Shown: positions 1-64,000 of the stretch, one piece after another
Position numbering within the stretch: position 1 is the first letter of the stretch
Layout: the number at the start of each line of letters is the position of its first letter
Assembly: GCA_965216875.1 (NCBI GenBank)
Contig: OZ244207.1
Coordinates: 4,032,001 to 4,096,000 of the forward strand
Origin: Rubripirellula sp.
GTDB taxonomy: Bacteria > Planctomycetota > Planctomycetia > Pirellulales > Pirellulaceae
Direction: 5' to 3'
Length of the DNA stretch: 64,000 bases
Made by a program: the position numbers and the translations under genes
The notes under the pieces: model-generated
Told to the model about the DNA's origin: nothing
What the model saw: the letters and a program-made list of their open reading frames with translations, nothing else
The model's database searches: none

Positions 1-188
1 CGCTGCCAGGCGACTCCCTTTTCGGGCGACCACTTCGTGGGCAGATCACTTGCAGCAGTCGACGCGCCTCCGTTGCGGAAGCTCGTCCAACCATTTCCAG
101 CGTCAAGCCGCTCCGCAAACGTCCCGGTGGTCAACATCGCAAGCAACGGAACGATCGTGGTGAACTGTTTGATTGATGTGCCATTCAT
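1..188 (-). CDS. PQQ-binding-like beta-propeller (BamB-like) protein, N-terminal part; continues beyond the window
   Basis: Not in the ORF track. Manual translation from ATG 188: MNGTSIKQFTTIVPLLAMLTTGTFAERLDAGNGWTSFRNGGASTAASDLPTKWSPEKGVAWQ. This is a signal peptide plus the typical 'W..FR.G...LP..WS....V.W' start. ATGA overlap with the upstream stop (185-187). Confidence 0.75.
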   Translation of the reverse strand, partial: MNGTSIKQFTTIVPLLAMLTTGTFAERLDAGNGWTSFRNGGASTAASDLPTKWSPEKGVAWQ

Positions 189-649
189 CGCTTTACGTGA
201 CGCCTTGGGATTGGGAGTGGTGCAACGGCACCGTTGGGGATCTCGATTCGCTGACTTGGAGACGACTGAAGCGCGTTCAGTTGCGACGTTTCGGTAAGGC
301 TTTCGCATGCTGCAGCATCAAGCATCCAGCCGCCATCACCGAGTGACTCAAGCGTGACGAAGTACTTGTCGGGCTCTGGTGACGGTACATCAGGAAAGTA
401 AGCGTTGCCATTTTGCTGGCTTATCGCTTGAGCCAGGACGGGGCCACCGTGGTTCGCATGCAGCCGAACCTGAATGTCGCCGAGCGGTTTGCCCTGGTAC
501 ATCACGCGAACCGTGGGTGCGCCATCGACGTGCATCTGCGAACCGGATTGACCACAACCGATCGCGACCACGCAACTGCAAAACAGCACACAACTACCGA
601 ACCAGCGTTGGTGTCGCCTTGGTCGCGCCGTTTGCCTTATTCCGGCCAT
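185..649 (-). CDS. Small putative lipoprotein (DUF1559-associated, carboxypeptidase-regulatory-like fold)
   Basis: Lipobox-like 'VAIGCG', 'V.YQGKPL' motif; overlaps the DUF1559 gene directly upstream. Confidence 0.7.
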   Translation of the reverse strand: MAGIRQTARPRRHQRWFGSCVLFCSCVVAIGCGQSGSQMHVDGAPTVRVMYQGKPLGDIQVRLHANHGGPVLAQAISQQNGNAYFPDVPSPEPDKYFVTLESLGDGGWMLDAAACESLTETSQLNALQSSPSQRIEIPNGAVAPLPIPRRHVKR

Positions 650-1671
650 TCGATCGACTCCTTGCCGTTGCGAGTGAACAGGGCGTGGTACAGATCGCGA
701 TCAATGGAGTCGCTGATGAACTGAACGCTTCCGTCAAGCATGGCGTGATGGGCACCCCCGGTGTGATGCGACCGAGCCGCGTAGAAGCCTCGCCCGTGCA
801 AGCCGATGTCGGGGATGCGATAGTTTGGCGTCATGTAGCCGTTGATCACCGTTGCGTAAGGAACGCCGCGAATCCAAGACTGTCCGCGATTGCCGCGATA
901 GGATGTGATCTGCGAAGGAAAGACGTCGTCGAGGTTAGGGTTTTCGATCAACACACCGCCGTGCATGAATCCTGGCCCATTGGGATTGCCCCGCGAACCG
1001 CCCCAATTGGCAATGCGGCGATGCGGGCCGGTCGGCGACGGCTCCGAGCCATTGATCTGGTCGCCAAGCACCGTCTCGGCCAACAAGACCGTTTGGCTCG
1101 TTCCATCGAGACAGTGCTTGAACCCTGCCCACGAGTTGGTCCAAACCATCCCGTCGGTTTTGTAGCGATCGTCGTAGTTCGTCCCCGTCCCACTGCCGTA
1201 ACTGAACATGTAGTTCAATCCGGCGCTGAAACCTTCAGCTCCGTCGGAAAAGGTCGTCCCAAAATACTTTTCGCCCGGATCACTCGGACAGAGGTAGGTG
1301 GGAACAAGTGTCTCCACCGCTTCTCGTTGTTCGGGGTTGAATCGGGCCAACCATGGCGGCCCGGTCAGCAGTGGCTTTTCGAAGTCGATCAGTTCGCTCA
1401 GCCCCGCCTGTTCGATGTAGGGAAGGATGCGAGCCTGGACCGAGAAATCGCTCGAGCCTGTCATCGCCGGGATGACCTTGAAAGCGCTCTCGTAGTTGTG
1501 CGTAGCCAGCGCGACTTGCTTGAGGTTGTTGCTACAGGACATCCTTCTCGCCGCCTCGCGTGCCGCTTGAACCGACGGCAACAAGAGGCCGACCAAGATC
1601 GCGATGATCGCGATCACGACAAGGAGTTCGACGAGCGTGAAGCCGTCGCGTGCTGATTTGAATGAAAACAT
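637..1671 (-). CDS. DUF1559 domain protein with prepilin-type N-terminal methylation site
   Basis: GFTLVELLVVIAIIAILVGLLLPSVQAAREAARRMSCSNNLKQ; YLCPSD; C-terminal SHHTGGAHHAMLDGSVQF (H-X9-DG). Confidence 0.96.
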   Translation of the reverse strand: MFSFKSARDGFTLVELLVVIAIIAILVGLLLPSVQAAREAARRMSCSNNLKQVALATHNYESAFKVIPAMTGSSDFSVQARILPYIEQAGLSELIDFEKPLLTGPPWLARFNPEQREAVETLVPTYLCPSDPGEKYFGTTFSDGAEGFSAGLNYMFSYGSGTGTNYDDRYKTDGMVWTNSWAGFKHCLDGTSQTVLLAETVLGDQINGSEPSPTGPHRRIANWGGSRGNPNGPGFMHGGVLIENPNLDDVFPSQITSYRGNRGQSWIRGVPYATVINGYMTPNYRIPDIGLHGRGFYAARSHHTGGAHHAMLDGSVQFISDSIDRDLYHALFTRNGKESIEWPE

Positions 1672-1703
1672 CTGGGAGCCCGTACTTGTGAAACCGACTT
1701 ACC

Positions 1704-1769
1704 TGCAATTGTTGTGCAAGTAGAATGTCTCTACGCGAGGCCGTCAACCACAAATGCAATCGTTTTGCA
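1704..1769. promoter_or_regulatory. Two TGCA-N7-TGCA palindromes, candidate Fur-family operators
   Basis: TGCAATTGTTGTGCA (1704-1718) and TGCAATCGTTTTGCA (1755-1769) upstream of the DUF1559 start. Confidence 0.5.
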
Positions 1770-1931
1770 GAAACAAGGCAATTGATTTTACACTGGTACG
1801 CTGTGATCGCGTTAGAGGGCCGGACTATTCATTCCCCGTCGCAAGCTTGGAACAACCAGAACGGCCAACCTAACGCGCCACCTACTGGCAAAGTTGGGCC
1901 GATTCTTGTGAGCCGAACGCGATGAGATGAC

Positions 1932-1974
1932 TTGACTCGAAACCGCACAGTTCTAAACTTGCACAGTCTTGCAA
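1932..1974 (+). promoter_or_regulatory. Sigma70-like promoter of arsR-fur with adjacent palindrome
   Basis: TTGACT (1932-37), 16-nt spacer, TAAACT (1954-59), then TTGCA-CAGTCT-TGCAA (1959-1974). Confidence 0.5.
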
Positions 1975-1984
1975 CTGTAAAGCT

Positions 1985-2365
1985 ATGAAACAGATCTCTC
2001 ACCAGCCGACCGTTTCAGCGAGCGAAGAAGAATCGCCCTCCTGCTGTGCTGAAGATCACGAGCAACACCCGGTCGGAGTCAACGACGCAACTTGCCAGCG
2101 CGCGGCCGCGATTTTTCGCGCCCTGGGCGACCCTCAGCGTCTCAGACTCCTGATCATGCTCGAAGCGAGGTCCTGTTGCGTCACCGAACTTGCCGACGCA
2201 CTTGGGGAACCGATGCCTGCGATTTCGCAGCGTTTGCGAATCCTCAAGAGTGAGCGGATCGTCAGTTCGCGCCGCGATGGCAAACATGTGTTTTACAGTT
2301 TGGCCGATGGACACATTTCGCGATTGGTGACCAATGCCGTCATGCACGCGATGGAAGAAGACTGA
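1985..2365 (+). CDS. ArsR/SmtB family metal-responsive transcriptional repressor
   Basis: FRALGDPQRLRLL, CVTELA, AISQRLRILK, RRDGKHVFYSLADGHI; N-terminal CC/His arm. Confidence 0.93.
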   Translation: MKQISHQPTVSASEEESPSCCAEDHEQHPVGVNDATCQRAAAIFRALGDPQRLRLLIMLEARSCCVTELADALGEPMPAISQRLRILKSERIVSSRRDGKHVFYSLADGHISRLVTNAVMHAMEED

Positions 2366-2436
2366 CCCGAACGCCCCAACTACCACCTTCGCCTCGCTTG
2401 GTGGTTCCGCCCAGACCGTGACCCCGCCGACAAATC

Positions 2437-2868
2437 ATGAGCACCTCATCCAACAAGACGGACTCCATCAAGGATGACATTCGTTCGGCGGGCTTGCGGG
2501 CAACGCCGGCACGCGTGGCGACGCTTCAATTGCTGCGTGAAGCCAGCTCGCCAGTGACCCATGCGGAAGTCGCCGAACACCTTTCCGATCTTGGTGTCGA
2601 CAAGGCGACCGCATTTCGAAACCTCAACGACATGGCCGAAGCCGGGCTCGTGCGTCGTACGGAACTGGGCGATCACGTCTACCGCTTCGAAGAGATCGGC
2701 CCCGATGAAGAGGCGGCCGATGCACATCCACACTTCCTTTGCACGGAGTGCGGAACGGTTTCCTGTTTAGACAACGTCAAGTTGACAGCGGGAAGCCTGC
2801 GTGAAAGCAGCAAGGTTGGCGATGTCGCCGAAATTCTACTTCGCGGCCGATGCAACAACTGCAAGTAA
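2437..2868 (+). CDS. Fur family transcriptional regulator
   Basis: GLRATPARV, ATAFRNL, HPHFLCTECG, GRCNNC. Confidence 0.92.
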   Translation: MSTSSNKTDSIKDDIRSAGLRATPARVATLQLLREASSPVTHAEVAEHLSDLGVDKATAFRNLNDMAEAGLVRRTELGDHVYRFEEIGPDEEAADAHPHFLCTECGTVSCLDNVKLTAGSLRESSKVGDVAEILLRGRCNNCK

Positions 2869-2935
2869 GGCTCGCTGCACGCCGGCTCAGTTAGACAACA
2901 GCATTCTCTTTGGCACCCGCTATGCTGCAGTGCCG

Positions 2936-2984
2936 ACTAGCCGCCAGCTATGCGGCAGAGTTCACTAGCCGCCAACTACGCGGC
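2936..2984. repeat. 28-bp-period tandem duplication overlapping the ABC ATPase stop codon
   Basis: actagccgccagctatgcggc (2936-56) and actagccgccaactacgcggc (2964-84); each unit can form a GCCGC/GCGGC hairpin. Confidence 0.6.
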
Positions 2985-3668
2985 GCTGCTCATCTCTTGT
3001 GATGACGCTTCGACAGCATGACCATCAGCGATGTGAAAGACGCGGTGCGCGGTAGCCGAGACCGCCATGTCGTGCGTGACAAGGATGACCGTTTGCCCGT
3101 CATCACAAAGCTTGTGCAAGGTCTTCAGAACGAGGTCTCGGGACTCTGGATCAAGATTCCCCGTCGGTTCATCGGCCAAAATCAAACTCGGACGCATCGC
3201 GAGTGTTCTTGCCATTGCGACACGTTGTTGCTGGCCAGCGCTCAACTCGCTCGGCTTGTGATCGAGACGGTCGCCCAAACCAAAACGCTCAAGCAAGTCT
3301 TTCGCTTGGTTCTGTTGGCTCTCTTTCGCCGTGCCATAAAGCGACATCGGCAACTGAACGTTTTCGATAGCGCTGAGGTAGGGCACGAGATTGAAGCTCT
3401 GGAACAGAAATCCGATTCGCTCGTTTCGCAGACGGGCGCGCTGCTTGACGTTGATCTCGTAGAGGGATTCTCCGTCGATCACCACGCGTCCCGCCGTTGG
3501 CGAGAGCATCCCGCCAATCATCGACAAGAGCGTCGACTTGCCGCTGCCACTCGGACCGACGATCGCGATGAACTCGCCCGCTTCAACGTTCATCGAAGTC
3601 GGGTGCAGTGCGTGTACCGTACTGCGTCCGCGTGTGTAGTCTTTGCAAACGGAATCAGTCTGAATCAT
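2976..3668 (-). CDS. ABC transporter ATP-binding protein (LolD/MacB type)
   Basis: GPSGSGKST, LSAGQQQRV, LILADEPTGNLD, VTHD. Confidence 0.96.
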   Translation of the reverse strand: MIQTDSVCKDYTRGRSTVHALHPTSMNVEAGEFIAIVGPSGSGKSTLLSMIGGMLSPTAGRVVIDGESLYEINVKQRARLRNERIGFLFQSFNLVPYLSAIENVQLPMSLYGTAKESQQNQAKDLLERFGLGDRLDHKPSELSAGQQQRVAMARTLAMRPSLILADEPTGNLDPESRDLVLKTLHKLCDDGQTVILVTHDMAVSATAHRVFHIADGHAVEASSQEMSSAA

Positions 3669-3752
3669 GTCGTCGACTCGTTCTTTGTAGTGCGATTTCA
3701 GCCAGTTGCGGGCGATAGTGTGCTGCGAATGTCGTTGCAGCGATTGAAAGGA

Positions 3753-5003
3753 CTACGCCGTTTGGAAACAGACACAGGGGTCAAGGTGAGCCGCTTTGCG
3801 AGCAGGCGGGTAGCTCGCGACGACCGCTACGATGACGGCAACGATCAAACCGACCATCACCGCTTCGACCGAAACACTCGTGGCGACACCCAAAAGCTGT
3901 GGGCCAGCAATGATCGCCGCTGCCAGGCCGAGGCCCAGTCCGCAGAGTCCACCTACCGAACCGACCGCGAGCGCCTTGAGCAGAATCATGCGGCTGACCA
4001 TGCTTGGCGTCGCCCCCAGTGCCATCAGCGTCCCGAGTTCACGTTTGCGTTCGGAAACGTTGGCGAACATGACGCTCGCGATGCTCGCACCCCCGATCAC
4101 CATCAAGATGCCAAAGATCGCATAGGACAGTCGGTTCATGAGGCGGTTGACGGTCACTTGAGCTTGCACGATCTGCGAGATCGTGACAACGCGAGAATCG
4201 GGCAACAGCTCGCCCAATTCCCCGACCAAGCCAGTGGCCGCTTCTTCGCAGCAACCCATCACTTCGATCACGTTGACGATCGGCCCGGTGTCAGCAAGCT
4301 CTTGAACGCGATGCAGGTGGGCGAGTACGCGACCATCGTCGCTTGTTCCGGTTGCAGGCAGGATACCGGCAACACGAAAGGAATCGCCGAGTAGCTCGAT
4401 CGACTGTCCTTCTTTGATCCCCTGCGACTTGGCCAAGTCGGCACCGACCAGTGCCGAATCCATGTCCAGTTCATGAACGATTCGCGTGGCCGCATAGGAA
4501 CTCAGGTCCGTCTTTTCGTCCGACGCAATTTGACACGCTTTCCCACCACACCCTTCGTGCTTCTTGCCGACACCGTTCATTTCGAATCCGGCTGAGAGCA
4601 AATCGACACTCTGCCATGCCGATTTCTTGTAGAACTCGGTTCGCGGCAAGATGCCGGTCACGACAATCGCGTTGTCGCCAAGCTGGGCTGGAACGGAAAG
4701 CTTGGGGGCGAGTTCCTCGACTCCCACCTTTTGAGCCAACGTGATGCGCGTCACGTATTCCTCAGGCAGCGATTTCCCATGGGTGTCCGCGGCGTGATAA
4801 TCCTGCAGCGTCACGCCTTCGGGAAGAACAAGGATGTTGGCGCCAAGCTGCGCCATTTGCGACGCCACCTTCTGCTCGGACGAAGCCACAACGCTTTCAA
4901 CCGCGACGAGTGCCGAGACGCCGAGCGCGACGATCAGCAATGCGGTCAGGCTGTGCCCGGGTCGGCGCAACACTTCTTTCCAAACCAAAGAATGAAAGTT
5001 CAT
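3753..5003 (-). CDS. ABC transporter permease (MacB/FtsX family), Cys-rich
   Basis: One N-terminal TM, periplasmic domain, NVSERKRELGTLMALGA and three C-terminal TMs; Cys motifs CGGKAC, GCC, PCVC. Confidence 0.92.
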   Translation of the reverse strand: MNFHSLVWKEVLRRPGHSLTALLIVALGVSALVAVESVVASSEQKVASQMAQLGANILVLPEGVTLQDYHAADTHGKSLPEEYVTRITLAQKVGVEELAPKLSVPAQLGDNAIVVTGILPRTEFYKKSAWQSVDLLSAGFEMNGVGKKHEGCGGKACQIASDEKTDLSSYAATRIVHELDMDSALVGADLAKSQGIKEGQSIELLGDSFRVAGILPATGTSDDGRVLAHLHRVQELADTGPIVNVIEVMGCCEEAATGLVGELGELLPDSRVVTISQIVQAQVTVNRLMNRLSYAIFGILMVIGGASIASVMFANVSERKRELGTLMALGATPSMVSRMILLKALAVGSVGGLCGLGLGLAAAIIAGPQLLGVATSVSVEAVMVGLIVAVIVAVVASYPPARKAAHLDPCVCFQTA

Positions 5004-5057
5004 GGACGGTTCCTACGTCTCAAGCGGCTAGATGGCGAACAACGGCAGCGGCGGTGA

Positions 5058-5783
5058 TTACTTTTTCTTCTGGCACTTGCTGCAGTTGCATTTGCCTGAC
5101 TTGTGAAGTTGCGTCGCAAGTTCCTCACCGGTAACCGTTGCTTGGTAGGTTCCGAGATGGGTTCCTGGAGGTGCGAACATGAGAACGACGGGAGCGTCGA
5201 GCGTGGTGTCGACATGCATGCGACGAAAGAACTCGCCCTCTTCCGCATTGGTTGCTGACGCGTTGATGCTGTAGAGTTTGTTTTTGAACGCGGGATCTTT
5301 CAGCAGTGCGGTGACGCCAGCGGGCATTTGTGATTGCGATGCAGGCATCAAGCAGACGACCGCGATTTTTTGGCTCTGCAGAGCCTTCACCATTTCGGCG
5401 TACTTGGGCGTCAAGATGGCGTTGGTCAATTGTTGCTCGTCGACCTTTTGGCGGTAGACACCGGTCACGGCACCATTGGGAGCCACACCGAAGACGGCCG
5501 GTAGCGGAATGCGCGATGCGTCGAACCGCTTGATCAGTGCCGCCTCTTTGCGATCGCGAACGTTGACGGTTACCCAAGTCGTTTTTTCGGACGTTTCGGA
5601 AACGTGATCGCGAATCGTGCTCGCCATTTTCTGGGTCGCCGAGTCGTTCGAGCGGTAGAACATCACGTAGGTGTATTTGCCCTTCTCACTCGCTGCATCG
5701 ACCTGCTCTGCCGTCGTTGCGGCTCGGCCAAGCGATGGAAACAGGACGGCGGCGGCGAGAAACAAACCGAGTGGACAGCGCAT
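5058..5783 (-). CDS. Secreted protein, possible tandem thioredoxin-like folds, C-terminal CxCxxC tail
   Basis: Signal peptide from ATG 5783; 'KYTYVMFY', 'IPLPAVFGVAPNG', 'APVVLMFAPPG'; ends SGKCNCSKCQKKK; first gene of the ABC operon. Confidence 0.7.
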   Translation of the reverse strand: MRCPLGLFLAAAVLFPSLGRAATTAEQVDAASEKGKYTYVMFYRSNDSATQKMASTIRDHVSETSEKTTWVTVNVRDRKEAALIKRFDASRIPLPAVFGVAPNGAVTGVYRQKVDEQQLTNAILTPKYAEMVKALQSQKIAVVCLMPASQSQMPAGVTALLKDPAFKNKLYSINASATNAEEGEFFRRMHVDTTLDAPVVLMFAPPGTHLGTYQATVTGEELATQLHKSGKCNCSKCQKKK

Positions 5784-5959
5784 GGAGCACTCTCTAATTG
5801 GGTGGCGAAAGGAAAAACAGCACGGGCGGGATCGACCAACATTCCCGCTTGTGCTGATCGATCCAAAACTGACGAACAATCAAGTCAACGTCTCACGGCC
5901 GTCAAACCATCGCCAATCGGCATAAGTTCACATGGGTCGTCGATGCGCCGTTTGTACCC

Positions 5960-6273
5960 CCCTCGTTCCAACGCTCCGCGTGGGAACGCACTCTTCGGAC
6001 GCTCCGCGTCCACTTCACCTGAGCCGCTCGCGCTAGCGTCGGGCCCTTCGAGATATGCAGAACGCAATACGCGATCACCGCTCACCCATCTCCCACGCCT
6101 CACCTCAGTCGCTGAGCGATAGCGTGCGGTTTTCAAAACGGCAACCCGATGGGAAAACCGCACGCTATCGCGTTTCGGCTGACGCCGGCCGTGGAATTGA
6201 CGGTGCCTCGACGCTAGCGCGTTCGGCACGTGCCGTAGGCCGGATCAAGGAGCGACAGCGACGCGGATCCGGC
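5960..6273. repeat. Cluster of REP-like palindromic repeats
   Basis: ctcgttccaacgctccgcgtgggaacg; tgagccgctcgcgctagcgtcgggcc; gcgatagcgtgcggttttc...gaaaaccgcacgctatcgc; gtaggccggatcaaggagcgacagcgac (inverted copy near 25250-25289). Confidence 0.75.
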
Positions 6274-6282
6274 AAGCTCCAC

Positions 6283-7647
6283 TCACGCGATCGAAACGAC
6301 GGGTGGTTCTTTTTGCAAGGCATCCAGCGCGACCGGCAGGTACTCGGGGCTATCTTGAAGCAGCTGTTCCATGTGTGCCCGGGGATCATCGACCCAACGC
6401 GTGAACGCTTTGGCAAACAACTCAACGAATTCGTAATCACAGGCTTGCAGCGCGCGCAACAGATTGCGGTTGGCCAACTTGAGCGTCGCCTCAGGAACCG
6501 TTTCGAGTGTGCTGAGCGCGTAGACGCCAGCGAAGACGACATGACGTGCCGGACTTTCAAGCAGATGCGTGGCAACCTCAAGGGTGATGTCGTCCAGCTT
6601 TCCAAGTCGAGTCACCGTGCACATGGCCTTGGCACGGACTTCGTCATCACGGTGGTCCGACGATAGCTTGAGCTCTGCGACAATCGCTTCGCTTGCCACT
6701 TCTGGACATTGGCCTGACATTCTTTCAACCGCTTCGATCGCGTTCAACCGGATCGCTCGATTGGGTGATCGCAGTTTCTCGAGCACCAACGTCTCGTGCC
6801 GGTCGCTCAGTTTTGAACTCGATGACACGTGACGAAGGGCAATGACCTGCGAAGAAACGAACGGACTCGCAGCGAGCTCCCACCACTGAGGTTCCGACTG
6901 GTTGCACAGGCTCTGCTTCTTCGCCGGCTGGTAAAACGAGTCGTTGGTTTTGAGCAAGTATTTCAGCGAGCCTTGCATTGGTCGTTTCAGTTCGCCAAGC
7001 AGGTCGCTCGCCCAGTCCGGTTTGTTCGCTTCACGTGTCCATCCAGCAAGGGCGACTGCGTATGCCAGGCTCTGCGTATCGAGGAAGGGACGTGGCGCAA
7101 TGTTCCACTGGGTCGAGTCCCAAAACGTTGCAGCTTTTCCGACCAGCAAGACGCTGCTGCGCGGCATCCCCAATCCCGTCGCGATCACTGCCAGCTCGAC
7201 GACTTCGGGCAAGCGTGCTTCGGCGAGATCATTTTGGTGCAGCATGTCCTCGACAACGCCATGGATGAGTGTTGCCATCCCGAGCGCTGGCTCGCTGTCC
7301 AATTCTTCCGTCAATCGGATCGATCGTGTGCTTGGATCATATTGTCCCAACAGACCGCTGGGACCTTCGCATGAGCCGCCGCCTCATCCACCGCCGCCAC
7401 AACTGGCAGCTTTGGGTGAATGAACGACTTCGAATTGGACGCCCGAAGTGTCGTGGCGAAGATGGTCACCCAGGAAGCGAATGATGTCTGCCGGCGATTT
7501 TGAATCGACCCTCTCGACCAGCGACGAGAGACGCAAGATCGGCAGCTTCATACGTTCGAGCCCAATGCATTCGGCGATCTGCTGGAAATGGAACTCAATT
7601 CGCGCCTTCTCGGAGTCTGGCAAATTCGGCTTCGGCTTAAAAAACAC
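6283..7647 (-). CDS. Candidate selenoprotein (in-frame UGA at 7384-7386) with C-terminal HEAT repeats; alternatively a nonsense-disrupted gene
   Basis: ORFs 7384..7704 and 6283..7350 share one frame, interrupted only by TGA: AASCGGGG*GGGSCEGPSGLLGQY. GTG start at 7647 with AGGAAG upstream. SECIS-like hairpin downstream; HEAT-like repeats (LRSPNRAIRLNAIEAV, DHRDDEVRAKAMCTVTRLG). Confidence 0.65.
7337..7374 (-). promoter_or_regulatory. Putative bacterial SECIS element
   Basis: mRNA: UGA-GGCGGCGGC-UCAUG-CGAAG-GUCCCAGC-GGUCU-GUUGGGAC-AA-UAUGA; 8-bp upper stem, G-initiated apical loop 27 nt after the UGA, 5-bp lower stem. Confidence 0.6.
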
Positions 7648-7973
7648 AGCTATCTTCCTGCAAATTGGGGCCCGGACGATTGCGGCCGGAGAATTAGGGA
7701 ACAATTGGGGCCTGCTGGCGTGACGGTACAGGATGTTGCTCGTGAAAGCACTCCCGATTCTTGGTGCGGCAGCCCTTGGCTATTCGCTCGGGACTGCGGG
7801 ACTCGAATGCTTGTATTTGCAGGATCCTGTCCGCAGGCAGCAACCCTGATTCATTTCCGCTTGGGTGCGAGAAGCGACCGGGGCGGACAAGCATCCATCC
7901 GCGACGCTGGATAGGCTGCAAGGGCTGATATGATATCTGTCTTTGCCGTTACCACATTTGAAGGTCGACGCCT

Positions 7974-10025
7974 GTGCTCGCGTCTTTGAATCTGATTGTC
8001 GGTTCTCTGGTTGCCGCTGGCGTGTTGTCAGGCGTTCTTTTTTGGTGGTTCAAGCGAGACTGGTTTGCTGGATTGGGAGTCGCTGCTGCATCCGGCGCCC
8101 TTGCCGGGCTCATCACGCTTACATGGCCCGACCCTGGCCCTCTGGACGTAGAAGGCCAGCGGGAGGCGGCGCACCTGGATACTCGCAATCTCAGAGCGAA
8201 ACCGAACCAGTCCGACTTGGCTGACCAAAGGGCCGACCAAGAACGTCAACGGCGGTTGATGTTGGCGAGCGTCGAGACGTACGCCCCCTACCGGCCAGCC
8301 GAAAAACCGAGCGCGGGATACGTTGCATCGGATGCGTGTCGGGAGTGTCACAAAGAGAACTACGAGACCTGGCACGATTCTTATCATCGCACAATGACAC
8401 AAGTCGCCACTCCCGATGCGGTCTATGCGAACTTCGACAATCACGAAATCACGCTCCGAGGACGTCACTACCGATTGACGCGCAACGGCGAAGTATGTCA
8501 GGCGGAGATGTTTGACCCCGATTATCCGCCCTCGCCTCAAACGCGAATGAAAGTCCCACTTGTGATGGTCACTGGCTCTCACCACATGCAAGTTTTTTGG
8601 TATCCGGGCTTCGCACCGCGGACTCTCGGTCAATTGCCCATCGTTTACCTGAAAGAAACCCAGCAATGGATTCCGCGTCGTGCTGCGTTCTTGGTGCCAC
8701 CGGACGAGCCGGTTTCGAGTGAGCTTGGGCGTTGGAACGAAGGTTGTTCCAATTGCCATTCAACTCATCGACGCGAGCGTTGGCGCGAGCCCGGCACCTG
8801 GGATACCGAAGTTACAGAGCTTGGCATTTCCTGCGAAGCTTGCCACGGTCCAGGCGAAGAGCACATCGCTCTCCATCGGGCACAGGCGTCAGACATTCGT
8901 AATGACCCAATTATCAACCCAGCTAGTCTTTCACACGTAGCCTCTTCACACACCTGTGGACAATGTCATGGCAAAACATCTCTCAAGACAAGCGGCAGTC
9001 ACCTGAACGAGTCTGGGCACGACTTCCGCCCCGGTGACGACCTGAACGACACGCATCATATTTGGGAGCGTGACAGCAAGGTCGTGCGTGACTTTGTTGC
9101 GTCGATGAATTTTAAAGAGGGAGCCGACGCGGCGCTGCGGCGCGTTTATTGGGACGACGGCAACATACGAGTATCGGGCCGAGAGTTTAACGGCATGGCC
9201 CATTCGGCTTGCTTCCAACGAGGGGAGATTTCATGTCTATCCTGCCACCAAATGCATCAATCTGAATCCGACCAACGCGATCGAATGGAGTGGGCCAACG
9301 ACCAGCTTTCGGTAACCGGTTTGGATGACCATGCTTGCACACAGTGCCACAAAGCAAGCGACTACGGCGAATCGCACACTCACCATGCCGCAGCTTCAGC
9401 TGGCTCACGTTGCTACAACTGCCACATGCCTCATACGAGTTATGGGCTCATCAAAGCGATGCGCAGCCACACGATCACCAGCCCCATCCTGGCAAAAGAC
9501 TTGAAAGTAAAACGCCCCAACGCGTGTAACCTCTGTCACTTGGACCAAACACTACAGTGGACGTCAAACCAGTTATCGAAGTGGTACGGCATCGAAGAGG
9601 TAGCGGATCTTTCCGATGAGCAAAAGACGGTCGCAGCGTCAGTGATTGGACTGCTCAAAGGCGATGCTGGTGAGCGAGCACTTTGGGTTTGTTCGATGGG
9701 TTGGCAACCAGCGCAACAAGCCTCAGGCAACGATTGGATGGCGCCATTCCTAGCCCGACTGATGGTTGACCCCTATCCCGCAGTACGCTTGATGGCGCGT
9801 CGATCTTTACGAACCTTGCCGGGATTGCATGATCTTCAATTCAACGCCGTCGCACCGGAACCAGAACGAGAAAACGTCCTGGCAAGGACGCTCGCGGGTT
9901 GGAGCCACGAAGCTGTCAAAGACAAACGCCCCGCGATCCTGATTGAAGACACCGGACTACAGACCGACCGGATTGAGGCAATGATGAAGCAGCGGGATGA
10001 CACCCGAATCAATCTGCTTGAGTGA
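7974..10025 (+). CDS. Membrane-anchored multiheme (8 CxxCH) c-type cytochrome with C-terminal HEAT-like region
   Basis: CRECH, CSNCH, CEACH, CGQCH, CLSCH, CTQCH, CYNCH, CNLCH; two N-terminal hydrophobic helices; 'DPYPAVRLMARRSL'. Confidence 0.92.
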   Translation: MLASLNLIVGSLVAAGVLSGVLFWWFKRDWFAGLGVAAASGALAGLITLTWPDPGPLDVEGQREAAHLDTRNLRAKPNQSDLADQRADQERQRRLMLASVETYAPYRPAEKPSAGYVASDACRECHKENYETWHDSYHRTMTQVATPDAVYANFDNHEITLRGRHYRLTRNGEVCQAEMFDPDYPPSPQTRMKVPLVMVTGSHHMQVFWYPGFAPRTLGQLPIVYLKETQQWIPRRAAFLVPPDEPVSSELGRWNEGCSNCHSTHRRERWREPGTWDTEVTELGISCEACHGPGEEHIALHRAQASDIRNDPIINPASLSHVASSHTCGQCHGKTSLKTSGSHLNESGHDFRPGDDLNDTHHIWERDSKVVRDFVASMNFKEGADAALRRVYWDDGNIRVSGREFNGMAHSACFQRGEISCLSCHQMHQSESDQRDRMEWANDQLSVTGLDDHACTQCHKASDYGESHTHHAAASAGSRCYNCHMPHTSYGLIKAMRSHTITSPILAKDLKVKRPNACNLCHLDQTLQWTSNQLSKWYGIEEVADLSDEQKTVAASVIGLLKGDAGERALWVCSMGWQPAQQASGNDWMAPFLARLMVDPYPAVRLMARRSLRTLPGLHDLQFNAVAPEPERENVLARTLAGWSHEAVKDKRPAILIEDTGLQTDRIEAMMKQRDDTRINLLE

Positions 10026-10059
10026 TTGGGAGATTTCACGCAACAACCGTGAGCATCCA

Positions 10060-10806
10060 TTACCGGGCGGGTAGACTGCGGATATCGGCGAATTCGCCGC
10101 TCGCAACCAGCCCGGTCAGGCGTTCGATCGCCTCCAAGATCTGCCTGCCCGCGGTGGCGGGATTCGGCATGGCATCGGTGCCGCTGGCTTGTTTGAGCTT
10201 GGCGACGCTGGGAAAAAGTGGGCTCTCGGGCATTGCGCGGATTTGATCCTGCATCCCCGTGTCGATCAAACCGGGAGCCAATGCGCTGAAATGAATCTCT
10301 TCATGCTCCTTGGCGTAGAGTTTCACGAGCATGTTGAGCGCAGCCTTGGAAAGTGAGTAGCCGCCCCAACCACGACTGCCGTTGACCGAGGCCCCCGAGG
10401 AGATGGCGACGACTTGGGCAATTCGCAGGTCGCGGCCAAGCAACAGGTCGAGCAAGACCTTGTTGGCCCAGACGTTCACCTCCATCACGCCCTTCATCAT
10501 CTCGAGCGATTGATCAGGCATGTCGGCGATCTTTCCCAGGATGCCGGCATTGAGGATGACGCAATCGAGTTGATCGCTGTCGCCAAGCAGATTGCCTAGT
10601 GCTGCGTCGCAGGCATCGGCATCGGTCACATCGGCCTTTGAGAAACGAAACCGAGGATGTTCGACGAGATCCGTAGCCGAGCTTCGACCGAGCCCAAGAA
10701 CCGTGTCCCCTCGTTCCAGACAGGCAAGAGCAAGCCCATAACCGAGCCCACGGCTAACACCTGTGATCAAGTATGTCTTATTGTTTGTTGACATCGCAAA
10801 GTTCAC
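10060..10806 (-). CDS. SDR family NAD(P)-dependent oxidoreductase
   Basis: TGVSRGLG, LNAG, ISSGAS, YSLSK, APGLIDTGM. Confidence 0.93.
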   Translation of the reverse strand: MNFAMSTNNKTYLITGVSRGLGYGLALACLERGDTVLGLGRSSATDLVEHPRFRFSKADVTDADACDAALGNLLGDSDQLDCVILNAGILGKIADMPDQSLEMMKGVMEVNVWANKVLLDLLLGRDLRIAQVVAISSGASVNGSRGWGGYSLSKAALNMLVKLYAKEHEEIHFSALAPGLIDTGMQDQIRAMPESPLFPSVAKLKQASGTDAMPNPATAGRQILEAIERLTGLVASGEFADIRSLPAR

Positions 10807-10835
10807 TCACGCTCCTAGGCTGTGATGTTTTGAAT

Positions 10836-10897
10836 GTCGCCTTTCGCTCCGCGAATGTAGCATCCGCAAACGCAACTTTTGCGGAGCAAAAGGCGAC
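10836..10897. repeat. 62-bp palindromic intergenic repeat, copy 1
   Basis: gtcgcctttcgctccgcgaa...ttttgcggagcaaaaggcgac; near-identical reverse-complement copy at 52887-52948. Confidence 0.85.
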
Positions 10898-10923
10898 GAT
10901 ATTGAAGCTCGGCCAACAAAAAA

Positions 10924-13572
10924 TCACTGCCTCTCCCAGACTGCAGGCAGGTTCTTCGATTCCTCTCCGTAGGTTTGCGAGACGATGAATCCGCTGGCTT
11001 GTGACATGTAAAAGATACGTCCGTTGGAAACGACGGCTCCGAGACATTCGCGTGAGTCGATGGCCGGACCGGTCGAAACAAGCTCACCATCCTTCGACAG
11101 GTCGATCATGTCCATGTTCGCGCCCAGGACGTAGGGCTCGGAGAGTGTAAAGCGGCAGCAAGCATAGTTGTGACCGATCGTGGCAATCACTTTCCCCGTA
11201 TCGCGATCGAAAACGTTGCCCACACCGCGGAGCGCATTGGAAAAGAGAAAGTTGTCACCGACCGACACCACATTGAGCGCGGAAGTCACCGGGTCGGACT
11301 GCCAAACAAGCGATCCATCCGTTGCATCGAGGCACCAAACGAAACGATCATTCGCTCCTTGCCGCGCCGCTGCGAATCCGCCGAGATACAGGCGACCATC
11401 GCGGGCACTGAGGGTGCACTTGGACGTGACGTGATACTTGGTGGTTGACCAGATGACGCGTCCCGAGGTGGGATCCATGCAGGCGGTCAGACCGTTGTTT
11501 TCGACCGGGAGACCGCGTCGCCGCTTTTGCTCGGTGTCGTAACCGAAGTAAACCGAGTAGTAGAGTTTTCCATCGAGCATGCAAATGCCGCAATCGTTTC
11601 CACCACGACCATACTCTGAGAAGTCCTTGTGCCAGAGCACCTCGCCAGTGTCGAGGTCCCACGCCCAAACTTGAGGCTTGTGGTCCTTGGGCGTGTAGGG
11701 CGTCGCGTTGGCAAAGATCCAACTCATGACTTCGCGGTCTTCTTCCGTCGGCTTCGGTTCGCCTTTGAAGACGAACGCCTTCTCTGAACCTTGAACGGCG
11801 TATTCACCAGAACCCGATGCGTAGATGGCAACGTTGCCGTGAACGACGGGAGGAAACTGACGACTCCAACCGGGTGAACCGGTAAACGGTGCTTCCCAAA
11901 GCAGACGCCCATTCTTGGCGTCGAGGCAGCGAACACGCGACTGACGAATGCCACCTTGGGGAATCAGCAGCTTTTCCTCGTGGTACAAGGGCGAGGTAAA
12001 CGAGAGATAGACGTGCGGCCAATGTCGACGCCAAAGTAGACGCCCTGTGTCCTGTTCCACCGCCATCACCTGGCCTTCGGCTGTGTGTAAGTACATTCTG
12101 CCGCCACCACAAACGGGCAAGTGCTTGACGGTGCCTTCGAGTCGCCTTGCCCAGCGCATGCGAAGCGGCGGTTTCAATTTCTGATCGTTGGCATTGGTTC
12201 CTTGAAAGTCACCGTAGTTCGAATACCAATTGAACGCTTCCCCAGCCATCGGCCCGGTCATCGGACTGCGGATTTCGGTCACCTTGAGATCTTTCTCGGG
12301 AAGCGATGCTCTTCCGTTGGGCCCAAAGATGTAAAGATAACCATCCTCGCATGCCGCGTAGACTCGTTCGTTGGCAACCGCGAGGGGCGCGGTGATCGGA
12401 GCGCTGCCTGCAGTCGCGAATGATCGCTTCGGTCCGCCATCGAGGGAGACAACGTGCAGTCTTCCATCCAAACCGCCATAGACCGCATGCTCGCTGGTGA
12501 CGATCGGCGGACTGATCGAAGGTGCCTCACAAAGCACATCGGTTTGATCGTTATTCAATGAGTGCCGGCAGAGCCCAAAGCCATGTTCAGGGCGCGTACG
12601 ATAAACCGCGTCATCGCCGACGGCGACGCTGGCAAACCCAAGCAGACCAGGAAGGTTGATCGCAGTCTCGGTGCCGCCAACGTGCCCCGCGATCACCTCA
12701 TCGCCATCGAGCCGCATCGTCTCGACACGGCCCGCGTTGTCGCGCCGGTGCCACTGGACGTAAACGTTGCCCGCTCCGTCCGCGCTCTGCCCGAACGTTG
12801 CGGGGTACTCACGTCCAGCGTATTGGGGCACTTCGCCAACGGCGCGCAACTTCGGTCCCTGTTCGGTGTCTTCAACAAACACAGTCCTGCCACCAGCGGG
12901 CATGACCACCGTGTTGCCAACCAAACTGATGTCGCGCGAACAAACGAAGTGATCCTTCCAGTTGACTCGCTCGCCACGAAACTTGACCCAATCGGCACCG
13001 AGCCACCGATCGCCTTTGAAACCAATGACCTCTTCGACAAAGTCCCAGGTCCAACTCTGTTTACCATCCGGTTCCACGGCGTAGATGCGAGCACCAAGCG
13101 TGGCAAAGAAGACCCGTCGATCGCCGACAGCGGGTGCAGAAAAGATCGGCTCGCCGCAATCGATTTCAGCCACGACGTTTCCGGTCGCGACGTCGAAGAC
13201 GTAGTAGTAACCAGCCGTTGTTCCGACATGCAGATAGTTGCCAACCACCGCGGGAGTCGACACGTTGTTGCAGTTGCCCTTGCCGCCGCGGGTGGCATAT
13301 GTCCAAAACACTTCGTGTGACGTTTCATCGATCGCGGTCACCACCCCCGACCCATCGACCACGAACACCCGCCCCTCCGCGATCACCGGCGCAGCAAAGA
13401 TTGCATCGGTGGTCGGAACAGCGGCAAGCAGGCCGAGATCATCAGCGACCACCATCTCACGAGCGTCCCCCGAACGCATCGCGTTTCCTTGAAGCTGCTC
13501 CCACTGAGCCGCCGCATTCGAGGCGATCATCAATACGATCGCGTCTACGAAAAGAGGTCTCATGTTTTTCAT
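10924..13572 (-). CDS. PQQ-binding-like beta-propeller repeat protein (two propellers, BamB-like)
   Basis: Signal peptide (...SNAAA-QW), 'WEQLQGNAMRSG', repeated AxDxxTG..W motifs, second unit 'WYSNYGDFQGTN...PPLRMRW'. Start trimmed from the ORF track's 14148. Confidence 0.85.
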   Translation of the reverse strand: MKNMRPLFVDAIVLMIASNAAAQWEQLQGNAMRSGDAREMVVADDLGLLAAVPTTDAIFAAPVIAEGRVFVVDGSGVVTAIDETSHEVFWTYATRGGKGNCNNVSTPAVVGNYLHVGTTAGYYYVFDVATGNVVAEIDCGEPIFSAPAVGDRRVFFATLGARIYAVEPDGKQSWTWDFVEEVIGFKGDRWLGADWVKFRGERVNWKDHFVCSRDISLVGNTVVMPAGGRTVFVEDTEQGPKLRAVGEVPQYAGREYPATFGQSADGAGNVYVQWHRRDNAGRVETMRLDGDEVIAGHVGGTETAINLPGLLGFASVAVGDDAVYRTRPEHGFGLCRHSLNNDQTDVLCEAPSISPPIVTSEHAVYGGLDGRLHVVSLDGGPKRSFATAGSAPITAPLAVANERVYAACEDGYLYIFGPNGRASLPEKDLKVTEIRSPMTGPMAGEAFNWYSNYGDFQGTNANDQKLKPPLRMRWARRLEGTVKHLPVCGGGRMYLHTAEGQVMAVEQDTGRLLWRRHWPHVYLSFTSPLYHEEKLLIPQGGIRQSRVRCLDAKNGRLLWEAPFTGSPGWSRQFPPVVHGNVAIYASGSGEYAVQGSEKAFVFKGEPKPTEEDREVMSWIFANATPYTPKDHKPQVWAWDLDTGEVLWHKDFSEYGRGGNDCGICMLDGKLYYSVYFGYDTEQKRRRGLPVENNGLTACMDPTSGRVIWSTTKYHVTSKCTLSARDGRLYLGGFAAARQGANDRFVWCLDATDGSLVWQSDPVTSALNVVSVGDNFLFSNALRGVGNVFDRDTGKVIATIGHNYACCRFTLSEPYVLGANMDMIDLSKDGELVSTGPAIDSRECLGAVVSNGRIFYMSQASGFIVSQTYGEESKNLPAVWERQ

Positions 13573-14079
13573 GATTTTGATCACCATGCAGTCCAGTCGG
13601 ATGCTCGTGGAGATTGTGGATCCCTGTTCAACACCTGACCTGAACGGAGACGCGTTCGATTCTAGCAAAGCCCTCGAGCCCCAACTTGTCCGCCGGCACG
13701 CGAGGCGATTTTCAATCACCATGCCGCTACCAGCAGAATGACCGGAAAGTGCAGGGCATAAGCGAAGCTTGTAACGAGGCGTCAACAAACGGAACAAAGT
13801 TTCAGTGGCCGATGGACTGTTTCTGTGTTTTTGCACGCAATCGCAGCCCAGAGACGTTACTTGGGAACGACGATGAGGTAGCGTGGGCGTTGGGGCGTTC
13901 CGATGACGCGGATCGAGAGCATGTGATCGAACGTTGTGGCCGCCCAATGCAAATGTCTTCATTCGAGAGACCGCTGTTGTTTTGTGTTCGATCGAAAAGA
14001 ACAGCCGTGTCCCACTCGCTTTGCGATTACACCGTAACGAAACGACTGTGCAGACTTTTTGGCATCTTGGGGTCATCCT

Positions 14080-17000
14080 ATGTTTGGAAGAGATGAAATC
14101 CGGAAACGATCCTCGCGTACAAGTCGATCTTCTCGCTCGCGACAGCAACGACGACAGTATCGACGCATGCAGCTTGGGATTGAGATTCTGGAGTCTCGAC
14201 GCATGCTAGCTTGGTCATTCGATGGATTCGAACAGAACATCGGCCAGCACTCGGAAGGGGATTTCCTGTTCTATGGTGATGGCCATCGCACCTCGATCGA
14301 CAATGGAACACTGACATCCGTTTCGAATGCTGGGTCGAGCTCTCCACTGGTGATCACCTTGCTCGATGCCGATCCGAATGCGGAGGCAACAGGAGTTGAT
14401 GAACGCGATTTCATCACCAACTACTACTTCGGCAACAATTCAAGTCAATGGTATGAACGTGTGCCTTGGCACCGTGCGGTGCGTTACGACGACATCTTGA
14501 GCGGAGTGGACCAGTGGATTCACAAATCGAATTCTGGCCGTGCGGAATACACGTTCGTGGTAGCTGCAGGAAGTGACCCCGATTCGATCCAACTGGAGAT
14601 CGCGGGCGCAGATAGCTTGGCGCTTGATACGAACGGGAATCTCGTTGCGACTCAAGGCGCCCATACTTTCGTGCAGGAGGCTCCGATCGCGTTTCAGTTG
14701 GATGACGAAGGAAATCAACTGTCTGTCTCTGCGCAGTTTGTATTGACCGGTGATTTCACGTTCGCATTTGACATCGGCGTGTATGATGTGAACCGCGATC
14801 TGACCATCGACCCAACCTTCTTCTGGGCCTCGACACGAGGCGGTGGTACCTCGAGTGATTCCATCGAAGCAATGACAGCCGATCTGGTCGGCCATACGTG
14901 GTCGACCGGCACGACACGATCAGTGAAAGTCCCCATTTCCGTGGGCGACTCAAGTCCTGCGGCAAGCACAGAAGTGTTCGTGGTCAAACGGGATCCGTTT
15001 GGAACCGATCTTGGCGCAACGTTCGTCGGTGGCTCCAACGCAGAAAGCGGATCGGGGATTGTTCGTGACGATGATGGCAATGTCTACGTGACCGGTTGGA
15101 CACAGTCGACGAACTTTCCAACCCGCTCTGCATCACAGACGTCACTCGGTGGACTGACCGATGCATTCCTACTTCGTTTAAACGATGATCTGACAATCGA
15201 CTGGTCAACCTACTGGGGCGGCACAGGTTTCGAGCGAGGAAACGACGTCGCTGTCGATGCCGGAAACAACCTGTTTGTATCGGGCACAACAGGGTCGACG
15301 GACTTCCCACTTGTTGGATCGACCACCGAACCTGCCGGTGGATCTGACGCATTCGTGATGCGTGTGTTGCCCGATGGACAGATCGCGACCTCACGAACGA
15401 TCGGAGGATCCAGCAGTGATTTCGGAAAGGGGATCGCCGTCGCGCCAGATCAATCGGTGGTCTTGGTCGGCGATACGAGTTCGATGAATTACCCCACCAC
15501 TCCGGGCGTTGTGCAACGAGAACATGGTGGGCAAAACGACCTCTATGTCACCATCTTTTCGAATGATCTCGGAGAGGTTTTGCGGTCCACCTATTCTGGC
15601 GATGACGGACACGAAGTCAGCAGCGACGTCGCGATCCAAAGCAGTGGTGTGATTGCAATCGTTGGGACCGACGGAAAGGTCGGGGATTCGAATCCAGTCA
15701 ACGGTGACATGGCTATCTATTTGATCGATTCGACACTCGCGACGCCCGCAACGACAAGGCGGATTGGAGGCTTCGCCCGCGACAATGGCCATGCGATCAC
15801 GGTCGATACCGAGGACAATCTGCATGCCGTCGGAACGGCACAAGCTGGAAGTAACGAGTTCAGTGACGTCAACTGGACGCCGCCTGGCACCAGTGCTGGG
15901 ATCGACGGGATCTATGCGATGCTGGATCCGCAAGGCACGATCCTTACCGCTGGACGCTATGGCGGCATCGGTGACGACGAAGGCAACGCGGTCGCCGTCG
16001 ATTTCTCCGGGCATGTTTACGTTGGCGGCAGCACCGACAGCGAAACATTCCCGCTCGGACAGGGCGATGATTTGCAGGTCGGCGGTGGCGACTTCTACAT
16101 CGCAAATTTCCTGCCCGAGAATCGGGACATGACATGGCAGCAACTGCAACAGCGAGCACTTCTGCGCAAGCAACAGCCCTATGCCCGTTTCAACCCGCCC
16201 CCCAATCCGATCATCGATTTCCCCGCCGTCACGAACCTCGATGAGGCATCGATCTCCTACACCGGACTGATCCCCTTCGAGGATCTGTTTGTCGATGGTC
16301 GGGTCCGGCTTCACGACACGAAGCTTCACTTCGATCTCTTCACCGATTTGGAATCCAACGGAAGCTATCAGCATCGTACATGGGATGAAACCCATGCCGA
16401 TTACAGCAACACCCCCGTCGACCCAGCCGACATTGGTTTGTCCGGAAAAGTGATTGCACGTATCTCGGCCGGACTCACTTCCACCTTCCAAACCTCGTAC
16501 ACGATCGTCGGAAACGGCTACGCGCGATATCAGGGCGCGCCGCCGATGAAGGAAGGGGCGTCGCATCGTACCGCTGGTCTTTTTGATGTTTTCGATTCTG
16601 ACGAAAAGTTCGCGTCGATCTCCGAAGCGTATGTCCGCGTGATCCCCGGAACCGATCAGCTTGAACTGATGTTGCTGATCGACAATGACTTCTACGTGAT
16701 GGCACAGCGCCAAGTCTTTACTCCCGGTGATGTTGCATCGCTCATGGTCGAAAACGTCATCCTGCCACGCATGGACATCGACCCAGCATTGCACCCCGAA
16801 TCAGGCCCCGGAGGATTCAGTTCTCTTCACGTCAGGGATGAGGAAGATGGCCCGGGTCAAGAACTGCACGACTCCGATGTCTTTTTTGTCGGGCTTGATC
16901 TCAACGATGATGGCCAGGCGGACGAGCTTGTCACGACACGACTTGTCAATCCAGGTGAGGGCATCATCACCGTCCGGCACTTCGAGGACATGTACGACGG

Positions 17001-18684
17001 GACCCCGGTCTTTTTCGGGCTCGATCAACGCGATCTCAATCCGGAAAACTACTTTGACGACGATCCAACGGTTCGATATGTCGACCGGGCAAGCTACGTG
17101 ACGGTCGTCGACACGAGCGTGACCGATGTGAATCTAGGCGTGCATTTGCACGAAGAAGGCCAGCCGTCCGACCTTGAATTCAATGACAACATTGTGGCAT
17201 TCGCCTCCTACGACCAGACGCTCAACGAAGCTCAAACGCTAGAGGATGCCTATCACTACAAGACGACAACCTTCGCCTATTTCGCAGTGGACGACGACCA
17301 AAATGGAATCACCAACCAAGTCGAGAGCCTTATTGACGTGGCATCAGTCGACCACCACACCGATTTGGTGGTCGGCTTCAGTTGCAGCGAAGTGGCTCAG
17401 GACGTCAGCACCGTCGTCGCAACCATTACTCGGAATAACCGAGTCCCCTCCGACGAACCGATCACGATCGAATTGACCAGCGACAACCCGAGCCGAGCCT
17501 CCGTGCCGTCGTTTGTGACACTGCCTGCCAATGCGGATTCGGTCTCTTTCGATGTCACCGTCGCAGGTGGTGATCTGGGCCAAGTCGAGATTGCGGCAAA
17601 CGCCGAATACCACTTCCCGGGAATCGCAACACTGACCATCGGAAATGATGCGAAGTGCGATTTCGGCGACGCGCCGGCTCCCTACCCCACGCTTGCCGCC
17701 GACGGAGGAGCGAGCCATCTCGATACCGGACCGAGACTGGGTGCCATGCGTGACGCCGAAAACGATGGAGCGCCCGCGGCCGATGCCGATGGTGACGACC
17801 TCACAGCCGACGATGACGAGGATGGCGTCATGTTTGGTGTCATCCGCGAGCGACAGGTACTCGCCGGTGTGAACGTGCATCTACAAAACGCGGCGACAGC
17901 AAAGGTCGATGCCTGGATCGACTTCAATCGCAATGGTGCGTGGGAAGCGTCCGAAAAAATACTCGATAGTGTCGTGATTCAAAATGGATTGCAAACGCTC
18001 AACTATCACATCCCAGCAGGGGTAGCGACAGGCGATGCGATCGCGCGAGTACGCGTCAGTTCGGATGGAAACTTGCTGCCGACAGGGTTTGCTGCCGATG
18101 GCGAAGTCGAGGACCACGTTGTCACGATCAGCGATTCATTGATTGTCGAAAGCGTGATCGTCAACGATGGCGATCCGCAGCGATCGTCCGTCGAAAAGGT
18201 CACCGTGACATTCGATCGAACGGTCGATATCGATGGTGACCCGTTTGAGTTCATCAATACGGACACCGCAACAGCTGTCACCGAGATTCCCGTCGTATCG
18301 GTAGAGAACGGCAAGACGGTGGTGAACTTTACTTTCCAGCCGGGGCCATCGGTCAACCCAGCCGGCTCACTGCTTGACGGAGTCTATCGGCTGACGATCG
18401 ACGCAACCAAAGTCACCGCTGGTGGCCAATCACTTGATGGAGATGACGATGGCGCCGCAGGCGGCAACTTCGTCTTTGGCGACGAAACGCACGACAACTT
18501 CTTCCGCAAGTATGGCGACCACAACGGAAACAACTTGGTTGAACTGTTCGATTTCGCCGCCTTCCGAGGGACGTACAACAAACCCGACACCGACCCCGAT
18601 TACCTAGCGATGTTCGACGCCGACGGCGACACAGACATCGACCTATTTGACTTCGCCGCCTTCCGAAACAATTTCGGAAGCTAA
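14080..18684 (+). CDS. Large secreted modular protein: planctomycete export motif, SBBP beta-propeller repeats, OpgG/MdoG-like domain, Ig-like, GEVED, dockerin/EF-hand-like C-terminus
   Basis: LGIEILESRRMLA; 'DGNVYVTGWTQSTNFPT' repeats; 'DFGDAPAPYPTL', 'AWIDFNRNG', 'GEVEDH'; C-terminal 'GDHNGNNLVELFDFAAFR...DADGDTDIDLFDFAAFRNNFG'. Confidence 0.88.
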   Translation: MFGRDEIRKRSSRTSRSSRSRQQRRQYRRMQLGIEILESRRMLAWSFDGFEQNIGQHSEGDFLFYGDGHRTSIDNGTLTSVSNAGSSSPLVITLLDADPNAEATGVDERDFITNYYFGNNSSQWYERVPWHRAVRYDDILSGVDQWIHKSNSGRAEYTFVVAAGSDPDSIQLEIAGADSLALDTNGNLVATQGAHTFVQEAPIAFQLDDEGNQLSVSAQFVLTGDFTFAFDIGVYDVNRDLTIDPTFFWASTRGGGTSSDSIEAMTADLVGHTWSTGTTRSVKVPISVGDSSPAASTEVFVVKRDPFGTDLGATFVGGSNAESGSGIVRDDDGNVYVTGWTQSTNFPTRSASQTSLGGLTDAFLLRLNDDLTIDWSTYWGGTGFERGNDVAVDAGNNLFVSGTTGSTDFPLVGSTTEPAGGSDAFVMRVLPDGQIATSRTIGGSSSDFGKGIAVAPDQSVVLVGDTSSMNYPTTPGVVQREHGGQNDLYVTIFSNDLGEVLRSTYSGDDGHEVSSDVAIQSSGVIAIVGTDGKVGDSNPVNGDMAIYLIDSTLATPATTRRIGGFARDNGHAITVDTEDNLHAVGTAQAGSNEFSDVNWTPPGTSAGIDGIYAMLDPQGTILTAGRYGGIGDDEGNAVAVDFSGHVYVGGSTDSETFPLGQGDDLQVGGGDFYIANFLPENRDMTWQQLQQRALLRKQQPYARFNPPPNPIIDFPAVTNLDEASISYTGLIPFEDLFVDGRVRLHDTKLHFDLFTDLESNGSYQHRTWDETHADYSNTPVDPADIGLSGKVIARISAGLTSTFQTSYTIVGNGYARYQGAPPMKEGASHRTAGLFDVFDSDEKFASISEAYVRVIPGTDQLELMLLIDNDFYVMAQRQVFTPGDVASLMVENVILPRMDIDPALHPESGPGGFSSLHVRDEEDGPGQELHDSDVFFVGLDLNDDGQADELVTTRLVNPGEGIITVRHFEDMYDGTPVFFGLDQRDLNPENYFDDDPTVRYVDRASYVTVVDTSVTDVNLGVHLHEEGQPSDLEFNDNIVAFASYDQTLNEAQTLEDAYHYKTTTFAYFAVDDDQNGITNQVESLIDVASVDHHTDLVVGFSCSEVAQDVSTVVATITRNNRVPSDEPITIELTSDNPSRASVPSFVTLPANADSVSFDVTVAGGDLGQVEIAANAEYHFPGIATLTIGNDAKCDFGDAPAPYPTLAADGGASHLDTGPRLGAMRDAENDGAPAADADGDDLTADDDEDGVMFGVIRERQVLAGVNVHLQNAATAKVDAWIDFNRNGAWEASEKILDSVVIQNGLQTLNYHIPAGVATGDAIARVRVSSDGNLLPTGFAADGEVEDHVVTISDSLIVESVIVNDGDPQRSSVEKVTVTFDRTVDIDGDPFEFINTDTATAVTEIPVVSVENGKTVVNFTFQPGPSVNPAGSLLDGVYRLTIDATKVTAGGQSLDGDDDGAAGGNFVFGDETHDNFFRKYGDHNGNNLVELFDFAAFRGTYNKPDTDPDYLAMFDADGDTDIDLFDFAAFRNNFGS

Positions 18685-18734
18685 GACCTGCGTTTGCCGC
18701 CGGTGCGATGCCAAGAAAGCATAAGAGAAGCAGA

Positions 18735-18764
18735 CAGAATCACTGATTTCACAGCGTGATTCTG
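18735..18764. terminator. Inverted repeat between the convergent large CDS and tRNA-Val
   Basis: cagaatcac-(12 nt)-gtgattctg. Confidence 0.4.
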
Positions 18765-18771
18765 ATTTTGA

Positions 18772-18847
<76 letters not shown>

Positions 18848-18940
18848 GGATTTGGACATCGTGTGCTGATGTCGCTGAAATGTTTCGCTTGTATCGGAGG
18901 CGGCTAGGCAAGATACCGCCTCGCGTTGTGTCTTTATAGA

Positions 18941-19135
18941 CTACCGAGAGAGCATTCGGGTTCGGCGTGCTCGGCGCTCAGCTCGCAGGCGTGCGCGGCG
19001 GTTGGTTTCGCTCGGCTTTTCGTAGTATTCGCGGCGTCGCATCTCTTTCTTGATGCCACTGCGTTCGACCAATTTGCGGAATCGGCGGACGGCTTCCTGA
19101 ATCGTTTCTCGATCGCGAACTACTAACTTGACCAT
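18941..19135 (-). CDS. rpsU: 30S ribosomal protein S21
   Basis: [42 protein letters not shown]; true start at 19135, not the track's 19585. Confidence 0.95.
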
Positions 19136-19395
19136 TTTTGCTCCGGTTTCATTGTCTTGAGCGACTCCCCATTTCGAGGGATGTGGTTTGAGTCTGTACC
19201 GATACCGCGGCACCGACGAGGGGTAGAAAGTGTAGCGAGACCCTTGCGGGAACGCTAGAGCATGCGAGAGCCCGTTTTTCCCTTTTTGCAACCTTGTTTT
19301 CAAGGCGGCTGAGACCGGGTTGGGGCTCGCACCCCATCTTCTCCATTTTCGTGGTTTGCCCCCGCCAAACTCCAGTTTTTCAAGGCATTTTGCGA

Positions 19396-19618
19396 AGTGA
19401 GCCACTGGCCGCCAGGCCTCGGGCCCTGGCCTCGTCCGCCAGGTAAAGTGCAAAGCCCGGCCGCTTACGCGATCGCGGCTCACGTCAGTCGAGCACCGGT
19501 GGCTAGCGCCAAAGCCGCTCATGGTTGGCCGGATAAGACCATTTTCTTGTCGCCCATCTTTCTGTCCCTCTTTTCGAAGCTCCATCGTTTGCCACAGAGT
19601 TCACCGAGGCCACCGAGA
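19396..19618. repeat. Cluster of REP-like repeats (GTGAG type and others)
   Basis: gtgagccactggccgccaggcctcgggcc; gcccggccgcttacgcgatcgcggctcac (inverse of the 36683 copy); attttcttgtcgcccatctttctgtc; ccacagagttcaccgaggccaccgag. Confidence 0.6.
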
Positions 19619-19620
19619 CT

Positions 19621-21033
19621 CTATTGAATCTCGGTCGAGCTGGTGAAGACGAGGCCGACTTGGGTGTTCTCGGGCGGGCCATCAATGCCGTAGCCTGGCA
19701 TTTGGTGATGGTTCCAGAGCTTCGCGACAGGTTTGCCGTCGACGCTCTCGGGAAGGATCAGGTAGTCGTAGGGCTCGCCATCGACGTCGACATCAAAACG
19801 CATCGACGGATCGACTCTGCTTTGCTTTAGTTCACCAAGCGTCACGGGGAGCCGCCCCGTCTCGAGCTGGAATTGCTTGATGGCAACGGCACACCGCGTC
19901 CAACGAATGTCGTTCGAACTGATCGCCATCGATTGCGACAAACCTTGCAGGGATGCGACCATGCCGTTTCCAACCGCGGCTTTCATGAACGGCACCTTCA
20001 ACCACGTGTCGGGCTGAAAACGTATCTCGCCGCTGCGCCCCAGGCTGGCGACCATCGTCGTGATGGCGTGGTGATGGTGGCGGGTGCCGACGTCGGGAAT
20101 CTTGTGAATCGCTTCAAGTGCCACGGCTGTATCGCGGAGCTCGCTCGGCGCGATCGTCGACCACGAGGCGATCTTGCGATTCTTGCTGCTGCGATAAGCG
20201 AATCGTTGCTGGTAGACCAAATCGCTGTATTGGCGATCCACAAAACCGGGCATGACGATTAAGAAGTTGATCGGCGCTGCGAAATCCCAGTACGCGGCGA
20301 CCTCATCCTGCTGACTTAACAATTCTTGAATCCGCGCGAGTTCCTCCGCAGACCAAAACTCACCGCTAAGTGAATCTCGGATCATGATGGTCAAGATGGC
20401 GCTGAATCCGTACGCCCCAAACCCGGTGCCGTTGGTTTCGCCGGAAGCAAGTTTTGCGAGCACCTCCAGTGTCTCCATCGCGCGCTCCGAATCACCTTGG
20501 TGATAGGCGTCGAGGAACTCTGTTTGAGGAACTTGGAGGAGGCCGCTGTTGGTCATCTGCGTCATCAGTTCACCGCTTGGCATGTAGACCAGCGGCATCC
20601 ACGTGACTTCGTTCTGTTGTTCGGCGAGCACTTTCAAGCGTTCATAAATCGGCTTACCACGTTCGGCGCAGACCCGCACGAATTCATGGCTTTCTTTTTC
20701 AGTCGTCCCAGGCGTGTAGATCGCGCGTGCGGCGTGGTGTTCGTTCCCTTCGATCGCATCACGCATGTCGAAGTACCAGTCGTCCGCAGCCGCTGCGACC
20801 TGTTTCAATTCCAGCGTGTGCCTTTTGGAAGTCTGATCTTCGTACCAGGTGGTGAAGGCGGTTGCTGGTGTACCGCCCGCGCCCGGCACAATCTGTTCGA
20901 CCGATCGAGCAACGGTCGCTCGATTGCTGCGCCAATTCACAGCCGCGATGATGCACAGGCTGGCGACCAATGCGATCGGCAACAACACCATTGGCAAATA
21001 GAGACGGTCGAGTCGATGGAGTGGTAATCTCAT
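19621..21033 (-). CDS. Membrane-anchored hypothetical protein, last gene of the GntR-ABC operon
   Basis: ATGA overlap with the permease stop; N-terminal TM; C-terminal 'AVAIKQFQLETGRLPVTLGEL...DGEPYDY' (pseudopilin-like tail). Confidence 0.75.
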   Translation of the reverse strand: MRLPLHRLDRLYLPMVLLPIALVASLCIIAAVNWRSNRATVARSVEQIVPGAGGTPATAFTTWYEDQTSKRHTLELKQVAAAADDWYFDMRDAIEGNEHHAARAIYTPGTTEKESHEFVRVCAERGKPIYERLKVLAEQQNEVTWMPLVYMPSGELMTQMTNSGLLQVPQTEFLDAYHQGDSERAMETLEVLAKLASGETNGTGFGAYGFSAILTIMIRDSLSGEFWSAEELARIQELLSQQDEVAAYWDFAAPINFLIVMPGFVDRQYSDLVYQQRFAYRSSKNRKIASWSTIAPSELRDTAVALEAIHKIPDVGTRHHHHAITTMVASLGRSGEIRFQPDTWLKVPFMKAAVGNGMVASLQGLSQSMAISSNDIRWTRCAVAIKQFQLETGRLPVTLGELKQSRVDPSMRFDVDVDGEPYDYLILPESVDGKPVAKLWNHHQMPGYGIDGPPENTQVGLVFTSSTEIQ

Positions 21034-23540
21034 GGTGTCACCTCGAGCATTTCCTTGCGAAAAGCTTGAATCTGGTTTTCCCATTCCATGCCCCAGTACT
21101 GACCTGGATACAGTTTGCCGACTTGGTACGAGAAACCGGTTTGCAGCGACATGATGGCCGGTATCTTCCGACGACGTTCGCTGTAAGGGCCAAACTCAAA
21201 GGGCATGGTTGGACCGAGCATCACTTCGTGCATGGCTTCGCGCCAGGGCCGGCCAAGCACCTCACGCAAGAGTTCGGCCTGACGCAAGTCAACTGCAACA
21301 AGGGCCGCAGCCGCAATCGTGTCCGCGCTGTCCCCATTCATCTTTGCGGGAAAGATTCCGCCGATGGTCGCAACGACGGCGGGTGTTTTTCCTCGGTTGA
21401 GGAACTTACGTCGACTCGCGAGCGTCGCTGCACGGCGAGCTTTGTTTCGCGAGTCGATCGTTGACATCCTCGAAGCGATCGCAACCAACTGCTCGCGGGA
21501 AACATGCTCGCGAATCTCTTTACGGGAAACCGTATCGATCAACCAGATTTCAACTTGGTCCGCCGTCTCTTGATCGGCCAACACGGGACTCTTGCGAAGC
21601 GAGGCGGCCAACCTTGAGGTCGCGTTGAGCCAATCCGAAAATGCCTCGACCGATTCATCGGGCGGAGCATTCGGTTTGTTGCCAGCGGTCGCATTTTCGA
21701 ACACGAGACGCTCGTGCATCAAACGCAACAAGATGTCTTGCCAATAGCGAAACTCGATGGTCGCCGTGGCCTCGGCTCCCAATAGCTGGTCCAAGCCAAC
21801 GATGAACTGCGACGGCGTAGCGCTGCGGCGAGAAATCAGCTCAATCGATTGGGTGATGTTCGTCGGCTTTTGATCAAAACGGTCTGGCGAACCTGGCTGG
21901 AATCGTCGCGTTTCGATCCGAACCGCCTTGGTAGCTCGATGGAGTGCCAGGTCGCCGTCGCCATTCATTTGCGAGCGAAGTGCCGTGGGTAGCGTGACGG
22001 AACTCGCGCTCGGCGCTGCCGCCCAAACCCAGAAGCCACACATCGCGCCCAACAAGACACATGAAACGATCGGCCCGATCGGTCGATCGCGAGCGTCCAT
22101 GTATCGCGGCATCAACCACCATGCCAACAGCATTGGAATGGCCGCCCAGAAACCAAGCCACATCGGTGAAACGTCAAAGAAAAGCGTCGCCTGAATCAGC
22201 CATCCAAACGCCCAAATCGAAATCACCGGAGCACACAGAAGTGACAACGTGATCGTGCGGAACTGCATCGACGCCAAGAGAGAGAACGAATAGACGATCC
22301 CCAAAGAACAGATCTGTGTCGCAAGGCTCGGTAGCGTGTAAGCCGCGAGATTGATTTGGTACACCACCGTGTTGGTCGCCCAGTACGTATAGAACAGGAT
22401 GGTGGTCGAAAGGATCGAAAGCGGCACCAATTGCCGCGCCCAAAACAGCTTCGTTGGCGAGACACCGCGGTCGGCCAGAAAACGTATCCGAGTGATGTTG
22501 GCGTCGCTTTTGAAGACAAGAATGCCAAGCAATGAGGCTGCGACGATGATCGGGAACGCACCGACGATCGACTGGGGGGCCTCCGCAAAGCTTGCCTTCG
22601 CAAAATGCATTGAACGCTCCATGCCGAAACAGATCAACGCAATGATTCCGACGATGGACCATCGCGAAGCATGGACGAACTGCCAAACCAGCGAGGCATA
22701 GGAGGTCGCAAACAGGGGCGGCTTCGAATCGATCGTTTCCGTTGTTTCGATCGCAACCGAAACGGTGGGAACATGTCGCGGCGCGCGTTGTGGCGACATG
22801 ACCTTGACCGCTCGCAAGTAAGACAGCGGGAGCACCACGGCGGTCGCGCCGAGCGAACAGATCATCCACCCCCACTGCTCGGCATCGCCACGCGTGTGTG
22901 CACCATAGAACGTCAAGTTCGTCCAAGAGAAAAGACTCGAAATCGCAAGGGGAGCCGCTGCGAGCGCGACGAAGACGGTCAACGCAAAGATTGGTTTTTC
23001 CAGCCGCCAAGATGCATAGAAACTGGCCGCCGCCAAATAGACCGAGTGCACCATCCACATTGGATAGGAAACCGGTGTGATCCCGTCATTGCTGCCGCTT
23101 AGTTCCGAAAACCGCCATCGAGTGATGTAGTTGTTCGTTAAGGATTCGATCAAAACGATGGTCAACAGCCATAGCCCGGCCAGTGTGACAAAGCCCAGAG
23201 CCATCTTCGTCAGTACGATCTGACGCGGTGATGGGGGAAGAGTCATCATCCAATCGAGCGTGCGATGCTCACGTTCTTGTCCGACCGACACCAGCCCCAC
23301 ACCGGTGGTGAAGAGGCCCGGAATCAACAACAACGTCATCTCCATCACCGCATCATCGTTCCAGCCGAGCTCTCGCGGTTGGCCAAAGACTTGTTGCAGA
23401 AAGCCGATCAAAACGGAAATGGTGACGACGGCGGCAACAAGCGGAAAGAGCAGTCTCGCCTCTTTCCAAACGAGCCAGCGATTGACCCACGACGGAATCA
23501 ACGGCGACGCTCCAACGGTCGATGCCTGCACCTGACTCAT
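21030..23540 (-). CDS. ABC-2 type transporter permease, extended (duplicated TM module plus soluble C-terminus)
   Basis: WLVWKEAR, GQEREHRTLDWMMTLP, second module FLADRGVSP; ATGA overlap with the ATPase stop. Confidence 0.85.
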   Translation of the reverse strand: MSQVQASTVGASPLIPSWVNRWLVWKEARLLFPLVAAVVTISVLIGFLQQVFGQPRELGWNDDAVMEMTLLLIPGLFTTGVGLVSVGQEREHRTLDWMMTLPPSPRQIVLTKMALGFVTLAGLWLLTIVLIESLTNNYITRWRFSELSGSNDGITPVSYPMWMVHSVYLAAASFYASWRLEKPIFALTVFVALAAAPLAISSLFSWTNLTFYGAHTRGDAEQWGWMICSLGATAVVLPLSYLRAVKVMSPQRAPRHVPTVSVAIETTETIDSKPPLFATSYASLVWQFVHASRWSIVGIIALICFGMERSMHFAKASFAEAPQSIVGAFPIIVAASLLGILVFKSDANITRIRFLADRGVSPTKLFWARQLVPLSILSTTILFYTYWATNTVVYQINLAAYTLPSLATQICSLGIVYSFSLLASMQFRTITLSLLCAPVISIWAFGWLIQATLFFDVSPMWLGFWAAIPMLLAWWLMPRYMDARDRPIGPIVSCVLLGAMCGFWVWAAAPSASSVTLPTALRSQMNGDGDLALHRATKAVRIETRRFQPGSPDRFDQKPTNITQSIELISRRSATPSQFIVGLDQLLGAEATATIEFRYWQDILLRLMHERLVFENATAGNKPNAPPDESVEAFSDWLNATSRLAASLRKSPVLADQETADQVEIWLIDTVSRKEIREHVSREQLVAIASRMSTIDSRNKARRAATLASRRKFLNRGKTPAVVATIGGIFPAKMNGDSADTIAAAALVAVDLRQAELLREVLGRPWREAMHEVMLGPTMPFEFGPYSERRRKIPAIMSLQTGFSYQVGKLYPGQYWGMEWENQIQAFRKEMLEVTP

Positions 23541-24514
23541 TGCATCGCCTCCGCCGTGTGGCCAGCGTTGTCGGCTGCCTCGTCCATTGGGTCGGGTGGC
23601 CATGGCGGATCGACGTCATCTTCGATGTCTCCGCTTGTATAGGCAACGAAGATCTCCTCGAGCGTCGCGACTCGAAACCGCACATCGATGACGCCCGGTG
23701 TTTCGCGAATGACCGAAGCCATCTCGGGATCAAAACCTCGAACAAAGAGTTGATGTTGGCGCGCCTCGGTCGACTCGCTCAGCACCTTCGCAGGCTGCGG
23801 AAGCATCAACATGGCGCGGAACGGATCTTCGACATCGATGATCACTTCCCAAATCGATTCACGCAGTTCAGCTAGCGGCGAAACGAGCTTCAGCCGCCCT
23901 TGATGCATGATCGCGATCGTGTCCGCAACCCGCTCAACTTCGCTAATCTGATGGCTCGACAAAAAGACGGTCCGCCCTGTAGCCGCTCGGTCGATCATGC
24001 TCTCCAAAAAGTTGCGACGCACCTTGGGATCAAGGCCCGAAGTCGGTTCATCCATGATCAAGAGCGCCGGATCGTGTGCAAGGGCAAGTGACAGGGCCAC
24101 CTTCGCGCGTTGTCCCTTACTGAGGTGTTTGATTTTCCGATCGACAGGCACGTCATAGCGGCGAATCGACTCTTCGTACCGCGGCAGGAACTTGGCATCG
24201 TAAAACGAGGCGGCAAACCCGCCGATCTGGTTCACGGTCATCCAGTCGTACAGTGCGGGGGCGTCGGAGACGTATCCGATTTGCCGCCGTACCGCTTGAG
24301 GGTCACGGCTCGGGTCAATCCCGCCGACGCGGCAGCTCCCGCCGGACGGTTTCAGGTATCCCGTCAGAATCCGAATCATCGTCGTTTTGCCAGCGCCGTT
24401 TTCGCCAAGCAATGCGAACACGTTGCCGGGTCGAATATCAAGGTCAACGCCGTCGAGCGCTTTGCAGCGACGAAACCGCATTCGCAGGTTTTGGGCTGTG
24501 ATCACCGAATCCAT
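23537..24514 (-). CDS. ABC transporter ATP-binding protein
   Basis: GENGAGKTT, LSKGQ, LIMDEPTSGLD, LSSH. Confidence 0.96.
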   Translation of the reverse strand: MDSVITAQNLRMRFRRCKALDGVDLDIRPGNVFALLGENGAGKTTMIRILTGYLKPSGGSCRVGGIDPSRDPQAVRRQIGYVSDAPALYDWMTVNQIGGFAASFYDAKFLPRYEESIRRYDVPVDRKIKHLSKGQRAKVALSLALAHDPALLIMDEPTSGLDPKVRRNFLESMIDRAATGRTVFLSSHQISEVERVADTIAIMHQGRLKLVSPLAELRESIWEVIIDVEDPFRAMLMLPQPAKVLSESTEARQHQLFVRGFDPEMASVIRETPGVIDVRFRVATLEEIFVAYTSGDIEDDVDPPWPPDPMDEAADNAGHTAEAMQ

Positions 24515-24568
24515 CGAGAGACTCCGAAGACAAGAGCGTGCAACAAGACAAAGAGGTTCGACAACAAA

Positions 24569-25006
24569 CTAAGAATTGACTTCTTCGGCCGACGCATCGG
24601 GTGATGGCGTCAGGACGCTGGGAGTGGTTTTGGCCAATCCCTTTAAATGCTTGGCAACGATCGCTTCAATCCGCTTGCGATCAAGCCCCGCGTTCCATGC
24701 CTCTGAAATGGCAGTACCAATTCGGTCGGCGATCACTCCCTCGCGTTCCTTGCGGCAGACCGCGACGGCACCGTCACAAACGGCCATCCCTCGGCCACGA
24801 ATCGATTCAATCACCCCAGCGTTCTGCAGTTCGCTGAACGCGCGTGCGACCGTATTCGGATTGATCGTCAAGCGATTGGAGAGGACGCGCGCACTGGGCA
24901 GCAATTGCCCCGGCGTGATCGTCCCGGCCGCGACCGCAAATTTGACTTGTCGAACGATCTGCAAATAGATCGCGACATCGCTATGAACATCGATAGATAA
25001 AAACAT
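24569..25006 (-). CDS. GntR family transcriptional regulator (YtrA subfamily)
   Basis: IYLQIVRQVK, GQLLPSARVLS, INPNTVARAFSEL, RGRG; short protein leading an ABC-2 operon. Confidence 0.93.
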   Translation of the reverse strand: MFLSIDVHSDVAIYLQIVRQVKFAVAAGTITPGQLLPSARVLSNRLTINPNTVARAFSELQNAGVIESIRGRGMAVCDGAVAVCRKEREGVIADRIGTAISEAWNAGLDRKRIEAIVAKHLKGLAKTTPSVLTPSPDASAEEVNS

Positions 25007-25046
25007 CTCGCCCAGCCGTATCAATGAAACGAGTAAGACACCAGAT

Positions 25047-25091
25047 GGGTTCACTAGTTAGATAGTACACCCATTCAGGAGAGGCTGTCAA
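25047..25091 (-). promoter_or_regulatory. Sigma70 promoter with overlapping YtrA-type operator palindrome
   Basis: Minus strand TTGACA (25091-86), 18-nt spacer, TACTAT (25067-62); palindrome GGGTTCACTA-GTTAGA-TAGTACACCC (25047-72) covers the -10. Confidence 0.7.
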
Positions 25092-25129
25092 GCGTTTTTT
25101 GTAAGCCATGCTCCGCATGACATCCGCTG

Positions 25130-25289
25130 GTAGGCCGAACGCGCTCGCGGCGGGGCTTTGTCAGCAACAGAATCACCCTCCCGCTTGCGGGAGGGTCGGG
25201 CGTTAAAGCCCGGGGAGGGCATCCCGAAGGGCCCACCGGGTAAGTGCGGTGCCGGATCGGTGTCGCTGTCGCTCCTTGATCCGGCCTAC
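25130..25289. repeat. REP-like repeat cluster
   Basis: aatcaccctcccgcttgcgggagggtcgg...ccggggaggg (second copy from 28862); tgccggatcggtgtcgctgtcgctccttgatccggcctac (inverse of 6235-6273). Confidence 0.8.
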
Positions 25290-25306
25290 GAGTTGCAGCC
25301 TACGGA

Positions 25307-28300
25307 TTACTGACGAATGAACTTCAGCAGATCCGATAACTCGGTGTCGCTGATCGATTCGCCGAGGTTGCTTGGCATCAGCGATCGGCCCGCTTCTTTG
25401 CGGCGTTCGATTTCATCAACCTCGATGCGATGTTCCTTGCCCTGGTTGTCCACGATGGTGACTTGTTGGTCGTCTTCAGCGCGGACCAGACCAATCAGGA
25501 CACGGCCGTCGTCGAGCAAGAAGCTTGTCGAACGAAAGGCTTTGTCGACGTTTTGATCGGGCGTCAAAATATCTTCGAGCAAACGTGCAGCGGTTCGCGT
25601 CACGGCTCCATCAAGTTGCGGGCCGACCACGACTCCTTTGCCGCGCAGTTGGTGACAGTTCATGCAGTGCTTCTTGAAGACCTCACCACCGCGTGAAGCG
25701 TTTCCACTAGCAACGTCGATCGAGTCTTGCAGCTTCGCCAAGCGTTCGGCTGCTTCTCCCTGCGGCTGCACGTCTGCCGTAAGACGCTCGAAGGTTTTCT
25801 TTTGAACGTCATCGAGTCGTGGCAGAAGCGATGCAGAGACATTGGCGTCGGCAATCGCAGCGCGACCAATCAGTCCTTGTTGGGTCCAATCGAGCAAGGT
25901 TCCTGGTCGACCGCCACCGGCGCTCCATGCGGCCGCAAAATCGCGTTGCTGACGCGCCGTCAACGTCGCCAACCATTTCTGTGCCGACTCATCATAAGAA
26001 ACAGGGTCGTCGGCCAAAGCGTGTTGGACCAGAGTCGTCTGCAACGATCGTGGCGTCGGGGTTTCCTTGACTCGACTTAACAGGATCTGCCGGTCGGTGT
26101 GACCGCGAAGCGTGCAAAGCGTGGTGGCAAAGTCGAGCTCAAGCAGCGGAGAGAGGTTGCCGCTGGCAACCAGTTGCTCGAGCGATGGTTCGAAACGTTT
26201 CAAACGCAGACGCTGAATCCATTGATTGGCCTTTTGCAGTGACGCGGTGGACTCAAGATCCATGACCCAAGCCGGTTCAAATCCGCCGACCGCTAGCCAT
26301 GCGTACGCGTTACCGTTGTCGCCATCGACGCACTCAAGATGGACCGGACGCCCGTCCATGGAGGTGAGGTCCCAGCGAACTCGATAAGCCGTATCATTGC
26401 GCGGCGGAAACGCTTCTTTGACAACTCGGCCAGTCTCCGATTCGACGAGCCGGACGCCGTTTTTTCGGTGATCCTCCTCGTCGGGGTGTCCATTGTGACC
26501 AGCGAGCCAGAAGTGGATGCTTTGCGGCGCAGCGAAGCGGTCACTGCGCAGCGTGCCGGTGTATCGCTCGCCGCGCGTGATGCTGTCCACCAAGTCGGCT
26601 TCCGTTTGATTCTCGGACCAAACCTTCCGAGCCCGACGGGCCCACATCGTGCCGTCGCTGGTTGTCCAAGTCACGGTCGGCCGCGGGCTTTCGTTCGTCG
26701 TCTGCTCACCAAGCTCGCTTGCAACCAACGCTTCCGCCCAACCGGCGAGCGCGTCGTTGGAGCGCGCCGATGCTGTCCCCTGGGCGGTAACGAGCGTCTC
26801 AAGCAAACGCCACTGGTCCTGTTGGTCCGTCGCGATACTCTTTGCGACTTCGATGCACTCACTCAGGTCCTCGTCGGCGACATGATTGACCAAGTGACTG
26901 AGTAACTCGCTGCGATCCTTCGTATTGGGATGCTTCCTCAAGAACGCAAGCAACGGCTCCGAAACCTTCGGGTCGGACAATCCAAGCAGGATCGACGCGA
27001 GTTCGACGTTTGCGGGCTCTCGCCAAAGCGGATCGGTTGCCGGCGTGCGATCTAGGATGTCACGCATTGTGATGCGAAACGTTTGCCGAAGGATGACATC
27101 GTCTGCATCAACGTTGCCGAGATGTTCAAGCAGCGTTGCGACGTCGCCGGCATTCCCCAATTCACGTAGCGCTTCCGCAGCAGCTTGCACCACGAAAGCG
27201 TTGGAATCAGCCAGCAGGTCGATGCAAACAGAATGCAGCGCTGCGGGCGGAGCGTTCGCAGCAAGCTGACGCATCGCTTCGACGCGAATTCGCGGGTCGT
27301 GATCCTTACAAAGGGAAAGAAGGTCAACCGTTTCGATCTTGCCGGTGCGGCGCAACGCGTGAATCTCGGCGACCCGCTCTTGAGTGTTTGAGGCAGGCGT
27401 TTGGGATGCGGCATGCTTGTCGCCAACGTACCGAATTTGCCAAATGCGACCGCTGGTTCGATCACGACCCGGATGATCGAGCGGCACTTCGTAGTGTCCA
27501 ATGATCCGATTGTAAAAATCGGTCACGTAAATGCATTCGTCGGGGCCAAGACGCAAGTCGACGGGACGAAACCAGGGGTCATCGCTGGTCAGGAAGTCGC
27601 CAAGTTCCGTTCCCACCGCCGTCGCACCCTGGTAGCTCAGGCGATTTCGGTTGATCCGTGACGTCATCACGTTGCCGCTAAGCAATTGGTCGCGCAGCGG
27701 GACGATGGGCGAATCAGGACCGAAGTGAACGATGCCGCATATCGCCGTGCTGCCGTGCAAGTGTTCCACCGTTGGTGGTACAAAGCCCAATCCGTCATGT
27801 GGTCGTCCAAAACTTGGGTAACACCCGCCACGCAGTAACTGTGTGATCGGTTTGCTGTGGCAGTCGGCAGAGTAAAAGAAGCCCCAATGATCCTGGGTCA
27901 TCCCAAAGGGATTGACCTGACCATGAGTGACCACTTCGATGCGGCTGCCATCCGGACGGAACCGAAACGTGTTCCCGGAACTCATCTTCACCGTGTGGCC
28001 ATCTTTGCCAGTCACTTCGCTTTGGTTGTTGAAACCGTGACACGCATAAATCCAGCCGTCGCCTCCATCACGCAGCGCATTGACCATCCCGTGGGTATCA
28101 CGTGTGGTGTCAAACGGCCCGAGCACGACTTCGCGGCGATCACATACACCGTCGTTGTCGGTGTCGCGCAGATACAAGATATTCGGGATGCTGAAACAGA
28201 GGCATCCGTCACCGTAGGGCAAGATGCCGATTGGGATATTGAGTTTGTCGGCGAACTTGGTGACCCGATCGGCGGTACCGTCACCGCTTGAGTCTTCAAG

Positions 28301-28684
28301 GATCATGACGGCATCGGACGGCTCGGCCTCCTTCGACGGATACGGATACTCGATGCTTTGCGTCAGCCAAACGCGAGTCTTGTTCTTTCCCGTTCCCTTT
28401 TCGTCAAAGGCGATGTTGAGCGGCTTGGCGATTTGAGGTTCAGACGCGAAAAGCCGAATCTCGAAACCCGGAGGAAGGTGGAAGCCGAGTCGTTCTTTTT
28501 CGGGTTCTAGCCAAGGCGTCGACCGGACGCCCTCGCCATAGACTGCTGCGGCCGTCTTGGGTTCTGCTGAAGCCTGGGCAAGCGAGTCGGTGGTCTGCGC
28601 GAAACTGTGTTGGCTACAAAACAACAACGGCATGATCGTCGCGATGACGCACGATCCAACGGGGCCAGTAAGAGCGTTTTTCAA
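25307..28684 (-). CDS. PVC-type heme-binding CxxCH protein (dehydrogenase-like propeller, HEAT repeats, cytochrome c)
   Basis: FHLPPGFEIRLFASEP, WFRPVDLRLGPD, DFYNRIIGHYEV, CMNCH, GPQLDG, SLMP; TTG 28684 gives a signal peptide (start uncertain). Confidence 0.9.
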   Translation of the reverse strand: MKNALTGPVGSCVIATIMPLLFCSQHSFAQTTDSLAQASAEPKTAAAVYGEGVRSTPWLEPEKERLGFHLPPGFEIRLFASEPQIAKPLNIAFDEKGTGKNKTRVWLTQSIEYPYPSKEAEPSDAVMILEDSSGDGTADRVTKFADKLNIPIGILPYGDGCLCFSIPNILYLRDTDNDGVCDRREVVLGPFDTTRDTHGMVNALRDGGDGWIYACHGFNNQSEVTGKDGHTVKMSSGNTFRFRPDGSRIEVVTHGQVNPFGMTQDHWGFFYSADCHSKPITQLLRGGCYPSFGRPHDGLGFVPPTVEHLHGSTAICGIVHFGPDSPIVPLRDQLLSGNVMTSRINRNRLSYQGATAVGTELGDFLTSDDPWFRPVDLRLGPDECIYVTDFYNRIIGHYEVPLDHPGRDRTSGRIWQIRYVGDKHAASQTPASNTQERVAEIHALRRTGKIETVDLLSLCKDHDPRIRVEAMRQLAANAPPAALHSVCIDLLADSNAFVVQAAAEALRELGNAGDVATLLEHLGNVDADDVILRQTFRITMRDILDRTPATDPLWREPANVELASILLGLSDPKVSEPLLAFLRKHPNTKDRSELLSHLVNHVADEDLSECIEVAKSIATDQQDQWRLLETLVTAQGTASARSNDALAGWAEALVASELGEQTTNESPRPTVTWTTSDGTMWARRARKVWSENQTEADLVDSITRGERYTGTLRSDRFAAPQSIHFWLAGHNGHPDEEDHRKNGVRLVESETGRVVKEAFPPRNDTAYRVRWDLTSMDGRPVHLECVDGDNGNAYAWLAVGGFEPAWVMDLESTASLQKANQWIQRLRLKRFEPSLEQLVASGNLSPLLELDFATTLCTLRGHTDRQILLSRVKETPTPRSLQTTLVQHALADDPVSYDESAQKWLATLTARQQRDFAAAWSAGGGRPGTLLDWTQQGLIGRAAIADANVSASLLPRLDDVQKKTFERLTADVQPQGEAAERLAKLQDSIDVASGNASRGGEVFKKHCMNCHQLRGKGVVVGPQLDGAVTRTAARLLEDILTPDQNVDKAFRSTSFLLDDGRVLIGLVRAEDDQQVTIVDNQGKEHRIEVDEIERRKEAGRSLMPSNLGESISDTELSDLLKFIRQ

Positions 28685-28861
28685 AGGTGTTGCCGAGAGA
28701 GAGGTGGGGGCGGGGGTAGGGCTTGGTTCGCCGGTAAGACCGTCAGCAGTTGGTACGACCAAGACGCGTACGTCTTCAGTCTACTCGACTCGCCATCCCT
28801 GTTCGTAGTAATGACAGTGCGAAGAGGTGATTTGCTTGCCGAGGCAAACGTGCGCACCAAC

Positions 28862-28970
28862 AATCACCCTCCCGCTTGCGGGAGGGTCGGACGCAAAGTC
28901 CGGGGAGGGAACAATCGTTCCAAGACAGACCCTCTCCGGGCCTTAGAGCCCGACTCTCCCAAGGGAGAGT
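28862..28970. repeat. REP-like composite palindromic repeat
   Basis: aatcaccctcccgcttgcgggagggtcggacgcaaagtccggggaggg ... ccctctccgggccttagagcccgactctcccaagggagagt. Confidence 0.8.
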
Positions 28971-29053
28971 GTTAGCCAAAGCGCAATTGCAATCTGTAGC
29001 TCTGCGCCTCCGGATTCCTTTCGGGAGATCGGCGAGCGGATATAATCCCGGAC

Positions 29054-29989
29054 ATGAACAGGAAATACGCGATCATTGGTGCCGGTGCTCTCGGTGGACT
29101 CTACGGTGGGATGCTGGCACGCCATGGCTTTGAGGTGCATTTTCTTTTCAACCGCGATTACGACCACGTTGTGGCAAACGGTCTGAAAGTTGACAGTACT
29201 TGGGGCAATTTTCATTTAGAGAACGTCAACGCACACGCCTCGGCTGCGACCATGCCAGCTTGCGATGTGACGCTCGTCGGTCTCAAGACAACCAACAACC
29301 ACTTGCTTCCCGAACTTCTTGCCCCGCCAACCCGAGACGACGGACTTGTGTTGGTCCTACAAAATGGGCTCGACGTGGAAGCCGACGCGGCAGCGATTGT
29401 CGGAAAAGACCGCGTGTTGGGTGGCTGCTGCTTCTTATGCAGCAACAAAGTGGGTCCCGGACACATTCACCACCTCGATTTTGGCCGGATTGTTTTTGGT
29501 GAATACGACCCGGCGACGCCACTCGACCTGCGTGCCGAGTCGATTTGCAAAGACATGACCGATGCGGGCATCGATGCACAAACGACCCACAATCTGCTGC
29601 TCGCTCGTTGGCGAAAATTGATGTGGAACATCCCGTTCAATGGTTTGTCCGTCGCACTCGATGCGACGACCAAAGACTTGGTCGACAACGCCGACTCACT
29701 TGCGCTCTGCGAAACGATCATCGCCGAAGTTCACTCGGCCGCGAAGGCGTGCGGCGTTGAGATTCCAACAGAGATGATGGAAAAGACGATCGACAACACC
29801 AAGAAGATGGTCCCCTACGACAGCAGCATGCGATTGGACTTTTTGAACAAGCGTCCGATGGAAATCGAATCCATCTTTGGCAACCCCATTCGCGCGGCGC
29901 GTGCGGCCGGTACCGCGATGCCGCAAGTCGAAATGCTGTACCGTCAGCTTCGCTTCATCGATCGCGAAAAAATCACTTCGTCATCGTGA
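29054..29989 (+). CDS. panE: 2-dehydropantoate 2-reductase (ketopantoate reductase family)
   Basis: IIGAGALGGLYG, LQNG, RWRKLMWNIPFN, SSMRLDF, EIE. Confidence 0.88.
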   Translation: MNRKYAIIGAGALGGLYGGMLARHGFEVHFLFNRDYDHVVANGLKVDSTWGNFHLENVNAHASAATMPACDVTLVGLKTTNNHLLPELLAPPTRDDGLVLVLQNGLDVEADAAAIVGKDRVLGGCCFLCSNKVGPGHIHHLDFGRIVFGEYDPATPLDLRAESICKDMTDAGIDAQTTHNLLLARWRKLMWNIPFNGLSVALDATTKDLVDNADSLALCETIIAEVHSAAKACGVEIPTEMMEKTIDNTKKMVPYDSSMRLDFLNKRPMEIESIFGNPIRAARAAGTAMPQVEMLYRQLRFIDREKITSSS

Positions 29990-30091
29990 AATGGATTGCA
30001 AACTCTGACAATCACGATTGAGCGGCGATCGCGTAAGCGGCCTGAGTTTTTGCACCAACCTGCGCGTAGCAAGTGCCCGAGGTCTCACGGG

Positions 30092-31492
30092 CTAGGTCGC
30101 CGGAAGCGGCGCCGGAAGCGGCGCCGGAGTCAATTGCCGATCAGGCACATTCAAGTCCCCGGTTGCCAATCCCCGTGCGTAGACGGTCATCGCGATCCCG
30201 CCAAGGAAGAACAGGAACATGTGGACCATGGGAATGATCAAGACGTCTTGGAACATGCCGTTGCAGAAGTAGGCGATCAAGCCACCAAGCATCATCAAGC
30301 CGACACCGCGCTGATCGTTGCAGCCTGGACTTCGAGCCAATTGCCACGCGACGCCCGCGAGATTGACGAGCACGCCGACAAACAAGGTCAATCCAATCAG
30401 GCCTGAGTCGACCAGAATGGACAAAAAGATGTTGTGCTGTGCGTAGGGCCGAGCCGTTTCCAAGGGCAGGCCGTAGCTGCGGATTTCGTGGTACGGCGGC
30501 GAGTGTTCGAAATAGTGCCCGAACCCGTGCCCCACCAGCGGCTTGTCTTTGAACATTTCGTAGCCAACGATCGCCAACAGCGGTCGAAGTTGGACCGACT
30601 TTTCAGCATCCGCAGCCGTGAGGTGTTTGTCACGTTTGAGTCGCAATAATTGGTCCTTCAATCCCATTGCCATCGCGCCGCCGAACAAGATTGCCGTGGC
30701 CACTCCCAGCACACGTACCCAACGCGGTGCATGGACCATCGCGATGATACCAATGGTTGCCGCAGCACCGAGCCAAGCACTCCGTGTCAGCGTTGCGTAG
30801 ACTCCGCCCATGATCACCACCGTCGCAATCGCGTAAAGCAGCTTGCCTTGGCGGTCGCTTCGGAAGAAGCCTAGGACCGAAGCGACCAACGCGATCGACA
30901 TGACGATCCCGTTTCCGGCGGGATTGAGCAGTGGACCGCGACCACGTCCGTAAAACTCCCACGTCTCGGCGCTGACGATAAACTTGGGAAAGACCAGACT
31001 GTGCAAACCGGTGACTTCGCAGACAGCGGTGACGGCAAGGTAGACGCCGAGCGCGACCATTGCATTCATGAACCAGCGAACGTCGCGCTGATGCAGTTGG
31101 ACAAATCGACTGATCATGTACATTCCAACAGGCATGGCGATGTAAAAGATCCATCGCGCCGTCGGGGAACCTCCCGCGGGTGCTCCGCCGCCAGTGACCG
31201 CACTGACCAGAAGCCAGCCAGTGAGCGCGATCAGCATCCAATCGACTCGACTCGGTTTGGAAAGGGTCAGCAATCCCATTCGCCATCGAATCGCGAGGAT
31301 ACCGAACATGGCGACCCAAAGGATTCGATCGGCGCTGAATTGAATCGGTCCATTGAGTGCAAAGAAGGCTGGCCCGAACACGGTACCAACGATCAACACC
31401 GTCGTGGCAAGTGGTGTCATTCGTCCGCTCTGGACGATCGGGATCATCCACACCATAGCGGCGAGACCAAATAAGACTGCAAGGAACGTCAC
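30092..31492 (-). CDS. O-antigen ligase family protein (Wzy_C)
   Basis: Polytopic membrane protein; TLTRSAWLG, KPLVGHGFGHY, QHNIFLSILVDSGLIG. Confidence 0.9.
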   Translation of the reverse strand: MTFLAVLFGLAAMVWMIPIVQSGRMTPLATTVLIVGTVFGPAFFALNGPIQFSADRILWVAMFGILAIRWRMGLLTLSKPSRVDWMLIALTGWLLVSAVTGGGAPAGGSPTARWIFYIAMPVGMYMISRFVQLHQRDVRWFMNAMVALGVYLAVTAVCEVTGLHSLVFPKFIVSAETWEFYGRGRGPLLNPAGNGIVMSIALVASVLGFFRSDRQGKLLYAIATVVIMGGVYATLTRSAWLGAAATIGIIAMVHAPRWVRVLGVATAILFGGAMAMGLKDQLLRLKRDKHLTAADAEKSVQLRPLLAIVGYEMFKDKPLVGHGFGHYFEHSPPYHEIRSYGLPLETARPYAQHNIFLSILVDSGLIGLTLFVGVLVNLAGVAWQLARSPGCNDQRGVGLMMLGGLIAYFCNGMFQDVLIIPMVHMFLFFLGGIAMTVYARGLATGDLNVPDRQLTPAPLPAPLPAT

Positions 31493-32592
31493 GACTGAGT
31501 TCCTTTCAGGCTGATTTTCTGGGCACTCTCAGGAGTGCGGCCGCCCGTTAGCATCGCAACGGCCGACGGCACGAGTCGATTCATTAGCGTCGCAGCAACA
31601 AAGCAGATCACAATCGCCGTCGGAAAGGTGACGTAGAACCAACCCGGCTTATCCATCGTCGATTCCGCAACCCGCTCGACGACCGCGCGCAACGGAAACT
31701 CGTGAACGAGGTAGACGAAGAATGCCATTCCGCTAAGGCGAACAAGGACTTCACTACGAATCTTCCAACAGCAGGCGAACAACGCACCGCACCCGACGAC
31801 GATCGAGATCTTGTGCATCAGCAAGTTGGTGATCGAGTAATCGCCGCGGTACCAACAGTCAAAATCGGCTCGCATCATGATGCGCGTCACGACCAGGTCG
31901 AACCAGAGAATCATCAAACCGGCAACGGCTGACACGCTCAGTTTGCCGAGGCTTTCCACCATCCAGCTTCGATCGACGAGCGCTGCGCCGATGGAAAAGA
32001 ACAACAGCGTTTCCATATTCAGAAGATGCCAACCGGCAACCAATGGAAACGGTTGGAAATTGAAGAACCAAATCGACGCGATAAAGCCCAAGTACGCAGC
32101 CGGGGCCGCAGCAACAAAACGTCGAATCACCGGCGCGATCGCAACCAAAACCAACAGGTCACGAAGGAACCAAAGCTGTTCGGCCGGCGGGCGCAACAAC
32201 CATGTTGCCAAGAACTGTCCCATCGATAGCTGAACCGGATCACCCTCGGCGTGGCGAACGACCAACCAACTTGTGGTCGCGAGCGAGGCGACGATGAAAT
32301 AGGGAATCAGGACGGTGCGTCCGCGCTGCTTGAGCTTTCTCAGGTAGCAAGCTCGCGTCCCATCGTCGCTGCGAAAGTAAAACAGTCCAGCGGCCAGTGC
32401 GAACAGCGGCACGGCGATACGGGCCAATCCGCCCAACAAGAATTCCTGCGACAATTCGTTCCATGTCGCATTGTCGGCCAGCGGTGAAGTGGGCGCGGCA
32501 GATTGGTAATGGATTCCGACCACCAGCAGCGTCGAGACCAGGGCCACGATCTGGAACGTTTGTTTTGCTTCGGCCGACAAGTCTTGAGCCAC
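31489..32592 (-). CDS. Acyltransferase family 3 membrane protein
   Basis: LVVGIH, ARIAVPLF, QLWFLRDL, AFFVYLVH; GTGA overlap with the ligase gene. Confidence 0.9.
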   Translation of the reverse strand: MAQDLSAEAKQTFQIVALVSTLLVVGIHYQSAAPTSPLADNATWNELSQEFLLGGLARIAVPLFALAAGLFYFRSDDGTRACYLRKLKQRGRTVLIPYFIVASLATTSWLVVRHAEGDPVQLSMGQFLATWLLRPPAEQLWFLRDLLVLVAIAPVIRRFVAAAPAAYLGFIASIWFFNFQPFPLVAGWHLLNMETLLFFSIGAALVDRSWMVESLGKLSVSAVAGLMILWFDLVVTRIMMRADFDCWYRGDYSITNLLMHKISIVVGCGALFACCWKIRSEVLVRLSGMAFFVYLVHEFPLRAVVERVAESTMDKPGWFYVTFPTAIVICFVAATLMNRLVPSAVAMLTGGRTPESAQKISLKGTQS

Positions 32593-32881
32593 GGATCTGA
32601 CGCTAATTGCTAGGCGTTTTGCGGAGTTATGTCCGATCGATCACATTCCACCTCGGTGGCAGATCGACACGCTGAAACATAGGTCGCCGTCGCCGGCCCG
32701 CTCACCAAGCTCGGTGAAAGCGGGCTCGATTTCGTATGAAGAATCGGTAAAGCCGTTGCGACCGGACCCAAATAGTTCAACTTGTTCCAGATGCGCCAAT
32801 TGCGTTGCCTGTGCCGGCATCTAGTCTGTGAAGGGACACCATCGCAAGTTTCTCGACGGACGTACTTTGACAGGTTTTTTG

Positions 32882-35800
32882 ATGTCCCAACGATCGCGAA
32901 TCCGTACACGCCGATCCCTTCGAAATGCTCTTCGCAGCGGCCTACGACGCCCCGCGCCCCATCGCGGCGGCCGCACCAAGACCACTTGGTCCGCGACCAC
33001 GCTCGAGCCGCGTTTGCTGTTGGCTGGCGATGCAACCGCCGCGCCCGTTGCCGCTGTCGAGGCGGTCACCGAGATTCCCGCCGATCAGTCTCAATCCGCT
33101 GCTGTCGAGATCGCGTTCGTCGACCCGAGCGTCAACAACATTGACCAGCTCACCGCGTTGTCGCGTGATGGCGTCGAGATCGTTTTGATCGACAACACGT
33201 CGCCCGCACTCCAGCAGATGACCGATGTTCTGACCATGCACCGCAACGTTTCGGCAGTGCACATTGTTTCGCACGGTGACGCTGGCAAAATCGCATTTGG
33301 TGACCAAACGATTGATCACCAAGATCTTCTATCGAATCGTCATCTGCTTTCACAGTGGCGTGCGGCTTTGGGCGATCAAGCGGACGTGTTGATCTACGGC
33401 TGCGACACAGCCCGCGGCAGCGAAGGTGCAAACTTCCTTGACACCATCGCGTCGCTCACTGGCGCCGATGTTGCCGGATCGACCAACCGCACCGGCAGTG
33501 ATGCCAACACTGGCGACTGGGTCCTGGAGCGAACGACGGGCGTGATCGATGCATCGTTGCTGGCATGCCACGGCGATCTCAACGCGATGGATGTCGTCCT
33601 GCCGATCAATATTCGTGCAGCAGGGTCGACAGGCGAAGAAGAGATGTTGCTGCAAATCGATGGTGTCACCGTCGCGACCTTCAACAACATTGGTGGCAAT
33701 GCGGGTGCGGGACAATACGAAACCTACACCTACAACAACGCGTCGCCCGTCTCAGCCAATCAGGTTCGAATCGTCTTTACCAATGACGTCTATGAACCTG
33801 CGCAAGGTATCGACCGCAATCTCCGGATCGACAACATCGAAATCGACGGCGTGGTGTTTGAAACCGAAGACCCGAGTGTCTTTGGAACGGGAACCTGGCG
33901 ACCAAGCGACGGCATCCAACCTGGTTTTCGCGAAAGTGAATGGCTACACGCAGACGGTTATTTCCAATACGCCGAGACGTCGACCGGAACCGGCAGCGAC
34001 ATCACCATCTACGCTGCCGGGAATGAAAACGCCGAGAACATGGAATTGTGGATCGACGGTGTTTCCGTTGCTGCATGGACCAACATTGGCGGCAATGCAT
34101 CTTCCGGTCAATTCGCTGCGTACCAGTTCAGCGCGGATGAGACGGTGACAGCCGACCAGATTCAAGTGCACTTCACCAACGACCGCTGGGATCCATCGCA
34201 AGGCATAGATAACAACCTGCGTGTCGACCGAATCGTGATCGACGGCACTTCCTATCAAACCGAGGCTCCCAACGTCTATTCGACGGGGACGTGGAAAGAG
34301 GGCGAGATCACACCAGGATTCAAAGAAGACGAAACGCTTCACACCAACGGTTACTTCCAATACGGATCGTCGCTCGATGCGGGCGTCATCGCGCTGGCCA
34401 CCAGCACGGTGACCGTGAACGAAAGTGACGGCCAAGCAACCATCGACGTGGTACGCACAGGCGGATCGGTCGGCCAAGTCACGGTCGACTACGATACCGA
34501 ACTTGGCACGGCAACAGCGGGCAGCGACTACACCTCAGTCGCCGGAACACTCACCTTTGCCGAAGGCGAGACCGTCAAGACGATTGTCATTCCGATCCTC
34601 GATGATTCCGCGGCCGAGTCGATCGAGCAATTCGGTGTGACGATCGACAATGTCAACGGTGGCGCCGTGCTGCTTGTTCCACGAACCGCAACCGTCACGA
34701 TTGTGGACGACGAAGTCTCGCTACCGGAATACAACGACTTCAGCTCGGTGGCTGGACTCACCCTCAATGGCGACGCCGTCCGCGATGGCGATGAACTGCG
34801 TCTGACGCCCACTTCGGACAATCGCGCCGGATCAGCCTTTTTCGACACCGCGATTTCCCTCGACAACAACGCTTCCTTCCGCAGTAGCTTTGCGTTTCGG
34901 GTTTCCGGCGGCAGCGGTGGCGCCGATGGTCTTACCTTCACCATTCAAAACGACACAGCCGGAGCGAACGCAATCGGGTCAACCGGTGGTGGGCTTGGTT
35001 ACGAAGGGATCACCAATTCGGTTGCCGTTGAATTTGATAACTACAAGAATCCCTATGACGTCAACGGAAACCACGTCGCGATCATCGAAGGCGGCTCGGT
35101 CAGCAGTTCTTTGAAAACACTCGAACCGAGTTTCAACCTAAACAGCGGATCAACGTATTACGCCTGGGTCGAATACAACGGCACAAGCGATGTGTTGGCG
35201 GTCTACCTCAACAATTCCAACTCAAAACCAGCAACGGCACTCTTGAAGGCGACCGTCGATCTCGAATCCGTCGTGGGCAACAGCGCCTACTTCGGTTTCA
35301 CGGCGGCGACCGGCGGAGCCAACAATGCTCATCGGATCTTGAGCTGGCAGATGGACCAACAGATTCCGCCACAGGATCCGCCAACCGAGCAAGGGGATAC
35401 CGTTGTTGCAATCGACGTGATTGCCAATCAAGGCCTCGCCCTGCCGACAGCGATTGAATGGCTACCCGACGGCACGATGCTGATCGCAGAGAAGGGTGGT
35501 GTGGTCAAAACCGCGAAGGATGGTGTTGTTTCGAGCACGCCGTTTATCGACATTTCAAACATCGTCAACGGTGTCCGCGATCGCGGCTTGCTCGATATCG
35601 CAGTGCACCCCGACTTCGAAAACAACCCATACGTTTACTTGCTGTTCACCTACGATCCACCCGAAGTCTTCAATCAACAAGCTGGAACACTTGCCGGGCC
35701 TGATGGCAAAGGCAATCGTGCTGGCCGAATGATTCGCGTCACCGCCGACGCGAGCAACGGTTACTTGACGGCCGTCGCAGGCAGCGATGTCGTTTTGTTG

Positions 35801-36667
35801 GGCAGTAACAGTACCTGGGACAACTTCAACGGATTTGCCAACAGCACCCAAGACTTCAACGAGCCGCCGGCTGGTGAGAACGCCGACGGCACTCAACTTC
35901 GTGACTTCATCAACAGCGATAGTGAATCGCACACCGTTGGCGGTCTGGCCTTCGCCCCCGATGGATCGCTTTACGTTTCGATCGGCGACGGTGCAAGTTA
36001 CAACGACGTCGACGTCCGCGCGGACCGAGTGCAAGACATCGACAACCTTTCCGGCAAGATCCTGCGAATCGACCCGATCACCGGCCAAGGCCTTTCGGAC
36101 AACCCGTTCTACAACGGCGACCCCGATGCCAACCGCAGCAAAGTCTATCAACTCGGCTTGCGTAACCCCTTCCGCATCTCCGTTGACCCCGTAACGGGCC
36201 AATTGTTCATCGGCGATGTCGGCTGGACGCGTTGGGAAGAAATCAACTCGGGCGGACCGGGCGCAAACTTCGGTTGGCCATTCTATGAAGGCGGATCGGG
36301 TACGAGCAACGTCCTCAGTTCCTACGCCAACACGCCTGAAGGCCAAGCCTTCTTCAATCTCGATCCGCCGGTCGATGCAGCGATCTACGCACTGAACCAT
36401 CAAGCCGACGGGATCAACGCAATCGTTATGGGCGACGCCTATCGAGGTTCGTTGTACGGCGCCGAGTATGAAGGAGACATCTTCTTTAACGATCTTGGCC
36501 AAGGCATCGTGCGTCACGCATCGATCGATGCCAACGGTAACGTGACCGACGTAAAAACCTTCACCACCGGAGCTAACGTGGTCGTCGCCATCAGCCAAGG
36601 CCCCGATGGAGCACTCTACTACGTCGACCTCGACGACTCCAAAATCGGCCGCTGGGAAGTGGTCTAA
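32882..36667 (+). CDS. Secreted modular protein: DUF4347, two CBM60-like modules, Calx-beta, legume-lectin-like domain, PQQ-dependent glucose/sorbosone dehydrogenase
   Basis: LEPRLLLAGD; HIVSHG..YGC..GDWVLE; two 'F.ND....DRNLR(I/V)D' modules; TATAGSDY; GGADGLTF/AVEFD/YFGFTAATGG; GLRNPFR/GDVGW..WEEIN. Confidence 0.9.
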   Translation: MSQRSRIRTRRSLRNALRSGLRRPAPHRGGRTKTTWSATTLEPRLLLAGDATAAPVAAVEAVTEIPADQSQSAAVEIAFVDPSVNNIDQLTALSRDGVEIVLIDNTSPALQQMTDVLTMHRNVSAVHIVSHGDAGKIAFGDQTIDHQDLLSNRHLLSQWRAALGDQADVLIYGCDTARGSEGANFLDTIASLTGADVAGSTNRTGSDANTGDWVLERTTGVIDASLLACHGDLNAMDVVLPINIRAAGSTGEEEMLLQIDGVTVATFNNIGGNAGAGQYETYTYNNASPVSANQVRIVFTNDVYEPAQGIDRNLRIDNIEIDGVVFETEDPSVFGTGTWRPSDGIQPGFRESEWLHADGYFQYAETSTGTGSDITIYAAGNENAENMELWIDGVSVAAWTNIGGNASSGQFAAYQFSADETVTADQIQVHFTNDRWDPSQGIDNNLRVDRIVIDGTSYQTEAPNVYSTGTWKEGEITPGFKEDETLHTNGYFQYGSSLDAGVIALATSTVTVNESDGQATIDVVRTGGSVGQVTVDYDTELGTATAGSDYTSVAGTLTFAEGETVKTIVIPILDDSAAESIEQFGVTIDNVNGGAVLLVPRTATVTIVDDEVSLPEYNDFSSVAGLTLNGDAVRDGDELRLTPTSDNRAGSAFFDTAISLDNNASFRSSFAFRVSGGSGGADGLTFTIQNDTAGANAIGSTGGGLGYEGITNSVAVEFDNYKNPYDVNGNHVAIIEGGSVSSSLKTLEPSFNLNSGSTYYAWVEYNGTSDVLAVYLNNSNSKPATALLKATVDLESVVGNSAYFGFTAATGGANNAHRILSWQMDQQIPPQDPPTEQGDTVVAIDVIANQGLALPTAIEWLPDGTMLIAEKGGVVKTAKDGVVSSTPFIDISNIVNGVRDRGLLDIAVHPDFENNPYVYLLFTYDPPEVFNQQAGTLAGPDGKGNRAGRMIRVTADASNGYLTAVAGSDVVLLGSNSTWDNFNGFANSTQDFNEPPAGENADGTQLRDFINSDSESHTVGGLAFAPDGSLYVSIGDGASYNDVDVRADRVQDIDNLSGKILRIDPITGQGLSDNPFYNGDPDANRSKVYQLGLRNPFRISVDPVTGQLFIGDVGWTRWEEINSGGPGANFGWPFYEGGSGTSNVLSSYANTPEGQAFFNLDPPVDAAIYALNHQADGINAIVMGDAYRGSLYGAEYEGDIFFNDLGQGIVRHASIDANGNVTDVKTFTTGANVVVAISQGPDGALYYVDLDDSKIGRWEVV

Positions 36668-36682
36668 AGCGACGCCAATGCC

Positions 36683-36750
36683 GTGAGCCGCGATCGCGCA
36701 AGCGGCCGGGCCACCGCTTTCCATGAGCCGAACGCGCTAGCGTCGGGCCT
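36683..36750. repeat. Two GTGAG-type REP-like repeats
   Basis: gtgagccgcgatcgcgcaagcggccgggcc and tgagccgaacgcgctagcgtcgggcct, related to copies near 6020, 19455 and 30019. Confidence 0.7.
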
Positions 36751-36923
36751 TGCGCCATCCTTACAATCACCCTTCGCGTCTTTCGCCCATTCCGCGGTTC
36801 CTGTCTGAGCACTAGGGTTCCGTAGAGACGCTGCCAAGCTAAAAAGCTTGACTCTTTCGATGTGTTGGGGGATAAGGCTTAGAAGCAGGAATACTACTTC
36901 TGAAAAACGAGAGCATTCACTCG

Positions 36924-37444
36924 ATGGATCACATGCTTCCTGAAGCGTTTACCAACGCCTGCACCCCCGAACAACTGACCGATGCTCAAACGTGGTGGTC
37001 GGCGCTCCCAGAAGCCACCCGATCCGATATCTATGTGTTGCTTGACATGCGCAATGACTCGTGTGCCCATGTCTATTCGCCTGACAAAGAGGGAGCACAT
37101 CAGTGGCACTCACTCCCACTCGTCGACGATCAATCGTCTTTCGATTCGTGTGACGACGACGATGAGAACTGGATCACAGAACTGTTGCACTACCGTCTAG
37201 ACCACGAAGACTTTGTGATGGCGTCCGATATGAAGGTCCGGACGTTTCACATTTGTTCGCAGCACCCCGCGGCAAGCGAAGTCTGGCCCGGGGGCAACTG
37301 ACCTGCAACTTCCAATGTCCGGCAGGCGAAAAGAAATGCCCAATCCATGCGTTCGCGCAAACGATTCGTGCCGCACGGCTCATCTCTCACAACCCAAGAA
37401 CCCACCAAACGCGGTGGCTTTGCCTTGAACCCGGCAACGTCTAA
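36924..37444 (+). pseudogene. Cys/His-rich hypothetical gene split by a 1-nt frameshift near 37272
   Basis: Frame A ...RTFHICSQHPAA continues plausibly in frame B as KRSLARGQLTCNFQCPAGEKKCPIHAF. Confidence 0.55.
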
Positions 37445-37520
37445 GACGTCCCCCTCGCCGCCACGCCGCAAACTCTGTGGCTCATTTGCGCATAACAGAA
37501 AGGATTGCTGCATTCGGGGT

Positions 37521-37845
37521 GGCCACAAGAAACACAAGAACATGCAAAAAGGAAATACAGACGGCTTCCATCGGTTCTTTCTTATCGTGCCTTTTTGTGT
37601 TTTTCGTGGCCCACATTCAATTACGCCCCAGCGTTGACGGAGCAACAAAGTGTGACCATCGACCTTGATGCCTATCGCAACCTCATTCGCTCGCAACTGA
37701 ACTCAGGCGGCAAAATCTCGGATCAGATGGGAGCCGTCATCGATGTAGTTGAGCAGCGAGGCGCAATACAAGGTGTCACGCGAAGGCACTACAAACAGCT
37801 TTCATCGGTCCTTTCTTTTTGTGCCTTTTTGTGTTTTTCGTGGCC
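37521..37845. repeat. GGCCAC...GTGGCC palindromic element with a ~55-bp direct repeat
   Basis: ggccacaagaaacacaag (37521) pairs with ctttttgtgtttttcgtggcc; direct copies at 37556-37611 and 37790-37845. Confidence 0.75.
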
Positions 37846-37934
37846 ACCTCCGGGCCTACCCCCCTCACTTCAACATTCGACATCAGTAAGCCTCTCGCAC
37901 TCTCATCTTCCGTCTCGATTCAATGCCTCGCCCG

Positions 37935-38240
37935 ATGGATGATCACCTGCCGTTTGATCTCTACATCACGCTCGAAACCCAGTTGTCGCGTGCGCGAGTG
38001 AATGCCTTGTTTACGAAGCAGGGCTGGGACTCGCGAATGTGTTCTTGGACGGAGTACGAGATTCAAATTGACTATGCCGAGCTTGTGATCGCTTCCGAGT
38101 CTCCAATGCTGGTAAGTGGAGGCGTCGATCGCGATCCGGCATCCATCGACAAGATCATTGCCATCTTGGATGCGGCGGAAATCACCTACGAGTTTGAGGT
38201 GTACGATGAACACAACGTCATGATTCGATCGAAACCGTGA
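37935..38240 (+). CDS. Small acidic hypothetical protein
   Basis: 101-aa ORF with protein-like composition (SRMCSWTEYEI, YEFEVYDE); family not recognised. Confidence 0.65.
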   Translation: MDDHLPFDLYITLETQLSRARVNALFTKQGWDSRMCSWTEYEIQIDYAELVIASESPMLVSGGVDRDPASIDKIIAILDAAEITYEFEVYDEHNVMIRSKP

Positions 38241-38275
38241 CCAAACGTTCGAAGTGGGCCGATTACTGAATGCTG

Positions 38276-38899
38276 TTAGTTTGCGAAAAACTGCTTCAGG
38301 CCACCCAGCAACATTTGAGTGCCGATCGTTGCCAGCAGTAGACCGCCTAGTCGCATCAGCAGCGCGGTCGCATTGGCTGGAACCTTGGCGAGCAGGCCTC
38401 CCAACCAGACGAACGAGATAAACGTGGCACCAGAAACGGCTGCGACACCGCTGAGGGCGCCAACCATTCCGTGCTCGGGATTGGAAGTGGAAATGGAAAC
38501 CGCGGTGACGATCGCGCCAGGGCCAGCAATCAACGGAATCGCAAGTGGCATGATCAATCCACTGTCTTCGTCGGGCCCCTGCTTTGCCGCATCCTGCCCT
38601 TGAGCCTTGCTTTGACCACCACCGTAAAGCATCTCAAAACCCATCCCGGCAACGACAATGCCGCCCACAATCGAGAATGCATTGAGGTCGATGCCAAGGG
38701 CTTCGGCAATTTGAGCGCCCCCCAGCGCGCCGATTCCAAGCACGAAGGCGACCACGAACGCAACACGCAGAGCACCAGCACTTCGATGGATGTTTTCACG
38801 CGCAATCGCCGCGTTGAAGAAAATCAACTTGGCGGGATCGGGTGGCGCGGTGATCACGAGCATTGCGATCACCGATTTTGCGATGAAGTTCCAATCCAT
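38276..38899 (-). CDS. MarC family integral membrane protein
   Basis: Six TMs; AFSIVGGI, MPLAIPLIAGPGAI, MRLGGLLLA. Confidence 0.92.
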   Translation of the reverse strand: MDWNFIAKSVIAMLVITAPPDPAKLIFFNAAIARENIHRSAGALRVAFVVAFVLGIGALGGAQIAEALGIDLNAFSIVGGIVVAGMGFEMLYGGGQSKAQGQDAAKQGPDEDSGLIMPLAIPLIAGPGAIVTAVSISTSNPEHGMVGALSGVAAVSGATFISFVWLGGLLAKVPANATALLMRLGGLLLATIGTQMLLGGLKQFFAN

Positions 38900-39021
38900 G
38901 TTTGCACTTACTGCGAATCACTTGTGACCGGGCTATGATGGCGACGTGTGGTGTCGCAAAACGTGTGCGTCGTATCGTAGGTGCGCAGCCACTCAACCTC
39001 AAGTGCTGCAGGAGCCTACAA

Positions 39022-39843
39022 ATGCGCCGCTACATCCAACTCATGCTCGAAGAACCGCTGATCCCTTTCGCCCTGATCGGATGCGTGCTGTTTGTTGGAT
39101 ACGGCTTTCGAAAACCGACCGATGAAATCGAGACCATCTCCATTTCAACCTCAACCGTCCGGTCACTCGAAACCATGCAAGAGGAACTCGCTGGCCGACC
39201 GTTGACGAAAGCGGAACGCCAAGAGGTTTTCGACGGCTACGTCGACGATGAAGTTTTGATGCGTGAAGCGTTCCGGCGAGACCTCGAAAAGAAAGACTCG
39301 CGCGTTCGCAAACGACTCTTGAGTGTCATGCGTTCAACGCTCGATCAGCCGATTGCCCAACCCACACGCCCGGAACTCGAGGCCTACTTCCGCGAGAACC
39401 AGGATCAATTCCTTTCAGGCGAAGTGATCACGTTTGATCACGTCTTCTTCTCTTTTGGGTCCGAGAACGAACCCGACGACTGGGGAATGCTGCTGAGTCA
39501 ACTACGAAAGGGTGAGGATCATCAGCGTCTTGGTGACAACCAAATGTTCGGTAATGTCATGCGGCGTTCTTCGGCGCGTCAACTGCGTCAATCGCTTGGC
39601 AACGACTTTGCAGAACGTGCGTTTGCGTCTCCTCTCGATCAATGGCAAGGCCCCATCGAATCACGCCACGGAACTCATTTCATTCGGGTTAGCGAGAAAC
39701 TCGTTCCGCCAGTCCCCGATTTTGAGCAGATGGAGGACTACCTCAGGCAAGACTGGACGTATCGCAAGCGGCGTGAAAACCAAGCCGAAAAGATTGCCGA
39801 ACTTCGCGACCGATATCGCATCGTGATCGATGGAGAGCAGTGA
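39022..39843 (+). CDS. PpiC-type peptidyl-prolyl isomerase domain protein
   Basis: EEPLIPF.LIG..LF, DEVLMREA, TFDHVFF, WQGPIESRHGTHFI. Confidence 0.85.
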   Translation: MRRYIQLMLEEPLIPFALIGCVLFVGYGFRKPTDEIETISISTSTVRSLETMQEELAGRPLTKAERQEVFDGYVDDEVLMREAFRRDLEKKDSRVRKRLLSVMRSTLDQPIAQPTRPELEAYFRENQDQFLSGEVITFDHVFFSFGSENEPDDWGMLLSQLRKGEDHQRLGDNQMFGNVMRRSSARQLRQSLGNDFAERAFASPLDQWQGPIESRHGTHFIRVSEKLVPPVPDFEQMEDYLRQDWTYRKRRENQAEKIAELRDRYRIVIDGEQ

Positions 39844-42073
39844 AATGGGTCGCAAAATGAGGATGCGTCCCCAACTCGCGGTGCCCATTCGAATCGTGCT
39901 GGTCGTTCTCGCATTCGCGATGTGCATCACAGGTGATGCGAACGGCGACCAAGTCGGGATCGACAAAGTCCGGCTCTTCGAGACCTCGCCGGGACGGTAC
40001 GTGCTAGAAGTCGACACAACTCCGCGGTTCATCGCGGTCTACCGAGAACCGGTGCTACCGCCGCGGTTTGAGCTGACCGAGTCAGTCCGAGAGCGTCAAT
40101 CGGGCTATTTCGCGATGCGGTATCAATTCGAATCGAGCGGCAAAGGCCTCACGAGCGACGACGAACTCTTGCTCCCTTGGGGACGCTCGGGCGCTTCGAT
40201 CACGGCTCAATGGAGCGACGGGAGTGTCCACCAAAATCTCTTCCTTCGTGACTTTGAAGGGATCCGAGTTCCCATCGCCATGTTGAAGCCGAAGCGATCT
40301 TCAACGCGAGAATTGATTCAGCAGTACGCAAACCTTGGCGCCACACATGCCTTCGAAAGTTGGAATCATTGGCTGCTCGTCGCGGCAGCCGGATTGCTTG
40401 CCAGTGGTTGGTCACGAGTGCGCTTGATCGTTTGGTTCGCAGCCGGACAGGGGTTGTCGCTCTTGGCCGCCGACTTGGGACTCTTTGTTGTTCCCAGCGA
40501 AGTCGCCGAAATCTGTGTCATGGTAGCAGCACTGTTGATTGCACGAACCTCACCGCTCGAACCAGACCAATGGAACCGATTCCTGTCGGTGATGTTGATT
40601 CTTGGTGCCTTGCACGGGACAGCCAACGCCGAAATGCTTGCCGATTCCGGCGTCCCCAAGAGCGACCTGATCCAAGCGTTGTTCGCATTCAACATCGCCA
40701 CGGATCTTTTTCAACTTGGTGCGACCTTAATCATTGCCGCGATCGCGGTCGTCATCCAACAGAGAACACGCCTGACAAACAATGTGGGATGGCCCCTCCG
40801 CGTCGCGATCGGAAGTTGTGCCGTTGCCATGTCACTTGTCGCATTAACAGGTGGACTTCCCAGCACAACGCAAATCGCATCAGAGCGACAAGTCGGCCCC
40901 TTTGAATTGCCCGGCGAGCAAATCACGCCACAAGGATCCCAAGCCCAACCGCCGCGTACATTTGAGCAATCACTGGCAACCTTCCTGACAATCGAACCTT
41001 TTGAAACGCGTCTGGAAGTCCTCGTCCGTTTCGCCAACGCAAACAACCGCATCGAATTTAGTACCGACCTCACAACGATCCCGATTGACGAACAGGAAAA
41101 AACGACAGGTCAACTTGTCAACTTGATCGAGGAGTCGACAAGACTCTTCATCAATGGCGATGCCGTTTCACCAAGCATCAAACAAGCCAATTTCGTGTCG
41201 GTCGAACCCAATGGAGTCTTTTCCCGTCCGTCACCTGTTCTCGAACAGGTTGCCGACGCGATCGTAGGCGTCACCTTCATCTACGACACCGCGAACATGC
41301 CCAATCACGTGCAACTTTCCTGGGACCTCTTCTTGAACGGCGAAGCAGCGATTCCCGCAACGGTCGTCGATCCGTTTGGGGCCAAGCAATCGCAGTTATC
41401 GAGCGACAAATCACAGGTCGATTGGCAAAACCGCTGGTCCGGCTATCGGCCGCCTTCGATCAAACCGGTTGAAATCTCGAAGCCTCAATTGCCACTGCTG
41501 TCCTTGATGCTTGTGTTGGTTGCCTGCGGAGTGAATTGGTCGCTTGGATCGAGAAGCGACCGCCTGAAGTCCACAGCCACAACGACGCTGTTGGCCATTG
41601 CGATGGTGGCCTATCCATTCGCTCGGACGTCATTGGGCGTTCCCTTTGCCACGACATGGAAGCCATCAACCGAAGAGACCAGCGAGATTCAGCGACGCCT
41701 GCTGACGAACGTTTATCGCGCGTACGACATGCGAGACGAGGAAGCGATTTATGATCGACTCGCACTGACCGTTTCGGGTGAACAGCTCACCGAAATCTAT
41801 CTCGACACGCGTCGTTCACTCGAACTGGAAAACCGTGGCGGTGCACGGGCGAAAGTCGACGAAGTCCAGATCGAGAAAGTCCATTCGATTGAACACGACA
41901 AGGGTGGGGGCTACGCCGTTGACGTCGAGTGGACCGTTAGCGGTTCTGTTTCGCACTTTGGACACACACATTATCGACGTAATCGCTACCGCGCCGTGGT
42001 GACGATGATGGAGTCGGATCAATTCTGGAAGATCCGCTCACTGCAAGTCGTCCAGCAGCAACGATTGCTCTAA
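39830..42073 (+). CDS. HupE/UreJ-like membrane domain fusion protein
   Basis: GATHAFESWNHWLLV, LGALHG, LFAFNI..D..Q; extra N- and C-terminal domains; overlaps the PpiC gene. Confidence 0.7.
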   Translation: MESSEMGRKMRMRPQLAVPIRIVLVVLAFAMCITGDANGDQVGIDKVRLFETSPGRYVLEVDTTPRFIAVYREPVLPPRFELTESVRERQSGYFAMRYQFESSGKGLTSDDELLLPWGRSGASITAQWSDGSVHQNLFLRDFEGIRVPIAMLKPKRSSTRELIQQYANLGATHAFESWNHWLLVAAAGLLASGWSRVRLIVWFAAGQGLSLLAADLGLFVVPSEVAEICVMVAALLIARTSPLEPDQWNRFLSVMLILGALHGTANAEMLADSGVPKSDLIQALFAFNIATDLFQLGATLIIAAIAVVIQQRTRLTNNVGWPLRVAIGSCAVAMSLVALTGGLPSTTQIASERQVGPFELPGEQITPQGSQAQPPRTFEQSLATFLTIEPFETRLEVLVRFANANNRIEFSTDLTTIPIDEQEKTTGQLVNLIEESTRLFINGDAVSPSIKQANFVSVEPNGVFSRPSPVLEQVADAIVGVTFIYDTANMPNHVQLSWDLFLNGEAAIPATVVDPFGAKQSQLSSDKSQVDWQNRWSGYRPPSIKPVEISKPQLPLLSLMLVLVACGVNWSLGSRSDRLKSTATTTLLAIAMVAYPFARTSLGVPFATTWKPSTEETSEIQRRLLTNVYRAYDMRDEEAIYDRLALTVSGEQLTEIYLDTRRSLELENRGGARAKVDEVQIEKVHSIEHDKGGGYAVDVEWTVSGSVSHFGHTHYRRNRYRAVVTMMESDQFWKIRSLQVVQQQRLL

Positions 42074-42094
42074 ACGACACGCTAGGTGTTCTCC

Positions 42095-42853
42095 CTACTT
42101 CGGAACCACCCAAATGTTCCTGAACTTGACCTCCGAACCATGCTCCTGCAAAACGATGTGGGACAACGGTTCTTCGGGGTAGGCCGCATACTTGTTGCGG
42201 CGCAGTGACAGTTTGACATCGTCGTGAATCAGGACGCCGTTAAGCCGAATGGTCACACGAGCCGACTTGCTTTCCATCCGATGCCCGGCCTGATCAAATC
42301 GGGCGGCCTGGTATTCCAAGTCAACCGTTTGCCAATCGCCGGGCTGGAGCGCCGCGTTCACGTCCGGCACGCGAATCTGATAGATCGCGCCGCAGTCTCC
42401 CAGGCCAGCCGTTTCCTTGTTTCCGCTGTCGAGAATCTGCAGTTCATACAAAGGGCCAAAGAAGATGCCACTGTTCCCCTTGCCACCATCTTTGGGCAAC
42501 TGAAACTCAAGATGCAATCGATAGTCGCCGAACGCGCGGCGAGTGCAGAGGAATTGCTTGCGACGTTTGCCGCGAAAGTCGAGCGACACCTGCATCGCAT
42601 CGCCACCAACGAGTTTCCATTGAATCTCTTTCTGATCCTGATTGGGATTGATCTTCAAGAACGAGAAGGGTTTCCAGGCCTCAAAGTTCGATCCGTCGAA
42701 AAGCACGACAGCGCCGTCAGGCGGTGTGAGTCCAAGAGTGGACGCGATCGGTTCGACCGCGCGTGCCTGAGCGCCGCCGAGGAACCATCCGAACGTCAAA
42801 ACAGCGAGTGTTGGTAGCGAGAGCGATCGAGTTCGCATTGGCTGCTTGCTCAT
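42095..42853 (-). CDS. DUF1080 (3-keto-disaccharide hydrolase-like) protein
   Basis: PPDGAVVLFDG, FGDYRLHLEF, GNSGIF, YELQILDS, LQEHG..VKFRNIW. Confidence 0.92.
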   Translation of the reverse strand: MSKQPMRTRSLSLPTLAVLTFGWFLGGAQARAVEPIASTLGLTPPDGAVVLFDGSNFEAWKPFSFLKINPNQDQKEIQWKLVGGDAMQVSLDFRGKRRKQFLCTRRAFGDYRLHLEFQLPKDGGKGNSGIFFGPLYELQILDSGNKETAGLGDCGAIYQIRVPDVNAALQPGDWQTVDLEYQAARFDQAGHRMESKSARVTIRLNGVLIHDDVKLSLRRNKYAAYPEEPLSHIVLQEHGSEVKFRNIWVVPK

Positions 42854-42885
42854 AGGAATGTAAATCCAGGTTGGGCGTTATGTCT

Positions 42886-44652
42886 TCAGGGATCGAGGTC
42901 ACCAAGTGCAGTGACTTCGGCAAAGTAGGCGCCTCCGGCATTTCCCTTTGCGTCAAAAAGGTAGGTCGTCAGCTCGGTCGGCCCCGCTGGAAGTTCCAAT
43001 TCGAACTCCACGCCTTTGCTGCCCTCTTTGACCGGTTGTTCATGCGATTGACCGGCGATCTCAATTCGCGCCCGCTCAGCGACGACGACGCGATCTGCTT
43101 CGCGAGGAAACTGCCGCAGGGTGATTCGATAGCGCCCCGATTCTTTCACCTCCAGCATCCACGGCCCGGTCACTTTTGGCAGCTTCTTGATCGAGTTGAA
43201 GTTCCAGGGTGGATTGCCCGTGGGCATGTACCAATCCTGGGAACAGAGGACGGTTGGGTTTTCAGCCGGGTTGCCAATGTCGATACGAACCGGCGTCAAA
43301 CGGGGCGAGACCTTATCCCAAAACTCGTCGTAGCGTGACCGCAATTCGGCGACCACTTGTGGATGCTGCTGGGCAACGTTTCGCCGTTGAGCCGGATCGG
43401 CTTGAATCTCAAACAATGCCACTCGATCGGAGTTGACCAAACGCCACCGCTCGGTCATCACCACGCTGTAGTCGTAGGGTTTCGGAGGTAACACTTTGGC
43501 AAACGCACCGCCCAGGAACTGCTCGACCAGGTGATCTCTCTGCCACGTTGCATTGTCATCATCAAGCAGCGGCTTCAGCGAAACGCCGTCGGACCGGTAG
43601 TCAGCCGTGATTGGAATCTTGCAGAGGTCGGCTAATGTTGGCAACACGTCGATATGTGCCGCGAGCGTGTCGATGTCTTTGCCGCCGGTCAGACCTCCGC
43701 CAGGCCAATGCACAAAGAAGGCGACGCGGTGGCCGCCGTCAAACACTGACGACTTCTTTCCGCGCATGCCTGCATTGAATCCCAGACTCGGTTCCGAATC
43801 GAGCCCTTGGAATTTTCCGCCCGCCGCCGTTCCATTGTCCGTCATGAAGATCAAGATCGTCTTGTCGGACAAACCCAACTGCGTCAACTTTTCGCGAAGC
43901 AATGCCATGTTGTGATCGATGTTCGCGATCATTCCATAGAAATTGGCATTGGGCACATCGCGATTGCCCAGGTACGGCTTGGCCCACTCGGCCGGAACAC
44001 GATACGGACCGTGCGGAGCGTTCAGTGCGAGATAGAGCAGGAATGGCTTTGCTCGATTCTGCTCGACAAACCGCATCCCTTCACGAAACCAGATGTCCGT
44101 GCAATAGCCTTCGAACTTCTCGAACTTGCCGTTTCGTTCGTAGGTGTCATCGAAATAATCGTTGCCCCAATGATCGGAAGCCTGCCCGACGCCACCGCAA
44201 CGATGCCAAACAACCTCCTGAAAACCACGATCCTGTGGACGATGCGGGGCGTTATCTCCAAGGTGCCACTTGCCGACCATTCCTGTGGCATAGCCGGCGT
44301 CCGCGAATAAATTAGCGATCGTCTTTTCATCCGGGTGCATCATCGTGCGACCTGAACTTGTCCGATACGCACCCGTGACCCCCGCATGGTTGCCCGTCAT
44401 CAATGACGCGCGTGTCGGCGTACAGAAAGGACTGACATGAAAGTCGGTGAAGCGGACCGATTGCGCGTGCAGGCGATCAAGGTTCGGTGTCTTCAGGATC
44501 GGGTTGCCGTGACAAGAAAGATCACCGTAGCCCTGATCATCGGTCATCACGATGATCACGTTGGGACGCTCATTCCCATTCGCGACAGGCACTTGGACAA
44601 ACCCGACCGTGAGAAGGACCAGCATCAATCGCGTCTTGAAGGATTCATTCAT
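42886..44652 (-). CDS. Arylsulfatase (formylglycine-dependent S1 family) with C-terminal extension
   Basis: PNVIIVMTDDQG, CTPTR, GKWHLG, MTDNG, GGHRV. Confidence 0.95.
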   Translation of the reverse strand: MNESFKTRLMLVLLTVGFVQVPVANGNERPNVIIVMTDDQGYGDLSCHGNPILKTPNLDRLHAQSVRFTDFHVSPFCTPTRASLMTGNHAGVTGAYRTSSGRTMMHPDEKTIANLFADAGYATGMVGKWHLGDNAPHRPQDRGFQEVVWHRCGGVGQASDHWGNDYFDDTYERNGKFEKFEGYCTDIWFREGMRFVEQNRAKPFLLYLALNAPHGPYRVPAEWAKPYLGNRDVPNANFYGMIANIDHNMALLREKLTQLGLSDKTILIFMTDNGTAAGGKFQGLDSEPSLGFNAGMRGKKSSVFDGGHRVAFFVHWPGGGLTGGKDIDTLAAHIDVLPTLADLCKIPITADYRSDGVSLKPLLDDDNATWQRDHLVEQFLGGAFAKVLPPKPYDYSVVMTERWRLVNSDRVALFEIQADPAQRRNVAQQHPQVVAELRSRYDEFWDKVSPRLTPVRIDIGNPAENPTVLCSQDWYMPTGNPPWNFNSIKKLPKVTGPWMLEVKESGRYRITLRQFPREADRVVVAERARIEIAGQSHEQPVKEGSKGVEFELELPAGPTELTTYLFDAKGNAGGAYFAEVTALGDLDP

Positions 44653-44677
44653 GGTCAGGTTGTCCGCTAAATGGCCG

Positions 44678-45751
44678 TTAATCTTTGAGATGATCGACAA
44701 AGAACTGTACGGTCCGCTGAACGATCTCGTCGCGTGTTGGATGGATATCTGCATCGACACGACGCCAATTGTGTCCCGAATTCTTCACGATGAGGATCTC
44801 GACCGGCGCGCCGATCGCCTCCGCCTTTTGCTTCATGAAGTATGCGTGCTTGACCGGAATGGTCGTGTCTTTGTCGCCTTGAACCATGAGCAGCGGAGAA
44901 CTCTCCGTTGCCAGATAGTTCACAGGGCTCATCTCGCGGTATCGCTGCAGCTTGATCTCGGGATCAGGAACGCCAGGGCCGAGGATGCGTGGGCCAAAGC
45001 GGTCGCGAAAATCAGCTCGATCATCATGATTGAAAAGCTCCGTCTTCTCGAAATCGCATGGGCCGTACCAAGAAACGCCACATACCATGCGATAGTGACT
45101 TGTCGCCAATGCCGCGTCGCCCGCGAGCGTTTGCGGAGCGGACAGTAACAACATTTGAGCAATCTGCCCGCCAGCTGAATCTCCCATGACGAAGAACCTC
45201 GCCGGGTCAAGCTTGAGCTTCTGGGAGTGCTTTGCGAGGTAGCGGCACGCGTCCTTGCAGTCGACCACACAGTCGCGCATCGTGACGGCGGATTCCTTCT
45301 TGCACAGCCGATAGTCGACCGTCGCCACGGCAAAACCGTGGCTGAGCAAACGTTGAAAGACGTCTCTAAACGAGCCGCGGTGGATGCCTTGGCGACTGCC
45401 AGCCGACCAACCGCCCCCATGGGTGTAAATGACGAGGGGACGATCGGTTTCCGTCGACGCTTCGTTGCCCGGAGGGTAATAAAGGTCCAGCTGCAACTCG
45501 CGTTGACCGACTCGTTTGTAAACGACATCGAGCTGCGAATCTTCGGCCGCTACCAAAGAACGCCCCCGTTTCCGGCCCTTGTCGCTTGCACGCTCAACCT
45601 TCGCCGAACGCCCCTGGTCATCTCGCCCTGGGGTCTTCGACGAATCTTGGGCATGCGCGACCGCGAACGAGGCTCCGACCGCGATCACGCACAACTGAAC
45701 ACACAAGGGTTTGAGCATAGGTCCGACTCTAAGAAACGTCGCTCGTGTCAC
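44678..45751 (-). CDS. Alpha/beta hydrolase (HSL-like/BD-FAE-like esterase)
   Basis: [24 protein letters not shown]. Confidence 0.92.
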
Positions 45752-45755
45752 ACCT

Positions 45756-48700
45756 CTACTTTTTCAAGCTCATGAGGTATTTCATCAGGTCATCGAACTC
45801 CTGACGATTGCGGAGAGATCGAACAAGCCCGGCGGGCATCATCGAATTCTTCGACTCCAACACGTCATCGATCGTATCCTCGGGAATCGTAATCGGCTTC
45901 GGCTGGGCAACGTTTCGCAAGACGATACCTTTTTCATCCTCAGAGATACGAATCCCGGTGATCACTTCTCCGTCTTCGGTCAAAACGTTGACTTGAGCGA
46001 ACTCTTTGTCGATCTGTTTTGAAGGTCGCAGCACGGCGTCGACCCAATCGACAGCCTTCATTGGCTTGGTGATCTTCGTCAGGTCAGGCCCCATCTTGGG
46101 CGCGTTGCCTGGTGGGTCATGGCAAGCGAAACAGGACGCGGCCGAGTTGTAGAACAGACGCTTACCACGTTTGATGCTTCCCTTTTCCCATGCGAGCTTT
46201 GCCAGCTCTTCAGGCGACTGCTCCATCAATTCCTTTTCAAGCTCGATATTGTTGATCACTTCCGGAGTCTGCAGATCTTCCTTGGACATCAGTTCCTTTT
46301 CGAGAGGATGAAGCTTCTCCAACTCCTCGGGCTTCCAGAAAGTCGTGCGACTCGACGAGTCGGCCCGGACCTTTGCAACCGTTTTTGCATCGATGGGCGA
46401 AGCTTTGTTGCCCCACGTGTTCCGCACGAACGTCAACACATCGGCCATGTCCTTGTCATTAAGCAGATCGCGGAACGCGGTCATCGGTGGAACGCCGCGA
46501 GCCGGATCGTAGACCTTTCCGCGAACTTGCATTTTGCCCCACATCCCATGCAGTGCAAGTTTGACGAGGCGTTCTTCGCTGCCGGTCACCCAAGGACTGC
46601 CAACCAACGGTGGATAAACGGCGCCGTTGCCGAGTCCGTTGGTTTGATGACATGTCGCGCAGTGCGACTCCCGTTGAAAGATCTCGCCGCCCCGTTTGTA
46701 GGAACCGTGATACTTGCGGTCCAAGTGCCGAGGCGTTCGATACCTCACCACGTGAAGCTCTGGCGACGCCACGAAGTTGTCAGCCAACTTGGTGTCATAC
46801 TTCGTCCAAAAATGCTCGACCGTTTTTGCGGCCATCGACGCATGTGGGACTTCGGAATCGATCAACTTGTTCAAGAGGTCATTGTTGATCACGTTGTGTT
46901 GCTGATGAAGCCACAGGGCTTCCAACAGATGATGGGCTTCCGTTTCATCATTGGGATCAAAACCCTGGGCCCAAGCTTGAGCCGCTGCGATCACCTCAGC
47001 CGAATCGCGTGCACTCAACTCAACACGTGTTCGTTGCCGAACGCCATCAACCGGGTGCTTCAAGTTTTCAAGCAGTTTCTCGATCGGCTCGCCATGGATT
47101 GCGACAGGCTTTTGCAGCGGTCGTCCCTTGGCAGTCAACCGTAAAATGCGTCCGTGCTTGTGATCTCGACTGGGATCGCGAATGTTGTGTTGCATATGAC
47201 CGATGATCATGTTGTGCCAGTCGGCGACATACAGGGCACCGTCTTCGCCAACGATCGCATCACTCGGCCGAAAGTTGCGGTCTTCGCCATTCAAGAGTTC
47301 TTTCTCTGGTGTTCCCCAAACGTGTCCATACTCACGTTTACCACCATCGCCACGGTTCAAGTCGTACTGTTTGACGCCAAGAAAACCGATCACGTTCAGA
47401 ATCAGGAAGTCTTGCTGCATGTCCTCGGGAAAATGAGCCGACGACAAGATCTCATTCGCGGGCACCGGACGAAACTCTTTTGCCAACAGCGAATGCATCT
47501 GAAATCCGTCGCCCTTGGGCCGGACTTGGTATGACTTTCCTCCAGTACCATCGTTTGCGTAGAGGTACCCCCAACGGTCAAAACTTGTTCCGTGTGGGTT
47601 TGGGCTGTTGGCTGCGATAGGTGTGATCGCGAATGTTCGCGGGTCAAATCGGTACATGCCCGATCCGCCCGTGTTCAAGTTTTGCTTCCAAGGTGTTTCG
47701 TGGTTGTGAACCAAGAAAATGCCACTTTGCCAATAGATGCCACCGTCGGGACCGTAGATCAAGTTATTGGCTGCATGGTGCGTGTCCGATGTCCCAAGAC
47801 CTTGCAGGATTGGATAACGGACATCGGCTTTGTCGTCGCCATCAGTGTCTTTCAGGAATAGCAAGTCCGGTCCCGATGTCACCAAGACGCCCCCTCCCCA
47901 AAACTCGAAGCCGAGCGGGTTGTGAACGTTTGCAAAGATCTTGCGTGCGTCGGCGACGCCATCACCATCGACATCCTCAAAGATCATCAAGCTATCTTTG
48001 AGGTCATCGCCAGGTTCCCACTTCGGGTACGAGTTCCAACTCGCAGCCCACAAGCGACCCTTCGCGTCAACTTGAAGCTGAACGGGGTTGGCCAAGTCAG
48101 GAAACATTTCCTCGGACGCGAAGACGTTTAGCTCAAAACCATCGGGAACTTTGATTTTCTTGAGGCTCTCTTCGGGGCTGAGGTAGTTTGTGCTGCCCTC
48201 TTTCTCTGAACTAGAACTTCGACTGCCACCGCCGACGTTTGTTTTCACCACAACCGGCTTGGGAACATTACTGTCGTCGGGTTTGATCGACTTGCCCTTG
48301 GCTGCTGCCCAGATCACGGCATCACGATTCGCCGTCATCGCATCGAGCATCTTGAGCTCATGAACCAAAACGTCGGCGTTAGTTTGACCGTCGACAAAAC
48401 TCAAGCCTGAGCGTGAGCCCCAGATGTCATTGCCGTCGGTGGCCCGATAACGATTGTGCCAATGCCAATTCTTGTCCTCGACCGCATCGTAGACGGCGGC
48501 CAGCGAATCAGTCGTCGCGGTCGACTTGCCAACAAGCTGTGCGGCAATCACATCGGCGAGCTTTCGGTAACCTTTGGCATTGAGGTGAATGCCGTTCAAC
48601 GTTAGTTGCTGGTCGGACGAGCGGTACAACTGAAGCGTCGGATGAAACAGATCGACAAACGTTGCGTTTACCGAGCTCGCGGCTTTCTCGGTCGCGTCAG

Positions 48701-49265
48701 TGAACGCTTCGAGGTTGGCGTTGAGCGATTTGCCGTCGGGCAGATGGCGATTGCCGGTATTCTCGTACGCGATTGGGCTGAACAAAACGAATCGCGCCTC
48801 AACACCTTTTTCTTTTCGCAGTGCACGGTACTTTTCGACAAGCTTGATCAATTCACCTTCGTACGCACTCGCTCCCGCTGGGCCAGCGTGCGACTCGTTG
48901 TAGCCGTACATGACCCACACGACGCTCGGCGCAACGTGCTGCAGGTACTCGGTGTCGTTGGTGAAACCCTTGTTACGGGGACGTTGATTCACGATGTCGC
49001 CCGAAAAGCTCATGTTTCGGAAGCGAACGTTCTTGCCTTTCAAGTTCGCTTGCAGAACCGCTTCGACCCAAGGATCGTGTTGCATTCGGTCGGCGAGTCC
49101 GTTTCCGAAGATCGCCACGACGTCATCCTGTCGAAACTCAAACGGCGTGTCCGCTTGAACTTGTGATTCGCCTAGCAGGGAAAGCGATGCCATCAACATG
49201 ACGGCCGCCGCCAATGTGTGACTGCGCACACTCAGAGACAAGTATTCAAAACACTTAAGACGCAT
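45756..49265 (-). CDS. PVC-type heme-binding protein with N-terminal SGNH-like domain and two cytochrome c domains
   Basis: [43 protein letters not shown] and CFACH. Confidence 0.9.
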
Positions 49266-49367
49266 TGGGTTGCTCAAGAGAGGGAAGGGGTGGGGGAAGG
49301 AAAGGGTGGGAGGGAAAAGGGGAAGGGTAGGTGTAGGGGTTGGTCAATGCTGGGGAGGGGCTGTTTG

Positions 49368-51122
49368 CTAGGGGCGTCCAACCTCATAGATGGCACGCAC
49401 TTGTTGGTCATCGATCGCCTCGCCAAAGACAATCAATTCATCGATGCAGCCATTGAGGTTGCGCACGGCCGTTCGGCGATGTCGGCTTGTCGGAGCGGCC
49501 CAGTTCCCAATCGTCGCATCGCCGATCGTCAGTAAACCCGACGCAGGCATCCTTAGTGGTTCGCGCGCCGAAACGTCTCCATTGACGTAATGCGTGACCC
49601 TGCCTTGATCGGCGTCGTAAACCGTCGCCAAGTGCATCCACTGACCAAGGCGAAACAGATTGAAGACCGGCTCGGTCCGATAATCGTGGGCGACCGATTG
49701 GGAATGGCGAACACCCAAAATCATTTGTCCATTCTGACGAATCTGCCAGTGCGGGCTGTTGACGGTGTAGCTATCGGCGAGCAGCAATGAGTTGTAGAGT
49801 CGGTCAAGTCCGTCAACGCGCAACCACGTCGAATAGGACAACGACCTTGCTCCGCCTGGGACGGAGATGCGAACTCGATCCCCTGGACGTTTGAATTGCA
49901 ACGATGTTTTGCCTGGCCAGCGTCCTTCCGACCATTCGCAGCCAACAATCGCTCCTTCGATTCGTGCGCCATCTTTGCCATAGCCGACAAGGATGCGGTC
50001 TTCCGAGTCGTTTCGATCAAACGGAAAATAAGCGACCACTCGTGGATCTGCTTGCAACGAATCTCGAAAGGAACGCCAATCGCGAAGCTGGGCCTGACGC
50101 CGCACATCGGTCATCGTGCTCAAACGACTTGGCGTCACAAAGTCTTCATCACGCACTTGAATCGGCGTTGACGTGCCATCGTGAGCAACGGTCAGCGCGT
50201 CACCCGCATTCAATTCGCGGCGCGAGTCGACGCTTCGGTTCGACTCTGCGTCGTACAGTTCGACTTTACCGTCAAACACATGCACTTCGGCCTCGCCATC
50301 GCTGGCAACATCAAGGCCAAATTCGGTACCAAGGTCGACTAACTCGAAATTGGACGCGAGAACAGCAAATCCCCGTGCAGGCTCTGGAACGTGGGCTCGA
50401 AGCCGCCCCGAACGACAGACAACCTTTGATTCATCGACGATTTCAATTTCCGCAGGGCCTTCAACCACAACGGTCGCGCCACAGTAGAACTCAAGCTGCA
50501 ACAGGCCCGCATCCCACTTCATCGCTCCGGGTGGAATCGTCTCGCCAACTTGCCAACCCTGCGTTGCCGAACCTTCAAGGCCAGCCACTCGCGTGAGCAC
50601 AGCCACACCGTTGTCGTTGACACCGGTTTCATCGCTGGCAACTTCGGTCGCCGGGGCATTGCCTTCAGCAGCGACCTTCACGATCCTCTCACCGCGTCCC
50701 TCTTCGAGCGATTGGTGAACCAGCAAGCCAACGAGCAACAGGATCGCGACACTTGCCGTCAACCATCCAGCCATGCCGCCAGATCGAAACCAGCGCCAAT
50801 TGTCGAGCCGAGAGGTCGTGGACAACCCATCGACGCGAGACTCACCCGCCGCGTTCATCGCCGAAGCAACGACTTGGTTCACAAAGTTGTCATTTTCCTC
50901 AGAGGCTTGAGCGCGCACCTGCAACGAAGCGAGAAGACGCTGTTCGTCGCGCAACACATCTTCGTACTGCGACAAGCGATCGCTCATCATCAGGTGATCA
51001 CGAAGACGCTGCAGCTTTTCGGGGTCTGCTGAAACCATCTCGACCAATTCATCGAGTTGGTCGGCCGTGATCTCATCATCGACCAAGATGCTAAGCAACT
51101 CTTCAAAGCGATCTTGCGCCAC
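49368..51122 (-). CDS. FecR-domain anti-sigma factor with C-terminal LamG-like domain
   Basis: TM helix; VDLGTEFG, EVHVFDGKV; GRWPGK, WMHLATVYD, IGNW, NGCIDEL. Confidence 0.9.
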   Translation of the reverse strand: MAQDRFEELLSILVDDEITADQLDELVEMVSADPEKLQRLRDHLMMSDRLSQYEDVLRDEQRLLASLQVRAQASEENDNFVNQVVASAMNAAGESRVDGLSTTSRLDNWRWFRSGGMAGWLTASVAILLLVGLLVHQSLEEGRGERIVKVAAEGNAPATEVASDETGVNDNGVAVLTRVAGLEGSATQGWQVGETIPPGAMKWDAGLLQLEFYCGATVVVEGPAEIEIVDESKVVCRSGRLRAHVPEPARGFAVLASNFELVDLGTEFGLDVASDGEAEVHVFDGKVELYDAESNRSVDSRRELNAGDALTVAHDGTSTPIQVRDEDFVTPSRLSTMTDVRRQAQLRDWRSFRDSLQADPRVVAYFPFDRNDSEDRILVGYGKDGARIEGAIVGCEWSEGRWPGKTSLQFKRPGDRVRISVPGGARSLSYSTWLRVDGLDRLYNSLLLADSYTVNSPHWQIRQNGQMILGVRHSQSVAHDYRTEPVFNLFRLGQWMHLATVYDADQGRVTHYVNGDVSAREPLRMPASGLLTIGDATIGNWAAPTSRHRRTAVRNLNGCIDELIVFGEAIDDQQVRAIYEVGRP

Positions 51123-51125
51123 GAC

Positions 51126-51668
51126 CTAGCCCTCCGCCGTTTGAAGTTCGATGCACTGCTTCAACTGCTCGCGAATCCGCATCAGCGCCTGCCGAACCGC
51201 GGCTGAGGTCATGCCAAGATGATCTGCCAGGTCGGGTGCTTTCCAACCATCGCTGTAGCGTCCCGCAACGATCTGGCGGCTCTTCGGTGCAAGTTGTTCG
51301 ACACAGTCCCGGAGCGCGGAAACACGACACTGCTCCCAACCGATCGCTTCGCAGTCGTCTTCGACCGGACCAACAAGGAGCTCAGTCAATCGTTCGTTCA
51401 AAATACGGTTGCGTCGTTGATCTTTTCGACGTTCGTTCCGAACCAAATTGCGTGCGATGCCGCGCAACCATTTGCCAAGATCGCGCTGCGCGTCAAAGGA
51501 ATCGAATTCGCGCCAAGCGACCAAAAAGACTTCCTGTGCCAGGTCGTCGACCCAATCGGGGGCGACCCCTAGCGCACGAACGAAGGAACGCAACTGCTGG
51601 TGCTCTTGAGCGACCAGCTCGGCGAATTGCGTGAATTCCGGCGAATTCGTTGATTCAGAACGTCCCAT
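51126..51668 (-). CDS. ECF RNA polymerase sigma-70 factor
   Basis: DDLAQEVF, WLRGIARN, C-terminal HTH 'DLADHLGMTSAAVRQALMRIR'. Confidence 0.95.
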   Translation of the reverse strand: MGRSESTNSPEFTQFAELVAQEHQQLRSFVRALGVAPDWVDDLAQEVFLVAWREFDSFDAQRDLGKWLRGIARNLVRNERRKDQRRNRILNERLTELLVGPVEDDCEAIGWEQCRVSALRDCVEQLAPKSRQIVAGRYSDGWKAPDLADHLGMTSAAVRQALMRIREQLKQCIELQTAEG

Positions 51669-51841
51669 ATTCGTACCTTGTCGCGAGCCGGCCAAGTGTG
51701 ACGAAAGAATCTCAAGAATAATCCTGGAAGCTCACGTGAGAGCCCCCTGAATTGCGGGACACCTGATTGGCGACACGGGAACGACGGGTCTTCGGCGTCG
51801 ACAACGCGGCCCCGCCTTCAAGCTGGCTGAGACGGAACAGC

Positions 51842-52798
51842 CTATTTCAAAGCTGGGACGGCCAGTTTCTCGCCATTGGTGGTGAGGATTTGAAAATGGT
51901 GGATCCCAGCTTTCTGTCCATCGGCGTGAGTCCACACGACCTTTTTGTCACGAGTGACCTCAAATACTTTGGGGGCGTCGCGATCCTTTCGTCCACCCGC
52001 GTAACTGGTGATCACAACGTTTCCATTGGGCAGCACTTGTCCGCCACAGGGGTCCTGCAACCACGGCCCCGGCAAATCATCGTTGGTCAGTGTCCAAACG
52101 ATCTTGCCATCGGCATCAAAGTCAACAACGCGATTGCCATGAGTGCAACAGACGAGCGTGTGTTGATCACCGTGCCGAATGGCGGTGAACGGCCAAGTAT
52201 GGACCTCGTGTTCATTGTCACCCGCCACGGTGGTATCGAGCTTGTTGATCACTTCACCCTCGGCCGAGTACTCGAAGACCGCAAAGTCGAGCAAGTGCGG
52301 CGCAAGGTACGTCCCCTCGGCAGTCTTTCGCGCCATGCGTGTCTGCATGTGATGATTCTGTTTCTGGCAGGCAAGTGGAAACTCAACGACGACTTTGCCT
52401 TCGGCACTGAGCTCGAGCAGCCTTGGCTTTTTGCCCGCTTCGGTGATGACGTAGTTTCCACTTGGGGTCGGCTGAGCACTGTTGACCTCGCTCTGAGTCC
52501 CCTTCCAAATCAACATCTCGCTTCCATCGGTACCCACCCGAACAACCGCACCTCCTTTGTGCTTGTTCGATTTACTGAGTGTCAGCAAGACACTGCCATC
52601 AGGCAGAACGTAGCCATCACGTGTTGATGCGGGATAAGTCCACGTAGGCTTTCCATCTTCGCCCATGATGTACGTCTTGCTTCCGCAAGCAAGAAAGCTG
52701 TGCGTGGTATTTTGCTTCTGCGCGTCGTCTTGGGCGGCAACGTTGATCGCTGCAAAGAGACAAAGGATCAGCGACGTCAGGAGTGTGGTGGGCTTCAT
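51842..52798 (-). CDS. Secreted beta-propeller protein (PQQ/arylsulfotransferase-like repeats)
   Basis: Signal peptide; repeats 'DGYVLPDGSVLL', 'GQVLPNGNVVI', 'FEVTRDKKVVW'. Confidence 0.75.
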   Translation of the reverse strand: MKPTTLLTSLILCLFAAINVAAQDDAQKQNTTHSFLACGSKTYIMGEDGKPTWTYPASTRDGYVLPDGSVLLTLSKSNKHKGGAVVRVGTDGSEMLIWKGTQSEVNSAQPTPSGNYVITEAGKKPRLLELSAEGKVVVEFPLACQKQNHHMQTRMARKTAEGTYLAPHLLDFAVFEYSAEGEVINKLDTTVAGDNEHEVHTWPFTAIRHGDQHTLVCCTHGNRVVDFDADGKIVWTLTNDDLPGPWLQDPCGGQVLPNGNVVITSYAGGRKDRDAPKVFEVTRDKKVVWTHADGQKAGIHHFQILTTNGEKLAVPALK

Positions 52799-52886
52799 GA
52801 TGGTTTCCGGCAAACGGGTTGTATTTTCTCCGCGGGAGCGCGAGCCAACATATTAGCACCGCACAAGAAGGTCATGGCCCGATAGT

Positions 52887-52948
52887 GTCGCCTTTTGCTC
52901 CGCAAAAGTTGCGTTTGCGGACGCTCCTTTCGCGGAGCGAAAGGCGAC
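52887..52948. repeat. 62-bp palindromic intergenic repeat, copy 2
   Basis: gtcgccttttgctccgcaaaagttgcgtttgcggacgctcctttcgcggagcgaaaggcgac; inverse of 10836-10897. Confidence 0.85.
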
Positions 52949-53008
52949 GTTCTAAACGGCTCGCACTAGCGCCAAAGCGGCTTACGGATCGGGTTTGCTT
53001 ACGACCTA

Positions 53009-54475
53009 CTATCGGCCACGACGTTCCGATTTTGCCTTGAATTCGGGCGCTGCGTCTTTCGGGAGCCAACGAGCCAATTGATCGCGCACCCGCTTGGACT
53101 CGGAGTTGCCGGCAAGATTTCGAGCCTCCGTGGAATCGCTGCGATGATCATACAACTCTTCCGCTCCATCGTCGTAAACGATCAACCGCCAATCCCGACT
53201 CCGAATTGAGTGATTCCCAAAATAGGAAGAAGTCACCGCAGGACGCTCGCGATGCGCCGCCGGGTCAGCGAGCTGAGGCACAAGCGACATGCCTTCAAGG
53301 TGGTCGCTCGTTGGCAAGCCGCAGAGTTCAACCAACGTAGGGTAGATGTCAATCAAGCTCGCGGGCTCCTTGCATGGTTTGCCGGGCTTGATTCCCGGTC
53401 CCGCGATCAACAGTGGAACGCGAGTCGATTCCTCCCATAGCGTTCGCTTGGCCCAGTGTCGCTTTTCGCCAAGATGAAATCCGTGATCGCTCCAAAGTAC
53501 GATCAACGTATTGTCGGCGTGGGGGCTCGACTGCAATCCCTCGAGCACAATCCCAACGCAATGATCGACAAAACTGATCGATGCGAGGTAGGCATGGGTG
53601 AGACTTCGCTGCTTGCCGTAGCGAACGACTTCACGATGCGTTGGCGCTGCGGCGTAGTCATTGATTCCGAGAAAGTTGGGCGGAAGGTCATCGAGATCAC
53701 GATCATTGGTCGGTGGCAACCAAAAGGAATCGCGATCGTATCGTTCAAACCATTTCGGAGGAACGTAAAGCGGAACATGCGGACGAAAGAATCCGACCGA
53801 CATAAAAAACGGCTTATCAAAGTCCTGCTGAAACACCTTCGCCGCTTGAGTGGCCAGCTGATGCTCACCCATTTCCTCGTCACGCTCTGGAAACGCTCCC
53901 CAGTCCCAAGCCTTGCTCCAGTGGGGCGGGCGATTGAGCGGTTTTCGCGGCGAGGGACTTTTTTTGCGTCCGAGCGATTGGTCGATATCTTCGGCAAGCC
54001 TGCCGCTGAAACCGTGATGCAGGACCTTACCTCCCGACAGAGTGAAATAGCCTCGGTCCTTGAAGTAGCGATGAAGGGTGGGGATATCGTCGAGCGCCGG
54101 GAGCTCTTCATATCGCGGACCAAGCTCGTAGCTGCCGTGCGTTGTCGCAGCGACGCCCGACATCACGCTGACACGCGATGCCGAACAGACCGGCACGGCA
54201 CAATGCGCATTCGTGAAATTGCGTCCCCGCTTGGCCAGGGCATCCATATGAGGCGTCAACGCATCAGGATGGCCTCCGAGAAACCCGACCCAATCGTTGA
54301 GATCATCGATGCAGATCATCAAGACGTTGGGCCGCTGCGACGGGTCGGCCGACTCAGCATGGCAATGGGTCTGGCCTCCGATGGTCGCCCACACCGCGAT
54401 CGTGATGATCACGACCTGCGCCAAACAACGCGGCGTTCCGCCCGGATCGTTCTTACACACTGACCTGACCTGCAT
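53009..54475 (-). CDS. Sulfatase (iduronate-2-sulfatase/choline-sulfatase-like)
   Basis: PNVLMICIDDLND, CSASR, GKVLH, RPHVP, WSDHGFHLGEK. Confidence 0.93.
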   Translation of the reverse strand: MQVRSVCKNDPGGTPRCLAQVVIITIAVWATIGGQTHCHAESADPSQRPNVLMICIDDLNDWVGFLGGHPDALTPHMDALAKRGRNFTNAHCAVPVCSASRVSVMSGVAATTHGSYELGPRYEELPALDDIPTLHRYFKDRGYFTLSGGKVLHHGFSGRLAEDIDQSLGRKKSPSPRKPLNRPPHWSKAWDWGAFPERDEEMGEHQLATQAAKVFQQDFDKPFFMSVGFFRPHVPLYVPPKWFERYDRDSFWLPPTNDRDLDDLPPNFLGINDYAAAPTHREVVRYGKQRSLTHAYLASISFVDHCVGIVLEGLQSSPHADNTLIVLWSDHGFHLGEKRHWAKRTLWEESTRVPLLIAGPGIKPGKPCKEPASLIDIYPTLVELCGLPTSDHLEGMSLVPQLADPAAHRERPAVTSSYFGNHSIRSRDWRLIVYDDGAEELYDHRSDSTEARNLAGNSESKRVRDQLARWLPKDAAPEFKAKSERRGR

Positions 54476-54477
54476 CG

Positions 54478-55875
54478 TTAGCGTTTCCGCAGCTTTCGAT
54501 CCGCCTTTGGATTGGCTTGGACAAACTTGCCCGCCTGCCTCTCGGCGGGAATGTACCACTGCTCCAAAAGCTCGCTCATCTCGGCCACAAGCATTGGTTT
54601 TCGGGAAGCCAGATTCACTTTCTCGAACGGATCTGTTTTCAAATCAAACAGCTGGGGAGCACCGCTCGTCGGCGGGTACTTCATCTTCCCCGGTGCGCCG
54701 TCATACGTGAGCAACAGCTTATCGTGACCTCGAATCACCCACCGATACAACAGCGAAGCATGAGGCTGATCGATGTCGGCGATGTCGTGCGCGAACGATT
54801 CACCGTACAAAGTGTTTCGCTCAATCGACGCACCAGTCTGCAATTGCGGCAAAAGGTTCAAACCTGGAAACTCGTGCGGTCCACTTGCTCCAGCGGCGGC
54901 CAGTACGGTTGGCACGAAATCGATTGACGAACAGAGTTCCGACCGGTCCTTTGCAGGAATGGTCCCTGGCCAACGAAACATGATCGGCGTGCGTGTGCCA
55001 AGTTCATTGGGACTACGCTTCGATCGTGGTGCATAGCTTCCACCTTCGGTCTGCACCCAACCGTTGTCGGTCACGTAGACCACCAGCGTGTTCTCGCCGA
55101 CACCGGCCGCATCGATATGGTCGACCAACGCACCACACGTTTCATCGAACCACTCACACATGGCATAGTACTTCGCAATCCGAGGCTGCACGCCTTTGGC
55201 AACATACTTGTCCAGCAAACGCGCTGGCGGCGTGTGCGGTGTGTGGGGCATGAAGGGAGCGTACCAAACGAAGAAGGGCTTTTCCGCAGCAACACTTCGA
55301 TCGATGAAGTCGGTCACCGGCTTGATTCCCTCGCGGCCAATCTTCAACCCTGCGTCACCATGACGACCACCTTTGTTTGGAAAGCCTTTGGTCATTCCCT
55401 CGGTAAAACCGCCACGCGCAAACGATCCTTCCCACCATTTCCCACTTTGATGGCTGACATAACCGCGGCGAGCCAACCACTGCGGCAACGCGCCGGTCTG
55501 GTCAATGTGCGAAATCAACAGCTCACGCGCGTCCTCGCCCTCACGATCAACATGCTTCTGGTTCGCTGGCGTTTTCGCCGGGTCGTTGCCCGTTGTCTTG
55601 TTCTGATGGGAATAGAGTCCGGTAATTAACGTCATCAACGCTGGTCGGCAAAGCGCTGTTGGGACATACCCGCGGCGAAAAAGCGTGCTCTCACGCGCGA
55701 GCGCATCCAAATGGGGCGTTTCGATTTCAGGATGCCCCATGAATCCATAGTCGGTGTAACCCTGGTCATCCGACAGGATCAAAACGATGTTGGGTAGCGG
55801 TTGGTCGGCAGCGAGCGAACCGGCGCTAACCAAAACGATCGCGAGCAATGCAAAGATGGATTTCATGTTGTTCAT
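54478..55875 (-). CDS. Sulfatase with non-canonical CRPAL motif
   Basis: PNIVLILSDDQG, LCRPALMTLITG, GKWW, MPHTPH, TDNG. Confidence 0.92.
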   Translation of the reverse strand: MNNMKSIFALLAIVLVSAGSLAADQPLPNIVLILSDDQGYTDYGFMGHPEIETPHLDALARESTLFRRGYVPTALCRPALMTLITGLYSHQNKTTGNDPAKTPANQKHVDREGEDARELLISHIDQTGALPQWLARRGYVSHQSGKWWEGSFARGGFTEGMTKGFPNKGGRHGDAGLKIGREGIKPVTDFIDRSVAAEKPFFVWYAPFMPHTPHTPPARLLDKYVAKGVQPRIAKYYAMCEWFDETCGALVDHIDAAGVGENTLVVYVTDNGWVQTEGGSYAPRSKRSPNELGTRTPIMFRWPGTIPAKDRSELCSSIDFVPTVLAAAGASGPHEFPGLNLLPQLQTGASIERNTLYGESFAHDIADIDQPHASLLYRWVIRGHDKLLLTYDGAPGKMKYPPTSGAPQLFDLKTDPFEKVNLASRKPMLVAEMSELLEQWYIPAERQAGKFVQANPKADRKLRKR

Positions 55876-55906
55876 CAAAGTGCGTGTTCGAAAGGCCACA
55901 AGAACG

Positions 55907-55938
55907 TCGCGCGGCGCGCATCGGTGCGCGCCGCGCGA
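55907..55938. other. Perfect 14-bp GC-rich intergenic hairpin
   Basis: tcgcgcggcgcgca-tcgg-tgcgcgccgcgcga between co-oriented genes; no adjacent U tract. Confidence 0.7.
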
Positions 55939-55951
55939 TACTGCGATCGGC

Positions 55952-58900
55952 TCAGTGCTTGAAATACTCGTGGCCCGAATCGCCACCTGAAATCAGATAG
56001 GCAAGCAGATCAAGAATCTCGTCCTTGGTCATGCGATTGAACAAACCCGCCGGCATTGGAGACACCTTCGACACAACCATCTGCTCGATCTCGTTTCGGT
56101 TCACGTTCACACGCTTGTTGGGATCGGTCAGATCGGTGTTGATGGTCAACCGATCGCCATTCAGATTGACAACAACACCGGTGTGCACGACGCCATCTTC
56201 GGTCAAGACACGCACCGAAGAGAATTGGTCGTTGATCACCTTGCTCGGGTTGACGACTTGATCGATCAAATCGTGGGGCGAGTAACGACGTCCCGACGTT
56301 GTCAGGTCGGGGCCTGTCATCCCACCTTGGTTGCCGAACCGATGGCAAGCGTAGCACCCCGCCGCAGCAAACATTTTGCGTCCGTTGGCAAAGTCACGCT
56401 CCTTCAGGCCCGTCCGTGACGCTAGTGACAGTTCGTCCAATGTCCACTGCGTTTCGGACCGCCCCGCGAACACCGCGCCAAGGTTCTCGAGCGCCGACTT
56501 CTTCTCTGGCTTCTTTGCCAAAATCTCTTTGAGCGTCTCTTTCTGCGCCGCACTCAGTGAAGCAACCGCGTCGTCTCGCATGAACTGCACAAACTTTTCA
56601 AAGCTCGCACCGCCGCGATAATTCGCCGCCTTCAAGAACCATTCGAAATACCTCGATTGAAGCTCCGTCGTCCAACCTGCTTTCAACATACGAATGGAAC
56701 GAGCATATTGAACTTGCTCTTCTTGCGTGGGCGCCGACTCGATCAAGGCCATCGCCTTTTGAGCCAGCGTCGGCGATTGCAACCAGGCAAGGGTTTCGCA
56801 TAACAACCAATTCAAATCTGCTGAAGCCGAGGGGAACAGCGGGTCAATCTTGGCGATCAGCTTCTCAATCGTCGCATCATCGGGCCGGCCGAATCGATTG
56901 AAGATGATTTGCAACGTACGCTGCAACGTCAACTGACTCATCGAGTCTAGATTCGCCATGTCGATCGCCAGCGCTGCGGACAACATCTTGTCGCGCATTG
57001 CCGTGTCGACTGGCGGCGTCGCATCGTTTCGGTGCTGTGGACAGGTCCCGGTGACCCGTGCAAGTGCTAACAGGGCTTCGACTTGTTTCGTCGGATCCGA
57101 CTCAGCAAGTGTTTTTTCAGCCCAAGTGTCGACAGGTTGATGCTCGATCGCCGTGCGAGCCGCGTATCGAATGAACCGATCTTGACTGGAGAGGTGAGGC
57201 CAAGCGGCTTCGACCGCATCCGCGTCGACGCGTCCGTGAAATCTTTCGAGTGAGTGTCGAAGATCGCGAGCGGCACTTTTTGAAGCCACCGCTTCGGCTG
57301 GCACTGTCGATTCATCACCAACGTAGCTGACACGGTAGAGTCCTGATTGAACCTTTCGTCCACCAATGGTGAAGTACATCGCACCATCACCCGGATGAAT
57401 GATCGCGTCGGTGATCGGCAAGGGCGCGCCGGTGACAAATTCTTCTTTGGTCGCGGTGTATGCCGAACCTTTGGGCTCGAGATGCACGGCGTAGACTTTT
57501 CCCCAACTCCAATCGAGTGCGTACAAAGCGTTTTGGTATTTGGCTGGGAACTTTGCCCCGTATCCGAATGTCACCCCCGTTGGTGAACCCGGTCCAATGT
57601 CAAAGACACCGGGGACATTGTCCGCGTAAAACGTTGGTCGCTTTCCCGCACCGTTGCGCCACCCGAACTCGGCACCGCTCGTGACCAAACACACGCGAGT
57701 TGGCCGATACCAAGGTGTGTTGAAGTCGTATTCCATATCAGCGTCGTAGGTGAACAGCTCGCCGTCACGGTTGATTGCGGCATCAAAGATATTTCGAAAG
57801 CCGTTGGCGTAGGCTTCAAAGTTCTTACCATCGAGATCGACGCGATAAATGATTCCACCAGGTGCCAACACACCACGGTTGTGTCCGCGACCATCGGGGA
57901 AACTCGGAAGCAGGTGGTCTTCGCCCCAGATTTGCGGAACTTGTGACCCCTTCGCGAATTCCGTCGGCTTGGCGTTGTTGCCGCAAATCAGAAACAGCGA
58001 CTTCCCGTCAGGGGTTGGTACAACCGCGTGAACACCGTGGTCGCCGCGTGCCTCCATCGCCCGCAACCTTTCGACCTTGTCCAGGTTGTCATCGCCGTTG
58101 CTGTCGGTCAGGCGATACAAGCCCGACGGGATCTTCTTTTCGTAGTCGTTGACACCGACGTACAAGGCATCGTTCATCCAAACCATTCCATTGACGGCTC
58201 GAATCTCGGCTGGCACTGGCTTCACATCTGAAGCGGTCAGCGTTTGGCCGCTTGCGGGCGGAGTGATTCGGTAAAGTCCACCGAATTGATCGCTGACCAG
58301 CAAACGTCCTTTGTTGTCAGTGCAAAGGTTGACCCAAGATCCTTGCGTGTCACCTGGTACGGAATAGAGCAACTCGACCTTGAAACCCTTGGCTGCCTTG
58401 ATGCGGTCAACGGGCGTCGCGGTGTTCCCGGTTTTCGCGGCGACAGCATCGATGGCAGCCTTTGCATCCGCTCCCTTGAGATGCCGCAGGGCGACATCTT
58501 TGAATTCGACGGTCATGGGATTCCCAGCATGCAACTGCAAGGCAAGGATTCCTTTTCGTTTTGCTTCGGGATGGTTGTCGGTCAAGTCCATCGTGGTCAC
58601 GCCGTTGACTTGATGGATTTGACGATTGCCAACGGCGATAATCGTCAACTCATTCCACTCGGTATCGACAAGCTTCTGATTCTTATCGCCAACTTCACCA
58701 ACCACTTCCGGCTTGCCGTCTGCACCGACGACCACGCGTTGAAAACGTTTTGCGACAATCCCACGCCATTTTTCGGCATACAACATTCCGAAGAATTCAG
58801 GCTTCGGATGCAAGTCGGCCTGGTAACCCTTTACAACAAAGTCTTCGGGGTTACCGACCAGTTCGCTACGATATTGCACGCCGGAGTTGTTACCTGAAAA

Positions 58901-59143
58901 GCGCACCTTGGCTTTGAAGACAAAGTCAGCCACTTCGCCACCTTGCCATACCAAGAACGTGTTGCCTTTGGTTGGTTTCTCTTTCGTCGTTTCTCCAAAG
59001 ATGGCTCCGTCTTTGACTGACCAGAACTCGCCCTTCCCATCCCAGCCGGAAAGGTCCTTACCATTAAAGAGTGACTCGAAATCATCGGCAAAAGTGACCG
59101 ACGTCAGTAAACACAGAAACAACCAGGTTGATATTCGTCTCAT
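55952..59143 (-). CDS. DUF1080 plus PVC-type heme-binding protein (propeller, HEAT, cytochrome c)
   Basis: SLFNGKDLSGW, NNSGVQYRS, GILALQLH; GFKVELLY, YDADME; CYACH, GPDLT, SPMP. Confidence 0.92.
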   Translation of the reverse strand: MRRISTWLFLCLLTSVTFADDFESLFNGKDLSGWDGKGEFWSVKDGAIFGETTKEKPTKGNTFLVWQGGEVADFVFKAKVRFSGNNSGVQYRSELVGNPEDFVVKGYQADLHPKPEFFGMLYAEKWRGIVAKRFQRVVVGADGKPEVVGEVGDKNQKLVDTEWNELTIIAVGNRQIHQVNGVTTMDLTDNHPEAKRKGILALQLHAGNPMTVEFKDVALRHLKGADAKAAIDAVAAKTGNTATPVDRIKAAKGFKVELLYSVPGDTQGSWVNLCTDNKGRLLVSDQFGGLYRITPPASGQTLTASDVKPVPAEIRAVNGMVWMNDALYVGVNDYEKKIPSGLYRLTDSNGDDNLDKVERLRAMEARGDHGVHAVVPTPDGKSLFLICGNNAKPTEFAKGSQVPQIWGEDHLLPSFPDGRGHNRGVLAPGGIIYRVDLDGKNFEAYANGFRNIFDAAINRDGELFTYDADMEYDFNTPWYRPTRVCLVTSGAEFGWRNGAGKRPTFYADNVPGVFDIGPGSPTGVTFGYGAKFPAKYQNALYALDWSWGKVYAVHLEPKGSAYTATKEEFVTGAPLPITDAIIHPGDGAMYFTIGGRKVQSGLYRVSYVGDESTVPAEAVASKSAARDLRHSLERFHGRVDADAVEAAWPHLSSQDRFIRYAARTAIEHQPVDTWAEKTLAESDPTKQVEALLALARVTGTCPQHRNDATPPVDTAMRDKMLSAALAIDMANLDSMSQLTLQRTLQIIFNRFGRPDDATIEKLIAKIDPLFPSASADLNWLLCETLAWLQSPTLAQKAMALIESAPTQEEQVQYARSIRMLKAGWTTELQSRYFEWFLKAANYRGGASFEKFVQFMRDDAVASLSAAQKETLKEILAKKPEKKSALENLGAVFAGRSETQWTLDELSLASRTGLKERDFANGRKMFAAAGCYACHRFGNQGGMTGPDLTTSGRRYSPHDLIDQVVNPSKVINDQFSSVRVLTEDGVVHTGVVVNLNGDRLTINTDLTDPNKRVNVNRNEIEQMVVSKVSPMPAGLFNRMTKDEILDLLAYLISGGDSGHEYFKH

Positions 59144-59222
59144 AGATCTTGCAATTCTTCGAAGGGGCAAATGAGCGGATAGGGGAGGGAAGTGGGGTAG
59201 GTAGTGTTGGAAAAAGAAAAAG

Positions 59223-60785
59223 TCAGTCAGCGCGTTTCCACACCGCGTCTTCGACAACGGAAAACGAGCCCATCGTCTGCTGTTCGATATGGTCGACCAA
59301 TCGTTCAAACTCGCCCTTCTCGGCATCCGTTGGCACGTCGGTCAAAAAGAGTGGCCATTTAGGTTGGCCCCAAAAGGTTTCCTCGTATTGATCGCCCGCG
59401 CGTTCGACAAGCAACAGCCCCGAAGTGATGTTGCCACCGATCTCACCGAACAAGAGATCAAGCTCAATGGGTTCTCCGTCGAGCTGGACCCATTCACTAC
59501 ACGCGAATCCAGCCGGTGCGATCAAACAGGGTAGCGCGGGATTGTTTTCACGTGGGATGCCAAGGTCTTTGAAGGGCGAGTCATGCCGCGAACCTTCAAA
59601 CACCGGCTTGCCGTCGATCGCGACCAACATGTGGTTGTCGGCGTAGCCCCAAAAACGGTAGCGGCCTTTCTTTGGCGGGCGCACTTTGCCGCGATACCAG
59701 GCCATCCAGCCCCCATTTTGCGAAAAAGGCGCGAGTCCAATGCGTCCTGGAAACTCGTGATAGGCCCCGGCAATGCCGCGAAAACCGATCGCCTCGCTCT
59801 GTTTCAATACATCCAAACAGGATCGATCTTGAAACTGCGAACGAACCAGCGGCAAGAACGTGTTGGCGATGACGTCTTCATCAAGCCTCGATTTAGTGAT
59901 CAGCGTCGAACGGTCGTAGCCGAATACCGACCCGGTCAGTGCTCTCGTCAATGGACCGTGCTGTGGTTCGGTCGCAGCAAGTGTCAATTCCGGAATCGCC
60001 CGCGACACGTTTGAAGGCGAGCGTTTTTCTGACTCGCCGTTTTGGTCGTACCTTGCGAACTCACCCTCGTGCATCAACTCGACGGAACTGCCATCATGGT
60101 CATCGACTGAAATTTGACCGTCGAGCACAAGCACTTCGGAACCTCTCGAGCTAGCAGTCACAACAAAACTCGTTCCGAGATCAACGAACTTTCGCTGAGC
60201 CGTATCGACGACAAAACCGACTCCCTGGGGTGGAACGACCAACTTCACTTGCCCTTCTCGCAAGGAAACGTGTTGGTCACTACTAAGCGTCATTATTAGC
60301 GGCGCGGTTGCAACGACATGCACACCTGTTTCACGAAACGCCAATTCGATCAGTCCCTGAGCCACATCGAGCTGTTCACCGGCATACAACTCGGCTCCAT
60401 CAACAACCTTGCGATCATTGACGTTGCCCTCGCCTTCGATTCGAATCACTCGCGCGATCCCTCGGCGTGATACTTCTTGCGGATCGGCTGGATTCCGAAA
60501 CCAGCCGAACGCAGCAAAAACGAGCGAGGCAGCGACCGCAAGCAAGGCCAACCAAACGGTGTAACCACTTGGTCGTTGCCGCGAACGGTCTGTTTCCTCG
60601 ACAGTCAACACGCCAGAATCGCCAGCTGTGAGCGATTGCCACTTTGCGTCAATCGTGGCGAGTGATCGCAACATCGCTCGTGCATCAGCATCGCGACGCA
60701 AGAGGTCTTCAAGAACAGCGAGTTCTTCCTCGGTGATCGCGCCGTCGAGATAACGGTGCATGAGATCGAGTTCGTTTTCGGTCAC
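59223..60785 (-). CDS. FecR-domain anti-sigma factor with C-terminal PA14-like domain
   Basis: TM helix; FVDLGTSF, EVLVLDGQI; WYRGKVRPPKKGRYRFWGYADNHMLVAIDGK. Confidence 0.88.
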   Translation of the reverse strand: MTENELDLMHRYLDGAITEEELAVLEDLLRRDADARAMLRSLATIDAKWQSLTAGDSGVLTVEETDRSRQRPSGYTVWLALLAVAASLVFAAFGWFRNPADPQEVSRRGIARVIRIEGEGNVNDRKVVDGAELYAGEQLDVAQGLIELAFRETGVHVVATAPLIMTLSSDQHVSLREGQVKLVVPPQGVGFVVDTAQRKFVDLGTSFVVTASSRGSEVLVLDGQISVDDHDGSSVELMHEGEFARYDQNGESEKRSPSNVSRAIPELTLAATEPQHGPLTRALTGSVFGYDRSTLITKSRLDEDVIANTFLPLVRSQFQDRSCLDVLKQSEAIGFRGIAGAYHEFPGRIGLAPFSQNGGWMAWYRGKVRPPKKGRYRFWGYADNHMLVAIDGKPVFEGSRHDSPFKDLGIPRENNPALPCLIAPAGFACSEWVQLDGEPIELDLLFGEIGGNITSGLLLVERAGDQYEETFWGQPKWPLFLTDVPTDAEKGEFERLVDHIEQQTMGSFSVVEDAVWKRAD

Positions 60786-61327
60786 GCTTCACCTCCACCG
60801 AGTGACATCGTCATGCAGCGATGAAGTTCTTTTCGCACGCGAGCGAGGAGCTGGTAGAGCGACCCTTCGGTTCGTTTCAGATTCGCCGCGAGCTCACGAA
60901 TCGTTGTGTCTTTTCCATAAGCAGCCAGTGCCAACTCGCGTCGCTGGCGAGGAAGCTTTTCGATGCATTGGTCGAGCACTCGCAGTTGTCGTTGACGAAG
61001 CGGCAATTCATCGGCCCCTTCTTCAGCCAACAATTCGACAATGTCTTCAGCAAGGACAAGTCGGTCGCGAGCAAACCGCCGTCGCGCGGTCAGCAATTCG
61101 TAGCGAGCAATCAGACAGGCCCAGGCCCCAAACGCAGAATGATCTTCGAGTGTCGAGAACTTTCGCAGCGCCGCGACACTCACCTCCTGCATCACATCAT
61201 CAACTTCCTGGGCCTTTGGGCAGCAGGAGCGGACGAAGGCGCGCAGCTCGGGCTCATGCTGCATCCAAAGCCTCAGAAAGGTTTCGTGCGGATTCGCGAC
61301 GTTTTGGGTGTCCAATTCGGTTTCCAT
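60782..61327 (-). CDS. ECF RNA polymerase sigma-70 factor (Rhodopirellula/Verrucomicrobia type)
   Basis: FLRLWMQHEPELRAFV, DDVMQEV, FGAWACLIARY, SLYQLLARVR; GTGA overlap with the FecR gene. Confidence 0.95.
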   Translation of the reverse strand: METELDTQNVANPHETFLRLWMQHEPELRAFVRSCCPKAQEVDDVMQEVSVAALRKFSTLEDHSAFGAWACLIARYELLTARRRFARDRLVLAEDIVELLAEEGADELPLRQRQLRVLDQCIEKLPRQRRELALAAYGKDTTIRELAANLKRTEGSLYQLLARVRKELHRCMTMSLGGGEA

Positions 61328-61408
61328 GTGTGCTCCTTACTCGTCCGCTGCCGTCCCCCGCACAATTTTACGCAGAAAACCAGAAAGATTTCGAAAAGAG
61401 CCAAAGAG

Positions 61409-61503
61409 GTAGGGTGTGTGCTTGCACGCACCAAATCCGTCGCTAGCCGCGCACGCACCAAATCCGCCAGGCATTGAGTGGTGCGTGCAAGCACACACCC
61501 TAC
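61409..61503. repeat. GTAG-type REP doublet (REPIN-like)
   Basis: gtagggtgtgtgcttgcacgcacc ... ggtgcgtgcaagcacacaccctac, perfect inverted arms of at least 24 bp. Confidence 0.85.
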
Positions 61504-61547
61504 TTTCCTGTCGAGCACACCGAAAAGGAAAAGGGCCTGGAATACGC

Positions 61548-62369
61548 TCAGTTCTTCTTGAAGATGAACTTTGTGTAGGGCTCGGTCTTTGCGTGCATCG
61601 ACTTGTTGTCGAGCTTTTCGACGCTCCAGACCTCCTTGCCCTCGAAGGTGGCCGACATCGGCACAAAATTCGAACGGGCCAACGCGTAGTACAACCTCGG
61701 TTGCCCCGACTCCTGACGAACCTCCAACAGCAACAACACCTCTGGATCGGTTCCGCGAGCGTAGGCAAACAATGCTCCGTCAAGCACTTCGCTGGCCGGA
61801 CTGTCGGTGTCGGCGATCTCGTAGCGATACAGGGGCCGAGCGAGAATTCGCAGCTGATCAACCGATTGGTCTCGGTTGGTCATCTTCAACGAAAACTTCC
61901 TGGCCGTCATGCGCATCCGGGCAAGACGCTGAACGGCCGTTTGACCAACACTTGCCGCCCCCGGAACTGGCTTCCAATCAACACCTGACTGAATGCAACG
62001 CCATTCCTTTTGCCCGTCACGCTGCGCAAGAATTGACTTGGTCGAAAGTGATTGGAACTCATGCGTGCTGTGAGTGTGCGGCCGGTACCACTTGTAGATC
62101 GATGCGATCACGGCGGGACGTCCGGCGTCCGTCCAAACAAACACGTTCCCGTAAACCTCGCCGTTCTCGGGATCGGTCCATTTCAATACGGGGTCGGCTC
62201 GTAGTTTCAGCGTTTGGTCACCCGCTTCGATCGAATACTCTGCCGCAATCTGTTTTGCTGTTTCCGCAAACGCGTCCGCATTGCTCTTGCCTTCGTCTAG
62301 CTCCTGGCCATGAACATTGGCGCCAAGCAAAACCAAACAAGCCGCTGCGATCATCAAACGATCAATCAT
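61548..62369 (-). CDS. Secreted hypothetical protein
   Basis: Signal peptide from ATG 62369; motifs PVLKWTDP, GRPAV, RPLYRY, DGALFA, GTDPEVLL. Confidence 0.8.
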   Translation of the reverse strand: MIDRLMIAAACLVLLGANVHGQELDEGKSNADAFAETAKQIAAEYSIEAGDQTLKLRADPVLKWTDPENGEVYGNVFVWTDAGRPAVIASIYKWYRPHTHSTHEFQSLSTKSILAQRDGQKEWRCIQSGVDWKPVPGAASVGQTAVQRLARMRMTARKFSLKMTNRDQSVDQLRILARPLYRYEIADTDSPASEVLDGALFAYARGTDPEVLLLLEVRQESGQPRLYYALARSNFVPMSATFEGKEVWSVEKLDNKSMHAKTEPYTKFIFKKN

Positions 62370-62569
62370 CGGAACACCCAAAATGCAAACGAAAGAGATT
62401 GGTAGCCCATCAACATAAGACACTACGTCTACGCTGGCAAGCTTTTTAGCTTTCGGCCGCCGTGAATGGGCTGCGGCGATGGTTTATGATGCAATCCTCC
62501 TTTCAACCATGCCCTCTTCGCTTCGTTCAGGAGCACGCGATGGAACTTCGCTCGCGCGAGCCTAGGCAA

Positions 62570-63253
62570 ATGAGCATCACAGCGGACACGAAGACGCGGG
62601 TGGTCGTGATCGAGGATCATACCGAATACCGCGAAGTGATCGAAATCGCATTGGGAAAGACGGACGACATCGAACTTGTTGGGACCTATGGTGCGGCCGA
62701 AGTCGCGCTTCGTCGTTTGGAACATTCCAGCGGTTGGACAAAGCCCGATGTGATCCTTTTGGACATTAGTCTTCCGGGAATGTCGGGGCTCGACGCGATA
62801 TCACGAATTCGACGCGATGGTGAAGATGTCAAAATCATTGTCCTGACCCAGTCCAACCAAGAGGCGGATGTGATGCGAGCGATCTCGCTTGGTGCCTCGG
62901 GTTACCTACTTAAATCGGCGACGGTCAATCAAATCATCGAAGGCATTCGGTGCGTGATGGCTGGCGACGCTCCGTTGGACACCGGGATCGCCAAGTACAT
63001 TTTGAATACGCTGCGATCAGCGCTGCCCAAGGGCAAAACAGCTGCGGTTTTGTTGACCAAGCGAGAGATGGAAATCCTACATTTGCTGGCCGATGGACTG
63101 ACCAAAAAAGAGATTGCCGAGCAACTCTGCGTAAGCAACAGCACGGTCAGTACGCATACGGTCCATATTTTTGAAAAGCTAAGCGTTCAAAACGCCCCGG
63201 CCGCAGTGGCTCAAGCATTCCGATTGGGCATCTTTTCACGCGACAACGAATAG
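62570..63253 (+). CDS. Two-component response regulator, NarL/LuxR family
   Basis: VIEDH, PDVILLDISLPGMSG, GASGYLLK, LTKREMEIL, HTH. Confidence 0.95.
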   Translation: MSITADTKTRVVVIEDHTEYREVIEIALGKTDDIELVGTYGAAEVALRRLEHSSGWTKPDVILLDISLPGMSGLDAISRIRRDGEDVKIIVLTQSNQEADVMRAISLGASGYLLKSATVNQIIEGIRCVMAGDAPLDTGIAKYILNTLRSALPKGKTAAVLLTKREMEILHLLADGLTKKEIAEQLCVSNSTVSTHTVHIFEKLSVQNAPAAVAQAFRLGIFSRDNE

Positions 63254-63257
63254 TCGC

Positions 63258-64000
63258 CTATTTTCGTCGCCACCATCGCCGCGTGCGGAGTGTGAGGTGA
63301 ATGCTCGTTCCCTGGGCATCCGGTTGTTCCACCGAGACTGAGGCCCCCAATAGTCTCGCCCGACGGCGCAGCGACGGTGGAACATCACTCAAGTCGGCGT
63401 CAGACAATCCATGACCATTGTCCGTAATGGCGAGCAGCACGGACTTTCGATTCCCGACCAACCTTGTCTGCAACTGGGTTGCTCCTGAGTGACGTGAAAT
63501 ATTGACCAAACATTCTTTGTAGAAAAGAAACAGGTCAAGGCGTGTGCGTGGTTTAAGCAGGTTGAGGTACTGCTCACCTTCGACTTCGATATCGTGATCA
63601 ACATTAACGGCCACACTCTCGGCCGCCTGCCTCATGTCGGCCAAGAATTCCGCATGCAGGTCGACCGAGTCGTTCGCGTCAACCAAGTGCCTCATCGACT
63701 GTCCCGTCCGCTCGGTTAGCGTCCGAATTCGGTTGAGATAGCCCGTTCGCTCATCCGCATCTCGCGACGAGTCTTCGGCAAGATCACTCAGCAGACCGAT
63801 CGTATGTAGGTTGGCTCCCAATTCGTCATGCAAGTCGGCGGCCAAGCGTTCTTTGACTGAGGCGACCTCGCGGAGCCGTAGTAAGCGATTGCCCAGCAGG
63901 ACAAAACCAATCGCCACTGCAAGGGTCGCAACAAGCCAACGAGCAAGACGCAGATTGATCGACTGACGTTCGAAATGACCATTGAGGTCCGAAACGATTC
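63258..64000 (-). CDS. Sensor histidine kinase (HisKA_3/NarX-like), C-terminal part; starts beyond the window
   Basis: RLAADLHDELGANL, ECLVNISRHS, DNGHG, GTSI; frame open to the window edge, with a TM segment. Confidence 0.9.
   Translation of the reverse strand, partial: IVSDLNGHFERQSINLRLARWLVATLAVAIGFVLLGNRLLRLREVASVKERLAADLHDELGANLHTIGLLSDLAEDSSRDADERTGYLNRIRTLTERTGQSMRHLVDANDSVDLHAEFLADMRQAAESVAVNVDHDIEVEGEQYLNLLKPRTRLDLFLFYKECLVNISRHSGATQLQTRLVGNRKSVLLAITDNGHGLSDADLSDVPPSLRRRARLLGASVSVEQPDAQGTSIHLTLRTRRWWRRK

What the first reader, a model, noticed from the sequence alone, without database searches (positions are those of the whole stretch)
6283..7647. Candidate new selenoprotein: C-GGGG-U-GGGS-C loop in a HEAT-repeat protein, split by the ORF caller
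Seen: the minus-strand ORFs 7384..7704 and 6283..7350 are in the same frame, and the only interruption is TGA at 7384-7386. Read-through gives ...HSPKAAS-C-GGGG-*-GGGS-C-EGPSGLLGQYDP..., so the stop sits midway between two cysteines in a Gly-rich loop, where a third Cys or Sec would fit the pattern. The downstream half has only a TTG start, buried in a hairpin. The upstream half has GTG 7647 with AGGAAG. The joined product is 454 aa: N-terminal domain, thiol/selenol loop, a zincin-like segment with degenerate HExxH (ATLIHGVVE), then HEAT repeats. Established: bacterial Sec is encoded by UGA plus an adjacent SECIS and often aligns with Cys in homologues. Inference: a selenoprotein family I do not recognise, possibly a metal-binding or redox sensor, next to an ArsR/Fur/Cys-rich ABC cluster.
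Basis: partly seen in the sequence, partly recalled or inferred. Interest (0 to 1): 0.88.

Follow-up and report, generated by a model that had tools for sequence, protein, structure and literature searches.

The report
New selenoprotein: zincin-like HEAT protein
The "split" gene is one 454-residue protein whose in-frame TGA encodes selenocysteine, founding a selenoprotein family of unknown function in marine Pirellulaceae that the inventories checked do not list.

Summary
Minus-strand 7647..6283 is one reading frame, interrupted only by TGA at 7384-7386, in the loop C-GGGG-*-GGGS-C.

The TGA is a selenocysteine (Sec) codon, not a mutation or an assembly error:
- Among 401 genomes of the same family, 46 carry the gene (47 copies). 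29 copies have exactly one in-frame stop, always TGA and always in the same alignment column. The other 18 have Cys there.
- A hairpin 27 nt downstream fits the published bacterial SECIS model. In the Sec forms 98.5% of pair cells are paired and three pairs show compensatory changes. The Cys forms show 74.8% and no covariation.
- The window's genome has tRNA-Sec, selA, selB and selD.
- 26 of 28 TGA-form genomes have selA and the other two have tRNA-Sec. 16 of 18 Cys-form genomes have no selA match.

The protein is a zincin-like domain whose HExxH motif has decayed, followed by HEAT repeats. Sec sits in a disordered Gly-rich loop beside the former active-site helix.

Function is unknown. My best guess is a redox-active Sec/Cys pair; metal binding is the main rival. 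The link to the neighbouring ArsR/Fur/ABC genes is not conserved. No Pfam or NCBIfam model covers the family. A 2016 supplement may list one unnamed member.

The parts
6283..7647 (-). Complete selenoprotein coding sequence: 454 codons plus terminal TGA at 6285-6283; GTG start at 7647-7645
   Evidence: One frame with a single internal TGA. Full-length uninterrupted orthologues of 442-477 aa. The start aligns with the MFFKPK N-termini.
7654..7659 (-). Shine-Dalgarno-like AGGAAG, 6 nt upstream of the GTG start
   Evidence: Read directly from the sequence.
7384..7386 (-). Sec codon UGA (residue U88)
   Evidence: Same column holds TGA in 29 of 47 family genes and TGC/TGT in the other 18. Unchanged in contigs of 3 runs that span it.
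7344..7364 (-). SECIS hairpin: 8-bp stem GUCCCAGC/GUUGGGAC with loop GGUCU, 27 nt after the UGA
   Evidence: Folds at -13.6 kcal/mol. In 29 Sec forms 98.5% of cells pair and 3 pairs have compensatory changes. Meets the four bSECIS criteria quoted in PMC13188914.
7369..7401 (-). Gly-rich Sec/Cys loop, residues 83-93 (C-GGGG-U-GGGS-C)
   Evidence: Core [U/C]-G-G-G-x-C: Cys at +5 in 27 of 29 Sec forms and 18 of 18 Cys forms. pLDDT below 50 over residues 81-93 in the model, so probably flexible.
7138..7515 (-). Zincin-like domain, residues about 45-170: three strands plus the former active-site helix 120-138
   Evidence: AF2 models with pLDDT 90.9 and 86.0. VIA-align against 48,161 chains: abylysin Z 8.9, SPRTN 8.3, selecase 8.1, jannalysin 8.0, then mostly other zincins.
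7249..7263 (-). Degenerate HExxH, H129-G-V-V-E133
   Evidence: Aligns with ATLAHELAHELL of distant homologues. In the clade, position 130 is never Glu (0 of 45) and position 133 is His in 1 of 45.
6313..6894 (-). HEAT-repeat solenoid, residues about 252-445
   Evidence: Helix pairs in the model. The family profile hits alphaRep/HEAT chains at E 1e-68. Pfam HEAT_2 is below its cut-off for this protein (19.4 vs 27.7 bits) and above it in distant homologues.

Best explanation
Window 7647..6283 (minus strand) is one gene for a 454-residue cytoplasmic selenoprotein.

Shown by comparative evidence, not by experiment: UGA 7386-7384 is decoded as selenocysteine by the organism's SelA/SelB/SelD/tRNA-Sec system. 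Decoding is directed by a SECIS hairpin (7364-7344) lying inside the coding sequence, 27 nt downstream of the UGA.

The protein belongs to a Pirellulaceae clade of a wider, uncharacterised family. That family has an N-terminal helical segment, a zincin-like domain and a HEAT-repeat solenoid. In this clade the HExxH zinc site has decayed. A disordered Gly-rich loop carrying [Sec/Cys]-G-G-G-x-Cys has appeared between strands 1 and 2 of the zincin sheet.

On the unrooted quick tree Cys forms nest within Sec forms. This suggests Sec is ancestral and was replaced by Cys mainly in lineages without the Sec machinery.

Inferred mechanism, about 45% likely: the mobile loop is a redox-active selenol/thiol pair (U88 with C93). 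It forms a selenenylsulfide and acts on, or senses, a partner held by the HEAT solenoid and the vestigial zincin cleft.
For: Sec decoding:
- Of 47 family matches in 46 of 401 genomes, 29 carry exactly one in-frame stop, always TGA. 18 carry none, and TAA or TAG never occurs.
- All 29 TGAs fall in one alignment column. The other 18 have Cys there (TGC 13, TGT 5).
- The own genome has tRNA-Sec (71.5 bits; ARAGORN anticodon TCA), selA 507 bits, selB 343 bits and selD 249 bits.
- 26 of 28 TGA-form genomes have selA at E<=1e-60. The other two (88% and 92% complete) have tRNA-Sec at 67.4 bits. 16 of 18 Cys-form genomes have no selA match.
- SECIS: 28 of 29 Sec forms fold to the same hairpin. 98.5% of 196 pair cells are paired, reached by 0 of 500 shuffles. 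Three of 7 pairs have compensatory double changes. Slid controls give 28-56%.
- The Cys forms give 74.8% paired with no covariation, and the central pair is broken in 14 of 17 distinct rows.
- The loop codon is GGT or AGT in 29 of 29 Sec forms against 5 of 18 Cys forms.
- The hairpin meets the published bSECIS criteria for loop, stem, G in the loop, spacing and energy.
- 13 of 29 Sec forms have no in-frame start within 29 codons after the TGA. Yet residues 89-112 are the best-conserved segment, at 66% mean pairwise identity.
- Protein databases hold the two halves separately. 71 of 103 hits are N-terminally short. 25 of the 150 listed representatives match only residues 1-87, and the 6 fetched end in ...GGGG...GGG or ...GG just before the Sec column.
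- Contigs of 3 runs from 2 studies span the site without change. X1 and X4 may be the source.

Fold.

Redox reading: Cys at +5 in 27 of 29 Sec forms and 18 of 18 Cys forms. A third Cys is present in 18 of 18 Cys forms but only 18 of 29 Sec forms.
Against: No experiment shows selenium in the protein, and no RNA run holding the gene was listed.

The whole-region fold energy is not better than shuffles (z 0.16). The Cys forms fold as stably as the Sec forms (-11.2 vs -10.1 kcal/mol). The SECIS case therefore rests on position, covariation and loop sequence, not on energy.

Two genomes with the Sec machinery (G360, G094) carry the Cys form.

For the redox mechanism there is no thioredoxin fold, no UxxC/CxxU motif, no known redox partner and no conserved neighbouring gene. 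Two Sec forms lack the +5 Cys. Three conserved Cys in every Cys form would suit a three-coordinate metal site equally well.
Confidence: 0.9

Rival explanations
1. The same selenoprotein, but the Sec/Cys loop is a metal- or metalloid-binding site. Two or three chalcogen ligands on a flexible Gly linker replace the lost HExxH zinc site. The protein would then be a sensor, chaperone or sequestering protein.
For: All 18 of 18 Cys forms keep three Cys in the loop. Position 133, the second zinc-ligand His of HExxH, is Cys in 16 of 45 clade members. Two distant homologues that lack HExxH carry other Cys-rich inserts at the same place (P0167, P0207). The 2026 review states that about 70% of predicted Sec interactions involve metals (PMC13188914, passage seen).
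Against: 11 of 29 Sec forms have only two chalcogen residues in the loop, and 2 have Sec alone. The loop is predicted to be disordered. The metal-regulator neighbours (ArsR, Fur) are not conserved. No metal was tested.
Confidence: 0.3
2. Sec/Cys88 is a catalytic nucleophile. The decayed metalloprotease would have been rebuilt as a seleno- or thiol-hydrolase using the old substrate cleft.
For: The loop sits between the strands of the zincin sheet, next to the former active-site helix. H62, D134 and E148 are invariant in 45 of 45 members and could assist catalysis.
Against: No precedent is known to me. The loop has low confidence, and I could not read the model's coordinates to measure distances. 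A poly-Gly loop is a poor oxyanion or nucleophile scaffold.
Confidence: 0.1
3. The UGA is read through, or terminates, without Sec. It could be a regulated stop giving an 87-residue peptide plus a separately started C-terminal protein, or near-cognate suppression.
For: Gene callers split the gene. A TTG follows 11 or 12 codons after the TGA in 9 of 29 Sec forms.
Against: 13 of 29 Sec forms have no start within 29 codons, while that stretch is the most conserved. The stop is TGA in 29 of 29 cases. It pairs with Cys, tracks the presence of selA and precedes a covarying SECIS.
Confidence: 0.04
4. A private nonsense mutation, pseudogene or assembly error.
For: None beyond the split ORF call.
Against: The same TGA is found in 28 genomes of at least 5 genus codes. 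Contigs of four public runs agree. Both halves are conserved as protein.
Confidence: 0.01

Closest known systems
Bacterial selenoprotein genes with an intragenic bSECIS (consensus model quoted in PMC13188914)
   Same: An in-frame UGA aligned to Cys in homologues. A hairpin with a 5-nt loop of pattern N1-G-U-N-N2, a 6-8 bp stem and 27-nt spacing. The gene co-occurs with selA, selB, selD and tRNA-Sec.
   Different: The protein family, a pseudo-zincin plus HEAT repeats, matches no NCBIfam model at E<=0.1. Keyword searches of the review's text, including its Table 1, gave 0 occurrences of HEAT, Planctomycet, Pirellul, peptidase and metalloprotease. Sec is not in a UxxC/CxxU motif or a thioredoxin fold.
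Minigluzincins (abylysin 4jiu, selecase 4qhf, jannalysin 4jix) and SprT-like SPRTN (6mdx)
   Same: The predicted fold of residues about 45-170 matches at Z 8.0-8.9, rmsd 3.0-3.7 A, over 93-107 aligned residues. Distant homologues of the family keep HExxH on the equivalent helix.
   Different: This clade has lost the catalytic Glu (0 of 45) and the second His (1 of 45). It gained the Sec/Cys loop and carries a C-terminal HEAT solenoid. No Pfam peptidase model reaches its cut-off.
Unnamed 'hypothetical' selenoprotein candidate of planctomycete P1 (Kim et al. 2016, PMC4807772, Table S9)
   Same: It is listed as two adjacent gene calls. Its closest NCBI hit is a Rhodopirellula sallentina protein with Cys at the aligned residue, and a SECIS is predicted (supplement read). 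A R. sallentina Cys-form member of this family exists (P0031).
   Different: The table gives no sequence, motif or domain, so I could not confirm identity with this family. No family, fold or distribution was described there.
UGSC-containing protein (NF041046) and other short-motif selenoproteins in the review's Table 1
   Same: A Sec followed by Gly/Ser and a Cys (UGSC compared with U-GGG-S-C).
   Different: No NCBIfam hit. The spacing, size and domain context are different.
Gly-flanked Sec in flexible tails of eukaryotic thioredoxin reductase (GCUG) and selenoproteins K and S (recalled, not tested here)
   Same: Sec lies in a Gly-rich, disordered segment near a partner Cys. This suggests a mobile redox arm.
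   Different: Those are C-terminal tails in unrelated eukaryotic proteins. Here the loop is internal and sits in a zincin-like domain. The comparison is from memory only.

Membership tests
Bacterial selenoprotein gene (Sec-UGA with bSECIS) | The in-frame UGA aligns with Cys in homologues (a Sec/Cys pair) | tested here: met
   29 of 47 have TGA and 18 of 47 have TGC or TGT, all in one column.
Bacterial selenoprotein gene (Sec-UGA with bSECIS) | UGA-containing orthologues in other Sec-using organisms | tested here: met
   27 further genomes in at least 5 genus codes. N- and C-terminal fragments are common in metagenome proteins.
Bacterial selenoprotein gene (Sec-UGA with bSECIS) | bSECIS: 3-9 nt loop, 4-16 bp stem, G in the first two loop positions, 16-37 nt from the UGA, MFE <= -7.5 kcal/mol | tested here: met
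   Window: loop GGUCU, 8-bp stem, 27 nt spacing, -13.6 kcal/mol. Criteria quoted from PMC13188914. Covariation. Two of the 29 Sec forms fold at -7.4 within my 36-nt window.
Bacterial selenoprotein gene (Sec-UGA with bSECIS) | The Sec machinery is encoded in the genome | tested here: met
   tRNA-Sec, selA, selB and selD are all above their cut-offs.
Bacterial selenoprotein gene (Sec-UGA with bSECIS) | Selenium is incorporated into the protein | not testable with these tools
   Needs 75Se labelling or mass spectrometry.
Known curated selenoprotein families (NCBIfam) | A match to a family model | tested here: not met
   0 NCBIfam families at E<=0.1 for the joined protein.
Zincin metallopeptidases (minigluzincin, SprT-like, M78) | Zincin fold: mixed sheet plus active-site helix | tested here: met
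   VIA-align Z 8.0-8.9 to four zincins, and most of the top 21 rows are zincins. Foldseek gave only weak hits to the same families (E >= 0.65). A Z near 8 is also typical of best chance matches, so this rests on consistency together with the HExxH of distant homologues.
Zincin metallopeptidases (minigluzincin, SprT-like, M78) | HExxH zinc-binding and catalytic motif | tested here: not met
   The window has HGVVE. In the clade, position 130 is Glu in 0 of 45 and position 133 is His in 1 of 45.
Zincin metallopeptidases (minigluzincin, SprT-like, M78) | A Pfam model above the gathering score | tested here: not met
   No peptidase model hits the window protein. Distant homologues hit Peptidase_M78 and SprT-like only below the cut-off.
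HEAT-repeat proteins | Tandem helix-pair repeats recognised by HEAT profiles | tested here: met
   The family profile hits alphaRep/HEAT chains at E 1e-68. The model has helix pairs over residues 252-445. The window protein alone is below the Pfam cut-off (HEAT_2 19.4 vs 27.7 bits).

The most novel reading that the evidence does not exclude
A metalloprotease scaffold lost its zinc site and acquired a mobile selenocysteine loop in its place. This would be a new kind of selenoenzyme: a Se-based redox or hydrolytic catalyst acting on proteins captured by the attached HEAT solenoid. It would be widespread in marine Pirellulaceae, and it would also show how Sec can take over from a metal centre.
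Probability: 0.15. Interest if true: 0.8.

Novelty: new member of a known kind. Interest (0 to 1): 0.58.

Why it matters
Annotation pipelines split this gene in two. 71 of 103 database relatives are N-terminally short, so a whole protein family is mis-annotated in Pirellulaceae genomes and marine metagenomes.

It adds a well-supported family to the bacterial selenoproteome, in a fold never linked to selenium: a zincin that has lost its zinc site, fused to HEAT repeats. It also adds a SECIS with clear covariation.

The clean split is useful as a natural experiment. Sec forms occur in genomes with selA, and Cys forms, which carry an extra Cys, occur in genomes without it. This shows what Cys needs in order to replace Sec.

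The function is open, and the Sec residue marks the functional site for experiments.

Tried and rejected
- Neighbourhood: tblastn of five window neighbours against the 46 other loci found nothing. Clustering ORFs within 6 kb either side in 8 loci found no shared neighbour across genera. The ArsR/Fur/ABC link was therefore dropped.
- Energy test: the whole-region fold is no better than shuffles, and hairpin energy does not separate Sec forms from Cys forms.
- Rfam: no SECIS family match in 7280-7420. The only hits were two chance matches at E 2.5 and 4.1.
- Foldseek: the whole model returned only HEAT/ARM repeat proteins. The PDB profile search did the same. The N-terminal model gave nothing at E<=0.001.
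A natural Cys homologue gave only unnamed stand-alone clusters of about 250 aa.
- Expression: no RNA holder was listed.
- Literature: the BSepDB family table (Table S2) was cut off in the stored supplement. Two Haft papers on new selenoprotein families are not held. Either could list this family.
- 'Hypothetical protein DG' (motif GUxG) comes from Desulfosediminicola. Its model, NF049953, is not among the hits, which returned no family at all.
- The second G000 match 'with 1 TGA' (L037) is a stand-alone HExxH paralogue whose TGA is its normal stop.
- The careful tree search did not finish, so only the quick tree is reported.

Full report
**Observation**

On the minus strand, ORFs 7384..7704 and 6283..7350 are in one frame, and the only stop between them is TGA 7386-7384. 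Reading it as U gives ...AAS-C-GGGG-U-GGGS-C-EGPSGLLGQYD....

The start is GTG 7647. AGGAAG lies 6 nt upstream, and the N-terminus aligns with the MFFKPK start of homologues. The product is 454 aa. The downstream ORF's TTG (7350-7348) lies in the 3' arm of a hairpin.

**Is the TGA real and conserved?**

I searched 401 genomes of the same taxonomic family with the joined protein at E<=1e-30. 46 genomes gave 47 matches.
- 29 matches hold exactly one in-frame stop, always TGA.
- 18 hold none.
- TAA and TAG never occur.

I fetched all 47 loci and aligned them. All 29 TGAs occupy one column, G-G-U-G-G-G-x-C. All 18 other genes have Cys there (TGC 13, TGT 5).

Contigs of four public runs were laid on the gene. 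Three span it whole, and none differs at 7384-7386. One of the three is a metagenome strain that differs at 8 of 1422 positions. X1 and X4 may be the source of the assembly. An assembly error or a private mutation is excluded.

**Sec machinery**

The window's genome (8.26 Mb, one contig) encodes:
- tRNA-Sec at 71.5 bits, with ARAGORN anticodon TCA;
- selA at 507 bits, selB at 343 bits and selD at 249 bits, which lie together at 325-331 kb.

Across the same 401 genomes, selA was found at E<=1e-60 in 253.
- It is present in 26 of the 28 TGA-form genomes.
- The other two (88% and 92% complete) have no selA even at E<=1e-5, but both have a tRNA-Sec at 67.4 bits.
- Of the 18 Cys-form genomes, 16 have no selA match. 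G360 and G094 have selA and tRNA-Sec yet carry Cys.

**SECIS**

In the window, GUCCCAGC-GGUCU-GUUGGGAC (7364-7344) starts its loop 27 nt after the UGA and folds at -13.6 kcal/mol.

The published bacterial model asks for a 3-9 nt loop, a 4-16 bp stem, a G in the first two loop positions (pattern N1-G-[G|U]-N-N2), 16-37 nt spacing and MFE <= -7.5 kcal/mol (PMC13188914, passage read). All of these are met.

- 28 of 29 Sec forms give the same hairpin as their minimum-energy fold.
- On the ungapped alignment of the 29 Sec forms, 98.5% of 196 pair cells are paired. No shuffle out of 500 reaches this, and slid controls give 28-56%.
- Three of the seven pairs show compensatory double changes: 30-42 CG to UA, 31-41 GC to AU, and 33-39 CG to UA.
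- The same columns in the 18 Cys forms are 74.8% paired with no covariation. The central pair is broken in 14 of 17 distinct rows.
- The loop codon is GGT or AGT in 29 of 29 Sec forms, against 5 of 18 Cys forms. This is a third-position constraint that protein coding does not explain.

Two caveats apply. Overall fold energy is not better than shuffles, and it does not separate Sec forms from Cys forms. Related sequences also inflate shuffle tests.

**Translation across the UGA**

13 of 29 Sec forms have no in-frame ATG, GTG or TTG within 29 codons after the TGA. Yet residues 89-112 are the most conserved stretch among Sec forms, at 66% mean pairwise identity against 42-49% elsewhere.

Databases show the consequence of the split.
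- 71 of 103 relatives are N-terminally short (263-360 aa). Several of those fetched begin at (L/M)GKYD, just after the loop.
- 25 of the 150 listed representatives match only residues 1-87.
- The six that I fetched end in ...GGGG...GGG or ...GG, just before the Sec column.

**Evolution**

A quick maximum-likelihood tree was built from 45 rows with a midpoint root. The two partial copies were left out, and the careful search did not finish.
- Sec forms sit on all deep branches.
- Cys appears as one clade of 16 plus two singletons.
- This needs 3 changes, of which at least 2 are forced by well-supported branches.

Together with the selA pattern, this suggests Sec is ancestral and was replaced by Cys when the Sec machinery was lost. 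The direction depends on the root.

**What the protein is**

Pfam gives only sub-threshold HEAT hits, and NCBIfam gives nothing.

Distant full-length homologues (20-25% identity) carry ATLAHELAHELLLGG where the window has ATLIHGVVEDML. They hit Peptidase_M78 and SprT-like weakly, below the cut-offs.

AlphaFold2 on an 84-sequence alignment gives pLDDT 90.9 and pTM 0.90. The model shows:
- N-terminal helices;
- three strands at 71-74, 101-104 and 109-112;
- helix 120-138;
- further helices, then a HEAT solenoid;
- pLDDT below 50 only in the Sec loop (81-93) and the C-terminal tail.

A separate model of residues 1-258 (pLDDT 86.0) was aligned to 48,161 PDB representatives. It matches abylysin (Z 8.9), SPRTN (8.3), selecase (8.1) and jannalysin (8.0). 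Below these come mostly other zincins. Foldseek gave only weak hits to the same families.

Within the clade:
- the catalytic Glu position is never Glu (0 of 45);
- the second His is His in 1 of 45 and Cys in 16 of 45;
- H62, D134 and E148 are invariant.

The domain is therefore a zincin that has lost its canonical zinc site. The Sec/Cys loop is an insertion between strands 1 and 2.

The N-terminal module of about 250 aa also exists alone in large unnamed clusters (run with a natural Cys homologue). The window's own genome has one such copy with an intact HExxH.

**Function**

No neighbouring gene is conserved across genera, so genomic context gives no help.

The loop core is [U/C]-GGG-x-C. The +5 Cys is present in 27 of 29 Sec forms and 18 of 18 Cys forms. 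A third, upstream Cys is present in 18 of 18 Cys forms but only 18 of 29 Sec forms.

- I favour a mobile redox-active selenol/thiol pair (about 45%). Sec with a nearby partner Cys is the usual redox signature, and Cys forms needing an extra Cys fits the known pattern of Cys replacing Sec (recalled, not tested).
- A metal or metalloid site is the main rival (about 30%).
- A rebuilt hydrolase is a long shot.

None of these was tested.

**Novelty**

The family hits no NCBIfam model. Keyword searches of a 2026 review that tabulates prokaryotic selenoprotein families, and of the BSepDB and deep-Sep papers, found no HEAT, zincin or planctomycete family. These were full-text term searches and passages, not complete readings.

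Table S9 of Kim et al. 2016 (PMC4807772, read) lists an unnamed split 'hypothetical' candidate in planctomycete P1, whose closest hit is a Rhodopirellula sallentina Cys protein. This may be a member of the family, but it cannot be verified from the table.

BSepDB's family table and two Haft papers could not be read.

**Verdict**

This is a genuine selenoprotein gene of a family that is apparently undescribed. The evidence for Sec decoding is strong and comparative. The function is open.

Noticed in passing
G000:C1:325282-326163 (outside the window; locus L020): The selD match lies in an open frame of 749 aa, far longer than the 311-position selD model. SelD here is probably fused to another domain. 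selD, selA and selB lie head to tail at 325-331 kb.
   Followed up: no
L037 (G000:C1:1961220-1964630), about 1240-1890 +: This is a stand-alone paralogue of the N-terminal zincin-like module with an intact HExxH (MAHELAH). The '1 TGA' flagged is simply its normal stop codon.
   Followed up: partly
window 3753-5003 (-): A MacB/FtsX-type ABC permease with Cys-rich inserts (…HEGCGGKAC…, …MGCCEE…). An ABC ATPase lies next to it at 2976-3668. Kim et al. 2016 list a SalX/SalY-type ABC transporter as a selenoprotein candidate in another planctomycete. This copy has no in-frame TGA.
   Followed up: no
window 7974-10025 (+): A 683-aa protein with eight CxxCH haem-binding motifs by my reading of the translation (Pfam Cytochrome_C7 and C554 hits). 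It is transcribed divergently from the selenoprotein gene and is not conserved beside it in other genomes.
   Followed up: partly
window 5058-5879 (-): A 273-aa ORF with no Pfam hit. It has an internal signal-peptide-like segment and a C-terminal KCNCSKCQKKK tail. It lies between the selenoprotein gene and the ABC permease.
   Followed up: no
Alignment A3, rows P0167 and P0207: Two distant family members that lack HExxH carry other Cys-rich inserts (…GCGC…SGGQCG…, …GCCQDGACCD…) at the position of the Sec loop. This hints that Cys clusters have arisen there repeatedly.
   Followed up: no
Genomes G360 and G094 (loci L047, L079): These two genomes have selA and tRNA-Sec but carry the Cys form of the gene, nested among Sec forms in the tree. 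They look like independent Sec-to-Cys replacements that happened without loss of the machinery.
   Followed up: partly
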